NCBI RefSeq assembly: GCF_006345805.1 | Contig: NC_043010.1 | Location: 868,001 to 932,000, forward strand | Direction: 5' to 3' | Source: Octopus sinensis | Lineage: Eukaryota | DNA length: 64,000 nt | Shown: one piece after another, positions 1-64,000 of the stretch | Layout: each line of letters opens with the position of its first letter | Numbering within the stretch: the first letter of the stretch is position 1 | Translations under genes and position numbers: made by a program | The notes under the pieces: generated by a model | Told to the model about the DNA's origin: nothing | The model's input: the letters and a program-made list of their open reading frames with translations, nothing else | Databases searched by the model: none

Positions 1-1499
1 TGAAAGAAACCCATCATGTGTGTGTGTGTGTGTGTGCACGTATGTGTGTGTTTGTGTGTGTGTGTGTGTGCATGTGTGTGTTTGTAGCCCTGTCATGATA
101 TCATATGATGATTATAAATGAGCATCATCATCATTATACAATCAATGTTCTTCATTTCCTGGCTTTCACGAAAAACATGTCTGACCCTGGGGGAAGTATT
201 ACTTTGCTTGGAATAAGATGAGGGTTGGTAACAGGAAAGGCATTCAGCCGTACAAATATCAGTCTCAACAGCTTCTGTCTGACACATGCAAGCATGCTGA
301 AGTGAATATTAAATGATGATAATATGTGTGCACGTGCACACACACACACACACACATATATGCATGCACACACACATTTTGAAAAATATGCACGCTTTTA
401 ATATCAAACCAAAATAATTACATATGTGTGTAAGTGTGTGTAAGAATGCATGTTTATGTATACTGTATATTTATAAATGCATATCTATATACGTCTAGTA
501 ATTATTACAGCAATGTCATAAATACATAAAATTCATGTACTACATGATATAATACATGTGTGTGTGTGTGTGCGTGTGATGCAATATTATAAAATATAAT
601 TTAATATTAAATTTAATGTTATTATATTATTATTAATATGATACATACATACATTTATATAAATACACATGCACACTCACATATATATACTCACACACAC
701 ACATTTTCATATACGTACATGTGTGTTTATGCTAAAATATATATTCTTACACACACACACGCACTCAAACATAGAAACACAAATGTGTCTGTCAATATCT
801 ATGCATGGAAGCCTGCCTCTGTGTGTTTGCGAGCGTGTGCATGCGTGTGCATGTCCAAGTATATGTATGCGATCATACTTATGTATTATTCAAAATTTCA
901 TTAAGTCTAATGTAATTCAGGTTGTTTTCATTAAAACTGGCATAAATATTTGCTCAAGAGATATAAATTGAAGATGTAGTCCTAATGTGTGTATATACAT
1001 GCATATACATGCATATATATATATGTGCATGGGCATCTGTATATATACATATAGTTATCTCTTACTCCCTCTTTCTCATTATATCCATACATGTGTACAC
1101 ACACACACACACACATACATAACACACATGTATATACATATTGCTTGGAATTTAATAAAACTGGTTGTAAATAGTATTTTCGCTTCGACCTCAAACCAAA
1201 GTTGTTCCTCAAGGAGTTGGTTCAATACAACTTAATGAATCTTAATAATTTCAAGCAAACACACAGGGAGCAACTGATTGACAGAATCTGTTGAGCACCA
1301 AGCAGAATGCATTGTGGTATTTAGATCAGTCTTTTTTAGGTATGAGTTCAAATCCTACCAAGACCAGATTTACCTTTTATCTTTTAGGCAACATTTTATT
1401 TTCTGCCAAGCAACTCAGTGTATAATAGTGTAAACATACAAACATCCCTATATTTCCAAACCCAGCTGCATTTCACATGGAATTGTTGGCCCTCCAATG

Positions 1500-1880
1500 T
1501 TGCCCTGATATTTGATTTTATATGGGACTGAAATTTGGACCTTCACCAAAAAGCTTGCAAACAAATAGATGGCTGCTACAGAAGAATGTTAAGAATGGTT
1601 CTGAATATTACATGGAGTGCTCGTTAAACCAATAAGCAGCTTTACCAAGATCTAACCAAAGTGACAGACAAGATTCAGCAGAAAAGGATATTGCTGGTCA
1701 TTGTGTCCGGCACCTGGAAGGACCTGTGTGTGTCAACTGGTCTTATGGCAGTCAGTTGATGGGAGGAATCTATTGGAGAAGGAAGCGTCTAACCTATGTA
1801 GACAACTTGTCACAGGACAGAGGAATGGCAAATGTTGATGAATTCAGAATATGCATGAGGTACCGTGATGGATGGTGTGC
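1500..1880 (+). mobile_element. Decayed non-LTR retrotransposon ORF2 C-terminal fragment (RTE-like)
   Basis: Broken-frame translation gives YGTEIWTFTKKL..DGCYRRMLRMVLNITW..AGHCVRH..YVDNL..DGW, the post-RT thumb/C-terminal region of LINEs; several stops. Confidence 0.6.
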
Positions 1881-1924
1881 ACATGTGAAATCATCGAAGC
1901 GTCTGGCCACTAAGCCATGTGTCT

Positions 1925-2062
1925 TTACAAGAAGCTGAGTGGACTGGAGCAACATGAAATGAAATGCTTTGCTCAAGAATACAATGCAGTGCCTGGTCCA
2001 GGAATTGAAACCACAATCTTATGATCATGAGTGCAACACCCTAACCACTAAGCCACACATCT
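1925..2062 (-). mobile_element. tRNA-derived SINE family D, 5' part
   Basis: Reverse complement has GGCTTAGTGGTTAGG A-box, GGTTTCAATTCC B-box and body GAGCAAAGCATTTCATTTCATGTTGCTCCAGTCCACTCAGC shared with copies at 16.1, 23.8, 27.3, 46.4 and 56.9 kb. Confidence 0.75.
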
Positions 2063-2877
2063 CTACAACCCAATGACAACACTCGCGTTAAAGTCTATTA
2101 AACATTACCTTTCCTGTGAACAACATCAGTGAAGTGGAGAGGGGTAACTTGGATGTATGGATAAATGGTTAGCATTAATAAAGACCCTTGTCCAGGTTTG
2201 CTTCTTAATAAGGAACTTAAGTGTAGATACTGAACAGTTTTTGATAGATGACAAAGGCCATCGGCATATTAAAGCTACATATGTATGTAAGTTTTTATGG
2301 AGGGGACGTATATATATCAAAGAAATATATATCAGTGGCAGATTCAATGTTTTCTTTAAATAATAAATTTCTATAGAGATTAAGATTTAAATTCCAATCT
2401 AAGAAAAGTTTCGATCTACAATATTTACAATATTCTTAAAGGAATGGAAAATTAAGTAGCAACTCGGGCTGATATAGATGAGCCTGGTAAGGTGTAAAGG
2501 ACTAACTGATATCTCTTGTCAAGAGTACAGGTGACAGTCAGATCGGTGATGTTTGATGAGAACTCTGCTTTCATTATTTGATTGGTGTTAGTCTGTGCAT
2601 CTTTGTGTAAAGATCAGTTGTGTTTTACATGGTTGCTTTATTTTTACCCTTAACTTAGAAATGGAGAAAGACATAGGGGTAGGTATAAAAAATAAGCCAT
2701 TTGGGGCTAGAAATATTGTGGAAATATGTGAGGCATTCTTTCATTAGAAGCAGCAAACTTGCTTCCTGTTAAATTATCCGTGCATTACATCTCCTACCGC
2801 ATTTTATACATGTGTCTTATGCGAAATCTGTGATGAGCCCAAGTGATGCTGATGACCTGGAGTTACCTCTGATGTAT

Positions 2878-5055
2878 CATCATCATCATCATCATCATCG
2901 TTTAACGTCCGTTTTCCACGCTAGCACGGGTTGGACGGTTCGACCGGGGTCTGGGAAGCCAGGGGCCGCTCCAGGCTCCAGTCTGAATCTGGCAGAGTTT
3001 CTACGGCTGGATGCCCTTCCTAACGCCAACCACTCCGTGAGTGGATTGGGTGCTTTTTACGTGCCACCTGCACAGGGGCCGGGGGGTCCGGCATTGGTCG
3101 CGATCGGTTCGAGCTTTTAACGTGCCAGCGGCACGGGGGCAACTGGGTCCGGGGTACTTTGGGGATCCGGGGTACTTTGAATGGGTAGGGGGTATGTGGA
3201 ATTGCTGCAGAAAGCAGCCCGGGTTTTTGCAGTCACAGCATATCTCCAGAGATCTCGGTCCTTCGCCATTGCCTCAGTGAGGCCCAATGCTCTGAGGTCA
3301 TGCTTGACTACCTCATCCCATGTCTTCCTGGGTCTACCTCTCCCCCTGATACCTTCAACTGTTTGGGAGTGGCACTTCTTCACACATCTCTCTTCATCCA
3401 TCCGCAGCACATGACCATACCATCGCAAGCGTCGCTCTTGCACACCACATCTGATGCTTCTTATATCCAGCATTTCTCTTAGGATGCTTACACTCTGTCT
3501 TGCGTGCACACTGACATTACACATCCAGCGGATCATGCTAGCTTCATTTCTTTCAAGTCTACGCATGTCCTCTGCAGTCACTGCCCATGTTTCATTACCG
3601 TGAAGCATGGCAGTTCGCACACATGCATCATACAATCTACCTTTTGCTCTGAGGGAGAGACCTTTTGTTGCCAGTAGGGGTAGGAGCTTTCTGAACTTTG
3701 CCCAGGCTATTCGTATTCTAGTGGTGATACTCTCTGTGCATCCACCTCCGCTACTAACTTGGTTACCCAGGTAGCGGAAACTATCAACTACTTCTAGTTT
3801 CTCTCCCTGGAGTGTGATGGAATCTGTTTTCTGAGTGTCTGTTGTGTCTATTGTCCCTGTGCATCTGCCGCACATGAAAGCTATCTTATCTGTTAATTTC
3901 CCTTAATGTTGCTGCACTCTTTATGTGTCCATAACTTACATTGGGTGCATCTTATGGAGTTTCTACCTGTACCTTTCCTACAGATTGAGCAGGGCCACCT
4001 ACCCGAGGGGGTGTGTGCTGAGTACTCTTGCTGCTTACTAATACTTTGGTCTTTGCTACATTTATTCTAAGGCCTTTGATTCCAACCCTTGCTTCCACAC
4101 CCAAAATTTCTCTTCTAGTTCCGGTAGTGATTCTGCTATGAGAGCTAGGTCATCGGCATAGAGGAGCTCCCAGGGGCATCCCGTTTTGAATTCCTCTGTT
4201 ATTGCCTGAAGGACTATGATGAATAAAAGGGGACTGAGGGCTGAGCCCTGGTGCACACCTACTTCTACCGGAATTCTTCACTATATTCGTTGCCAATCCT
4301 AACCTGCTGACAGCCTCTCTGTATAGAGCCTGTACAGCCCTTATTAGCCATTCTTCAATCTCAGTTTCCGCATCGACCACCAGATGAGGAACGGGGAACC
4401 CTGTCAAAGGCTTTCTCCAAGTCTACAAAAGCTATGTAGAGGGGTTTATCTTTAGCTAGGTACTTCTCCTGCAGTTGTCGGACCAGGAATATAGCATCAG
4501 TGGTGCTTCTACCTGGTACAAAACCGAACTGCATTTCATCTAAACAAATCTCTCCCTAATGAGATGGGTTATGACCTTCTCTGAGACCTTCATCACCTGG
4601 TCCAACAGTTTGATACCTCTGTAGTTATTTCTATCTAGAGCATCACCCTTACCCTTGTAGCAGTTGACTATGGTGCTGCTGCACCAGTCATTGGGTATGA
4701 CTCCATTGTGAACTACCTGGTTTAAATGGGGTGACTATGGTATAGCCCACATAGCCAGCTGTTTTAAGCATCTCAGCAGTGATTCCTGATAGGCCAGGGG
4801 CTTTGCTGGTTTCATATCCTTAATTGCCTTATCTACAAGGGAGCTGTCTATTCGGGTAGCTGGTCCCTCTACTGGGTCAACATTTGGCAAGCTCTCCTCC
4901 TCCCATTCATTCTCCTCATTCAGCAGTCTTTCATAATGGCTTCTCCAAGCCTCTTTCTTTCAACTAGCAGTAAAATCAAGTGCCCCATCATCCATGCGGA
5001 CACATTTCTCTCCTATAACATCACTATTTTCTCTGACACACTATCTGGCAATCCG
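2878..5055 (-). mobile_element. 5'-truncated RTE-clade LINE with frameshifted RT, PHD-like finger, 3' UTR and (GAT)n tail
   Basis: RT motifs FVDLEKAFD, QGSALSPLLF, LLYADD; C-terminal GRGRPRKTW and DRDLWRYAV (ORF 3117..3875); (CAT)n on + at 2878-2899; frameshifts present. Confidence 0.93.
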
Positions 5056-5124
5056 GTCTGGGAATCGAAACCGCGATCCTACGACCACGAATCCGCTGCC
5101 CTAACCACTGGGCCATTGCGCCTC

Positions 5125-5127
<3 letters not shown>
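5053..5127 (-). mobile_element. tRNA-like SINE head (family C type) fused to the 5' end of the RTE copy
   Basis: Minus strand GTGGAGGCGCAATGGCCCAGTGGTTAGGGCAGCGG...GGTTTCGATTCCCAGACCGG is near-identical to the head of the SINE at 27190-27266. Confidence 0.8.
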
Positions 5128-5168
<41 letters not shown>

Positions 5169-5216
5169 TATATATACACTTACACACACACACACATTCA
5201 TATATATATATATATA

Positions 5217-5428
5217 GGTGCAGGAGTGGCTGTGTGGTAAGTAGCTTGCTTACGAACCACATGGTTCCACGTTCATATTCCGCCGAGGTCGACTTTGCCT
5301 TTCATCCTTTCGGGGTCGATAAATAAAGTACCAGTTACGAACTGGGGTCAATCTAATCGACTTAATCCCTTTGTGTGTCCTTGTTTGTCCCCTCTATGTT
5401 TAGCCCCTTGTTGGCAATAAAGAAATAA
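5217..5428 (+). mobile_element. Chimeric SINE: family A head plus family B body and tail
   Basis: GGTGCAGGAGTGGCTGTGTGGTAAG..GGTTCCACGTTCA (A head) continues as TATTCCGCCGAGGTCGACTTTGCCTTTCATCC..AATAAAGAAATA (B body). Confidence 0.8.
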
Positions 5429-5654
5429 TATATGTATGTATGTATGTATGTACAACATATGGGACTGTGAACAACTGTTTAACTCTGCATAGACTGAATT
5501 ACCGGAATACTCTTTTGTTTTTCAGAGTTAATCTGTTTAGCCAAAAGAGTTGATTCATGGTAAATTTGCCAAGATCTATTCAATCCCCCCTCTTTTACTA
5601 TATATATTGACAGATAGATAGACATAGATAGATAGATACACTTATATATCATCA

Positions 5655-5850
5655 TCATTGTTATCACCATTTAATGTTCATGTTCCATGTTGGTATGGAT
5701 TGGACAGTTTGACAAAGGTCCAGTGAGTCAAAGGACAGCATCATGCTTCCATGTCTGCCTTGACATGGTTTCTATGACTGGATGCCCTTCCTAATGCCAA
5801 CCACTTTTCAGTTTGTACAGTGCACATTTTATGGTGCCTTTCTCATGCTA
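5655..5850 (-). mobile_element. Old RTE 3' end
   Basis: CATCAT tail, TTTAATGTTCATGTTCCATG and GGATGCCCTTCCTAATGCCAACCAC match the 3' UTR of the 2878-5055 element. Confidence 0.65.
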
Positions 5851-5977
5851 TCAGTCCTATTCAGATCACCATGTAGCTCGCAGGGTGGGAGGATTTTGCA
5901 TCTATATGTCACATGGAGATTAAGGTATGAAAAAAAAGGCAGGACAGGATGTGGTTACATCTGAAACATCACCAATC

Positions 5978-6176
5978 CAGTGGCGTACGGTGGGTGGTTG
6001 TGTTGTTTTGGGTGTGGCAGCACACCCAATGCCACTAAATTTCCAGCAGGAGTATAACAAAGTTTCCTATCAAGATTTCTAATCAAATTAAGGAGTAAGG
6101 TTAATACTTATAATAAATTCGCCATTTTTGATGGGTGTGTAGCACACCCCTTGCACACCAGGAATATACACCCCTG
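5978..6176. mobile_element. hAT-type MITE
   Basis: Termini CAGTGGCGTA / TACACCCCTG and an 8-bp TSD CACCAATC / CATCAATC (7 of 8 match). Confidence 0.75.
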
Positions 6177-7071
6177 CATCAATCATAGGTTTATTCAATC
6201 AATGTTACTGGCTTGGTGCTAACCAAGAACAACAATAATTATGAATAGTTTTAGGAAATTCTCACAGGATATTAAAAAGCTTGCTGTATGAATAAGGTAT
6301 TGGGACTCAAGATTGATATGATCATCATCTATTCAAATCATCATCATCATCATCATTGTTTTAATGTTTACTTTTCCATGCTTCCATGGGTCAGACAGAA
6401 GACTAATGATTGTTGAGGCGACGGAAGTAGTTGAAACTATCGACCCCGAAAGAATGAGAGGAAAAAATTCATCTCAACAAGTTTCGAATTCAGAACATAA
6501 AGAAGTGGATAAAATGCTACAAAACATTTTCTCCGTCACTATTGTGATTCTGCTAAGCCGCCACCAAAGGACCGTCGCTTGACTTTGATACCTGGGGGTA
6601 CTTCAAAATATTTTCTATGGGCACTAATTTCGTATTGCGGGAAGATTTTTGTAAACTGTAATTTCTAAATCTGATGGTGCACCATTGAATAGCGAGGAAG
6701 AAAGTGCCATCCAGGGAATTTAATAGTTTTTGTGTCGTTTCGTATCTACAAAATTAAACAAATTTCAAGAGTAGTCTCCCCTAACAGATTCAAGAGTTGT
6801 TTCCCTTTACAGGTTTTCAGGTCGAGATAAAAATTGTTTGTCAAAGGTGAACGGATTTTTTAAAAATTGCAGAATATATTTAGTTTTTAATTATATTTAT
6901 AGAGTGAAACACAATCGCTCACGGTGTAGTGCAGTGGGACTGAACCTGAATCCACTTGATTGTGAAACGAACTCCGTAATACCACAGCCACGTGGAAGAT
7001 TCACGGAATGTTGAATAAGGCGTTGAAGAACAGCAACAACATCGACAACATTAACAGGAATTCTATTGTTA

Positions 7072-7278
7072 AGGCGGCGAGCTGGCAGAGTGGTTAGCAC
7101 GCCGGGCGAAATGCGTAGCCGTATTTCGTCTGCCGTTATGTTCTGAGTTCAAATTCCGCCGAGGTCGACTTTGCTTTTCATCCTTTCGGGGTCGATTAAA
7201 TAAGTACCAGTTACGCATTGGGATCGACTTAATCCATTTGTCTGTCCTTGTTCGTCCCCTTGTGGGTAGAAAAGGAAT
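7072..7278 (+). mobile_element. tRNA-derived SINE family B
   Basis: AGGCGGCGAGCTGGCAGA head, GAGTTCAAATTCC B-box, GAGGTCGACTTTGC..GGGGTCGAT..AAGTACCAGT core; all CpGs retained. Confidence 0.85.
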
Positions 7279-8007
7279 GAGTAATTATATTAGTAAGAAT
7301 GACCTCTATACTCATAAATAGAAAGATATGCAATATTGAGTCTGTGCGCGCGTGGATATCATCGGTAGATCATACGTCCAAAGAAAGAAGCACACTCAAA
7401 AAGTTTAGTAATGCATTTATATTAAGATAAAAATACCTTCCGACACAGAGTGAACTATGGTTTCGCACCCATAAAACGTTTAGCTTTACAGACGGCTCGA
7501 CAGACTCCATTGGCAGTGAGCATATACCATCTCTTTGAAGAAAGGATATATGTCTGCGGCCATACACACACACACTGCATGTGTGTGTGTGTGAAATAAG
7601 GAGCAATTCCATCACAGGTTAATGAAAACCTGCTACAAGTAATCACGTGTTCCAGCTCATGGCGGTCGGTGGCTAAACCGGTCCCTGTTGAGCTTGCCCA
7701 GGTCCAGTGAAGATAGTGTGTGGACAATCAGCAGGATTTTTAACAAAAACAAGAAAAAAAGGTGGTGGGGAAACGAAACTACTTTCGATAGTGGATGAAC
7801 TCAATAAGTTAAACAACGACCTCGAGAACGAGAGATGGACACCATTCATTACAATTATCAAACCCAGAGAAACATTTCAATAGATGTCACATTAAAACTA
7901 GATATTCCATTAAGTTGTAGGCACGTGTTTCTGCCTCATTAGATATCATCAGCACAGCAACTATTCTCGCTTATCTTCAGCATTCAAAACTCTCACATCT
8001 TTTATCA

Positions 8008-8396
8008 TTTACTTGTTCCAGTTATTAGACTACGGTCATGCTGGGGCACCACCTTGAAGAATTTTAGTCGAATGACTCGACTCAAACTTTTTTAAAGCGT
8101 GGTACTTATTCTATCAGTCCTTTTGCCGAACCGCAAAGTTACAGGGACGTAAACACACCAACACCGGTTGTCTAGCGGTGGTAGGGGGACAAGCACAGAC
8201 ACAAAGACACACACACATAGACATATACATATACGATGGGCTTCCTTCAGTTTCCGCCTATCAAATCCACTCACAAGCTTTGGCCAGCCTGAGACTATAG
8301 TAGAAGACACTTGCTCAACGAGTCACGTAGTGGGACTGAACTCGGAAACATGTGGTTGGGAAGGAAGCTTCTTACCACTCAGCCACACCTGCGCCT
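8008..8396 (-). mobile_element. tRNA-derived SINE family A with internal microsatellite
   Basis: Shares head (GGCGCAGGTGTGGCT..GGTAAG), GGAAACTGAAGGAAGCCC, internal (CA/TA)n and GCATGACCGTAG tail with about 20 other copies. Confidence 0.85.
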
Positions 8397-8564
8397 GTGT
8401 ACAAGAACATATTTTAGGCAAAAGTCGTTTGCATAACTGGAGCGAAGATGAGTTAAGGAAAATGGTTAAGGAAAATGGAACAAAGACAAAGAAGTTTTCC
8501 AAGACAAATTATTTAAAAAATATTTCTAGAAGCGAACCATTTCCTCATAACTAAAAAAATCCAC

Positions 8565-8910
8565 AGGCGCAAGCGTGGCTGCGTAGTTGAGGGGCTCACT
8601 TTTCCATCATGTGACCTTGTGTTCAGTCCTACTGCACGGTACCATGGTCCTGGACTGACCAAAGTCTTGTGAGTGGATTTTTGTAGATGGAAACTGAAAG
8701 AAGCTCGTCATGTGTCTTTGTGCTTGTGTTCGTTCCCCATCACTGCTTGACAACCGATTTTGTTGTGTTTACTCTCACCTTACTTAGTGGTTCGGCAAAA
8801 GAAATTAACAGAATAAGTAGTAAAATGAAAGTATGTACTGCAGTCGATTTGCTCGACTTAAACGCTTCACTGTAGTGCTCCTGAATGGCCGCAGTCCAGT
8901 TAAAAGATAT
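8565..8910 (+). mobile_element. SINE family A, head-to-head inverted relative to the 8008-8396 copy
   Basis: Same diagnostic motifs on the + strand. Confidence 0.8.
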
Positions 8911-9314
8911 CGATGCTAACCAGAGCACATCTTCATTGCCAAACTACTGCCTCCCATTAAGATTAAAATAGATAAATAAACAAATATATAAACTCCTTCG
9001 CCGGTTGCCGAATGAAATCATACTACAGACACACCCCATTTCACGCTTAACTCAGGTTACGGGATTTTGAGCGAACGAAAATTGTGAAGTATGATCACTG
9101 ATTTCGGGATACGGTCTGTAATTTTGCTCTTACGGAAAATCGAATAAACTTTAAGAATTTTATAATGTACGCTTTCTTCTGAGCGAAAAGTCCGCTTCGA
9201 ATTTTGCAACATGAAAATCAATGAGAAAATTAATTTCATTTTTCGAGATTTTTCCCGTTTCAAAAAGTTTTTTTCAAGAGCACATTACTTTCGTATTTAC
9301 CTGAATAACCTAAG

Positions 9315-9988
9315 GCATGTGTTTTCAAAGGACTCCTGAGGACCTCCTAGGGGTCGGTGAGCAACTACAGGGAATCGATGATAGCCAAGGAGTCGAATGG
9401 GGGTCGGCGTGCGGAAGACCAGCTCACTCAGCTGAACTGCATGAAATAGTTAGCGCCATGAAACGTGGGAAAACGGGATAAATTTTCGCTTTTGCTGACG
9501 TTCGCGGCCGGATATCGTAAAATGTATCGTAATCGAAGATTGAGGGGTGCGACTGAAGGTATACGGACTGTCAAGTGTTTGCTTATAGAAACTGCCTGAA
9601 CAGGGAGGAATGAGGTGATTTGAGACTGAAACTGACCAACATTCAGCCTGATATCAATGCCTTGATTCAAAATCACCATGCTCACACCTCATACTGATGC
9701 TGTCAATTGCAATAAAAGATATTACAGCCATATGATGCGATTTTCACATCTTCTAATCATGAAAACAATTGCATAAAAATTGAATGTAAAAAGAGAGTCA
9801 TCTTCAATAGAATTTCTTTATTTGTCGTACATGTATATTTTAGCCAACATTTTAATTACCAGCAACAGTACCTGGGATGAATTTAAGATATGGTAGGGTA
9901 GTATATTAAGATATTTTAAATTAGAGTGGTCGATGGGGAAGGAGAAGTGACTAAAGGAATCAAAGGTCGAAAAGTTTGGTGACCTCCT
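9315..9988 (+). mobile_element. Internally deleted hAT (Charlie/Buster-like) element with transposase C-terminus
   Basis: 9617-9697 translates DLRLKLTNIQPDINALIQNHHAHTSY*, preceded by RNCLNREE*G, resembling the hAT dimerisation-domain end; degenerate GTGTTTTCAAA / TTTGGTGACCTC termini. Confidence 0.6.
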
Positions 9989-11134
9989 ACCAACCAAACA
10001 CTCTCGTAAAGAAAATAGTGCAAGGGAGATAACCTGTAATGTATTCGATGTTTTAAAGGGAAATAATTCTTGATTGAAAATATTCAGAAACAATTATTTC
10101 TAATACAGAAACGAGTTTTTCCTCCCGCTTCCAGAAATCCGGGAACATTGTACAATATCAAGTTATATACTGAAGCCTGTATTAACAAAAAGAGGTCCCG
10201 TTTTTGAAGCTGGTTAAATAAGAGCTTTGTGGTTTACTTTTTTAAGTGGATTATTAAAGATGCTCTGCTCTAGAAGCGTATTAATTCATACTTGAATCTG
10301 TTAAATAATATCGTGTTTTAAAATTTTTTTTTCTTCATTTAATTATCATCCTATATACATTGCACTAATACATGTTGCAGTGTAATATATTTTAAGGATT
10401 CTAAGTAGATTAACAGATATCAATCGGATCCTGTTTTAAATATGAATGAATTGCAATCTGTCAAAAACAATTTTACTACTTTACAGATCATAGTTTATAT
10501 TATATCGCAAGTATATATTTAGACTATTTCCAGAAAACCGGGACGCTTCCAGTCCCAAGTCACCGAATCCAAACTGTCTTAACATATGCACAGCCAAGCA
10601 TAGTGTATCATGTACAACTTGACCTACCCTTTCTGACAGACTAAGTGTTGGTATACTTTTCTCTTAACAAATCTAGAGACAGAGGGAAGAGCTAAAGTAA
10701 AGTTTTAGTCATACAGACCTTCTGGACTGTAACGCCATATATGGTAGCTGGAGCCAACAGGTCAAGGTAACAATTTATCAATGAGAGTTTTATAGCAAGT
10801 TGTGTGTTTTCATATTTACAGTCATACGTAAAATAGCTCAAATCTTTGTATTTTTGTATTGAAATGATTTAGACATAAATTAGACTTTTACTAATTAAAA
10901 CTTTGATCATAATTGAACAAGAATTTCAGTTCCTGAAAAATAGTATCCAGTTAAAAGTCAACCGCTACTGTATAAGTATATGGCTTGAAATCAGAGTAAG
11001 GTTTAATGTATTAGATAAATGCAAATATGTCAGGTGTAATAACCTCGTGTGTATTTAGCAAAGTTTAGTTTGTTACAAGAATTCAGGCCAAATTACCATT
11101 TTGAAGATATTTTTCTCATATCTTAAAACTGATA

Positions 11135-11348
11135 TCGATAGAGCTGAAAAGTCCCTGGTTTGGGTAAAAAATACCGGAGAATCAATCAATTATTATTTTA
11201 TTCAACATATTACCCTCTCAGATTCGCACACTTACTATAATGGTCCTTCAGTTTTTTCTAAGCCCTGTAAAAAAACTCGGCAAGCTGAGCATTCAATCAG
11301 GCTTTTCGCAATACCCTTAAAGCCATGAACGTTTCAACACTCCATCGT
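11135..11348. mobile_element. Tc1/mariner-type MITE (CpG-retaining copy)
   Basis: GCTGAAAAGTCCCTGG / CCATGAACGTTTCAACAC..CGTA termini; body colinear with the 20734-20931 copy. Confidence 0.6.
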
Positions 11349-11679
11349 AAATCTGTGAAATCTTAAACAAGCCTGGCAGGACGAGTGAAGGGAAGAGACT
11401 GGAGCAGACACTGATACACGGAACTATTGGCTATTTTCTAATGTCTAACCAGGAATTTCTTATATCCAAATATGCAGAAGAATGAGTGATGACCTTCCAA
11501 ATGTAGTTACTAAACTTGGAATCTTGAAAATAAAACGAATAAAAGCAGCGACGTTTTAGTTAGTTGGAGAGAAGACAGAATCCATCCTCGTTCAATTTAA
11601 GCTTAAAACACTTCAAAAATGCGCGCTAAGAAACATAAATTTGTATTGCTTCCACGGTATTATTTTTATCATTTATCGT

Positions 11680-12080
11680 TTTATCTTTTACTTGTTTCAG
11701 GCATTAAACTGCGGCCATGCTGAGGCACCTTTAGTCGAATGAATCGACCCTAGTAATTATTTGTTTTAAAGTCTGATACTTACTTTAACAATCTTTTTTG
11801 ACGAATTGTTCGATTTTACAAAAAAAAAAACGTAAACACACCAACAACCGTTGTCAAACGGTGGTGAGGGAGAAACACACACACACATACGCACGCACAC
11901 ACACACGCACACACACACACACACACGCGCGCGCGACAGGCTTCTTTCAGTTTCCGTCAGACGAATCCACCCACAAGGCTTTAGTAGACCCGAGGCTAAA
12001 GTAGAAGACTCGAACCTAAAGTACAAGACATACTTGAACCCGGAACCATGTGGTTGAGAAGCAAACTTTCTACCACATAG
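11680..12080 (-). mobile_element. SINE family A
   Basis: Diagnostic head, internal (CA)n and tail motifs. Confidence 0.8.
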
Positions 12081-12581
12081 CTATATATTATTTTCTTTTT
12101 TGGGGTTTCTTTTTTGGTTCGAGCCCAGATCTTATAGGGGCCGGGCACCCCGGCTTACATGTATAAAAGGCCGAAATCGCGGAACTGTTTTGAAAGGGAC
12201 GCCGGTCCGTTGCAGGGGTTCAAGGTTTGTAATTTTAAGAGGTGGGGGAACAAGTCGGTACTTGACTTGTATTTTATTTTATGGGATTTGAACTCGAAAC
12301 GTAAAGGGACCGAACAAATGACGCTACATGTTTTGTCCAAGGTGTTAACGCTTCTGCCAGCCTGCCACCACAAGACTTATTTACAGCCAGGTGAGATGAG
12401 CTAACGGAAAATAATAGGCCGGGGATAAGATGCGGTCTCCGCGGGTGGACACGAAGTGCCAACCTTTCTAGTCAGTGACCATGCTGTCACCTTGTGTGTG
12501 TGTGTGTGTGCGCGCACACCAAGTAAATCCAAGAAAATACACTGTCACCTTGTCTGTATGTGTATTTATGTGTGAGTGTGC

Positions 12582-12618
<37 letters not shown>

Positions 12619-12994
12619 CAGAAGCAGAGAGGAAGAGAGATCGGAAGGAGAGAGGAAGAGAGAGCGGAAGGAGAGAGAGAGAGAGAAATGAAAGAATAAA
12701 TTTCTCGCCTCTCAGTAAATCCAAGAAAGGACAAGAAAATACATAACGATCTAAGGGAAGCAACTGCTACTAGACAACCTCGTCTTGCAAGGGAAATAAC
12801 TCATTTTTAGCCGGTTTCAACACGATACCGTCACTAATGTTTCCAATGGAGCCAATTTTTATGTTCACTGAATTTTCCAATTAAATGAAATATTAAACAT
12901 GATCTAACTCAGAACGTAGCAGCAGACGAAATACGGCTACGCATTTTGCTCGGTGTACTAACGATTCTTTTCTACTCTAGGCACAAGTCCCGAA

Positions 12995-13180
12995 ATTTCA
13001 GGGTGGGGTGCAGTCGATTAGATCGATCCCAGAACGCAACTGATACTTAATTTATCGACCCCGAAAGGATGAAAGGCAAAGTCGACCTCGGCGGAATTTG
13101 AACTCATAACATAAAGACAGACGAAATACTGCTAAGCATTTCGCCTGGCATTCTAACGATTCTGCTAGATCGCCGCCTTT
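12995..13180 (-). mobile_element. SINE family B
   Basis: ATCGACCCCGAAAGGATGAAAGGCAAAGTCGACCTCGGCGGAATTTGAACTC is the reverse complement of the B core. Confidence 0.85.
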
Positions 13181-13299
13181 ATATAAAAATAACAGCAATA
13201 ATCTAATTAGAGAGATTTTTCCAAACTGGGCCCCAAGCCAAGAGATGGCCCATCGCACACGTTCGAGCGAAGGACGCAATGATGAATGTTTAGTAGACC

Positions 13300-13760
13300 A
13301 TTGTGGCTAACGGTGTCGCCTCAAACACTCAACGCTTTTTGACTAGGATTGGCGTACTACACGAAGCATAAAGCGTCAACCTTCAGCTTTGTTGAGTAGA
13401 AGGCCCCATTGACAATTCTCTAATTGGGTCTCGTACTTCCTAGCGCTGGTGCTGTTCTTCACGACCGTTTTCTCTTTATCTCTCAACAAATCATTGGCCT
13501 CGAACAGATACAAGTTACAAGAGCGCTGATTAAGCCGATTGCCTGATTTCTTCCCGAAGATGTTTGAGGTTTCGCACTGTAATTAGGAATGTTGATTATT
13601 TTCAGATCTTTATTAGGTCTCGTCCTCCTTCCTATTTCTTGAAGCAATTTTAGTGTCTTGATCTTCCGCTCGCTGTTCGCAGTACCGTCATGTTCCAGAA
13701 GATTATGGAAAATGGTACCATAGACCTCTGTGCCGATCGCTGGCTTTTGGACTTCTGATC
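13300..13760 (-). mobile_element. Ancient LINE ORF2 fragment
   Basis: Weak similarity of the minus-strand translation (SERKIKTL..RNQAIG) to the RTE thumb region; heavily decayed. Confidence 0.35.
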
Positions 13761-13769
13761 TTGATGGGA

Positions 13770-13955
13770 GGGGATAAATCAACGACTTCGACCCCAATGC
13801 GTGACTGGTACCTTATTTTATCGATCCCGAACAGATGGAAGGTAAAGTTGACCCCGGCAGGATTTGAACTCAATACAGAAGGAGCTGGAAGAAATGACGC
13901 TAAGACTTTTGTCCGATATACTAACGATTCTGTCAGCAGCTCGCTGCCTTCTATG
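13770..13955 (-). mobile_element. SINE family B, diverged
   Basis: B core and GATTTGAACTC B-box in reverse. Confidence 0.7.
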
Positions 13956-14019
13956 CATGTTTGTCTTTACCTAGAACTAGGAGGGATATCATTTCCAAAC
14001 ACACAAATATGTATGTATG

Positions 14020-14261
14020 TACTCTTTTACTCTCTGTACTCTTTTACCGGTTTCAGTCATTTGACTGCGGCCATGCTGGAGCACTGCCTTTAGTCGAGCA
14101 AATCGACCCTAGGACTTATTTTTTGTAAGCCTTGTACTTATTCTATCGGTCTCTTTTGCCGAACCGCTAAGTTACGGCGACGTAAACACACCAGCATCGG
14201 TTGTCAAGCGATGTTGGGGGGGGGGGTGACAATCACAGACACACAAACGTACACACACACA

Positions 14262-14337
<76 letters not shown>

Positions 14338-14500
14338 GACGGGCTTCTTTCAGTTTCCGTCAATCAAATCCACTCACGAGACTTTGGTTGGCTCGAGGCT
14401 ATAGTAGAAGACACTTGCCCAAGGTTCCACGCAGTAGGAGTGAACCCGGAACCATGTGGTTGGTAAACAAGCTACTTACCATACAGCCACTCCTACGCCT
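14020..14500 (-). mobile_element. SINE family A, near-consensus copy
   Basis: Full head, (CA)n(TA)n insert and tail; CpGs intact (GCCGAACCGCTAAGTTACGGCGACGT). Confidence 0.9.
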
Positions 14501-14679
14501 ATGTATGTATGTATGTATGTATGTATGTATGTATGTATGTATGTATGTATGTATGTATGACGAGCGTGTGTGTATTTAAGACGGCCGACTGGCAGAGTCG
14601 TTAGAATGTCGGACAGAATGCTGTGCGTTTACTCTTTTCAATTCTCTGCATTCTGAGTTCAAATTCAAAGCTTAAGGCT

Positions 14680-15110
14680 TGGAAAGGAAATATGGCACCG
14701 TACTATGAACTGAGACTTCACTTACGGGTCGTAAAGATATGTCTAACCTTCATTCCGTGTCACCAGATCGAAAAAGAAAAATCAAATAAAACATCTTCGT
14801 CGGTCTCCAATGCTTCTAACATATCAGAGCAGAGTTTTCACTCTTCATTCTTTCAGATAGGCTGCCAACTACACAGATGCTCACTTAGCACATAATTTAC
14901 GATAACCAAAGCCTTCCACCAGTTTCTGTAAAGTATTGCGACACAGTCCGTTTTGCAGCAAATTCAGAGATTGTCACTCGTCTGTCCGCGCAAACCAGGT
15001 CGTCGAGTCACTGGCGATTTGTGTCAATGACTTATGGCCTTCAGTGGATGTCAGACTGTCGGCACTTCCTAACTTCATCAAAAACTCAAAAAAGGGTACC
15101 TCGCTTCTAC
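14680..15110 (-). pseudogene. mariner (DD34D-type) transposase remnant
   Basis: Minus strand gives DRRVTISEFAA, GFGYRKLCAK*, DLVTRNE (TGDE-like) and YDP in colinear order, with stops and frameshifts. Confidence 0.72.
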
Positions 15111-15367
15111 TTAGATCATGTAATGAAAAACGAGAAGAATTATTATAAAAGAGACGTTACTCGACCAACATGTACATTTTGAAAGACCTGTGTCAGTTAA
15201 TAAAAGACTATGCCCACCTTTGCATTACTTCCACAACACTGGTATGTATATGAATACGCTTGAGTGTGTGTGTGTGTGTGTGTGTATACATACACACATA
15301 CACACATACATACATACATACATACATACATACATACATACATACATACATACATACATACATACAT

Positions 15368-15597
15368 TTCTTTACTACCCACAAGGGGCTAAACACAGAG
15401 GAGACAAACAAGGACAGACAAACGGATTAAGTCGATTACATCGACCCCAGTGCGTAACTGGTACTTAATTTATCGACCCCGGAAGGATGGAAGGCATAGT
15501 CGACCTCGGCGGAATTTAAACTCGGAACGTAACGGCAGACGAAATACGGCAACGCATTTCGTCCGGCGTGCTAACGTTTCTGCCAGCTCACCGCCTT
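15368..15597 (-). mobile_element. SINE family B, full length
   Basis: Complete head to TTTCTTT tail in reverse; CpGs intact. Confidence 0.9.
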
Positions 15598-15639
15598 ATA
15601 TACATATATATATACATACATATATATATGATCGAATCT

Positions 15640-16050
15640 CTCGCCGAGGACGACGTATGAGTGTTCAAGCTTTGCAGAGCGCATGCACAGAGTAGATCTG
15701 TTCACACGGGCCATCTTCACAACATTCACTCACCTATCAACAAAAGCATTGGGGGCAGTACTACCCTCTTTGACTCCTCTTTGTTTTTCAAGTGGAACTT
15801 GGAAAAGTCGATGGGGGCTTGGCCGAAGAGGAAAGTATCCATCTTCAGTTCTTTCAACCTCGTTCGCTATAGCCACCAGACAAAGGAAAAGGTGTCTTCC
15901 CTTCCCGGCCAAAAGAAGGTAGCGGGCCGATCCTCATGATGGACTCGGCTGATAGTCGGATCCGTTCTACATGTGTCAACTGCTGTTTGACAAAAACTCC
16001 TTGTGCTGCACTATAGCTGACTCTCTCTGTTAAATCGATGTCGTTTGAAC
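15640..16050 (-). mobile_element. Decayed LINE 3' fragment (RTE/BovB-like C-terminal Cys/His region)
   Basis: Basic stretch KTKRSQR followed by CPQC on the minus strand; many disruptions. Confidence 0.4.
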
Positions 16051-16064
16051 AGGGGCACAGTGTT

Positions 16065-16195
16065 TCATGCATCAGATGTGGAAGGGATCGAGAGCAACGT
16101 GAAATGAAGAATTCTGCTCAAAAGATCAACGCAACACTCTGTCCAGAGATTGAGATGACGATCTGATGATCGTGACTGCAACACCCTAACCAAAA
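16065..16195 (-). mobile_element. SINE family D fragment
   Basis: GAGCAACGTGAAATGAAG..GCTCAA..CCCTAACC motif order. Confidence 0.65.
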
Positions 16196-16614
16196 GATGA
16201 TGTTTCTAACGAGTGCCATTTCAGGTTTTTCCCTATCTCGAATGAGAAACAGACTGGACAGGACCTATAATACTGTACAGTGTGTGTGTACGTGCATACG
16301 TGCGTGTATGTGTGCATGTATTTCGCTTAAGTACTGGTCGAGAACTCAATGTACAATGCTTCAGAACAAAGCAGTAGTCGAGTACAGAGCGGTAAGAAGA
16401 AAATGAAATGACGAAGGAATAAACGATTATCTTATGAACTTCATTGGCTTACTGCTGTTTCTGCTATAAAAATGCAGCGGACTCATAGTCCAGTGCCTGT
16501 GTAACACTGCATCTGATGGCAGAAATAGCTGTCAGCTAATGAAGTTCATAGGATAATTGTTTATTCCTTTGTCATCTAATTTCCATGTGTATATGTGTGA
16601 AGATATATATACGC

Positions 16615-16670
<56 letters not shown>

Positions 16671-16972
16671 ATATATATACTCATATATAAGTATATATGT
16701 ATATATATATTATTATATTTGTATATATATTATATATATATATATATTATATATATATATATATAATATATATATAATATTATAAGGTGAAACAGCACAA
16801 ATGGGACGACAGGAATCAAATAAGATTAGACGGTCAACGTGAGACGTTACAAGTACAGAAAAATTCGATGGACAAAATTAAAACACACAAGAAAAAAGAA
16901 ACAAAAAATAAAACGATACCAAGTTGAAGCATGCATGAATCCTTCTGGATAGAATATAACGTGTGTGTGTGT

Positions 16973-17012
<40 letters not shown>

Positions 17013-17186
17013 CTTGTTTTTATGTATAGTCATTTATTAAAACACTCACTAATTGAAGTATCATTCAGTCTATTTATAACCAATTTTATTTTACCATGGA
17101 AAATGTTGATAGTGACTTCGAAGTTTCGGCCCTGTCATTTTTGTAAGATAGTTACGTGAAAGCAACTGAGCTTAATGTAGAACACA

Positions 17187-17240
<54 letters not shown>

Positions 17241-17497
17241 ACACGCGCGCAGGCGTATCCCAAACTAATTTCTTGTAAGACGTGGATCACTTTTAGTATT
17301 TGAATTAAGATGGTGTTTTGTGAGATTCATATTTGTTTAGTTATTCCATAACATCACTGATATATATATTATGTATGTTTCCTGGCTAAATAGCTTTCAC
17401 AGTAGGCCACTATCAGGTTATTTTCACTCGCTCAGTAAGAAAGATAATTTTTGCGGTGTCTAAAATACATTTGTTTTGTTCCCTTTACACATTCCAG

Positions 17498-17633
17498 TCT
17501 CTTCATGAATTCAAACTCGAAGGCCGACTGCTATACAATCTGTAAAATTCTCAGAAAGCCTGTGCCTCTCTACACCAGTTAAAGAAGCCAAAAGTTGCAG
17601 AAACATTTCACGAGAGGCTCCGGTAAAGAGTTT
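17498..17633 (+). other. Candidate exon (non-coding or uORF-bearing)
   Basis: TTGTTTTGTTCCCTTTACACATTCCAG acceptor and TTT|GTGAGT donor; all three frames contain a stop. Confidence 0.3.
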
Positions 17634-17914
17634 GTGAGTATACATGCATATGTAAGTGAAGAATGGAGCAGCTGATATTACATCTATTATAGGATTTACA
17701 ATTGTTTCAACCACGAGCGGGTGACAAATAAAACATCACAGACCTGCATGAAGATAATGATATATTCATGTGTATTGAGTAATGCTTATTACATAATAGC
17801 CTCCGCTCTGCCATTTAATTATAACCGGACGAATGGAGATGATATATAAACCAAACTGACAATTTCACTTATATAAGAAAAGTTTTGCAATGGATTCAAG
17901 TAGGAGGGGAAAAG

Positions 17915-17968
<54 letters not shown>

Positions 17969-18506
17969 AGGATATGTTCAAAATTCGTTACTTTCATTGA
18001 ATTATTTCACAAAGACATTGGTTATAACCCCAACAAAATTTCTAATTAATTGCAGTGTATGTACCTATATAGGTGAATATGTGTGTCTTTGTATGTATGT
18101 GTGTGTCTTTGTGTGTGTGTGCGTGCGTGTGTGTGTGTTGTGTGTGTGGTGTGTGTGTGTGTGGCGTGTGTGGCAAAATGAAAATAACAGGACAAAAGAC
18201 AAAATAAAAGTTGTGATTAGTTTAAACATCAGAGAAACAGAAATAGCCTCAGCGTTTCGGATGGAAATCATTCATCAGACAAAAGTATTAAGTGAACGAA
18301 AGAAAAAAGACAGAAAGGAAAGGAAAAACAAAGATGAAGAACATCACACGTGTAGAAGCACTACAGCGCCATTTTAAATGAAGTCGACAAGGAAAGAAAA
18401 ATGTTTAAGGTGTGGGATTTATTTGTGAATGTTTGCATGTGTGTGTATGTAGTTTCATTTTATTTCTCAGTGTGTGATACTAGCATTTTGTGCGAAGTGG
18501 TTGTAG

Positions 18507-18550
<44 letters not shown>

Positions 18551-19390
18551 AAGTGCAGGCTGAACGTTTGGTTTACAGTTTGTAAATATATGGGTTTGAA
18601 GTGAGAAGCTGAACGGACAGCTATCGTTTTTTTTTTCTCTCAAATGCTTTAGTATGTTTTTGTGGAAGTGTTATGGGTGTGTGTACGTGTTTGTGTGTAT
18701 TATGGGTGCGTGTATGCATATGTATGCATGTGTCTGTGTGATGATACGTGAAGTGTTTGAAAAAATAAAATTAGTTAAGAATTAAGATCGTGGCGGGGGT
18801 GAGGCAATAAGTCACAAAAAGTAACAAAGAAACAAAAGTTGATTTAATTAGACCCCTGGGATGAAAAATACAAAGTCAACGTTGGTGGTATTTGAACTCA
18901 GAAACTCAGAAGATTAAATAGAGACGAAACCACAAAGCGAAGGAATACTGCCCGACGCTCTACCAATTCTAAAGAATTATATAAAAACAAGATTAAGTCA
19001 ATCAGAGTTAAAATAAACGGCAAACAAAGGGAAGTAACTATGATATCGAAAAACTAAGTCACGGATATTTACCAGATTTTTTCTTGTCAAAAGCACAGAT
19101 GGGAGCCTCAGAATCACTTGCTTATGGCGGCTGTCGCTATTGCTTAGTTAAAAATATCTCAGCTGATAAATTGGTGCAGTCACACCATCAGAGTTCCTGG
19201 TTTTGCTCTGTCAAAAACATATAAGTAATGGCTTGTCAAACAATCAACAGATTAGGTCTTAATGGATTATGTATGTACACGTACACAAACACACACAAAC
19301 AGACACATGCACATACATATACACATATATACATACATATATGCATGCATATATATCTATATACTATATACTACATACATATATACATAC

Positions 19391-19468
<78 letters not shown>

Positions 19469-19652
19469 CAAAGCTTCTATGAATAGAAGATTGGGTAATA
19501 TATGTGTAGATATATATGTATGCATATATATACGCGTGTGTGTAATTATGTCGGTTCAAAAGTAATTTTAGTGTTTTTAAAATAATTTATATGATTTTTG
19601 ACCCACCCCACATATACATGCATGTACACACACCACATGTATATCTGTATGC

Positions 19653-19689
<37 letters not shown>

Positions 19690-19735
19690 ATATATGCAAA
19701 AATATATATATATGCCATATATATATATATATGCG

Positions 19736-19769
<34 letters not shown>

Positions 19770-19781
19770 ATATATAATATA

Positions 19782-19819
<38 letters not shown>

Positions 19820-19955
19820 TCCATATATGTATTTATTTGCCGTTATGTCAATGTCTGATCATAGAGAAACCAATGGCTGTACATCTATAAAGGGCCTAGC
19901 CCCATGGATGACTCATCAGTCTCTAAAGCTAAAGACTTTATATTCACACACACAT

Positions 19956-20006
<51 letters not shown>

Positions 20007-20254
20007 CACCTGATCCAGAACTGTGATGACTCTAGAAACAGCATTCCTATTTTCCTCAGTGAACATCGTACAAGTTGTAAGAATTCAGTGTAATATAAAA
20101 CCTTATACTTTGTCTTTAACTGTGTTGAGTACCTTTTTGGGGTTTGCAGACACCTTAGCCAATGACAAAGGACACCTGAACTACTATTTATATAAAATTT
20201 ATGTATGTGTGTATATATACATATATACATGTCTTGCATATATATCTAAACGTG

Positions 20255-20287
<33 letters not shown>

Positions 20288-20733
20288 TATATATATTATA
20301 TATATATATATATATTATATATATATATATATGTATACACACACACATTACAATCTAGCAGCTATCAGAAAGAAACCAACAACTAAAGCTATGTAAATTT
20401 TATAGAAAAACATGTCAACTTCCATAACTGATATAAGAGATTAATTTCTTTAAATTATTTCCCATTCTGGTAAAGCATGGCAAAATCTTTGAAAATAAAA
20501 ATAAAACATGAGAAGTTCCAGAACTGATTTGGAAGATTACTTCATTTTCCATTCTTTAACAGCATGATCAAATCAACTTTAAAATGATTGAAACCGGTAG
20601 CATATTTTGATAAATATGTAAATATTTTCTTTCTTTTGTCCATGATAAAGTCCCCAAAGCATTTTCTTTTTTTTTTTTAAATATAAATTTCTTGTGTGAA
20701 ACCTTCAACCTTTTCAATGTATGTCTGTGTATA

Positions 20734-20931
20734 CGAAGGGGTGCTGAAAAGTTCCTGGCTTTGGGTGAAAAAATACAGGAGCATCAGTTAATTATGATTC
20801 CATTCAACACATTGCCCTCTCAGATTTATACACTTATTGCAGCAATCATGCAGTTTTTCTAAGAACTCAGAAGGCTGGGCCCCCAACCAGCACTTTCATG
20901 TTACCATTAAAGCCAGAAACAGTGCCCCTTG
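20734..20931. mobile_element. Tc1/mariner-type MITE (CpG-decayed copy)
   Basis: TA|CGAAGGGGTGCTGAAAAGTTCCTGGCTTT ... AAAGCCAGAAAC..CCCCTTG|TA: TIRs and TA TSD. Confidence 0.7.
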
Positions 20932-21099
20932 TACGTGGGTGGGGGGAGTCATTGCCTATCATTTATGTCCATGTGGGTTAAAGTGGAGGAGAGAGAGAGA
21001 ATGATACATGTATATGTCTATAGACAAATGGTGCGTGTGTTCCTATAGACACTTATGTATGCATATGTGTGTGAACACTGCTACACAATTCTTATGCCA

Positions 21100-21330
21100 C
21101 AGTGACTTTGACAACTCCAACAGCCAAACCGGAACTGTTCCTCCCGGTAACAGTGCCACGGTTGCTTTTCCACTATTTGACTCAAGCAGTCTGTTTTCAA
21201 TATCTCACAGAAATACCTGTCCTTTATCCTCTATCCTCTCTAGGTCCCATTTTCTCATTTTACAAAACCTGAGATCAAAGGACCCCATTTATCTACTTTC
21301 AGGATAAAAGAAGGAAATTCCATGCCTTTG
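21100..21330 (-). mobile_element. Old CR1/L2-like endonuclease fragment
   Basis: Broken-frame minus-strand translation resembles the FL..IE..L.QIV...TRG motif; weak. Confidence 0.3.
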
Positions 21331-22254
21331 ATAAAAACATGTGTAATCAGTCGGTAAGCAAATATTTAAGCAATGCCAGGCAATATCAGATTGCCCACAT
21401 CACATCTTGGCAACTGGAAAATAAGATTGCCCACATCACATCTTGGCAACTGGAAAATATGAATGTCAGTTGAATGAACATTTCTATCTACAGAGACTTC
21501 TCAAATATATTTAAATAAAATTTCATTTCTTGAACTAGAAGAATTTTTGTTTTTTACAATATACCATAGTCACTTGCGTAATAAGTTCCACCCCTAATTT
21601 AGTGCAAAATCTTGGTGCCAATTTATTTCCCTTCATATTCAAACTTTGTCCCATTTATAAGTGATATGGAACTTATACATTAATAAACTTATACAATCCT
21701 GACTCCTGTCCAAAATCCTCAGGTTTGTATCCCATGCCTTTCCCAAACATATCAAAAGCTGTAATGATGTCACTGTATCCTTCACTTCATAGTATGTGGG
21801 CATCCCAGGTTAGGAACCAGAGTTTTACAAACTCTTGAGTTTGTAAAATACTTTACAAAGGGAGAAAGAGGTGAGAAATAATGACATTGATTCCTTTCTC
21901 AGTACTTTCAAATTTTCACCCAATCTCTCTCGCTCTGTGTACCTACCTACCTACCTACCTATCTTCTATATTTGATGGCATATAAATGCACTATTTTTAC
22001 CAAAAATATATCTTGGTAAATCACCCTAAGTCCAGTATGCACCTTTGGGATTCCTATCAGTTTTAATGCATTAAAACCTTATCTTTCTTCTTTTGACTAA
22101 GTGCTGCTAAAATTATGGTGCATCTAATATGCCAATGCGTCTTTGATGCCATCAAATGCAATACACTGCAACCTACTTACTTACCATATCCGACACCCAG
22201 ACTTCTTTGAATTTGAATTTTAATTTCAATGCTACAATCAATTTTCAAAAAGTG

Positions 22255-22750
<496 letters not shown>

Positions 22751-23399
22751 AGAAAATCACAGAGAGTCATTGGCTGTGTTAGCAACTAAAGAGGAGCTGA
22801 AGCCCTGCACTCAATAACTGGTGCTGCTCTGTGTTGTTGGATATAAAACTGCAGGGAGACAAACAGGTGCCAGTGACACCAGTGCACCACTCTGTACCAT
22901 TAGTTCACTGATGCAGGGGGACATCAAACATAACATAGAATATAGGTGGCGCTAGTGATGATAACAACAATGATTATGATGGGAGTTTGTGTTATGGGGA
23001 TGGAGATACAGTTGTAGTTGTTGATGGTGAATGCGGTAAAGGTAATGACTGCATTGTTCGGATGGTGATGATAATTATGATAATATTGATAATGGTGGTC
23101 ATGGTAGGGATGGCAGCGGTGGTGGTGGTGATGGTAGAGTTGATGATAGTGATGATGATATGATGACAACGATGATGATGATTTTGTGTGTATGCATGTG
23201 CAAATGTGTGTGTGCATGTCAGTATGTGTTTATAAACGTTTTGTTGTTTGTTTTTATTAATGGTAATGTTGTTATGTCTCCAAATTGGAAACCTCAGTTT
23301 TGGTGCCAGACAATCAACAAATAGGTTTGAACTCAAAATCTCTACATGTGTAATCCTGTCTTTTCAAAGACAGAATCTGTGAGAATCCTTTGAAAATAC

Positions 23400-25020
23400 T
23401 GGATATCACAAAGTCTCTCAGGTTCTCAATATGTCAACTGTATGTAGTCCATGTCTGCTACCAGATTCCAAAATGGAAACGCAGATGGCTCTCCTTTCTT
23501 GCACACATCTAATTCCTTTTTTATCCAGTTTTTCTCTCAACACATCCGGGCTTTGCCGTTCAAACACATTTACATTGCACTTCTTACAGAACATGCTTGC
23601 TTCATTTCTTTCTACTTCTCAAGTCCTCTGCATTCGAGGTCAATATCTCACTGTCTTCTTGTCTTGAGACAGCATCCACCTGGGGTGGGTTGAGCTGGCT
23701 TCATTCATCCTCAGTGCTGCATCTCTCACAAACGCCAACCAGGCCTGGCGATTTGAAGCTAACGACTGCATGATCTCTAACCACTCCCTATTCCTTTGAA
23801 TTACAGTTACTACTCATTTTTGTCAGCTGAGTGGACTGAAGCAACATGAAATAAAGGGTCACTGGGAATCGAACTCACGACCTTTCAATCATGAGCTGAA
23901 TACCCTAACCACTAAGCTATGTGCCTTTATACCTACTCTTTTTCTGATAATGAGCAAGGTAATTACACTGAAGATGCCTGAGTCCTGCCTAATTTCTCAT
24001 TAAAATCTTAGTCTTTGCTAAGTTTACCTTGAGGCCTCTCAATTCTTCGTTTAGCTTCCATGTCTGAAATATCTTTATCGATTCAGCTAAGAGCAATAGA
24101 TCATTGCATGTAGGAGTTCCCATGGACATCTAGCCTTAACTCATCTGTAATGACCTGTGGGACCACAATGAATAGGAGAGGACTGAGGACTGAGCCCTGA
24201 TGAACTCCTACCTTCACACTAAATTCATCAATAAAATTGTTATTGATTCTCACTTTACTCACTGCATCTCTGTGTACATAACTTGTACAGCCATCTCTAT
24301 TTATATGAATGTCAAAATGTCTGCATGTGTGTCCTTTATACAAATCCACAATTTTTCAGTTAGAGGGCTCGCACTTTCTATGGTCATTCAAAACCGTCCA
24401 AGGGTGGTTGTGCACATATTTACATTTCCCCAGTCACCCCGCAAAGCCATTAAAAAATCAATAGAAGTGACTTTTTTGTGAATTTTCTATCCAAAACCCA
24501 ATCAAGATGCCCGAAACTTGATACGCCAATTGAATGCCAGCTAGCTGTATGTGATTGGTCGGAGATTTGGACAGTAATCGTGTATATGTGTGCATGCACG
24601 CAGCTGTATATGCATGCACTAGCACTATGACCTGGCGTTGCAGGGTCATAGTGCTAGTCATAAGATATTCAGCTACACCTAGTTCCCTAATGATCACCAC
24701 ACTACTGAATGTGGTACCTTGTCAAATGCCTTCTTCTCAATGAATGTTAAGAACAATGGTTTGCTCTTAGCCAAGTATTTCTATTGCAGTTGTCTCACTG
24801 GGAAGATTCCATTGATAATACCTCTTCCAACCTTGAAATTAAATTGCATTTCATCAAGGTCTGCTCAGTCATAAATCAATTGCACTTTGACCTTAATTTC
24901 TTGATCCAGCAGTTTGATTTCTCTTCATTTTCCTAAACATCACAAGTTACAATCAAGGCAACTGTTGAATTAACTACTAGCTTTGCACCTTCAAAGGCTT
25001 TTGAAATAAATCAATCCCTT
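23400..25020 (-). mobile_element. Decayed RTE LINE, interrupted by a SINE (23812-23925) and a Helitron (24294-24657)
   Basis: VGVHQGSVLSPLLF (ORF 24101..24349), AFD-like and thumb motifs colinear with the 2878-5055 element once the inserts are removed. Confidence 0.8.
24294..24657 (+). mobile_element. Non-autonomous Helitron
   Basis: Starts TC, ends CTAG, inserted between A24293 and T24658 with no TSD; subterminal GC-rich hairpin; removing it restores the RTE sequence GTACAGCCA|TCATAAG. Confidence 0.85.
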
Positions 25021-25231
25021 GAAAAACATGTAAGCCTTATCAACAGGAAGAGCATTATTACCTCAGCAATGCATTCGTCTAACCATGTGGTTCTCAACCA
25101 GTTTTTTTTTTTTTTGTTTTGACTTATGAACCCATTTGATCCCTATTTTATTCAGATGGACCCTCATAGCCATTCAATGTTTAAAAAAAATCATATATTT
25201 TTTTAATTACCTATTAGGATTTTTTACCCTC

Positions 25232-25580
25232 GTTTCGGCTATGCTGGGGTTACTGCCTTGAAGGGTTTAAGTCAAATGAATTGACCTCACTATTCATATT
25301 TCAGTAAGGCCTGGTACTTATTCTATCAGTCTCTTTTGCTAAACTGCTATGTTACAGGGGAAGAAAACACACCAACACTGGTTGTCAAGTGGTGGTAGAG
25401 GACAAACGCATACACAAACACACACACCCAAACAATAGGCTTCTTTCAGTTTCCATCTACCAAATCCACTCATGGGGCTTTTGTTAGCTATAGTAGAAGA
25501 CCAAGGTGCCATACAGTGGGACTGAACCCAGAACCATGTGGTTGGGAAGCATACTTTTCACCACACAGCTACACCTGCAC
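25232..25580 (-). mobile_element. SINE family A, CpG-decayed
   Basis: Diagnostic motifs with TpG/CpA at consensus CpG sites. Confidence 0.8.
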
Positions 25581-25716
25581 CTACTATTTAAGAAAGTGTT
25601 AAAATACTTTGTGTATTCTAGAAGTATAACTAAATCATTGTACACAAATTTTAACAACAGAATCTTATATGGACCCCCATTGACAACATAGAAAAATAGA
25701 TGTAAAAATGAACCAT

Positions 25717-25747
<31 letters not shown>

Positions 25748-26048
25748 CTCTATTCGTTGAGGTCCTTGTTTTACACTTTATTTTTTAAAGAAACGACTGT
25801 GACTTCGAAGTTTCCCTTGACCAGACTTTGAAATAGAAGATTTTGTATAACTTCCATGTTTTGGTCACTATTTAAAGAAAACCAACCCATTTAACTCAAC
25901 ATTTTGTATTGAGTACTTTATTTAGTATTTTTGTATTTATACATGAATTATTACATATATAAATATGTGTGTGTATGTGTATTCATCCACACAAGTATCT
26001 ACATACATATTCATATATACCTATATATATGTATATATATATATATAT

Positions 26049-26086
<38 letters not shown>

Positions 26087-26357
26087 TATACATACATATG
26101 CATATGTATATTTAGTATTTTTGCTTTTATACATGAATTAATGTACATTAATATATATATATATACATATATGTATAAAGAGAAAGAGAGAGAGAGAGAG
26201 GGAGTGTAAATGATAGAGAGAGACACACATGTACACACACACATACATACATATGTATATATATTTATTTGTATGTTTCATATATATGTGTGTGAATATG
26301 TACATATATGTGTCTGTATGAATATATGTGTAAGTAGATACACACACAGATGCACGT

Positions 26358-26403
<46 letters not shown>

Positions 26404-26537
26404 ACAGAGAGACACATATTTGTTTCAAATTCGATTTGCTCCTATCTCCACCAATTTTTCTTTTTATATATTCTTATTTTTATCCGTGAAGAATGAATAT
26501 ATGATAAGAAATATGAAAATCTAATGTAATTTTGCAG

Positions 26538-26568
26538 AGTTCAATATGATTCCAGCAAAGAATGTTCG
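26538..26568 (+). other. Candidate 31-nt micro-exon
   Basis: CTAATGTAATTTTGCAG acceptor with branch-like CTAAT and CG|GTGAGT donor; two open frames (VQYDSSKECS or FNMIPAKNVR). Confidence 0.35.
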
Positions 26569-26965
26569 GTGAGTTCACATGGAATCTTGTTTACACCAAA
26601 ACCTGAAACAACCATCAATTTGATCTGTATTTTTGATGTGTGTGTTTGTGTGTGTGCGTGCGTGTCCATGTGTGTGAGTTTTTCGTCATTTTCTATTATC
26701 GTTGTTATTATTATTATTATTATTATTTTTTTTTTTTGTTGAAAATATTTGTTTTAAATTTTGACAATTCTTATACATTTCTGTATGAAGAGGTATATTT
26801 CACTACAGATACACAAGAAATCTCACCTGTAATGTTGGTGGTGAGTAAAACATACAGAAAAGTAAAATAGATATAAGCAAAATGAATTAAAAAATCTATA
26901 AATATATACATATATATATATGTATGTGGTGTGCCTGTGACATATACATATAAAATGATAAAGGT

Positions 26966-27266
26966 CGCCCTTTTCAAGCCTAGCCAGGCTCATGGGCCAG
27001 GTTTCCCGGTTTCTGTGGTGTATGTGTTCCCCCCAGCTGGACAGGACACCAGTCCATCACAGCGTTACTCAAGAAACAGGAAGAGAGAGTGAGAGAAAGT
27101 TGTGGCGAAAGAGTACAACAGGGGTCGCCACCACCCTCTGCCGGAGCCTCATGGAGCTTTTAGGTGTTTTTGCTCAATAAACACACACAACGCCCGGTCT
27201 GAGAATCGAAACTGCGATCCTCCAACCGTGAGTCCGCTGCCCTAACCACTGGGCCATTGCGCTTCC
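26966..27266 (-). mobile_element. tRNA-derived SINE family C
   Basis: tRNA head, CGCCACAACTTTCTCTCACTCT body, CCTGGCTAGGCTTGAAAAGGG tail. Confidence 0.85.
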
Positions 27267-27267
27267 T

Positions 27268-27514
27268 GCGCCCTTTTCAAGCCTAGCCAGGCTCATGGGA
27301 CCAGTTTCCCAGTTTCACTGATGTATGTGTTCCCCAGCTGGACAGGACGCTAGTCCATTGCAGCGTTACTCACTTTTGCCAGCTGAGTGGATTGGAGCAA
27401 CGTGAAATGAAGTGTTTTGCTCAAGAACACAATGCGTCACCCGGTCCAGGAATCGAAACCACAATCTTACGATTATGGTGATGACACCCTAACCACTAAG
27501 CCACGCGCCTCCAC
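27268..27514 (-). mobile_element. tRNA-derived SINE family D, full length, directly adjacent to the family C copy
   Basis: Same head type and tail as family C but a different middle (GCTCCAATCCACTCAGCTGGCAAAAGTGAGT). Confidence 0.85.
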
Positions 27515-28435
27515 ACACACACACACTTATATATATACACACACACACATGCACACACACATATATGGATGAATAGATAGATGGACAGACACAGACAGAC
27601 ATCTAGACAGCTAGATAGACCGATAGATAAGTAGACAGATATCAGCAAGGAATTGAGAAAATGGTACCTTGAACAAAATAGGAATTATAATGTTTGGTTC
27701 TGCTCTGCTCTCTTCACTTCCAGTACCCCAAAAGTTCGTTTTCTATGTTTTTGTTTTTATGTTTTAGTTTCTCATTGTGTTCAACGTTTTTTTGATGTCC
27801 TGCATGTATATATACATATATATGTAGGTATGGAGGGTTGCATTTACAACCCCTATCTCAATATGCATATATTTATATATTATTTATATTATTATATGAT
27901 CGAATGCCACGCATCCTTTTCCAAGTATATATAAACATTTCCCATCAAAACTTCAGCCAAGTAGAAACATAACAGACCGGACATAGTTATATGAGACAGT
28001 AAAGCTATGTATCGTCATAAAGGCTAGCTGCCCTGCTGGTGCAAATAGTTCTTCAGAAAACAGAAAGAAGCAGAATATTTATGTTTCAATATCTACAGCT
28101 CTTCTATCTTGATTATAAATTCATATTTCAAACCAATAATCATTAGTGCACTTGGTTATGTTAGTAAATTTTCAATTCCTAACCCTGGGAAAATCAAAGA
28201 TTTTCGAGAAAGAAATCAGCTAACATGAATTATACAGATACGATCAGTAAGTGGGGGAATAAAAATATGCAACACTTTCTTAAAGTTTGATATGTAACAA
28301 TTATTCCTGTTGTTCACCAAATTATAGTGATGAAGCTTTTGTCTCTTAGTTAGAAATCAGGAACATCCTTCAAGAAAAAATACTAATGAATAAATAAAAA
28401 AAGAAAGAAGGCATACATATAACAGACAATCTCTT

Positions 28436-28498
<63 letters not shown>

Positions 28499-28778
28499 CA
28501 AACACACATATGGAGATCACCAGCCATTAGATACATAGTCAGATAAGACCTGCAATCCACTTGAGCTCATGTTACTGGTCAACAATGGTCTCAACATCAG
28601 CAAAAAATGTGACCATAGGTACAAGCATAGCTGTATGGGTAAGAAGCTTGCTTTGCAACCCATGTAGTTTTGGGGTTCAATCCCACTGTGAAGCACTTTG
28701 CTGAAGTATCATCTACTAAAGCTCAAAAGCTTACCAATGCCTCGTAAGTGAATTTAGTAGTCAGAAACTGTATAGGAG

Positions 28779-29007
28779 GCAGCGAGCTGGCAGAAACGTT
28801 AGCACACCGGGCGAAATGCTTAGCGGTCTTTCGTCTTCTGTTACGTTCTGAGTTCAAATTCTGCTGAGGTCGACTTTGCCTTTCATCCTCTTGGGGTCGA
28901 TAAATTAAGTACCAGTTACGCACTGGGTCGATGTAATCGACTTAATCCCTTTGTTTGTCCTTGTTTGTTCCCTCTATGTTTGGTCCCTTGTGGGCAATAA
29001 AGAAATA
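28779..29007 (+). mobile_element. SINE family B inserted into a family A copy
   Basis: 16-bp TSD AGAAACTGTATAGGAG at 28763-28778 and 29008-29023. Confidence 0.9.
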
Positions 29008-30140
29008 AGAAACTGTATAGGAGACTATCACACACACACACATATTACAGACTTCATTCATTTCTGTCTACCAAATCCACTCAGAAGGCTTTGGTCGGCC
29101 CGAGGCTATAGTAGAAAACACTTGCCCAAGGTGCCATGCAGTGGGACTGAACCCGGAACCATGTGGTTGGTAAGCAAGCTACTTACCACACAGCCACTCC
29201 TGCACTTCATATGAGGTGTGGTGTGTGTAGATATATATATATCTTGATAATTACACAAACACATACATATACATACTAGCACACACATTCATACACAAAA
29301 ACAGGAATCCACATTCATAATTGCAAACAGACACACAGACACAGGTATACATATGTTATACAGTTATAATATGAATATTCATCATAAATGACATATATAG
29401 ACATACACGTATAGGCATGAATGTACACACACACATAAGGAGAAGCACATAGGCATATACATACTCATCTAGAAAGACACATATAGAGACACAGACATAC
29501 CCATATACACATGACCATACACACACAAATATATAGGCGCATGTGCACATGCTCACACACACATACATACAGGCATGCATACACACACATATATATAAAA
29601 CACAGTGCAACCATATGTACATAGTCACAAGTACACGTATCAACACACACACATATAAACATGTGTATGCACACACACACACACACACACATAGACACAT
29701 GTGCGCATAGACACACACACACTCACACACACATACAGGCGCAAGTACACAAACCAACACAGACAGACACACACATAAACACATGTGCACTTACACACAC
29801 ACGCATAGTCACATGTGCACACACACATACTGGCACATGTGCACACACACACACACACCATATAGGCACAAGTACACGTACCAACACACACACACACACA
29901 CCCTACATCCACCCCCACTCATCCACACACCTTCACAATTAACCACAAGGAATGACAATAGTGCCAAAAGTGTCAACGTTACCTGTCAATACAGAGTTGC
30001 AGGTGTGTGCATATGTGCACATAATTGCAAGTCAACGATGCTGTGATGCATTGACAGGAAGCAGTGCTTTATTGTGCACTGTTTTTATGCCAAATGCATT
30101 TAGTGCGTTCCACTAGAGAAAATGAAGAATCTCAAATGAA

Positions 30141-30860
30141 AGAGTGATGGCAGTGGTGGTGGTGGTGGTGGTGGTGGTGGTGGTGGTGGTGGTGGTGGTG
30201 GTGGTGATGGTGGTGGTGACGGTGGTGGTGGTGGTGGCGTTTTTAAATTAAGTGTTAGTGGTTGTGTAATAATGGTGGTGGCGGTGAGAAGGGTGTGGGG
30301 GTTGGGGTGGTATTGGTTGTTATAAATTAAGTGGTAGTGTTGGTGTATGTGTGGTGGTGGTGTAGGATGTAGTGGTACTGATGACGGCAGTGATGGTGCT
30401 GGTAGTGGTGGTTTTAAATATGTGGGAAGTGGTAGTAATAGCAGTTGTGAATGTGTAGTAGTTATGGTGGTAGTTGTCATAGTTGCATCAGTGGTTGTTT
30501 TAGTATACTTAGTGATAATAGTGGTTGTGGTTTAGGTGGTAGTTGTAATATTGTTAGTGGTGCTGGTGATTGTAGCAATGGTGGTTGTAGTTTTGGTGCT
30601 GGTGTAGTGCTGTTCACAATGCTGGTGATTGTAGTGGTGGTCGTTGTGGTTTTGGTGGTAGTTGTGTTGGTGTTCATGGTGCTGGTGCTTGTAGTGGTAG
30701 TGGTTGTGGTTTTGGTAGTAGTTTTAGTGGTGTTAGTAGTGCTAGTGATTTTAGTGGTGGTGGTTGTGGTTTTGGTAGTAGTTTTAGTGGTGTTTGTGGT
30801 GCTGGTGATCTTAGTGGTGGTGGTTGTAGTTTTGGTAGTAGTTGTGTTGGTATTCACACG
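30141..30860. repeat. Degenerate (GGT/GTA)n trinucleotide tract with a 60-bp higher-order repeat
   Basis: Pure (GGT)n at about 30150-30235; about three 60-bp units GTGGTTGTGGTTTTGGTAGTAGTT... at about 30690-30860. Confidence 0.9.
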
Positions 30861-31151
30861 GCTGTAGAAATGAGTTACGATGTCACTGGTGCCAAGCTGT
30901 ATCAGCCTCTTTGCTTTTCCTTTGGGCAACATCAGTTCTAGCATAGAGTGGGGAGACTGGTATGCATAGGTGACGGCTGGTCTTCCATAAGCAACTTTGC
31001 CTGGACTTGTACTTCAGGGGGCAACTTTCTAGGTGCAATTCCATGGTGATTGAAGTGGGGTCTTTACCCCATATATATATATATATCCCCATATATATAT
31101 ATATATATAATTGTATATATATATATATATTATATATATATCGGCAAATAA

Positions 31152-31228
31152 ACATCAGCCGGTAAACATTCTAATATGTCTATTCATTCCAATGGAATAG
31201 ACATCCTGGAATGCTTACTGGCTGATGT
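31152..31228. other. 77-nt imperfect hairpin
   Basis: ACATCAGCCGGTAAACATTC pairs with GAATGCTTACTGGCTGATGT; inner ATGTCTATTC pairs with GAATAGACAT. Confidence 0.7.
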
Positions 31229-31399
31229 CTGCTGAATTTGTATCCTCTCCACTCTCTTATTTGCTGTATAAATCAAGGTAAAACCACTTTTTACCCCCGC
31301 CCATATATAACACAAAATTGCAAGCTTGCCAGGTAATAACTAGCACTTGGATAAGAATAATTGGGTACACTACCAGCAGTATATTGGATAGGTACTGTC

Positions 31400-31670
31400 C
31401 CTTAGTTGGTTTCTCATCCTCTAACTTACACAGAAAAATATATATATATATATTCACTATATGACTGCTTGTGTATCGTTGGCAATTTTTTTCCTCCGAC
31501 TTCCCTTCCTCGGATCTTTCCTTTTCCTATGTTTCTGATGAAGAGCTCCACTCGAAATGTTAAATCCTCCTTCTTTCTTTCCTTTCCTGACCATCCAATA
31601 ATACTATACTTGTTCAACGTCCTCGCGTTGTTGTGTTTTCTCTTTGTGTTTTCATGTTTGGATTAACTAT
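31400..31670 (+). mobile_element. Putative Penelope-like element fragment carrying a minimal hammerhead
   Basis: Hammerhead motif inside a non-SINE segment associated with (TA)n; class assignment is inference. Confidence 0.45.
31531..31565 (+). ncRNA. Minimal type I hammerhead ribozyme motif, decayed
   Basis: GTTT-CTGATGA-A-GAG(CTCCA)CTC-GAAA-TG-TT-AAAT: conserved core, helix II GAG/CTC, helix I GTTT/AAAT. Confidence 0.55.
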
Positions 31671-32435
31671 ATACACTTTATATATACTTTACAAAAACTA
31701 AAGATGAAGACAGGTGAAGGAACAACAAGCAGGTGTATTAGTTTAATGCTCAAGAAGAGCAGTAAAGTCTTTGATGTTTCGAGTCTATGCTCTTCATTAG
31801 AAAAGACTGAGAGGGAAAAAAGAAAAAGAAAGAATGGAGAGAGAGAAACGTGTAGGGATTAATGGTTCAATGTGATGACGACAGGCTTTTTAAAGTCTAC
31901 CAAATCCACTGACAAGGCTTTGGTTGACCAGGGGCTTTAGTAGAAGACACTTGCTCAAGGGGCCACACAGTGGGACCGAACCTGAGACTACGTGGCTGGG
32001 AAGCAAGCCTCTTACCACACAGCCATGTCTGTGCAGGAATCAAAATCAATTCCTCACTCAACCTGACTGCTTAGCAGACTCAACATCTTGTTCAATAACT
32101 CTGGCCATGTGATTCTAACAGCAATGGAGACCATGACAACAACGACGATAACAAGAAGAAGAAGAACAACAGCAACAACAATAAATATATAAATAAATAC
32201 ATGAAAATGTAAAAGCTTCTTCTATGTTGACATTAAATTTTGGTGTTTCTAAACAAGTAATTTTCACAGAAATATCTCCAGTCACATTCTGTAAATAATG
32301 GTAAAAGTTCTGCTACAATGCCAAATGTCTTACTTATTACATTAACTCAATGCTTTTGCTTTCTGCTTTTTTTTTATTACTTTAATACAGTATTTTGTTT
32401 GTATATACATACATACATACATACATACTACATAC

Positions 32436-32466
<31 letters not shown>

Positions 32467-32839
32467 CATACATACTACATACATATATATATATATATAT
32501 ATAATATATATATATATTATATATATGTGTGTGTGTCTGTAAGTGTGTGTGTTTGAATGTTTGTATATGTGTGCGTGTGTGTGTGTGTATGTGCGTTTGA
32601 ATGTATATATATATATGTATGTGCGTGTGAGTGTGTATATGCTTATATGTAAGTATATATGCATATACTTATATACACATATGTATAAATGTGTACATAT
32701 ATGTATATATGTGTACATACATGTTTGTGTGTTTATGTATGCATATATATATACACACACATATATATATATACTTTTGGATGCATTTGTGTGTGTGCGT
32801 GCATATAACATAAATATGTGTATGTGTGCACACACACAC

Positions 32840-32870
<31 letters not shown>

Positions 32871-32929
32871 TTGTTCTGTTTGCCATGCCTTCCACCCTCT
32901 CACTTCTTATTTTTCTCTTCATCCACTGC

Positions 32930-33200
32930 CTATTCTTCTTTTTCTTCTTCTTTTTTCCTCCAGTCTTCTTCTTCTTCTTCTCCTCCTCCTTCTTCTTCTT
33001 CTTCTTCTTCTTCTTCTTCTTCTTCTCCTCCTCCTCCTCCTCCTCCTGCTCCTCCTTCTTCTTCTTCTTCTTCTTCTTCTTCTTCTTCTTCTGTCTCAGT
33101 CTTCACCTCATTCTGCCTCGCTCTACTTTCACTTTCGCCTCCACCCCCACCCCCTCCACAAACACCACTACACCCTCTTCTCCCCACTCCTCCTCCTACT
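32930..33200. repeat. (CTT)n/(CCT)n polypyrimidine tract
   Basis: Direct inspection. Confidence 0.9.
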
Positions 33201-33629
33201 TTTGTTCTTTGCTCCTTTGTTCTTCCGACATTTGCATATTTTCTTGTTAGCTTCTTCTATCTACAGAGATAAATTTTTCCCCAGAACATTTCCTCTGTTT
33301 ACATACATATACACACATACATATATGTATGTCTGTATATATACATACACACATACATATATATATATGAATGAATGCGTGTATGTGTGTGCATATATAT
33401 ATGCATATATGCATATATGTACACACATGCATGTGTGTTTATACATACATACATATATATATATATATACGCATGTATGTATATATATTTATGTATGTAC
33501 ATGTATAAACACAACATCCATTGCAACCTTTACTCTTTATCTTCCTCTCCCTCTCTCCGCTACTCCACCCTCACTCTCTTATCCAACTTTTCTCCACCTA
33601 CAACAATTTTTATGATGATTGAATTTACA

Positions 33630-34760
33630 TCTACCTCACGCCACCACCACCACCACCACCACCACCGCCGCCACCACCGACACCACCACCGCCGCCGCCG
33701 CCACCACCGCCACCACCATTGTTCCCTTGTTTTTATTGTTATTTTTCTCTTTGGATGTTGTCTTTTAGGTTTGTGGGGCTCTGTACATGATGTGGAGAGT
33801 AAGTGGGGAGGGTGAGGGGGGAGTGGTGCCATGAACTGGGAATTTTCTTGAGATTAACCACCACTGCTATCAGCGCCGATACCACTGCCACCACCCACCA
33901 CCACCACCACCACCACTGCACCACCACCACCACCACCACCACCACCACCACCACCACCACCACCACTACCACCACCACTACCACCACCACCACCACCACC
34001 ACCACCACCACCAGCAAGGCTATGATGACCACAAACACTATTGAGACCACTACCATCACCTTCACCATCACCACCACCTTCACCAAGAACACCATCATGC
34101 CACTGCTGATACCACTACCACCACCACCATCAACTCCAGGACTGCCACCAAGACCACCACCACCACCACCACTGCTGCTGCTACGAACACCAGTGTCATT
34201 ATCATCATCACCAGTACTACCACCATCACCACCACCACCACCACCACCATCAGCACTGGGAACATCACCACACCACTGCTGCTGCCATTACTATCATCAG
34301 CACCACCAGTATCACCACCACTATCACCAAGACCACTACCATCCCAACCATCATCATCATCATCACCTGTACTACCACCAAGACGACTTCAACGTTGACC
34401 ACCACCACCACCACCATCATCATCACCAATACTACCACCAAGACCACCACAACGATGACCGTTACCAGCACCACCATATCCACCACAACCACCATCATCA
34501 TCATCATCATCATCATCACCCATACTACCACCAACACCACCACAAAGACGACTACTACTACCATCACCACCACCACCAACCACCACCAACACCATCATCA
34601 TCACCAAGATCACAACCACCACCACAACCATCATTACCCCATGCACCCCCACCCCCACCCCCACCCCCACCCCCACCACAACCACAACCACCATCATCCA
34701 CCACCATCACCACTACCAAGACCAACCGCCTCACCCACCAACAGCAACAAAAAGGCAAAT
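33630..34760. repeat. Degenerate (ACC/CAT)n trinucleotide tract
   Basis: Direct inspection; source of the poly-T/H/P ORFs in the track. Confidence 0.9.
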
Positions 34761-35887
34761 GAGAAGAAAAACAAAGGAGTTTCTGTGTGTGGGTTGATGG
34801 TTGGGTGGAAGAGCGCTTGGTTGATACGGTGTCTGTTTGATTCTACACCCAGGGATTTTTATGAAGTGGTTTTTATCAAAAACGCAAGGTCAGTGCGAGA
34901 GGTATTAAACAGCGCTAAGGGACATCACTCACTGCTATGTACTTCCCTTAGATCTTTTACAACAACAATTACAACAACAAGGATTTATTGTTTCTAATAA
35001 AAGTAATCTTTTATCTTTCGCTTGTTTCAGTTACTGGACTGTGGCCATGCTGGGGCACCACCTTGAAGGGTTTAGTCCAGGCATGAGCAACTGTTTATGA
35101 GAAACGAGCCACGTGAGACATGGCTCTTACTCAGAACAGCTGCTCTATTAAAAAGATGATTCAAGGTAATAATTTTGTATTGGGCATGTTGTTTGGGGAA
35201 GTCCAGCTGGCTGTATGCGGCCCACAAGCCACAGTGGCTGGTTTAGATGAACAAACTGCCTCCAGTATGTATTCTATTGGTCTCTTTTGCCAAACTGCTA
35301 CATTATGGGGATGTAAATAAACCAGCACTGGTTGTCAAATGGCAGGGTAGGGGTAACAAACACAATATAACACACACACGTACCTGTGTGTGTTTGTGTA
35401 TGTACACACACACACATATATATATATATATGTATTATTCCAAACAGTTTGGTTTGGATTCTGTGCTACTTAATGTGGCCTTCCTTGACCAATCACAGCC
35501 CATCTACCACTAGCCAACTTGGACTTCCTGCACCTCCCCATTCATTCAGATTTCTACTGGCCTGAGGAAAGGCCCTGTTAGGGGCTTTGAAACTTTAAGT
35601 AGCACAAAATCTAAATCAAACTGTTTTGAACAATGCATGTAACTCTCAATAAATGTTTTGAGTGCCATTTTTATCATTTGTCTACTGACTTGTATATATA
35701 TATATATATATATATACCATCAGTGGTGGCTGTCCATTGTTGGTCAAACTTGTGGACAGTAAGTAGTAAGGCAGTTGGCATCATTCTTCCCATCAGACTG
35801 CATCTCTGGGCCTCTACACCATATACCAGGTGGTTACAAAGAAAGCAACAAGCATGGTCAACGATGAGGCTGCCCTGCCCAAGCAGC

Positions 35888-35980
35888 TCATTTGCTTGTT
35901 GACGTCCAACTGTTGTCTAATGGAACAGATCTTCCACTTGTCTGTAATAAACCCCAAGCCACTGATCTAGAACCCCTATC
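35888..35980 (-). CDS. Candidate terminal coding exon of the protocadherin (DRGSRSVAWGLLQTSGRSVPLDNSWTSTSK*)
   Basis: TACTGAT branch-like motif plus AAATTTTCAG acceptor at 35982-35981; open in phase 0 for 30 codons then TGA, matching the phase-0 donor at 37188. Non-repetitive sequence. No transcript evidence. Confidence 0.45.
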   Translation of the reverse strand, partial: DRGSRSVAWGLLQTSGRSVPLDNSWTSTSK

Positions 35981-36014
35981 CTGAAAATTTGATATCAGTA
36001 CTATCAGGGTCTAT

Positions 36015-36230
36015 AAGGTGGTGAAATGGCAGAATTGTTAGCACACCCAGCAAAATGCTTGGTGGATTTTCAGCTGTTTTTACATTCTGAGTTCTGATTC
36101 CATTGAGGTTAACTTTCATCCTTCCAAGTTCGATAAGATAATTACCAGTTCAGCACTGGGGTCGATGTAATCAATGTACCTTCTCCCCCAAAACTACTGG
36201 CTTTGTGCCATGGATTGAAATCAATATTGT
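36015..36230 (+). mobile_element. Diverged SINE family B in the putative protocadherin intron
   Basis: GGTGGTGAAATGGCAGAA head, GAGGTTAACTTT core, CACTGGGGTCGATGTAATC. Confidence 0.7.
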
Positions 36231-36592
36231 CAGGGCCTATGGATAATTTCCAAAAATTATAGTGATTATTTTGTTTAGTATTTGTGTTTGGATTACAGAT
36301 CAGCCTCAAATGAATTGTCCAAAAGAATAGCAACAACAAGGTGGGCCTCTATAGGTTCACTTGATCTGCAAGAAATAGCAACCAAATCTCTACTAAATTA
36401 AATACCATTGCCTTGAAAAATCAGGTACCAGCTGGATGAGGTAGTCCTAGATACACTATGTTTGAAAGAGTGACAGCAATAGAACCACCACCACCAATGC
36501 AAGAACAATGCCATCGCCAACTTAAACACTTATTTTATTGGATGTTACCTGAAATGGTCAAAGATGGGGAGTGGGGAGAGAGGAGGGGAGAT

Positions 36593-36648
<56 letters not shown>

Positions 36649-36909
36649 AGTGCATTTCACAGCTGTAGATTACAAACAAAGAACACACACACACACACAC
36701 ATGCATCAAATTAAGACTGTTTCCCATTCTATTTAGTGGTGAATTCATTACAAGAAAGAAGGAAGAAGTGTCCTAGCAACAGCATTTTATTAATCAAAAC
36801 CATAACACTTCACTACAAACCTCCATTTAACCAACCAAACTCGTCCGTGCAAAGAGAGAACTTTTGTAGCTTATGAGTACTGACATACAAATTTTCCTTA
36901 TAGACATAA

Positions 36910-37130
36910 CCCTTTAGCATTTTAACCAGCCATATCTGGCCCAAATATTCTACCTGGTTTATGTTTAAACTAGCCAGATCCTGCCTTTCACGCTTACCCT
37001 ATAATGTTATTCTAAAAATAAACAAAACACATTATCGAAATTTCAAAGCAACGAGATAATTCATGATTAATTCAAAATAATGTAAATAAAAGGGTCTTAC
37101 ATTTAACAGAATAATCTGAATGCTAAAGGG
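36910..37130. mobile_element. piggyBac-type MITE
   Basis: TIRs CCCTTTAGCATT / AATGCTAAAGGG flanked by degenerate TTAA (ATAA, TTAG). Confidence 0.75.
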
Positions 37131-37188
37131 TTAGAAAAAACCCACACAAAGAAAAGAAAATCAAAGCTCAAAATGGATTATTACTTAC

Positions 37189-39624
37189 TGGATGTGTCCC
37201 CTCTGTTGTAGCTTGACAGTGTATTCCAGAGGCAGAGACTTTCCTTGATTCCAGACTTGAGTCAAGCCCAGAGTGTGAATCAGCACAAAAGTCTGACATG
37301 TGAGCTTTTTCATACTTTCCTAGATCTGGTACAGCCACTGGAGTTCCGCTTTGAGAGGTCATCTCGTCTGTGTAAAATTTTAGTTGTCTGCTTTCATCCA
37401 CAAATTCACTGGTGTTAGCAAAGTGTGCCGCCCTCTGGTTATTTCTGCGTACTATGCACATGGTAATTGAGACAACAATTGCAATGGACACAATGAGGAT
37501 GGCCACAAGTATTATAATAAACAAATTGATGTGGATTTTTTTGTCTGATTTCGAATAAACAGTAGTCATTAATTTTGTTGTTTTATTGCTCACTGTTAGC
37601 ATCAAAGACATTGTAGTCTTGGCAGAAAGCACTGGTGTTCCACTGTCTTTGACAACAAACTGGAGCTCATAGGAGCCGGCATCATTTTGATAAACAGTAC
37701 GTGAAAATGATAGAACACCACTGTAAGGATTAACTGTAAAAAGCTGCTTATCGTTGCCACTTAGAATTTCGTATTTGAGAAAGGCATTCTCATAACTATC
37801 CCTATCTGATGCTTTCAGAACTGTGATATCATTCTTGCTTTGTGGATGGTAGTGGACATCTAAACTGAAAGGGTTAACACTAGGAAAGCTGAAATATGGT
37901 GCGTTGTCATTCTCATCCATCACTTCAACAATCACATTAGCTGTGTTGTTAAGGGACGGCATACCATTGTCTTTTACTAAAACTTTAAATTCATAAACGT
38001 CCTGTTGTTCTCGATCTAATGATTCAGTAGTTAGAATAAATCCGAAATCCGAAATTTGGAAAGGAAATAAATGGTTTTTGCTTTGCTCTAGATAAAAACT
38101 CAATTGACCTCCCAAGCCTTCATCTTGGTCTGTTGCATTGATAAAACCAACTGGGAAATTTATTTTCTCATTTTCATAGGTCAGAAATCTAAAAGTGTCC
38201 TTCGTAAACTGTGGTCGTACATCATTGACATCCATCACTTGCACAGAGAAAGAATTTTCTGTGTGTAGGGGAGGGGAGCCTTTATCTCGGCAAGTAATGG
38301 TAAAATCAATAGAATGTTCGCGTTCTCTGTCGACAAGATTTTTTATGACTACTTTGTATTTATTTCTTCCTAAGCTCTGAAGCTGGACTTTATCATGGTA
38401 AAGGTCACAGCTGACCTCACCGTTCTGTCCACTGTCATTATCAGTAACTTTTACATAGGCAATGAAACTGCCAATTTTGATTCCTTCAGAAATGGTAACT
38501 GTGTCTCCAGTGGATTCTGAAAAGAAGTTAACTTCCACCGAGGGAGCATTGTTATGTTGGTTGATGATATTTATCAAAACAATTGCGGTCGAACTGAGCG
38601 GTGGACTGCCATTATCACTTGCTTCAATAAACAGTTTATATGTCCGTCTTTTTTCCAAACTAAATTTATTGTTTAGAAATATCTCGCCTGTTCTTGGATC
38701 GAGCCGAAAATAAGTCTTTGTCAAATTTGATGTTTTCGAATTAATGTGGAATAAAAATTTACCATTTTTACCAGAATCAAGGTCTGTTGCAGACATAGTA
38801 ACAAGTGGTGTATCAAAGTGATGTGTATTTTCAAGAGAGACATTATAAATATTCTTTGAGAAGACGGGAGGGTTATCATTAAGATCAGCTACGTTTATAT
38901 GAATATCCAAAAAACCTTGCCTTGAAGGAGAGCCTCCGTCTCTTGCTTTAACTCTCAAGTTATATTTGTCTTTTACTTCTCTGTCTAAACTTACATCTAA
39001 AACAATTCCTAATTTGGCAGTGCCATCAACTGTTTTGGTAACAGATAATTTAAATGGATCATCAACATTTCTTTCCAGCATGTATGTAATTTGTGAATTC
39101 AGAATGCCGACATCTCTGTCAATGGCATTTGGTATAAACTTGACCATTCCCTTCTTATCTCCTTCGTCAAACTGGAGGGTTATGTTTTTAACAGGAAACT
39201 CAGGCTGATGGTCATTAATATCATTTATAATAACTTTCACTTCCAATATCTTAATAAATGAATCCATATTTTGCACAGCAACATCGACGATTCTATAGCA
39301 TTCACTGTTATATTTACATAATGTCTCAGCATCTAGAGTTTGGGCAGTATACAGCTCACCACTCTTAGACACATTAAACATTTCAGTACTCCGACCTTTG
39401 CCTTTCTTTAAATTACTGAACGTAACCATTTTATAGTCAAGAAGATGTGTGTCAGCTGCAATGTTTCCGATGTAAGTGCCGGACAGTTTTTGTTCATCCA
39501 CATGGTAGGTAACATCCAAACACTGGGCACCAATAAATATAAAAATTAGCAGCCACAAGTTAACGAGCTTGCTGTTATTATTGCACAGGAACGCCAACAA
39601 AGAAATATGCAGAGAACACTCCAT
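37189..39624 (-). CDS. PCDH: Protocadherin, large exon: signal peptide, EC1-EC6, transmembrane helix, start of cytoplasmic tail
   Basis: ORF 37168..39624 has six cadherin repeats (DINDHQP, DLNDNPP, NQHNNAP, DVNDVRP, DENDNAP linkers; LDRE and DxD motifs), a C-x5-C in EC1 (CKYNSEC) and a hydrophobic TM (LFIIILVAILIVSIAIVVSITMCIV). CCA|GTAAGT donor at 37188 ends the exon after 812 codons (phase 0). Symbol is family level only. Confidence 0.95.
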
Positions 39625-39627
39625 TAT

Positions 39628-39650
39628 CTGAAATTAGAAAGAAAAAATAT
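39628..39650 (-). promoter_or_regulatory. Splice acceptor 3 nt upstream of the protocadherin ATG
   Basis: Minus strand reads TTTTTTCTTTCTAATTTCAG|ATA ATG: pyrimidine tract, CTAAT branch-like motif and CAG. Confidence 0.6.
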
Positions 39651-39939
39651 ATATATATATCTATATTCATATAAAAATATACACCAACACATACATATGA
39701 GTTGGTATATATATATATTCATATAAAAATACACACACACACATGTATATACATATATATTCATTACACACACGTGTTTATAAAACAAGAGTTGCTATAT
39801 GATAAGAAAGTAGCTTCCCAATCTCATTGTTCAGTATTCAGTTCCACTGCTTGGCACCTTGTCCCCTGCTTGACAACCAGTGTTGGTGTGTTTACATCTC
39901 TGCAACTCAGTGATTTGGCAAAAGAGACTGAAGGAATAA

Positions 39940-40243
39940 GTTGTTTGTTCCTTCTCAAGCCATGTTTGGTTCATAAGGGCCGGTTTCCCAGTTTCCTTGG
40001 CATATAGGTTCCCCACCTGGACGGGACGCTGGTCCATCGCAGGCGAGCTTCTAGATGCAGAAGGAAAGAGTGAGAGAAAGTCGTGGCAAAAGAGTCAGCA
40101 GAGGTTCACCATTAGCTTCTGCCGGAGCCACTTGGAGTTTAGGGGTTTCGCTCATAAACACACACATCATCCGGTCTGAGATTCGAACCCACAATCCCTC
40201 GACTGCAAGTCTGCTGCTCTAACCACTAGGCCATGTGCCTCCA
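39940..40243 (-). mobile_element. SINE family C nested in a family A copy (39815-40365, +)
   Basis: Host A sequence resumes after the insert; GAATAAG repeated on both sides. Confidence 0.85.
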
Positions 40244-40504
40244 TGAGAGAATAAGTACTAGGCTAAAAAAAAAAAGTACTGAGGTTGATTCCTTCAACTA
40301 AAATTCTTCAAGGTAGTACCTCAGTATGGCTGAAGTCTAATGACTGACAGAAATAAAAGAGAATATAAGATTACAAAAATTCTATAATGGTTTTTAATTT
40401 AGGTAAAAAGCCAGTATTTTTGAAGGAAGGGTTAGCTAACTGCAACATCCTCAGTACTCATCCAGTTATTTTAGAATGAAAAGCAAAGTTGCACTCCCAA
40501 ACAG

Positions 40505-41172
40505 TTGAAGGAATCTGGGGTAGAGGTAGACCCAGGAAGACATGGGGTGAGGTCGTCAAGCATGACCTTCGAATGTTGGGACTCACAGAGGCAATATCAA
40601 AAGACCAAGACCTCTGGAGATATGTGGTGACTGAGAAGACCTGAGAAATAAAGTGAGTTCCTGGCTGTGTCCTACACCAGCTTCACATAACCAGCCCCAG
40701 CGCCAGCCCATTCAAAGTACCTTGGATCACAGGACGGCCTGCTGTGCTTACCTTGGATTGTAGGGCAACCTGCCGTGCTTGAGAAGACCTATTCAGTCAA
40801 GGACATCAACATCAAAATAAAAATCAAATGGAAATTGTAGTTGTGATATCTGTGCCAGTGGCATGTAAAAGGCACCATCCAAAGTGGCCGATGCCAGTGC
40901 CGCCTTGAGTGGCTTCAGTGCTGGTGGCACGTAAAAAGCACCAACCAATTGTGGCTGTTGCCAGCCTCCTATAGCCCCTGTGCTGATGGCACGTAAAAAG
41001 CACTCACTACACTCACGAAGTGGCTGGCATTAGGAAGGGCATCCAGCTGTAGAAACATTGCCAGATCGGACTGAAGCCTGGTGCAGCCTCCTGGCTTCCC
41101 AGAACCCGGTCGAACCATCTAACCCATGCCAGCATGGTAAACAGACGTTAATCGATGATGATGATGATGATG
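40505..41172 (+). mobile_element. 5'-truncated RTE LINE (ORF2 end, 3' UTR, (GAT)n tail)
   Basis: GRGRPRKTW..DLWRY coding end, GTGGCACGTAAAAAGCAC subrepeats, AGGAAGGGCATCCAGC, GATGATGAT tail. Confidence 0.85.
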
Positions 41173-41198
41173 AATGTAAAGAGTTAGAAGAAATATTG

Positions 41199-41380
41199 AA
41201 GAAAGGTTAGTCAATTACAACAACCCCAGTACTCAACTGGTACTTATTTCCTTGACCCCCCCCCCCTTCCCACTTCAAAGTCAACTTTGGTGGAATTTGA
41301 ACTCAGAATGTAAAGATGGATAAAACACCACTAAGCATTTTGCCTGACATGCTAACAATTTTGCTAGCTTGTTGCCTTAT
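41199..41380 (-). mobile_element. SINE family B variant
   Basis: 16-bp TSD GTTAGAAGAAATATTG at 41183-41198 and 41381-41396. Confidence 0.85.
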
Positions 41381-42017
41381 GTTAGAAGAAATATTGCAAG
41401 GCATCTCATTCTACTGTTTAACAATTCTGAAAATCCATTGCCATAATAATAATGGTTTCTGATATAAGCACAAGAGCGGCATTTTTGAGGGAAAGGGGTT
41501 AGTTGATTACATCAGCCCTAGTATTTGACTGGTACTTTGTTTTATTGAACCCCAACCAAAAGAATGAAAGACAAAGCTGATTTTGGCAGGATTTAGTTAG
41601 TTAATTTTTGGCTCAAAAAGCAAAAATGCAGAATCTAAACCATCAGAAAAAAAAGAAAAAAAACAGAAATAGGTGCTGGTGTGGCTGTGTGGTAAGAAGC
41701 TTGCTTCTCAACCATATGGTATATATATACCTACTGCATGGCACCTTGGACAAGTGTCTTCTACTGTAGCCTTGGGCCAACCAAAGCCTTGTGAGTGGAT
41801 TTGGTAGACAGACACTGAAAGAATATATATATATATATATATATACATATATTACATATATACATGTATGTGTATGTGTGTGTCTGTCTGTTGCCTCACC
41901 ATCACTTTACAACTGAAGCTGGTGTGTTTTCCTATGAGAGTCTTGAAATTGCATGAGATTCTTCATCCAGATTTTTTCGTTTCTTTGAGTCCCACAAACA
42001 CTTCTCTTATGAGACAT

Positions 42018-42352
42018 TATTACCTCCGAGGTATTGTTTTCAATTGTGTTTGTTTGTTTGTGGACAAGATATCTCAAGAACTGCTGGATGGATTTGGATG
42101 AAACATTCAGGGATGTTTGGCCTCATGACTGGCATGAACTGATTAGATTTTGGGATTGATCTGGTACCAGACAAGGATTTCCGTTTTTCACTTAATTTTT
42201 GAGAGCGATTGGGTTCATTTTTAGTATTCTTGCTTGTGAGAGCACTCGAATTTATTTCAGATATTCTCATTTTAAAAATCATCTCTGGATAATCATTAGG
42301 AGGACGTTGGTTTTGCCTTGGTGGAGGTTTGTGCTCGCTAAGTGCTCTTGTT
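42018..42352 (+). mobile_element. Helentron-associated (HINE/DINE-1-like) non-autonomous element
   Basis: 5' TATTACCTCCG, GTTT microsatellite, 3' subterminal IR GCCTTGGTGGAGGT followed by a short degenerate hairpin, T-rich insertion site. Confidence 0.6.
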
Positions 42353-42724
42353 TTAGATACTTTTGTTGGATAAGCCTACTATTTTGAAAAACAGTTAATA
42401 TAGCCATAGTTTTTAATGTCACAGAAATAAAAAGGAGAGGAAGAGGATATTTCCTAAAGTAGGGCCTGAGTGGTAACGAATTAAAAACTCTAAGCTTGAA
42501 AGCAGAAATTAATATACACTGTTTCTGCATTGCATTAAGTCAGCACACCAAGTTTGGTAAAAGCTTGAGTGGACATTATGAACCCCACAAGAATTTTGCA
42601 TGATTTGGGTCAAAAGTGTTGATCAGTTTCTTCAGTTTTTGGGGGTGATGTTTTTTTTAAAAAACCTTAAAATAAAGATTATTTTTCTTGTTTACTTTAA
42701 AAAAATCAAGAAGTCATAACCTAA

Positions 42725-43112
42725 TACTCTTTTACTCTTTTACTTGTTTCAGTCGTTTGACTGCAGCCATGCTGGAGCACCACCTTTAGTCGAGCAAATC
42801 GACCCCAAGACTTATTCTTTGTAAGCCTAGTACTTATTCTATCGGTCTCTTTTGCCAAACCACTAAGTTACGGGGACATAAACACACCACAAGCGATGTT
42901 GGGGGGACAAACACAGACACTCAAACACACACGTATATATATACTTATATCCGATGGGCTTCTTTCAGTTTCCGTCTACCAAATCCACTCAGAAACTTTG
43001 GTTGGCCCGAGGCTATAGTAGAAGACACTTGCCCAAGGTGCCACGTAGTGGGACTGAACCCGGAACAATGTGGTTGGTAAGCAAGCTACTTACCACACAG
43101 CCACTCCTGTGC
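42725..43112 (-). mobile_element. SINE family A
   Basis: Full copy with partial CpG decay. Confidence 0.9.
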
Positions 43113-43480
43113 CTAAGATATATATCTCATACTTTGAATATAAGAATTGTAATGAATTTTCTAATGGTTGGTATTTTTAAAAACACAATATTTTTTTGCA
43201 ACAAATTAAATTTTGAAGTCTAAACATGTTTCAAAGTATTCATAAATATTTTTGCTTTGATATTCTTATACTTCTTCCCTGTTTCAATAGTTTGAATAGA
43301 ATGACATAAAATGATACTCAGAGTAACAATCCAAGATGCTTCAACCTCTAACTTATAAATAAAAATATATACATAAATATATATATATATATATATATAC
43401 ATACATATATATATATACATATATATATGCATGTATATATAGATATATATATATATATTAGATATAATATATATATATAC

Positions 43481-43531
<51 letters not shown>

Positions 43532-43783
43532 TATATATATAATATATATTATATATATATATATATATACATACTTATATATATATGCACCCCACCTATT
43601 CTTTTATTCTTTTATATGTTTCAGTTCAAAGGCCGTTGCCATGCTGGACCATTGAAGCATTGCCAGTATATATATATATATATATATATATAGTATGTAT
43701 ACCTACATACGCACACACATACACACATGTACATATGTGTATTTGTGTAATATATAGCTTATATATATGTACATATATATATG

Positions 43784-43816
<33 letters not shown>

Positions 43817-44869
43817 AAATATATATAGAACCATATATGTATACGTACACACTCAGAAACCCCCCACCCACAAACACATATCTATATCCTCTTCATTTTT
43901 ATTTGTTTCTTTATCACTTCATTCCTTTCATTTCTTCCATTTCGTTTTTTCGTATAATTCACAATTTCTTCTCATTTTTTTTTTTTTGAAAATTTATTTT
44001 CATTCTTTCCAAGTTTATCATCTCTGTTCCTCTGTTCTTGATAATTATGTTAGTTTCTCTGTGTGTGTGTGTGTGTGTGCATGTAAATTGATATGTATGT
44101 GTGTACATGCATTTATATACAGACATACATATATAGTCCAAAACATACACCCATTTGTGACCATGTGTGCGTGTGTGTGTGTTTGTGTGTGTATGCATGT
44201 GAATACTATTATGTATATGTATGTTGTTAATGGCTATTTGCTTGTGTATTTATTTGAACATGTGTGTCTATGCACATGTATGTGCGTGAGTGTGTGTGTG
44301 TGTGGGGGGGGGCTCAAACATGTTTGCTCTAAGTAAGCGATCCATCGTTGGAGGATGATTGTAAAATGTTCAAACCGCTTGATGAATCTGTCATGTCAGA
44401 TAACAGCCATGATGAATGTCACAGTGCAACATAGATAAGAAACCTATATTTCATTTGCATACACACACACACACATAACAAATGCACTCACATACAACAC
44501 ATGATTCAATTTGTGTTGTTCTTGCACATATACTATACATACATATTACATATATATATGTATATATGTGAGTGTATTTGCATATATATATAAAGGTATA
44601 TATGTAACCATGTATGTATATAAATTCATGACTAATTATATATATATGTGTGTGTGTATATATGTATGTATGCTTCATAAAAAATAGAAAATTTTGTCCT
44701 ATTTTACATATGTATTTTTAAATTTAGGTTTTTTATCGTAACTAATTATTTTTTTATATCTTTTAGCTGTCTTTTTAAATAAAAGTTTTTTTTTTTAAAT
44801 TCTATCTCTTTATTTATTTCTATGTTTGGTAATGTTTCTTGGCATGAGGAAATGGAAATTTTTCTTTAG

Positions 44870-44938
44870 GAGAAATATGCAAATGAGCAACAACGTGTTC
44901 AGTCGTTGATGGATAGCATGAACAGTAAAAATATATAA
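44870..44938 (+). other. Candidate coding exon EKYANEQQRVQSLMDSMNSKNI*
   Basis: TTTTTCTTTAG acceptor, helical-looking peptide, two CpGs kept in a CpG-poor AT-rich area; protein family not recognised. Confidence 0.3.
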
Positions 44939-44972
44939 ACTAAACAAAATAGAATAAAATAAAACCTCGAAC

Positions 44973-45019
<47 letters not shown>

Positions 45020-46124
45020 TAATAATAATAATAATAGTGATAATGATAACAACAACAACAGAATAATATATCGCAAATAAATAAATGACTTCATAAAAGA
45101 AAAACAAAAAAAGAATTACATTTTTCATCTTAAATACATTCTTCTTATTAATTTTATTATCACTGTTATTATTTTTATCATCATCATGATCACAATCATC
45201 ATCATCATTGTTGTCACCATCATTCTTACTATCAATTTTATTATTATTATTGCTGTTGCTGTTGTTGTTGTTCTTTCTTTTCTTTTGCCCCCCCCCCCAC
45301 CATTCCTTCTCTGCCACAATTTTCCAATGATTTTTCATTAATTCTAAGATGGCTGTTGTTGCATACCAAGACTGAATAAAAACTCCTCGGTAGCCATATT
45401 GCTGGTGCTAAAGCTTAGAATTGGCTACATCAATATTTTACATATATACATCAATGTCTATTGAAACTTTACGTGTTACATTATTAAATATTACTTGATT
45501 CAACTGGTTTTATTATTACATGGCTGCAAGGCAGGGTGCAATGACTGCGTGGTTAGCAGAGTTAGCTAAGCAGTCACATGGCTCTAAGTTTGAGTTCCCC
45601 ATGTGACAGTTTGAGCTGCAAGTGTTTCGTGCCTTACCTTGGGGTTTATCAAAACCTGGTGAGCAGAAATTAGTACATGAGCTTGTTGAGAATCTTGTCA
45701 CACACACACACACACTCACGCACATATTCACATACATATAGTGACATTCCTTATGCTAAAAAAATAAAACTTGTTTTATTTAAGCAAAAAAATTATCAAT
45801 ATTATTTGAAGTCCATTTTTCATGCTGGCATGGGTTCGATGATTCCATAGGAGCTGGTAAGCGTGGGGACTGCACCAAACGCCCAGATCTGCTTTGGCAT
45901 AGATTTTACTGTTTGATGCCCTTCCAAACACCAATCACTTTACCAAACATATACAAATTTAATGCACTTTCAACCCTTTCTCAGTATTGTCATATATATA
46001 GCCAAAATTGCAAAGATAATCTGGAACTTGACTGAAGAAAGAAAATTCCAAATGACCCTTCCTTATTTTTTTGGATCATTTGTTTGGATGTTTTGCGTTC
46101 TTGTCCCATTTTTTGTATTCCTTT

Positions 46125-46172
<48 letters not shown>

Positions 46173-46377
46173 CATCGCTAGCTTTACATGATACTAACAG
46201 ACCTATATATCATCTGTGAAATACATAAATCCAAAAGAAGAAGCAATAGATATTAAATATGAAGAAGGCCAGTTTATGGGATTGCCTAAGATTTCCCATC
46301 TTTCCCCATTTTTAATATGATCTCAGTTAAATTGTCCAACCCATGCTAGCATGGAAAGCGGACGTTAAACAATGATG

Positions 46378-46422
<45 letters not shown>

Positions 46423-46426
<4 letters not shown>

Positions 46427-46690
46427 GGTGCATGGCTCAGGGGTTAGGGAGTTGCACTCATGTTTGTGAGAGCGTGGGTTTGATTCCCAGACCAGGCGTT
46501 GCATTGTGTTGTTGAGCAAAGCACTTCATTTCATGTTGCTCTGTGATCATTTTGACTTCTGACATGTGGCATCCAGTTGCACCTGTACAGGTAATGTCAA
46601 TTTGATGGAGAGAGTGAGCTTATATTTATATAAACTTTTAATCACTATAAACAAATCATCTGTGTGATTGTTCGGTAAGAAATTGTCAAA
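46423..46690 (+). mobile_element. SINE family D variant
   Basis: GAAGGTGCATGGCTCAGGGGTTAGG head, GAGCAAAGCACTTCATTTCATGTTGCTC body. Confidence 0.75.
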
Positions 46691-46729
46691 CCCTCATGTG
46701 TTGTCAAATATATATATATATATATACTC

Positions 46730-47656
46730 TTTCTCTTTACTCTTTAACTTGTCATTTGACTGTGGCCATGCTGGAGCACCACCTTTAGTCGAGCAAATCG
46801 ACCCCAGGACCTATACTTTGTAAGCCTAGTACTTATTCTATCAGTCTTTTTTGCTGAACTACTAAGTTACGGGGGCGTAAACATACCACATCGGTGGTCA
46901 AGCGATGTTGGGGAGACAAACACAGATACACAGACATATACACACACATACATATATACATATATATGACAGGCTTCCTTCAGTTTCCGTCTACCAAATC
47001 CACTCATAGGGCTTTGGTCGGCCCAAGGCTATAGTAGAAGACACTTGCCCAAGGTGCCACACAGTGGGACTGAACCCAGAACCAAGTGGTTCGTAAGAAA
47101 GCTACTTATGACACAGCCACTCCTATGCCTATATATATATATATACATATATGTATGTATAAATGCACAAGTGTCTATGTGTTTTTGAGAACAATGTGTA
47201 TTGGAAAACTGTGTAAAAACCAGCAGAAAATGATTGAGAGCTTGAGTTGGCAGAATCAATAAAAACCCAAAGAGAATGTCTTGTAGTTATTTCTCTAGTT
47301 ATATCTTTATATGTCTTGACTTAAATCCTGCTGGTGATCACTCTGCTTCTAATTCCTCCTGGGGCAAGAATATATATACTCTTATAAACACACACATTCA
47401 GACAAACCAGGTACACCTATGTAGATATATGTATACATTTATTCTTTTATATGTTTCAGTCATTTGACTGCAGCCATGCTGGAGCACTACCTTTAGTTGA
47501 CCAAATCGACACTGGGTTTATTCTTTGTAAGTCTAGTACTTATTGTATGGGACTCTTTTGCCGAACCACTAAGTTACAGGAACATAAACACACCAACATC
47601 AGTTGTCAAGCGATGGTGGTGGTGGTGGTGGTGGGCAAACACAGATATACAAACAT

Positions 47657-47689
<33 letters not shown>

Positions 47690-48864
47690 CTATGGGCTTC
47701 TTTCAGCTTCCGTCTACCAAATCCACTCGCAAGGCTTTGGTCGGTCCGAGGTGAGAGTAGAAGACATTTGCCCTGGAACCATGTGGTTGGGAAGCAAGCT
47801 TCTTACCACACACCCACTCCTTCGACTATATATGTATATACATATATGAACATATGTACACTCACTTCATAGATAAATATTTCTACACTCACAGCCATGC
47901 ATATCTTTTACTCTCTCTTATTTGTTTCAGTCAGTTGACAGTGGCCATGCTGGAGCACCACTTTTAGTCGAGCAAATCGATGCCACAACTTATTCTTTGT
48001 AAGCCTGGTACTTGTTCTATCGGTCTCTTTTGCCAAACCACTAAGTTATGGGGACATAAGCACACCACCATCAGTTGTCAAGTGATGTTGGGGTGACAAA
48101 CACAGCCACACAAACATATACACATGCATACATATATATTTGTACATATATACGACAGGCTTTGGTCAGCCCGAGGCTATAGTAGAAGACACTTGCCCAT
48201 GGTGCCATGCAGTGGGAATGAACCCAGAACCATGTGGTTGGTAAGCAAGCTACTTAACACACAGCCACTCCTGCACCTATATATATATATATATATATAC
48301 ATACACATGTATATATACATATATATACATGTATATATACATATATATATATACATGCATAGACAAACACTTTCTTGATTTATTTGGAAGCACAAGATAC
48401 CCCCATTTATGTATGTGTAGGCAAATGTCCATATATGTACACACATGTATGCCATCATTATCAACATTCGATGTCTGCTTGCTCTGCTGGTGTGAATTGG
48501 ACATTTTATATTCTCAGCCAGTTTATTCTTTTTTACATTACAATAATTTCCTACATGGTGTACACATGCATGTGTATGTCTGTGTGTCCATGTATGTGTC
48601 ACTGTGTGCATATGTGTGTCTGTGAGTGTGTGTGCATACATGTATCTTTTATTTTTTATCTTTCACTTGTTTCAGTCATTAGATTTTGGCCATGCTGGGG
48701 CACTCACTTGGATTTTTAGTCAAATGAATCGACCCCAGTAATTTTTTTTAAAGCCTGGTACTTATTCTATCAGTCTCTTTTGCCAAACCACTAAGTTAGA
48801 GGGATGGAAACATCAACACCAGTTGTCAAGTGGTGGTGGTGGAGTGGGACAAACCCCCCCACCA

Positions 48865-48900
<36 letters not shown>

Positions 48901-49100
48901 ATAGATATGCACATATATATTCATATATACATATACGACTGATTTCTTTCAGTTTGCATCTACCAAATCCACTCACAAGGCTTTAGTTGGCCTCAGGCTA
49001 GAGCAGAAGACACTTGCCCAAGGTGCTATGCAGTGGGACTCAACCTGGAACCATGTGGTTGGGAAGCAAGCTTCTTACCACACAGCCATGCTTGTGCCTG
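46730..49100 (-). mobile_element. Cluster of four co-oriented SINE family A copies (about 46730-47130, 47440-47825, 47905-48278, 48660-49100)
   Basis: Four repeats of the tail-body-microsatellite-head motif order. Confidence 0.85.
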
Positions 49101-49364
49101 TATATATGTATGAATTATAATTGCGTGCGCTCACACACAAACACACACAACCTGGTGCAGGCATGGTTTTGAAACTTGCTTCCCGACCACAAGATTTTTA
49201 GCATCAGTGGGTATGCATTTGTCTTCAACTAGAGTCACAGGCTGACCAAAGCCTTGTGAGTGGATTTGGAAGAGAGAAACTGAAAGAAGCCCATATAAAT
49301 GTTTGAAAGAAAGAGGGCAGAATGTGTATATATACAAATATACACACAATATGTGTGTTTTGCT

Positions 49365-49670
49365 GTTTGTTTGTTCCTTCTTGAGCCATGCCTGACTCAT
49401 AAGGGCCAGTTTTCCGGTTTCTTTGGCATATAGGTTCCCCACCTGGATGGGACGCTGGCCTGTCGCAGGAGAGCTGCTAGATGCAGGAGGAAAGAGTGAG
49501 AGAAAGTTGTGGCGAAAGAATCAGCAGAAGTTCACCATTATCTTCTACTCGAGCTGCGTAGAGCTTAGGTATTTTCGCCCATAAACACACACATCGCCCG
49601 GTCTGAGATTCGAACCTGCGATCCCTCGACCGCGAGTCCGCTGCTCTAACCACTAGGCCATGTGCCTCCA
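49365..49670 (-). mobile_element. SINE family C, young copy
   Basis: GTGGAGGCACATGGCCTAGTGGTTAGAGCAGCGGACTCGCGGTCGAGGGATCGCAGGTTCGAATC head; CpG-rich. Confidence 0.9.
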
Positions 49671-49927
49671 CATGTGTGTGTGTGTGCATATCAGTGTTTG
49701 TGACTACCCTTGTCTTCGCCACATGTGATGATTATAAATGAGCATCACCATCATACAAGCAATGTTCTTCATTTCCAGTCTTCCATGGAAAACATTTCTG
49801 GCCATGAAGAAATATTACTTCGCTTGGTGACAGGTGACGATTGGTGACAGGGAGGAAATCCAGTCATAGAAAATCTACCGCAACAAATTCCATTAAACCA
49901 ATGCAAGCATGGCAAAAGTTACAATAA

Positions 49928-50135
49928 CCCTTTTGATACTAACACGACTGAAACCGGCTCTGGCTCTGTAGTACAAATGCTTTGAATTTAAATCTTCCAC
50001 CAAACCTTAGTCACAATTTATGTTCCTAACACTGGCTGAATGATAACTAAGATATTTTACTAAATTCTTTGTTATATTTAAAATAATTAAAAGAAACAAT
50101 GAGCATCTCAAAATATATAAATGTTAATGAAAGGG
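49928..50135. mobile_element. piggyBac-type MITE, second family
   Basis: ATAA|CCCTTT ... GAAAGGG|TTAA termini. Confidence 0.65.
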
Positions 50136-50959
50136 TTAAATGATGGGGATGCCATATAAATCTCACTCACACATTCTAGTTTGGCATTGTGTCTATGGCC
50201 TGATGCTGTTCCTAGTGCCAACCATTTTACAGAATGTATTACAGTGACATGTCTTCAGCATGATAACTTCTTTACATGCACTTCATCATCATCATCATCA
50301 TCATCATTATCATCATCATCATTTTAACATCTACTTTTCCATGGTTGCATGAGTTGCAAGTTTTCTGAAGCAGACTTTCTACTTGCTTGAGGTACCATTT
50401 AGTGGTACTTTAATCTGAAACCATGTAGTTGAGAAGCAAACTTCTTACCACATGACTATGCCTGCACCTGAATGTGTATAAGAGAAAATAGAAAGAGTGA
50501 GGGCAAAGAGAAAAAGTGAGAAAATGTAGGACACAATGGGGGTGTGTTGTATTTCCATTAAAAGGACTTTTTGCAAATGAGTGCATATATGGATGTGCAT
50601 GTATAATTATACATACCTGAATAAATACAGGGTACGCTTGAATGTATATGTATGTATGTTTGTGTAAGTATATTTAGGGATGCAAATGCACGCATGTATA
50701 TGTGTGTGCCTGTGTATATATGGAAATATGTGTGTATACCTGTGTTCATGCACATGTGTGTGTGTATGTTTATATATATATATTCACATACATGAATACA
50801 TACCTACATTTAATATATATATATTTAGAAACCAGTCAGTCTCTTATAGATGTGTGCATGTGTGTAAATTTCTATATATGTACAAAAAAAGACAATGATA
50901 TATATCTATCCCTTTTCATATATATATATATATATATAAAAACTTATGTATGTATGATT

Positions 50960-51001
<42 letters not shown>

Positions 51002-51043
51002 TATATATATATAAATCATACATGCATTGTTTTTATATATATG

Positions 51044-51080
<37 letters not shown>

Positions 51081-51858
51081 CATACATACATGCATTTCTA
51101 TAATTGTATATTGAGATATACATTGCATAAATGAGATGATATTTTATACTTCATTTTTACAATTCGATCAGTAAAGTCTTCAGACAGAACGGAAACTCTT
51201 ACAAATGTTTTGTGTAAAAGCATAAAATTCTTACACACACACACAGAAAAAAAAAAGAATAAAAAATCTCTTAAAGACAGGAACTGTCCCAGACTTAATG
51301 CCATCATAAAATTTTGATGTCTAAGCAGCTTATATCATATTATATGGTCAAGTAATAAAAACAATGAAGGATGTCATAAAAAAAAAAAGGAAATTTGTAG
51401 GATATCATATAAATTGTGATATGACATATGAGGTAGTTGTCATAAAAATGTAAAATTGTATCCAATAAAAATGTTATGGTGCTTCTGATTGCCATAGTTA
51501 ACTGATTGATCTGGTCCAGACAAATATGACAAATGGAGAAAGTTAAAGCTAAAGCTGTGTGGTTATGAACTGTGCACTGCAACCCTCTGGTTTCAGGTTC
51601 AGTACTATTGCATGGTAGCCTTAGGCTAGTGTTTTCTGCAACAGAGGTCCAAGCCCTGGTTGACCGATACCTTTGTGAGTGAATGTGAATTTGGTTAATT
51701 GCAACTGGGTAAAGCTTGTTGCATATATAACTACATACACATACACACACACATATAGGCAAATCAACTATCAATGATAAATTCCAACTCATAACCAGCA
51801 CAAGTCCAAGATATGTTCACAGTGAAAATTATTAGTTTGATGCTTCTTGAAAAAAACA

Positions 51859-51895
<37 letters not shown>

Positions 51896-52108
51896 ATATA
51901 TATGTATATATTATATATATATATACTAAGCAATAAGGGTTTAGAAACGAATTGCCTACCACATACCGAATTTAGAAATAGCAGTCAAAGGGTTATAGCT
52001 ATTTCTTCTACTAAAAAGGGAGATCTCAGTAAAACAGCAATTGGAAGGCTGACCAAACAGGTAAGAGAGAATGAATTGACTGCAATCTATCATACATTTT
52101 TTAAGTTA

Positions 52109-52212
52109 TCTACGGACGTACGTTTCGAAATCAAGGTTTTAGGAAAGCATAAGAATTAAACATTAAAATTAATACTTCTATCTTACCGAAACTTCTTTTC
52201 TCTTCAGGTAGG
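52109..52212 (-). ncRNA. Type I hammerhead ribozyme, copy 1 (first pair of helix I mismatched as assembled)
   Basis: Minus strand: CTAC-CTGAAGA-GAAA...TTTC-GAAAC-GTAC-GTC-CGTAG. Confidence 0.7.
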
Positions 52213-52705
52213 AATACTATAATCATAAATGATTATATATTGAATTTTGAGATACTAGGAGGCACCAACTCAACTCAGTTATCAGAGCGAGCTAGATCCG
52301 CAACTAGTATCACCGAATTCAAATTTGTGAATGAACGATTGTTTTTGTCAAACAGCCCCTTCGCACGGCGTGTAGCAAAACAAGATGCTGTGGTCATCTA
52401 CTGAGATAAAAATGGTTTCCGTAAATAATGAAGGGTGAAATTAATTAATTTGGAAAATTATCAATTTACCCAAGTAGTCTTGGCATGCAAAAGCCTCATT
52501 CGAGTAAAATTTAAGTAAATACTAAGCAATAAGGGTTTAGCAACGAATTGCCTTACCACATACCGAATTTAGAAATAGCAGTCAAAGGGTTATAGCTATT
52601 TCTTCTACTAAAAAGGGAGATCTCAGTAAAACAGCAATTGGAAGGCTGACACAACAGGTAAGAGAGAATGAATTGACTGCAATCTATCATACATTTTTTA
52701 AGTTA

Positions 52706-52812
52706 TCTACGGACGTACGTTTCGAAATCAAGTTTTTAGGAAAGCATAAGAATTAAACATTAAATATTAAATAATTCTATCTTACCGAAACTTCTTTTCT
52801 CTTCAGCGTAGA
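52706..52812 (-). ncRNA. Type I hammerhead ribozyme, copy 2, apparently intact
   Basis: Minus strand: TCTACG-CTGAAGA-GAAA(AG)AAGTTT...AAACTT(GA)TTTC-GAAAC-GTAC-GTC-CGTAGA. Perfect 6-bp helix I, G10.1-C11.1, complete core, GUC site between 52712 and 52711. Confidence 0.85.
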
Positions 52813-53068
52813 ATACTATAATCATAAATGATTATATATTGAATTTTGAGATACTAGGAGGCACCAACTCAACTCAGTATCAGAGCGAGCTAGAATCCGC
52901 AACTAGTATCACCGAATTCAAATTTGTGAATGAAACGATTGTGTCAACAGCCCTTCTTCGCAACCGCGTGTAGACAAACAAGATGTTGTGGGTCATCTAC
53001 TGAGATAAAATATGGTTATCCGTAAAATGAAGGGTGAAATTAATAATTCGGAATAATTATCAATTATT

Positions 53069-53445
53069 CACAAATTTGAATTCGGTGATAATAGTTTAGG
53101 ATTCTAGTAATTAATTCCCCTCATTCTTAAGGAAACTATATATATATATATTATATATATATATATAATATAATATATATATAATATATTATATAAATTA
53201 TATATATATACTGTATGTGAAGTATTATTATGTATACTGAGATCTCCCTTTTTAGTAGAAGAAATAGCTATAACCCTTTGACTGCTATTTCTAAATTCGG
53301 TATGTGGTAAGGCAATTCGTTGCTAAACCCTTATTGCTTAGTATACTTAAATTTTCCTCGAATGAGGCTTTTGCATGCCGAAGACTACTTGGTGTAATTG
53401 ATAATTTCCAAATTAATTAATTTCACCCTTCATTATTACGGATAA

Positions 53446-53446
<1 letters not shown>
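53069..53446 (-). repeat. Inverted fragments of the 596-bp unit (53069-53108 and 53236-53446) separated by (TA)n
   Basis: Reverse complements match the unit interior and the unit-unit junction, respectively. Confidence 0.9.
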
Positions 53447-53486
<40 letters not shown>

Positions 53487-53520
53487 TATATAATATATAT
53501 GTATGTATAAGTATATATGT

Positions 53521-53551
<31 letters not shown>

Positions 53552-53594
53552 ATATACACAAGCACACACACGCTTGGATGGCAATGATCAGAGC

Positions 53595-53922
53595 GTGATT
53601 GTTGCCAGAGTGGCTAACTGGTATCCATGCCGGTGGCACGTAAAAAGTACCATTCAAGCATGATTGTTATCAGAGTCGCCTTACTGGCCTTTGAGCCGGT
53701 GTGCAGGTGGCACGTAAAAAAAACCCCATTTGGGCATGGCCGTTACCAATACTGCCTGACTGGTCCTTGTGCTGGTGGCCGAGGTCGACTTTCCCGTCCA
53801 TCCTTTCGGGGTCGATAAATTAAGTACCGGTTACGCACTGGGATCGATGTAATCGACTTAATCCCTTTGTCTGTCCTTGTTTGTCCCCTCTGTGTTTAGC
53901 CCCTTGTGGGTAGTAAAGAAAT
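53595..53922 (+). mobile_element. RTE 3' UTR subrepeats fused to a SINE family B body
   Basis: GGTGGCACGTAAAAA units run into GCCGAGGTCGACTTTCCCGTCCATCC..AGTAAAGAAATA. Confidence 0.7.
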
Positions 53923-54319
53923 AGATATTCCTACATGTGTTGACAGGTAGACAATGCATTGACCACAGCTTGGGCAGTGGTAACATGTTTATGCCCTGCA
54001 TAAACAATATGTCCTGTTGTTCGTTGGTTCCAGCACATGATGACCAATAGGATAAGAATATCTTCCTTAAACGTAAGCAAAGGTTAGCAATGGAAATGCC
54101 ATCAGTCTAAAGAATACTGCCCAAAAGATCACATCCAATCCATACTAGTACACCAAAGAAGACATAAAAGCAAAAACGATGATGATGATATGAAAGTGTA
54201 TGTTTGTGAATATGTATGTAGATACTATATATATATATATGTATATATATATATGTATATATATATGTATATATATATAATATAATATATATATGTATAT
54301 ATGTATAATATATATATAT

Positions 54320-54369
<50 letters not shown>

Positions 54370-54488
54370 TAAATTAGAGACAAAACCACTATTAGGCAAA
54401 TCAAACAAGGAAAAACTTAATCCAATACATAATATTATTTAATTTATATTATTTAAATATATAACAAAATTATTAAAAAAATATAATT

Positions 54489-54570
54489 AATATCACACTA
54501 CGATCGTTTCATGCCTGCTAACATCTTCAAATTTTTGAGTTGCAGTCATTCATTAGGTGGTTTAAATATT
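54489..54570 (-). ncRNA. Type I hammerhead motif with G5A core substitution
   Basis: CAC-CTAATGA-ATG..CTGC-AAC...GTT-A-GCAG..CAT-GAAAC-GATC-GTA-GTG. Confidence 0.7.
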
Positions 54571-54605
54571 TTTCTTGGCGAGGTTTAAACAATGAACTTA
54601 TTGTT

Positions 54606-54687
54606 AATATTTAAACCACCTGATGAATGACTGCAACTCAAAAATTTGAAGATGTTAGCAGGCATGAAACGATCCTAGTGTGATATT
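54606..54687 (+). ncRNA. Type I hammerhead motif with G16.2C substitution in helix III
   Basis: CAC-CTGATGA-ATG..CTGC-AAC...GTT-A-GCAG..CAT-GAAAC-GATC-CTA-GTG. Confidence 0.72.
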
Positions 54688-56244
54688 AATTATATTTTTT
54701 TAATAATTTTGTTATATATTTAAATAATATAAATTAAATAATATTATGTATTGGATTAAGTTTTTTATTGTTTGATTTGCCTAATAGTGGTTTTGTCTCT
54801 AATTTAATATAATATAATATTTTACTATAAAATTGGATTCAATCCTAAATCTGATTTTTCCCTGTAAGTTTGGATTTATTCCCTAATATTTATTATTAAT
54901 ATATATATATATATATATATATACAAACATAAATATATATACATACATATATATATATACATAAATATATATACATACATAAATATGTATACATACATAA
55001 TATATATACAAACATACATATATATACATACATACATACATACATATATATATATATAAGTGTATGTAAGCATAGGCAAAGGCTGTACGGATGGAAAATA
55101 TGAAAAAGACACATTTACATAGACATGCACGCAGCATATATGCACATACAAACATATACACGCACAAAAACATATACACACAGAGAAACATATACATGCA
55201 TATATACAAACACACATGCACACATGTACACATACACACACACACACATGTACACACACACACACACACACACACACATGCACAAACTATAAAAAATATA
55301 TAGAAGTAGACTAACAAGTAGGTAGACAGACATTTAAGTCAGACAGAAATGTGCGTAGATGGACATTTCTATCAAGAAAGATTTTTCAAAGAAAATTGAA
55401 CCAGTCAAATGATGGAAGAAAACCAAATTACAGTGAAAGAAGGAAAAAACAAAATTAAATTATTGTGCTTGTTTGCGTATATGTGGATACGCATGTTAAT
55501 GGCATACACACTGACACACACATATGTACACAGGTTTTTGTGAGTGTGGGTTTGTACATGTACATGCATGCACATTATTATGTATGTGTGAGTATGTGTG
55601 TGTGTGCGTATATACATTCATACATACATACATATACAGTTGTTTGTTTAACCTGTTGAATGTATGTACGTATATAAGTATATAGGTATTCCTGTATGTA
55701 AGAGTTATATATAATATATATATGTATATACTATATATATATACATATATATGTATGCATGTATGTATATGTAGACATACTATATGCATCAATTGAATAT
55801 TCAAATGTATACCTATAAATGTACATAATTAAAGGCTTATGACTATATACACACATATATACATTTATATATACATCCAAGTCTATACACACACAGACAC
55901 ACAAACAGATGCACGCACACTCACACACACATGAAATCATTAACATCAAGCTACATTCACTCACACTCTCATACACACACACACATCTATATATGCCAAG
56001 ATACTCACAGTCTCACAGGTATAACATACACATCGTTACTTGTAAACAGTTATCTATTCCAATAACTTTATACATACCTGCCAACACAAATACATGCCAC
56101 AATGCATACATACACACACACACATATATATGTATACATACATACATACACACACACACATATATATGTATACATACATACATACACATATACACTTATA
56201 TATATATATATACATACACACACACATATATATATATATGTATT

Positions 56245-56275
<31 letters not shown>

Positions 56276-57365
56276 TTCTTTCTGCATGTGTGTTTGAGCA
56301 GTCGTTGTAAGAAAAAGTGATAATATTTTATCAGCCTCCACAGTGTACATAAAAACGGTAAGCAGGAAATCTTGCAGATAACATGGTTAGTTATTAGTTG
56401 AACATTGTAGCGATAAAGAAAATGGCAGCGCTAAGCCAGCAGAAATGTTAGTCTGCTGGACTAAATTCATTGCTTCTATTTAGTTCCAAGTTGAAATTTC
56501 ATTGAGATTGATTTAAACTCCATTCCTTGTTTGAGGGAGAGAGAGAGGAGGGGGAGTGAGGGAGGAGGAGGATCGAAGACTTAGTCTTTTATTGTAATTC
56601 CATTAACATCTAGAATGCTTTGTAGGAATATTAAATCTATTGCTGTACTTGATTGTTATTTTATTTTATCAACTTTGGAAGAATGAGAATCAGAGACATA
56701 GTTTCAGTCCCCTATTTATAATTTCAACCACATCTAGCATGTTTTTTTTCTGTTTTTAGAAATATTAAGTGTTCCCTAGTATTTGACTGGTACTTAACAC
56801 TGAAGGACCGATATTTTGAAGGATGGAAAGCAAACTAGTCTTCGATAATAATTCTTCTATTCCCAACCATAGATAGAGATGTGGCTGTGTGACTGAGGAG
56901 CTTCTTCCACAAATGAGGGGTCTTGGGTTCAGTCCTGCTGCACAATGTGGAGGGGCATGTGGTTTAGTGGTTAGGGTATTGAACTCATCATCTTAAGATT
57001 GTGGTTTCAATTTCTGAACTGGGTGATGGATTGTGCTCTTGAGCAAAACACTTCATCTCACATTGCTCCAGTCCACTCAGCTGGCAAAAATGAGTAACCC
57101 TCAAAAATGAGGGACTTCCAACAAGAATGATATGCAGTCAATTACTGTAAGGTATTTTGTCCAAAGTTCTAATGGACTTTAATTACCATTAATATTCTTT
57201 CTTTTACCTTTCTTTTAATTATTTTGGTCATTCAACTATGGCCATGTACTACTTTACAGAGTTCTAGTAGAACAAACTACTACTTATTTGTTTTGCTTTT
57301 TTTAACATCAGGTACTTATTCTATTGGTCTCTTTTGCTGAACCACTAGGTTATGGGGATGTAAAC

Positions 57366-57698
57366 TAGGTGATCTCAACCATTTTTATCACTGGACCCCT
57401 CTGATTACTATTCCATTCTGGTGCTCCCCCACCCCACCATATTCACTTGATGTTTAAAAACTAGTTTTATAGACATCTCTCTCAAAATTCTTGTTTTGTT
57501 TACCACAAAGACACAGACATGGCCTTGTGGACACTGAACAATGCAAAACAGGGAAAGAAACCTGGCCGTTTCTTGCAATAAATACTTTTAAAGCAAAACC
57601 TTTTCACAGACCCATAAAATACTATTGTGGAACCTAGATACTCCTTTCTTTGTATGGACCCCAAAATTTTTTATATGGACTCCACTTGAGAACCAGCG
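57366..57698. mobile_element. hAT-type MITE inserted in a SINE A copy
   Basis: Degenerate GGTTCTCAA termini; exact 8-bp TSD ATGTAAAC at 57358-57365 and 57699-57706. Confidence 0.85.
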
Positions 57699-57789
57699 AT
57701 GTAAACAAACCAACACCAAATGTCAAGTAGTGGATAGGGGACAAAACACAGACACAAAGACACACACATTAACATTCTTTTCCTCTTTT

Positions 57790-58031
57790 ATTCTTTTACT
57801 TATTCCCATCATTTGACTGTGGCTATGCTGGAGCACTACATTTAAGGGATTTTAGTCAACGAAATCAACCCCAGGATTTAGTCTCTGTAAGCTTAGTACT
57901 TATTCTATAAGTCTCTTTTGCTGAACTGCTAAGTTAGAGGGATGTAATCACACCAACATCAGTTGTCAAGTGGTGGTGAAGGCAAACACAGACAAAAACA
58001 CACATAAATATATACACACACACATACAAAT

Positions 58032-58066
<35 letters not shown>

Positions 58067-58275
58067 CGCACACGCACGCACACATGCGCATACACACACA
58101 AACACACACACACACACATACACACATACACAACAGGATTCTTTCAGTTTCCCTCTACCAAATCCACTCACAAGGCTTTGGTTGGCCTGCATTATAATAA
58201 AAAACCACTTGCCCAAGGTGTCACACAGCAGGACTGAACCCAGAACCATGTGGTTGGGAAGCAAGGTTCTTCCCA
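57790..58275 (-). mobile_element. SINE family A
   Basis: Full copy with a long internal (CA)n. Confidence 0.85.
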
Positions 58276-58816
58276 CGCCTCTTCTGATGTCCACTTTTCT
58301 ATGATTGCAAGGATTAGATAGAAATTTGTTGAGGCAGATTTTCTACAGATGGATGCTCTTCCAATCACCAACCCTCACCTGCTTCCAACCAAGGTAATAT
58401 TCCGCAGGACCAGACATGTCTTCCAAGAACCTCTCTTGTATGATGATGATGAGGATGATCACTAACAACCATCATACAATGTCTAGACAAGACTACACAC
58501 ACATATGAACACATATATAATATATCTTTTATCGTTTGCATGTTTCACTCATTTTAACTGTGACCATGCTGGGGCACTGCCTTAAAGGGATTTAGTTGAA
58601 CACATCGATCCCAGAAGTTTTTTTTTTAAAGCTGAGTACTTATTCTATCAGTGTCTTTTTGCTGAACTGTTAAGTTATGGGGACATAAATGCACCAACAC
58701 CAGTTGTCAAATAGTGGTGGAGGATAAATACAGACACAAAGACACACACATACATACACACTCACATACATACATACATACATACATACATACATACATA
58801 CATCCTATACATACAT

Positions 58817-58847
<31 letters not shown>

Positions 58848-58884
58848 TACATCCTATACATACTACATACATACATACATACAT

Positions 58885-58915
<31 letters not shown>

Positions 58916-58969
58916 TACATCCTATACATACATACATACATACATACATCCTATACATACATACATACA

Positions 58970-59000
<31 letters not shown>

Positions 59001-59002
<2 letters not shown>

Positions 59003-59667
59003 GAGACAATGACAAGAGACCGAGACCTCTGGAGATATGCTGTAATTGAGAAGACTCAGCAAGTAAAGTGAGATCACAGCCATAGCCTACACCAGTGTCA
59101 CATAACCACCCCATTTAAAACATACCTTTGAATTGTCAGGTAATATGCCATGCCTGGGAAACCTATTGAGTCAGGTAAAATCAAAAATCAAAATCAAACT
59201 CACAATCAGAATCTTAATCAAATCAAAATCAAAAATGGAAATTGTAGTTGTGGCTGATGCCAGTGCCACCTGACTGGCTCCTGAGCTGGTGACATACAAT
59301 AAGCACCATTCATGCATGGGTAATTGCCAGTATTGTCTGACTGGCTCCCCATGCTGGTGGCACATAAAAAGCACAATCCAAATGTGGTTGATGCCAGCCC
59401 TGACTGGCTCCTGTGCCAGGAGCACATAAAATGCACCCTCCAAATGTGGCTGATACCAGTGCTGCAAGACTGGCTCCCATGCTGGTGGCACATAAAAAGC
59501 ACCCACTACACTCTCGGAGTGGTTGGCATTAGGAAGGGCATCCAGCTGAAGAAACATTGCCAGGTCAGATTGGAACCTGATGCAGCCCCCTGGCTTGCCA
59601 GTCCCCAGTCAAACCATCCAACCCATGCCAGCATGGAAAACGGACGTTAAACGATGATGGTGATGAT
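59001..59667 (+). mobile_element. 5'-truncated RTE LINE 3' end
   Basis: DRDLWRYAV coding end, several GCTGGTGGCACATAAAAAGCAC subrepeats, GGACGTTAAACGATGAT tail. Confidence 0.85.
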
Positions 59668-59674
59668 ATATATA

Positions 59675-59902
59675 AGGCGGCAAGCTGGCAGAATCATTAG
59701 CACGCCGGCCAGAATGCTTAGTGGTATTTCGGCTGCCATTACATTCTGAGTTCAAATTCCTCTGAGGTCGACTTTGCCTTTCATCCTTTTGGGGTCGATT
59801 AAATAAGTACCAGTTATGCACTGGGGTCGATGTTATTGACTTAATCACTTTGTCCTTGTTTGTCCTCTCTATGTTTAGCCTCATGTGGGCAATAAAGAAA
59901 TA
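59675..59902 (+). mobile_element. SINE family B
   Basis: Full head, core and tail. Confidence 0.9.
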
Positions 59903-60291
59903 GATATATATAAGAGGCTTCTTTCAGTTTCCATCTACCAAATCCATTCACAAGGCTTTGGATGGCTCGAGGCTATAATAGAAGACACCCAAAGTGTAAC
60001 ACAGAGGGTCTGAACCCAGAACCATGTGGTTGGGAAGCAAGATTCTTACCATGCAGTCGTGCCTGGATGTATAGAGTGAAGGTAAAGAGAGCTCTGGGGT
60101 TAAACAAAGGGCACCAATATGTTCATCCCTAACATAGCCACCACTACCTTAATAAGTACCAGGCTTGAAGAAAGACCAGTTCTGGGGTCGATTCATTCAG
60201 CTAAAATTCTTCAAGATGCTGCCAAAGCATGTCGACAGTTTAATCACTGAAACAAGTAAACGATAAAACGAAAAACAAAATGAGATAAAAT

Positions 60292-60308
60292 TCAGCAGAG
60301 GGCGCTAC
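60292..60308 (+). promoter_or_regulatory. CTCF-like binding motif
   Basis: TCAGCAGAGGGCGCTAC matches the CTCF core CCASYAGRKGGCRS at all but the first position. Confidence 0.45.
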
Positions 60309-61277
60309 TGTGATCATTGAAATTGCTGAAAAAAGCAGCCAAATTATTTTAAATCCTACGATTTTGTTTTCAGAAAGGAAAGAAAAGAAAAGAAAAGGCA
60401 AGATCATATTGGATAATAATAGCCCATGGTTGGTATATTATGGTGTAAGAAGTAGGAAAGAGAAAAAACAAAACAAGCTGGAATGTCTTTGATTATAGGT
60501 CTGCTCAGATAGGGAGGATAAAGGGAGACCTGGGGTTAACCAAAGGGCACCAATATGTCCATCCCCAATACAACCACTACTACTGTCATTACCTCAAGAA
60601 TTCCTCACCGACCACCACCACAGAGCTAAAACGTGGAGAAAAAGAAAGACAAATAAGAAATCCAAAGAGAAAGATTGTCACATTAAGAAGAAAAAGATGA
60701 AGAGAAAAGGAGGAGGAAGAGGAGGAGGGGTAGACCAGAAAACAACGAAGGAGAAGATGACAAAGGAAAAAGAAGAAGAAAGAGGGGAGGAGGAGGAAGT
60801 GAAGAAGAAGAAGAAAAAGGGTGGAGCTGAGATGTGGAGGGATGAGTGGGAGAAGACAATATGGTGTAAAAGAGAAAAACCATTTCCTTGGAGAAGAAAT
60901 ATGAATTGGGTTCCATTTTCTTAGAAACACATTCTTTGTTCTGTTTTACACACACCTTTCCAACTTCTTTACAAATTGTTTGTTCATATATAAGTATTTC
61001 TTAAAGAAAAAAAATGTCAGTATGTATGTGTATACATACACTCACACATATATACATTATACATATACAGGATGTATTGATTATATATATATATATTGAA
61101 TACACACACACATGTACATACATACAAGTATATATTCAAATGTCAATACTTATATATGTGCATTCAGAAAGATTAAAACCACACACAAACACACACACAC
61201 ACATACACACACACACACAGATATTTGTGTGTCTGTATATATATGTTTAAACATATAGATCTATGCGCATATATGCA

Positions 61278-61311
<34 letters not shown>

Positions 61312-61573
61312 ATATATATATGCAGACACACATGCACATATATTCAACATTGTTATTCATTTTTAAGATAAATGAATATATATATATATATATTCATTAC
61401 ACACACACATACATGCATCATACACAAATGTATATTGCATCTCAGGATGCACACACATATACAAAGTAAAAAGCATACATATATATTGTGTGATTCAGTT
61501 TGCACATATACACAGAAACACACACTCATACTCGAAGAAACCACACACACACACACACACACACGCACACACA

Positions 61574-61622
<49 letters not shown>

Positions 61623-62020
61623 TATTCCCAATCCTATAAAAAGGAAAAAAAAACCGAAATAATAACACATAACATAGAATTCTTGAGTATTTAAAAAAAT
61701 TATTCATTTTTGTTGAAATCAAATCATTTATTGTATTCAGATTTTAAAAAATATTAGACTTTATGTTTATTCATAACCAAAATCTAATAATTCTTACGAC
61801 ATGAATATTTTGCTGTGTTTTAATCATTTTAATAATATTGTCTATGAGATTTTTTTTAACATAATGCAGACTAATTTGTACCATTCCTCTTGAATTGCTA
61901 CAACAACAGATTCCTTGCTTTTAAAAGTCTGTTATATCCAGCTTTTGCTCAATGTTCTGTTATAAAACTTCTTGTTTAGACTCAGGTCACCTCTGAGCAG
62001 ATATATAACAATTAATGACA

Positions 62021-62646
62021 TAGTGGTTCTCAACTGGGGTCCATATAATCTTTGGGCTCCATATAAGATTTCTGGGGGTCAACACAGAGAAAACAGTAAA
62101 TTGGGCCCATAGTAGTATTCTATGGGTCTGTGGTGTTAGTGGTGTTATGGGCTGTTATGTGGTGTTGGTGGAGAGGATGACGGATGAGGTGGGCAGAAGT
62201 AAGGCTTGCAGGGGCCAGTGGAAGAGTGAAAGGGGCATGCGTGGGCAGGAAGCACGCATGGTCAGCAAGCACGCGTGGTGAGTTCCAGCAAAGATAGCAG
62301 AGCGACAGGACATGTTGAATTCATGAGAGAGACCACTGATTTCGCTAAGGTAAGGCCTTTTGTATTTCTTTCTCCCGTTGCTTCTTTTTCTGTTGTCCTT
62401 TTCCTCCATCACACTACAGGGTCCACAAAAAATGTTTGCTTCAGAAGTAGTTTTTGCAACTGATAGCTAGGTTTTCAACATTTTACATTATTCTACCGAC
62501 ACAATTTAACGTATCATACACAAGATAGGAATTTTAAAAGAAGTGTCTATAAAACTAGTTTTTAAACATTGAGTGACTTTTGGGGTCCACTAGAATTGAA
62601 TGATAATCAAAGGGGTCTATTGATTAAAATTGGTTGAGAAACACTG
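62021..62646. mobile_element. hAT-type MITE interrupted by a solo LTR
   Basis: TAGTGGTTCTCAAC / GTTGAGAAACACTG termini; TSD not recoverable. Confidence 0.7.
62129..62418. mobile_element. Solo LTR (290 bp)
   Basis: TG...CA ends with short inverted termini (TGTGGTG / CACTACA) and an exact 5-bp TSD GGGTC at 62124-62128 and 62419-62423. Confidence 0.8.
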
Positions 62647-62699
62647 ACCTATGACCATAACTGTTTTACCTGTGGTCATTCCATCTTTTCTTTTACTTT

Positions 62700-62952
62700 T
62701 AAGTCAAGTGAAATCATAGTTGTATCTGATGCTGGTGACACGTAACAGCATCTGTACCTGTGACAAGGGACCCACTACACTCACAGAGTGGTTGGCATGT
62801 TAGGAAGGTCATTCAGCTGTAGAAACCATGCTAAAATCAGACTGGAACCTGAACCTGATGCAGCTCTACAGCTGACCAGTTCCAATCTAACCGTTTAACC
62901 CATGGCAGCCTGGAAAGCAGACAGTAAATGATGATGGTGATGATGATGATGA
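62700..62952 (+). mobile_element. RTE 3' end fragment
   Basis: CCCACTACACTCACAGAGTGGTTGGC..CAGCTGTAGAAAC..GATGATG tail. Confidence 0.75.
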
Positions 62953-63024
62953 GTTCATCTAGAATTGTTCTCCTTTTTCTGACAGTAGGCTGTAGGATGT
63001 TTGGCTGGTATTTCTAGAAGGTCA

Positions 63025-63246
63025 ACAGGCACAGGTGTGGTTGTGTGGTTAAGAAGCTTACTTTGCAACTGCATAGTTTTGGGTTCAGTCCCAATGTACA
63101 GCACCCTGGGCAAATGTCTTAACAGCTGCAGCCCCAAACTAACCAACAGGACACAGAGTTTGGTAAACAGAAAGTATGTGGAAGACCATTATATAAATAT
63201 ATATATGTATGTATGCATGTATGTATGTATGTATGTATGTATGTAC

Positions 63247-63277
<31 letters not shown>

Positions 63278-63745
63278 TGTATGTGTGTATGTATGTATGT
63301 ATGTATGTATGTATGTATGTATGTATGTATGTATGTATGTATGTATGTATGTATGTATGTATGTATGTATGTATGTATGTATGTATGTATGTATGTATGT
63401 ATGTATGTATGTATTATGTATGTATTATGTATGTATGTATGTATATATGCATGTATATATATATGTATGTATATAATAGCTGAAGATTAACATCACGCTT
63501 TGAAACTTAAAGAACTAAAGGAATTTGAATCAAACTGTTTTGATCCATGTGTGTGTGTGTTTCCCTCACACTGCCACCTGGCAACCAGTGTTGGTCTGTT
63601 TACATCATAATTTTGCAGTTCAGTAAAAAAAAGTCCAACGGAGTCAGTACCAGATTTAATAAAACAAATAAGAACTAAGGTTGATTTGTTCAATTAAACT
63701 TTTCAAGGTGGTGCCCCAGCATGGCCACATTCCAATGACTGAAGC
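63025..63745 (+). mobile_element. SINE family A with an expanded internal (TATG)n of about 270 bp
   Basis: Head at 63025-63185, microsatellite at 63200-63480, tail at 63540-63745. Confidence 0.8.
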
Positions 63746-63867
63746 AAAAAAATTATAAAGCAAAACCTCAAAAGCCCACAATATTGAAAACAGAAATAAT
63801 AAAATAACAAATGTTTATAGGTAAATCAGAACACAAAGGGCAAAAGTCTTTGATGTTTTCTCTGCAG

Positions 63868-63896
63868 AGTTTCCAAAAAATGGTCAAAGAATCATA
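63868..63896 (+). other. Candidate 29-nt micro-exon
   Basis: GATGTTTTCTCTGCAG acceptor and ATA|GTAAGA donor; open as SFQKMVKES or FPKNGQRII. Confidence 0.35.
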
Positions 63897-64000
63897 GTAA
63901 GAAGATTACGAATTTACCTCAGACCTGTCATAAATGCTTGCAATGGAATATATTCTATCTACAAAAGGTACCTAAGGATATGAGGTGATGGAGTTATGAA

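What the first reader, a model, noticed from the sequence alone, without database searches (positions are those of the whole stretch)
52706..52812. Apparently intact type I hammerhead ribozyme with a very long helix II and a palindromic helix III
Seen on the minus strand: helix I TCTACG/CGTAGA (6 perfect pairs, then a 2x2 loop and AGT/ACT), core CUGAAGA, helix II starting G10.1-C11.1 (GAAA/UUUC, 2x2 loop, AAGUUU/AAACUU, then a further ~50-nt AU-rich stem-loop), GAAA, helix III AC-GUAC-GU and a GUC cleavage triplet between 52712 and 52711. Established: these are the invariant hammerhead core residues, and short self-complementary helix III sequences (here ACGUACGU) occur in dimer-forming hammerheads of Penelope-like elements and satellite repeats. 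Inference: an active self-cleaving RNA. The helix II insertion is long enough that short-descriptor searches could miss it.
Basis: partly seen in the sequence, partly recalled or inferred. Interest (0 to 1): 0.88.

Follow-up and report, generated by a model that had tools for sequence, protein, structure and literature searches.

The report
Octopus retrozyme-like repeat with hammerhead ribozyme
The motif is a real, sequence-intact type I hammerhead ribozyme inside a ~597-base tandem non-coding retroelement of an octopus genome; this kind of element is already known from other animals, so it is a sound but fairly ordinary find, and its cleavage activity is untested.

Summary
On the minus strand at 52812..52706 lie helix I (6 bp), CUGAAGA, a 76-nt helix II closed by G10.1-C11.1, GAAA, the palindrome ACGUACGU and a GUC site, cut between 52712 and 52711.

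Rfam Hammerhead_1 aligns to exactly these coordinates over its full length, but only when about 140 nt are searched. It scores 20.4 bits against a gathering score of 34, because 72 nt of helix II are skipped.

The motif sits in a ~597-nt head-to-tail repeat of 1.9 copies, 94% identical. A second, damaged hammerhead lies at 52213..52108. An inverted partial copy lies upstream, and the whole is embedded in (TA)n microsatellite. The unit is non-coding, 34.5% GC, and folds better than shuffles (z = -3.35).

The host is an Octopus close to O. bimaculoides. A diverged relative of the unit in O. bimaculoides keeps the core. Four of six helix I pairs and two of four helix II pairs are changed on both sides there and still pair.

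Best reading: a non-autonomous element of the retrozyme / Penelope-like type. It is a new member of a known kind, with an unusually long helix II and unit. Catalysis, circular RNA and copy number are untested.

The parts
52701..52817 (-). Hammerhead ribozyme, upstream copy ('copy 2'), sequence-intact. Helix I is 6 bp plus a 2x2 loop plus 3 bp. Core CUGAAGA. Helix II is 4 bp, an A.A/G.G internal loop, 6 bp and an AU-rich arm. Then GAAA, helix III AC-GUAC-GU, and GUC. Predicted cleavage between 52712 (C17) and 52711.
52108..52213 (-). Hammerhead, downstream copy ('copy 1'), damaged. The helix I 5' strand reads UCCUAC instead of UCUACG, leaving only 4 bp and an unpaired C after GUC. There is a U.C mismatch in the 6-bp part of helix II (AACCUU for AAACUU), plus changes in the distal arm. 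The equivalent GUC site is 52115|52114.
52115..52711 (-). One repeat unit measured from cleavage site to cleavage site: 597 nt, 34.5% GC. As a circle its minimum free energy is -135.7 kcal/mol, z = -3.35 against 100 dinucleotide shuffles, with 61% of bases paired.
51920..53066 (-). Head-to-tail array of about 1.9 units, 94% identical over 560 nt. No reading frame open between stops exceeds 83 aa, and none has a Pfam match.
53066..53107 (-). 42-nt inverted copy of unit positions 52890-52931, abutting the 5' end of the array. It forms a 42-bp hairpin with a 134-nt loop, which gave the weak MIR1435-like Rfam match.
53235..53456 (+). Inverted partial copy of the unit (222 nt, without the hammerhead), lying upstream of the array as read on the minus strand. 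Positions 53235-53344 are 100% complementary to 52519-52628.
51858..51925 (.). (TA)n microsatellite at the 3' edge of the array.
53137..53210 (.). (TA)n microsatellite between the array and the inverted copy.
53447..53556 (.). (TA)n microsatellite at the outer edge of the inverted copy.

Best explanation
The motif is the type I hammerhead ribozyme of a ~597-nt non-coding, non-autonomous retroelement. The element is of the animal 'non-LTR retrozyme' / Penelope-like-element-dependent kind, and it is inserted as a partial tandem plus an inverted truncated copy into a (TA)n microsatellite of an Octopus genome.

Shown here: the sequence and the predicted fold; the tandem and inverted anatomy; the lack of coding capacity; the excess folding energy of the unit; homology to elements in two other Octopus genomes; and compensatory changes in helices I and II.

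Inferred from the published model (PMC7229834, PMC7761336):
1. The minus strand is transcribed across the repeats.
2. Helices I and II form. Helix III closes either as a 2-bp/GUAC hairpin, the same geometry as the self-cleaving mussel Mg353 hammerhead (GAAACGCGCGUC), or as an 8-bp duplex between the ACGUACGU palindromes of two copies (a double hammerhead).
3. The 2'-OH of C17 (52712) attacks its 3' phosphate. This leaves a 2',3'-cyclic phosphate and a 5'-OH on C 52711.
4. Where both flanking ribozymes work, a unit-length RNA is released, circularised by an RtcB-type tRNA ligase, and copied back into DNA by a Penelope-like reverse transcriptase/GIY-YIG endonuclease.

At this locus only the upstream ribozyme looks competent. 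This copy is therefore probably an ageing insertion that could at most be cut once.
For: Core and helices. Helix I and II pair probabilities of 0.86-0.97 in context.

Rfam Hammerhead_1 aligns over its full length at both copies, 20.4 and 20.7 bits.

The architecture matches the published canonical metazoan type I hammerhead (6-bp helix I, 4-bp helix II, 1-2 bp helix III with a palindromic loop): PMC4209133. Helix III has the same form as in the experimentally cleaving mussel and coral retrozyme hammerheads: supplement of PMC7229834.

Tandem unit of low GC, non-coding and self-paired. These are the published retrozyme traits (PMC7229834; PMC7761336).

A partial tandem plus an adjacent inverted truncated copy, with microsatellite insertion, is the published Penelope-like insertion anatomy: bioRxiv 2021.04.23.441226. 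It is seen here.

Relatives: O. bimaculoides L001 85405-84855(-) has (TA)n, an inverted partial copy, and a hammerhead at the collinear place. Its core is identical except at N7. Helix I pairs 2.2/1.2, 2.4/1.4, 2.5/1.5 and 2.6/1.6, and helix II pairs 10.2/11.2 and 10.3/11.3, are changed on both sides and still pair. O. vulgaris L008 ~19200-18990(-) is a truncated inverted-plus-direct copy between two (TA)n runs.
Against: - Both Rfam scores are below the gathering score of 34, and the default Rfam runs found nothing.
- The hammerhead fold is no more stable than shuffles (z = -0.44). The helix III hairpin has no predicted stability (0.0 kcal/mol).
- Loop 2 is an internal loop leading into a long arm, so the canonical loop 1-loop 2 contact cannot be recognised.
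- The 597-nt unit is longer than the 150-450 bp reported for animal retrozymes.
- I saw only one locus in the window and two relatives in 615 kb of other octopod DNA, so high copy number is not shown.
- The covariation rests on a single independent relative. That relative was first picked up by a descriptor that demands pairing, and its own helix III is degenerate (ACGUCAUA).
- The hammerhead region differs between the two tandem copies about as much as the rest of the unit does. There is therefore no sign of selection at this locus.
- No Penelope-like RT/GIY-YIG gene was seen in 680 kb (a crude regex only).
Confidence: 0.72

Rival explanations
1. This is the pseudo-LTR / 3'-terminal part of an autonomous Penelope-like element, present as severely 5'-truncated copies. 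On this reading it is not an independent non-autonomous retrozyme, and the hammerhead is the pLTR ribozyme.
For: The inverted truncated copy next to a partial tandem and the microsatellite target are hallmarks of Penelope-like insertion. A 2026 preprint argues that animal retrozymes derive from pLTRs. The L008 relative is an extreme 5'-truncated copy.
Against: The repeat period is 597 nt with no RT/GIY-YIG coding capacity between the two hammerheads. A partial-plus-full Penelope-like tandem would have a period of the full element length. Metazoan Penelope-like hammerheads are described as minimal, with no or tiny helix III, a 7-8 bp helix II and a 4-5 bp helix I. This one has the canonical 6/4/2-bp layout. 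No GIY-YIG ORF was found in 680 kb of sampled DNA.
Confidence: 0.15
2. A real hammerhead by descent, but a dead relic. Neither copy cleaves, because helix III is too weak, helix II is AU-rich and over-long, and the tertiary contact is lost.
For: Helix III hairpin energy is 0.0 kcal/mol. Overall fold z = -0.44. Copy 1 is visibly damaged. The two copies differ by 6%, so the insertion is old. The hammerhead is no more conserved than its flanks. The mussel hammerheads, which also lack the canonical loop contacts, are already slow at about 0.1 per min.
Against: Copy 2 has no defect in any invariant position or core-proximal pair. Internal loops sit exactly 6 bp up helix I and 4 bp up helix II, where loops 1 and 2 sit in canonical ribozymes. 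The 8-nt palindrome gives a -9.8 kcal/mol intermolecular helix III. The same 2-bp-plus-tetraloop helix III cleaves in the mussel element.
Confidence: 0.3
3. A chance match to the hammerhead consensus inside an ordinary AT-rich tandem duplication.
For: The strict descriptor fires in 1.6% of shuffled windows. A 20-bit Hammerhead_1 hit is expected tens of times per Gb-sized genome by my scaling of the E-value. One apparently random strict hit was seen in L007.
Against: The motif lies in exactly the genomic setting known for animal type I hammerheads. A homologous element in another species carries a hammerhead at the collinear position, with an identical core and six doubly changed but still paired positions. 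Features not required by the descriptor also fit: G10.1-C11.1, the palindromic helix III that matches the Rfam consensus ACGcgCGU, and the helix extensions.
Confidence: 0.04

Closest known systems
Type I hammerheads of invertebrate non-LTR retrozymes (mussel Mytilus galloprovincialis Mg353, coral Acropora millepora Amil224; PMC7229834)
   Same: Type I topology. Helix I 6 bp, helix II 4 bp closed by G-C. Helix III of 2 bp plus a palindromic tetraloop (mussel ACGCGCGU, here ACGUACGU). GUC site. Located in low-GC, non-coding head-to-tail repeats whose RNA is predicted to be highly self-paired. Mollusc host. Like the mussel ribozymes, it lacks recognisable canonical loop 1-loop 2 nucleotides.
   Different: Helix II continues for 68 further nucleotides instead of ending in a 5-6 nt loop. 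N7 is A rather than U. The unit is 597 nt, against 220-390 nt. Only 1.9 copies are present at this locus. No expression or cleavage data exist. It falls below the Rfam gathering score.
Minimal hammerheads in pseudo-LTRs of Penelope-like elements (PMC4209133; Lunse et al. 2017, as cited in PMC7761336)
   Same: Palindromic 15.2-16.2 region that allows dimeric double hammerheads. Insertion anatomy (partial tandem, adjacent inverted truncated copy, microsatellite target) as described for Penelope-like elements.
   Different: Those motifs have no or almost no helix III loop, a 7-8 bp helix II with a bulged base, and a 4-5 bp helix I. They flank an RT/GIY-YIG ORF. Here the layout is the canonical 6/4/2 bp and there is no ORF.
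Amphibian satellite 2 / axolotl retrozyme hammerheads (HHR_Amex1/2; PMC7229834)
   Same: [quoted passage not shown]
   Different: The amphibian helix III is 1 bp (Amex1). The units are 330-350 bp and occur in more than 100,000 copies. Helix II is short with the conserved loop 2.
Rfam RF00163 Hammerhead_1
   Same: Full-length alignment to model positions 1-45. All invariant residues match, and helix III matches the consensus ACGcgCGU.
   Different: 20.4 bits against a gathering score of 34. Ten model positions of helix II are replaced by a 72-nt local end. It is found only with relaxed filters.

Membership tests
Hammerhead ribozyme, type I | Invariant core C3 U4 G5 A6 N7 G8 A9 / G12 A13 A14 / A15.1-U16.1 / H17 | tested here: met
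   CUGAAGA, GAAA, A15.1...U16.1 and C17 are all present in copy 2. They are also present in copy 1 and in the O. bimaculoides relative.
Hammerhead ribozyme, type I | Three helices around the core, helix I open-ended, G10.1-C11.1 closing helix II | tested here: met
   Helix I 6/6 Watson-Crick pairs. Helix II has 4 bp starting G-C and continues further. Pair probabilities 0.86-0.97.
Hammerhead ribozyme, type I | Metazoan-type helix III: 1-2 bp with a small palindromic loop (PMC4209133) | tested here: met
   AC-GUAC-GU. The 8-nt palindrome gives a -9.8 kcal/mol duplex between two copies. The hairpin alone has 0.0 kcal/mol.
Hammerhead ribozyme, type I | Loop 1-loop 2 tertiary contact | tested here: inconclusive
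   Internal loops lie 6 bp up helix I (U.U/A.A) and 4 bp up helix II (A.A/G.G), which are the canonical distances. However, loop 2 is not a hairpin loop and the conserved nucleotides cannot be identified.
Hammerhead ribozyme, type I | Score at or above the Rfam RF00163 gathering threshold | tested here: not met
   20.4 bits (copy 2) and 20.7 bits (copy 1) against 34. Both copies were missed at default filters. The shortfall is attributable to the 72-nt helix II insertion.
Hammerhead ribozyme, type I | Helices maintained by compensatory change in relatives | tested here: met
   Against the O. bimaculoides relative, 4 of 6 helix I pairs and 2 of 4 helix II pairs changed on both sides and all still pair. 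Only one independent relative was available, so this is thin.
Hammerhead ribozyme, type I | Site-specific Mg2+-dependent self-cleavage | not testable with these tools
   Needs in vitro transcription.
Animal non-LTR retrozyme | Type I hammerhead in head-to-tail repeats without LTR/PBS/PPT or ORF | tested here: met
   1.9 tandem units, each with a hammerhead. No reading frame open between stops exceeds 83 aa and none has a Pfam hit. PBS and PPT were not specifically searched for.
Animal non-LTR retrozyme | Monomer of about 150-450 bp | tested here: not met
   597 nt between cleavage sites.
Animal non-LTR retrozyme | Low GC (<45-50%) and highly self-paired unit RNA | tested here: met
   GC 0.345. 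Circular minimum free energy -135.7 kcal/mol, z = -3.35, with 0 of 100 shuffles as low.
Animal non-LTR retrozyme | Many genomic copies; abundant linear and circular unit-length RNA | not testable with these tools
   The host genome and transcriptome are not searchable here. I saw only 1 locus in 64 kb plus 2 relatives in 615 kb of other octopod DNA.
Autonomous Penelope-like element | RT plus GIY-YIG ORF between pseudo-LTRs | tested here: not met
   No such ORF in or near the unit.
Autonomous Penelope-like element | Insertion anatomy: partial tandem, adjacent inverted 5'-truncated copy, microsatellite target | tested here: met
   The same anatomy is seen at L001 and L008. Published description.

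The most novel reading that the evidence does not exclude
A cephalopod family of unusually large (~600 nt) retrozymes. Its hammerhead has replaced hairpin loop 2 with an internal loop plus an expandable arm (20 nt in one member, 68 nt in another), so the helix I-helix II tertiary contact would be made by two internal loops. Its insertions (inverted truncated copy plus tandem, always in (TA)n) would give direct structural evidence that animal retrozymes are integrated by the Penelope-like GIY-YIG/RT machinery.
Probability: 0.25. Interest if true: 0.55.

Novelty: new member of a known kind. Interest (0 to 1): 0.4.

Why it matters
Type I hammerheads in tandem repeats are well documented in cnidarians, bivalves, flatworms, insects and amphibians. 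I found no paper in the held library describing them in cephalopods.

This case shows three things:
- Curated models and their speed filters miss members with a long helix II, so such ribozymes are probably under-counted.
- Unit length in this element class can reach about 600 nt.
- The insertion sites carry the signature of Penelope-like integration, which bears on the open question of who mobilises animal retrozymes.

None of this overturns current views.

Tried and rejected
1. Rfam at gathering threshold on the window and at E<=10 on 701 nt gave no hammerhead. The hit appeared only on 141-nt slices.

2. Fetching other copies through predicted proteins failed. A 77-aa ORF of the unit and a concatenated six-frame translation of the unit found nothing.

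3. Pattern scans for CTGANGAGAAA-N45-75-TTTCGAAACGTACGTC found 0 matches in JGI metagenome contigs and 0 in GTDB genome contigs. These collections are not expected to hold octopus DNA.

4. A literature search for the strings GAAACGUACGUC and GAAACGTACGTC found nothing relevant.

5. The orthologous site in O. bimaculoides could not be reached. Locus L001 ends about 0.3-1 kb short of it. Neighbouring genes were either too long to be served or lay elsewhere.

6. L007 61764-61694(-) passes the strict descriptor, but it has A-U at 10.1/11.1 and no family homology. I treated it as chance.

7. L001 22843-22932(+) passes a relaxed descriptor and has an ACAUAUGU palindrome, but Rfam does not score it. 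It is left unresolved.

8. A regex for GIY-YIG ORFs in 680 kb found none. This is too crude to exclude Penelope-like elements.

9. MAFFT put the helix II 5' strands of the two species out of register. I therefore tabulated the pairs by script rather than with the count of structure pairs.

Full report
**1. What is in the sequence**

Read on the minus strand, window 52817..52701 is:

AGU-AU-UCUACG / CUGAAGA / GAAA-AG-AAGUUU...(arm)...AAACUU-GA-UUUC / GAAA / CGUACGU / C / CGUAGA-UA-ACU

This is a complete type I hammerhead.
- Helix I has six Watson-Crick pairs, a 2x2 internal loop and three more pairs.
- The core strand CUGANGA has N7 = A.
- Helix II opens with G10.1-C11.1 and has four pairs, an A.A/G.G internal loop, six pairs and an AU-rich distal arm. 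In all, 76 nt lie between the core strands.
- G12 A13 A14 follow.
- Helix III is A15.1-U16.1 and C15.2-G16.2 around GUAC.
- C17 is at 52712, so the scissile bond lies between 52712 and 52711.

RNAfold returns helices I and II as the minimum-energy and centroid structures for 131 nt. In a 301-nt context the ten core-proximal pairs have probabilities of 0.86-0.97. The energy is not unusual for this AU-rich composition (z = -0.44).

**2. Is it more than chance?**

A strict descriptor requires a 6-bp helix I, CUGANGA, a 4-bp helix II, GAAA and UH, with helix II up to 120 nt. It finds this one site in the window and at least one site in 16 of 1000 dinucleotide shuffles.

Rfam at gathering threshold reports only a tRNA. 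At E<=10 on 701 nt it again reports no hammerhead. Given 141 nt, where the filters are laxer, Hammerhead_1 (RF00163) aligns model positions 1-45 to exactly 52812..52706. The score is 20.4 bits, E = 0.0077, and 72 nt of helix II are treated as a local end.

That score is below the gathering score of 34. Scaled by my own arithmetic, it corresponds to about 8e-4 expected hits for this family per 64-kb window. That is tens of chance hits in a genome of a few Gb. The score alone is therefore suggestive, not decisive.

**3.

The motif lies in a head-to-tail repeat. About 1.9 units occupy 53066..51920 on the minus strand and are 94% identical.

A second hammerhead sits 597 nt downstream at 52213..52108. 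It has the same core and the same helix III. Its helix I 5' strand is UCCUAC, which leaves four pairs and an unpaired C after GUC. It also has a U.C mismatch in helix II and changes in the distal arm. It looks impaired. I note that judging copy 1 against a structure derived from copy 2 is biased toward this conclusion.

Measured from cleavage site to cleavage site, the unit is 597 nt and 34.5% GC. Folded as a circle it reaches -135.7 kcal/mol, z = -3.35, with none of 100 shuffles as low. No reading frame open between stops exceeds 83 aa, and none has a Pfam hit.

Upstream on the minus strand lie two inverted pieces:
- a 42-nt inverted piece of the unit at 53066-53107;
- a 222-nt inverted partial copy without the hammerhead at 53235-53456, of which 110 nt are 100% complementary to 52519-52628.

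(TA)n microsatellite runs lie at both outer edges and between the pieces: 51858-51925, 53137-53210 and 53447-53556. The unit occurs nowhere else in the window.

**4. Host**

The window carries a single-exon protocadherin at 37168-39624(-), with Cadherin_2 plus Cadherin repeats. It is 98% identical to O. bimaculoides protocadherin beta-2.

Window positions 17-50783 are collinear with O. bimaculoides CM046614.1 (locus L001) at about 81-96% nucleotide identity. The host is therefore an Octopus close to, but not the same as, that assembly. L001 stops a few hundred bases short of the orthologous site of the repeat, so presence or absence there could not be checked.

**5. Relatives**

In 615.5 kb of octopod DNA fetched through protocadherin genes (L001-L008), two relatives of the unit were found.

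(a) O. bimaculoides L001 85405..84855(-). After a (TA)n run comes an inverted partial copy, then a direct copy. The 3' region of the direct copy is 76% identical to the window unit. The direct copy carries, at the collinear position, AUCAUG/CUGAUGA/GUGG-20 nt-UCAC/GAAAC GUCAUA/CAUGAU-UAACU. Hammerhead_1 scores it at 17.2 bits.

Against window copy 2, the core is identical except at the free position N7.
- Helix I reads GC, UA, AU, CG, UA, AU in the relative and GC, CG, AU, UA, CG, UA in the window. Four of the six pairs are changed on both sides and all six still pair.
- Helix II reads GC, UA, GC, GU in the relative and GC, AU, AU, AU in the window. Two pairs are double changes and one is a single change.

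The descriptor that first flagged this site demands pairing. A chance hit in this amount of DNA has a probability of about 0.1-0.15. Its position and strand inside an independently homologous element are not explained by that selection. Helix III is degenerate in this copy (ACGUCAUA), and its loop 2 is 20 nt.

(b) O. vulgaris L008 ~19200..18990(-). This is a short element between two (TA)n runs. It consists of inverted and direct 3'-terminal parts that form a hairpin with arms of about 28 nt, and it has no hammerhead.

So three loci in three genomes share three traits: a (TA)n target, 5' truncation and head-to-head inverted copies.

**6. Comparison with what is known**

Cervera and de la Pena define the canonical metazoan type I hammerhead as helix I 6 bp, helix II 4 bp, and helix III 1-2 bp capped by a 2-4 nt palindromic loop. 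It is often active as a dimer formed between tandem copies (PMC4209133). The window motif fits this exactly.

The experimentally self-cleaving retrozyme hammerheads of mussel (...CUGAUGAGUCUUUUGUAGACGAAACGCGCGUC) and coral (...GAAACAGUACUGUC) have the same palindromic helix III (supplement of PMC7229834).

Animal non-LTR retrozymes are described as low-GC, non-coding tandem repeats of 150-450 bp with type I hammerheads. They are expressed as self-paired circular RNAs after self-cleavage and ligation by a tRNA ligase, and are probably mobilised by Penelope-like elements (PMC7229834; PMC7761336; 2026 preprint).

Penelope-like insertions are described as partial tandems with an adjacent inverted 5'-truncated copy and a bias for microsatellites (bioRxiv 2021.04.23.441226).

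The octopus element matches these descriptions with four exceptions:
- the unit is 597 nt;
- helix II is long;
- the canonical loop-loop nucleotides are absent, as they also are in mussel;
- copy number and expression are unknown.

It is not an autonomous Penelope-like element, because it has no ORF. Its hammerhead is also not the minimal Penelope-like type.

**7. Mechanism**

Shown: the sequence, the predicted fold, the repeat anatomy, homology and compensatory change.

Inferred:
1. The minus strand is transcribed.
2. Helices I and II fold.
3. Helix III closes, either as the 2-bp/GUAC hairpin (no predicted stability, yet the same geometry cleaves in mussel) or as the 8-bp duplex of two ACGUACGU palindromes (-9.8 kcal/mol).
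4. Transesterification at C17 follows.
5. A 597-nt RNA is released where both flanking ribozymes work.
6. The RNA is circularised and retrotransposed.

At this locus the downstream ribozyme is damaged. The two copies differ by 6%, and the difference is no lower in the ribozyme than elsewhere in the unit. I therefore take the locus to be an old insertion in which one ribozyme happens to remain intact.

**8. Verdict**

- The element is a new member of a known kind. A cephalopod example was not found in the held literature. It differs from described members in the helix II arm, the unit length, and the fact that default Rfam searches miss it.
- Interest is moderate to low (0.4).
- My confidence that this is a genuine hammerhead by descent is about 0.9.
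- My confidence in the retrozyme-like, Penelope-dependent reading is about 0.7.
- My confidence that copy 2 cleaves in vitro is about 0.55.

Noticed in passing
window 37168-39624 (-): Single-exon protocadherin ORF of 818 aa (Cadherin_2 plus five or more cadherin repeats). It is 98% identical to O. bimaculoides protocadherin beta-2. The window is collinear with O. bimaculoides chromosome CM046614.1 at about 81-96% nucleotide identity, so the host is a closely related Octopus.
   Followed up: yes
window 23853-23927 (-): tRNA-Met (CAT), called by ARAGORN and by Rfam tRNA (37.3 bits). I did not check whether it is a functional gene or part of a tRNA-derived SINE.
   Followed up: partly
window 3117-3875 (-): 252-aa ORF that by eye resembles the C-terminal part of a non-LTR (LINE) reverse transcriptase. 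It has no Pfam hit at E<=0.001.
   Followed up: partly
window ~14030-14500, 29022-29202, 42724-43115, 46708-47140, 47444-47772 and others: A dispersed repeat of about 170-400 nt, 82-95% identical to many sites in L001 and L004. It is probably an octopus SINE. TG/CA and TA microsatellites pervade the window and produce most of the long 'ORFs'.
   Followed up: no
window 52890-52931 vs 53066-53107: A 42-bp inverted repeat with a 134-nt loop at the 5' edge of the array. It gave a weak MIR1435-like (MITE-type hairpin) Rfam match of 27 bits, far below the gathering score.
   Followed up: partly
L001 22843-22932 (+), O. bimaculoides: A hammerhead-like motif: UUUUCU/CUGAUGA/GAAG-57 nt-CUUC/GAAA/CAUAUGUC/AGAAGU. 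It shares the long helix II and 8-nt palindromic helix III design and starts about 500 nt after a (TA)n run. It is not scored by Rfam Hammerhead_1 and BLAST shows no homology to the unit. It could be chance or another family.
   Followed up: partly
L008 ~18990-19200 (-), O. vulgaris: A truncated relative of the element between two (TA)n runs. Inverted and direct 3' ends form a hairpin with arms of about 28 nt, and there is no hammerhead.
   Followed up: partly
window 53235-53344 vs 52519-52628: The inverted partial copy is 100% complementary to copy 2 over 110 nt, although the two tandem copies are only 94% alike. A read-through transcript would form a long perfect double-stranded RNA. I did not examine why the identities are uneven; gene conversion, separate insertion events and template heterogeneity are all possible.
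   Followed up: no
window 33800-35000 (+): Long 'ORFs' rich in His, Thr and Pro (319 aa and 200 aa). These are translations of low-complexity repeats, not evident genes.
   Followed up: no
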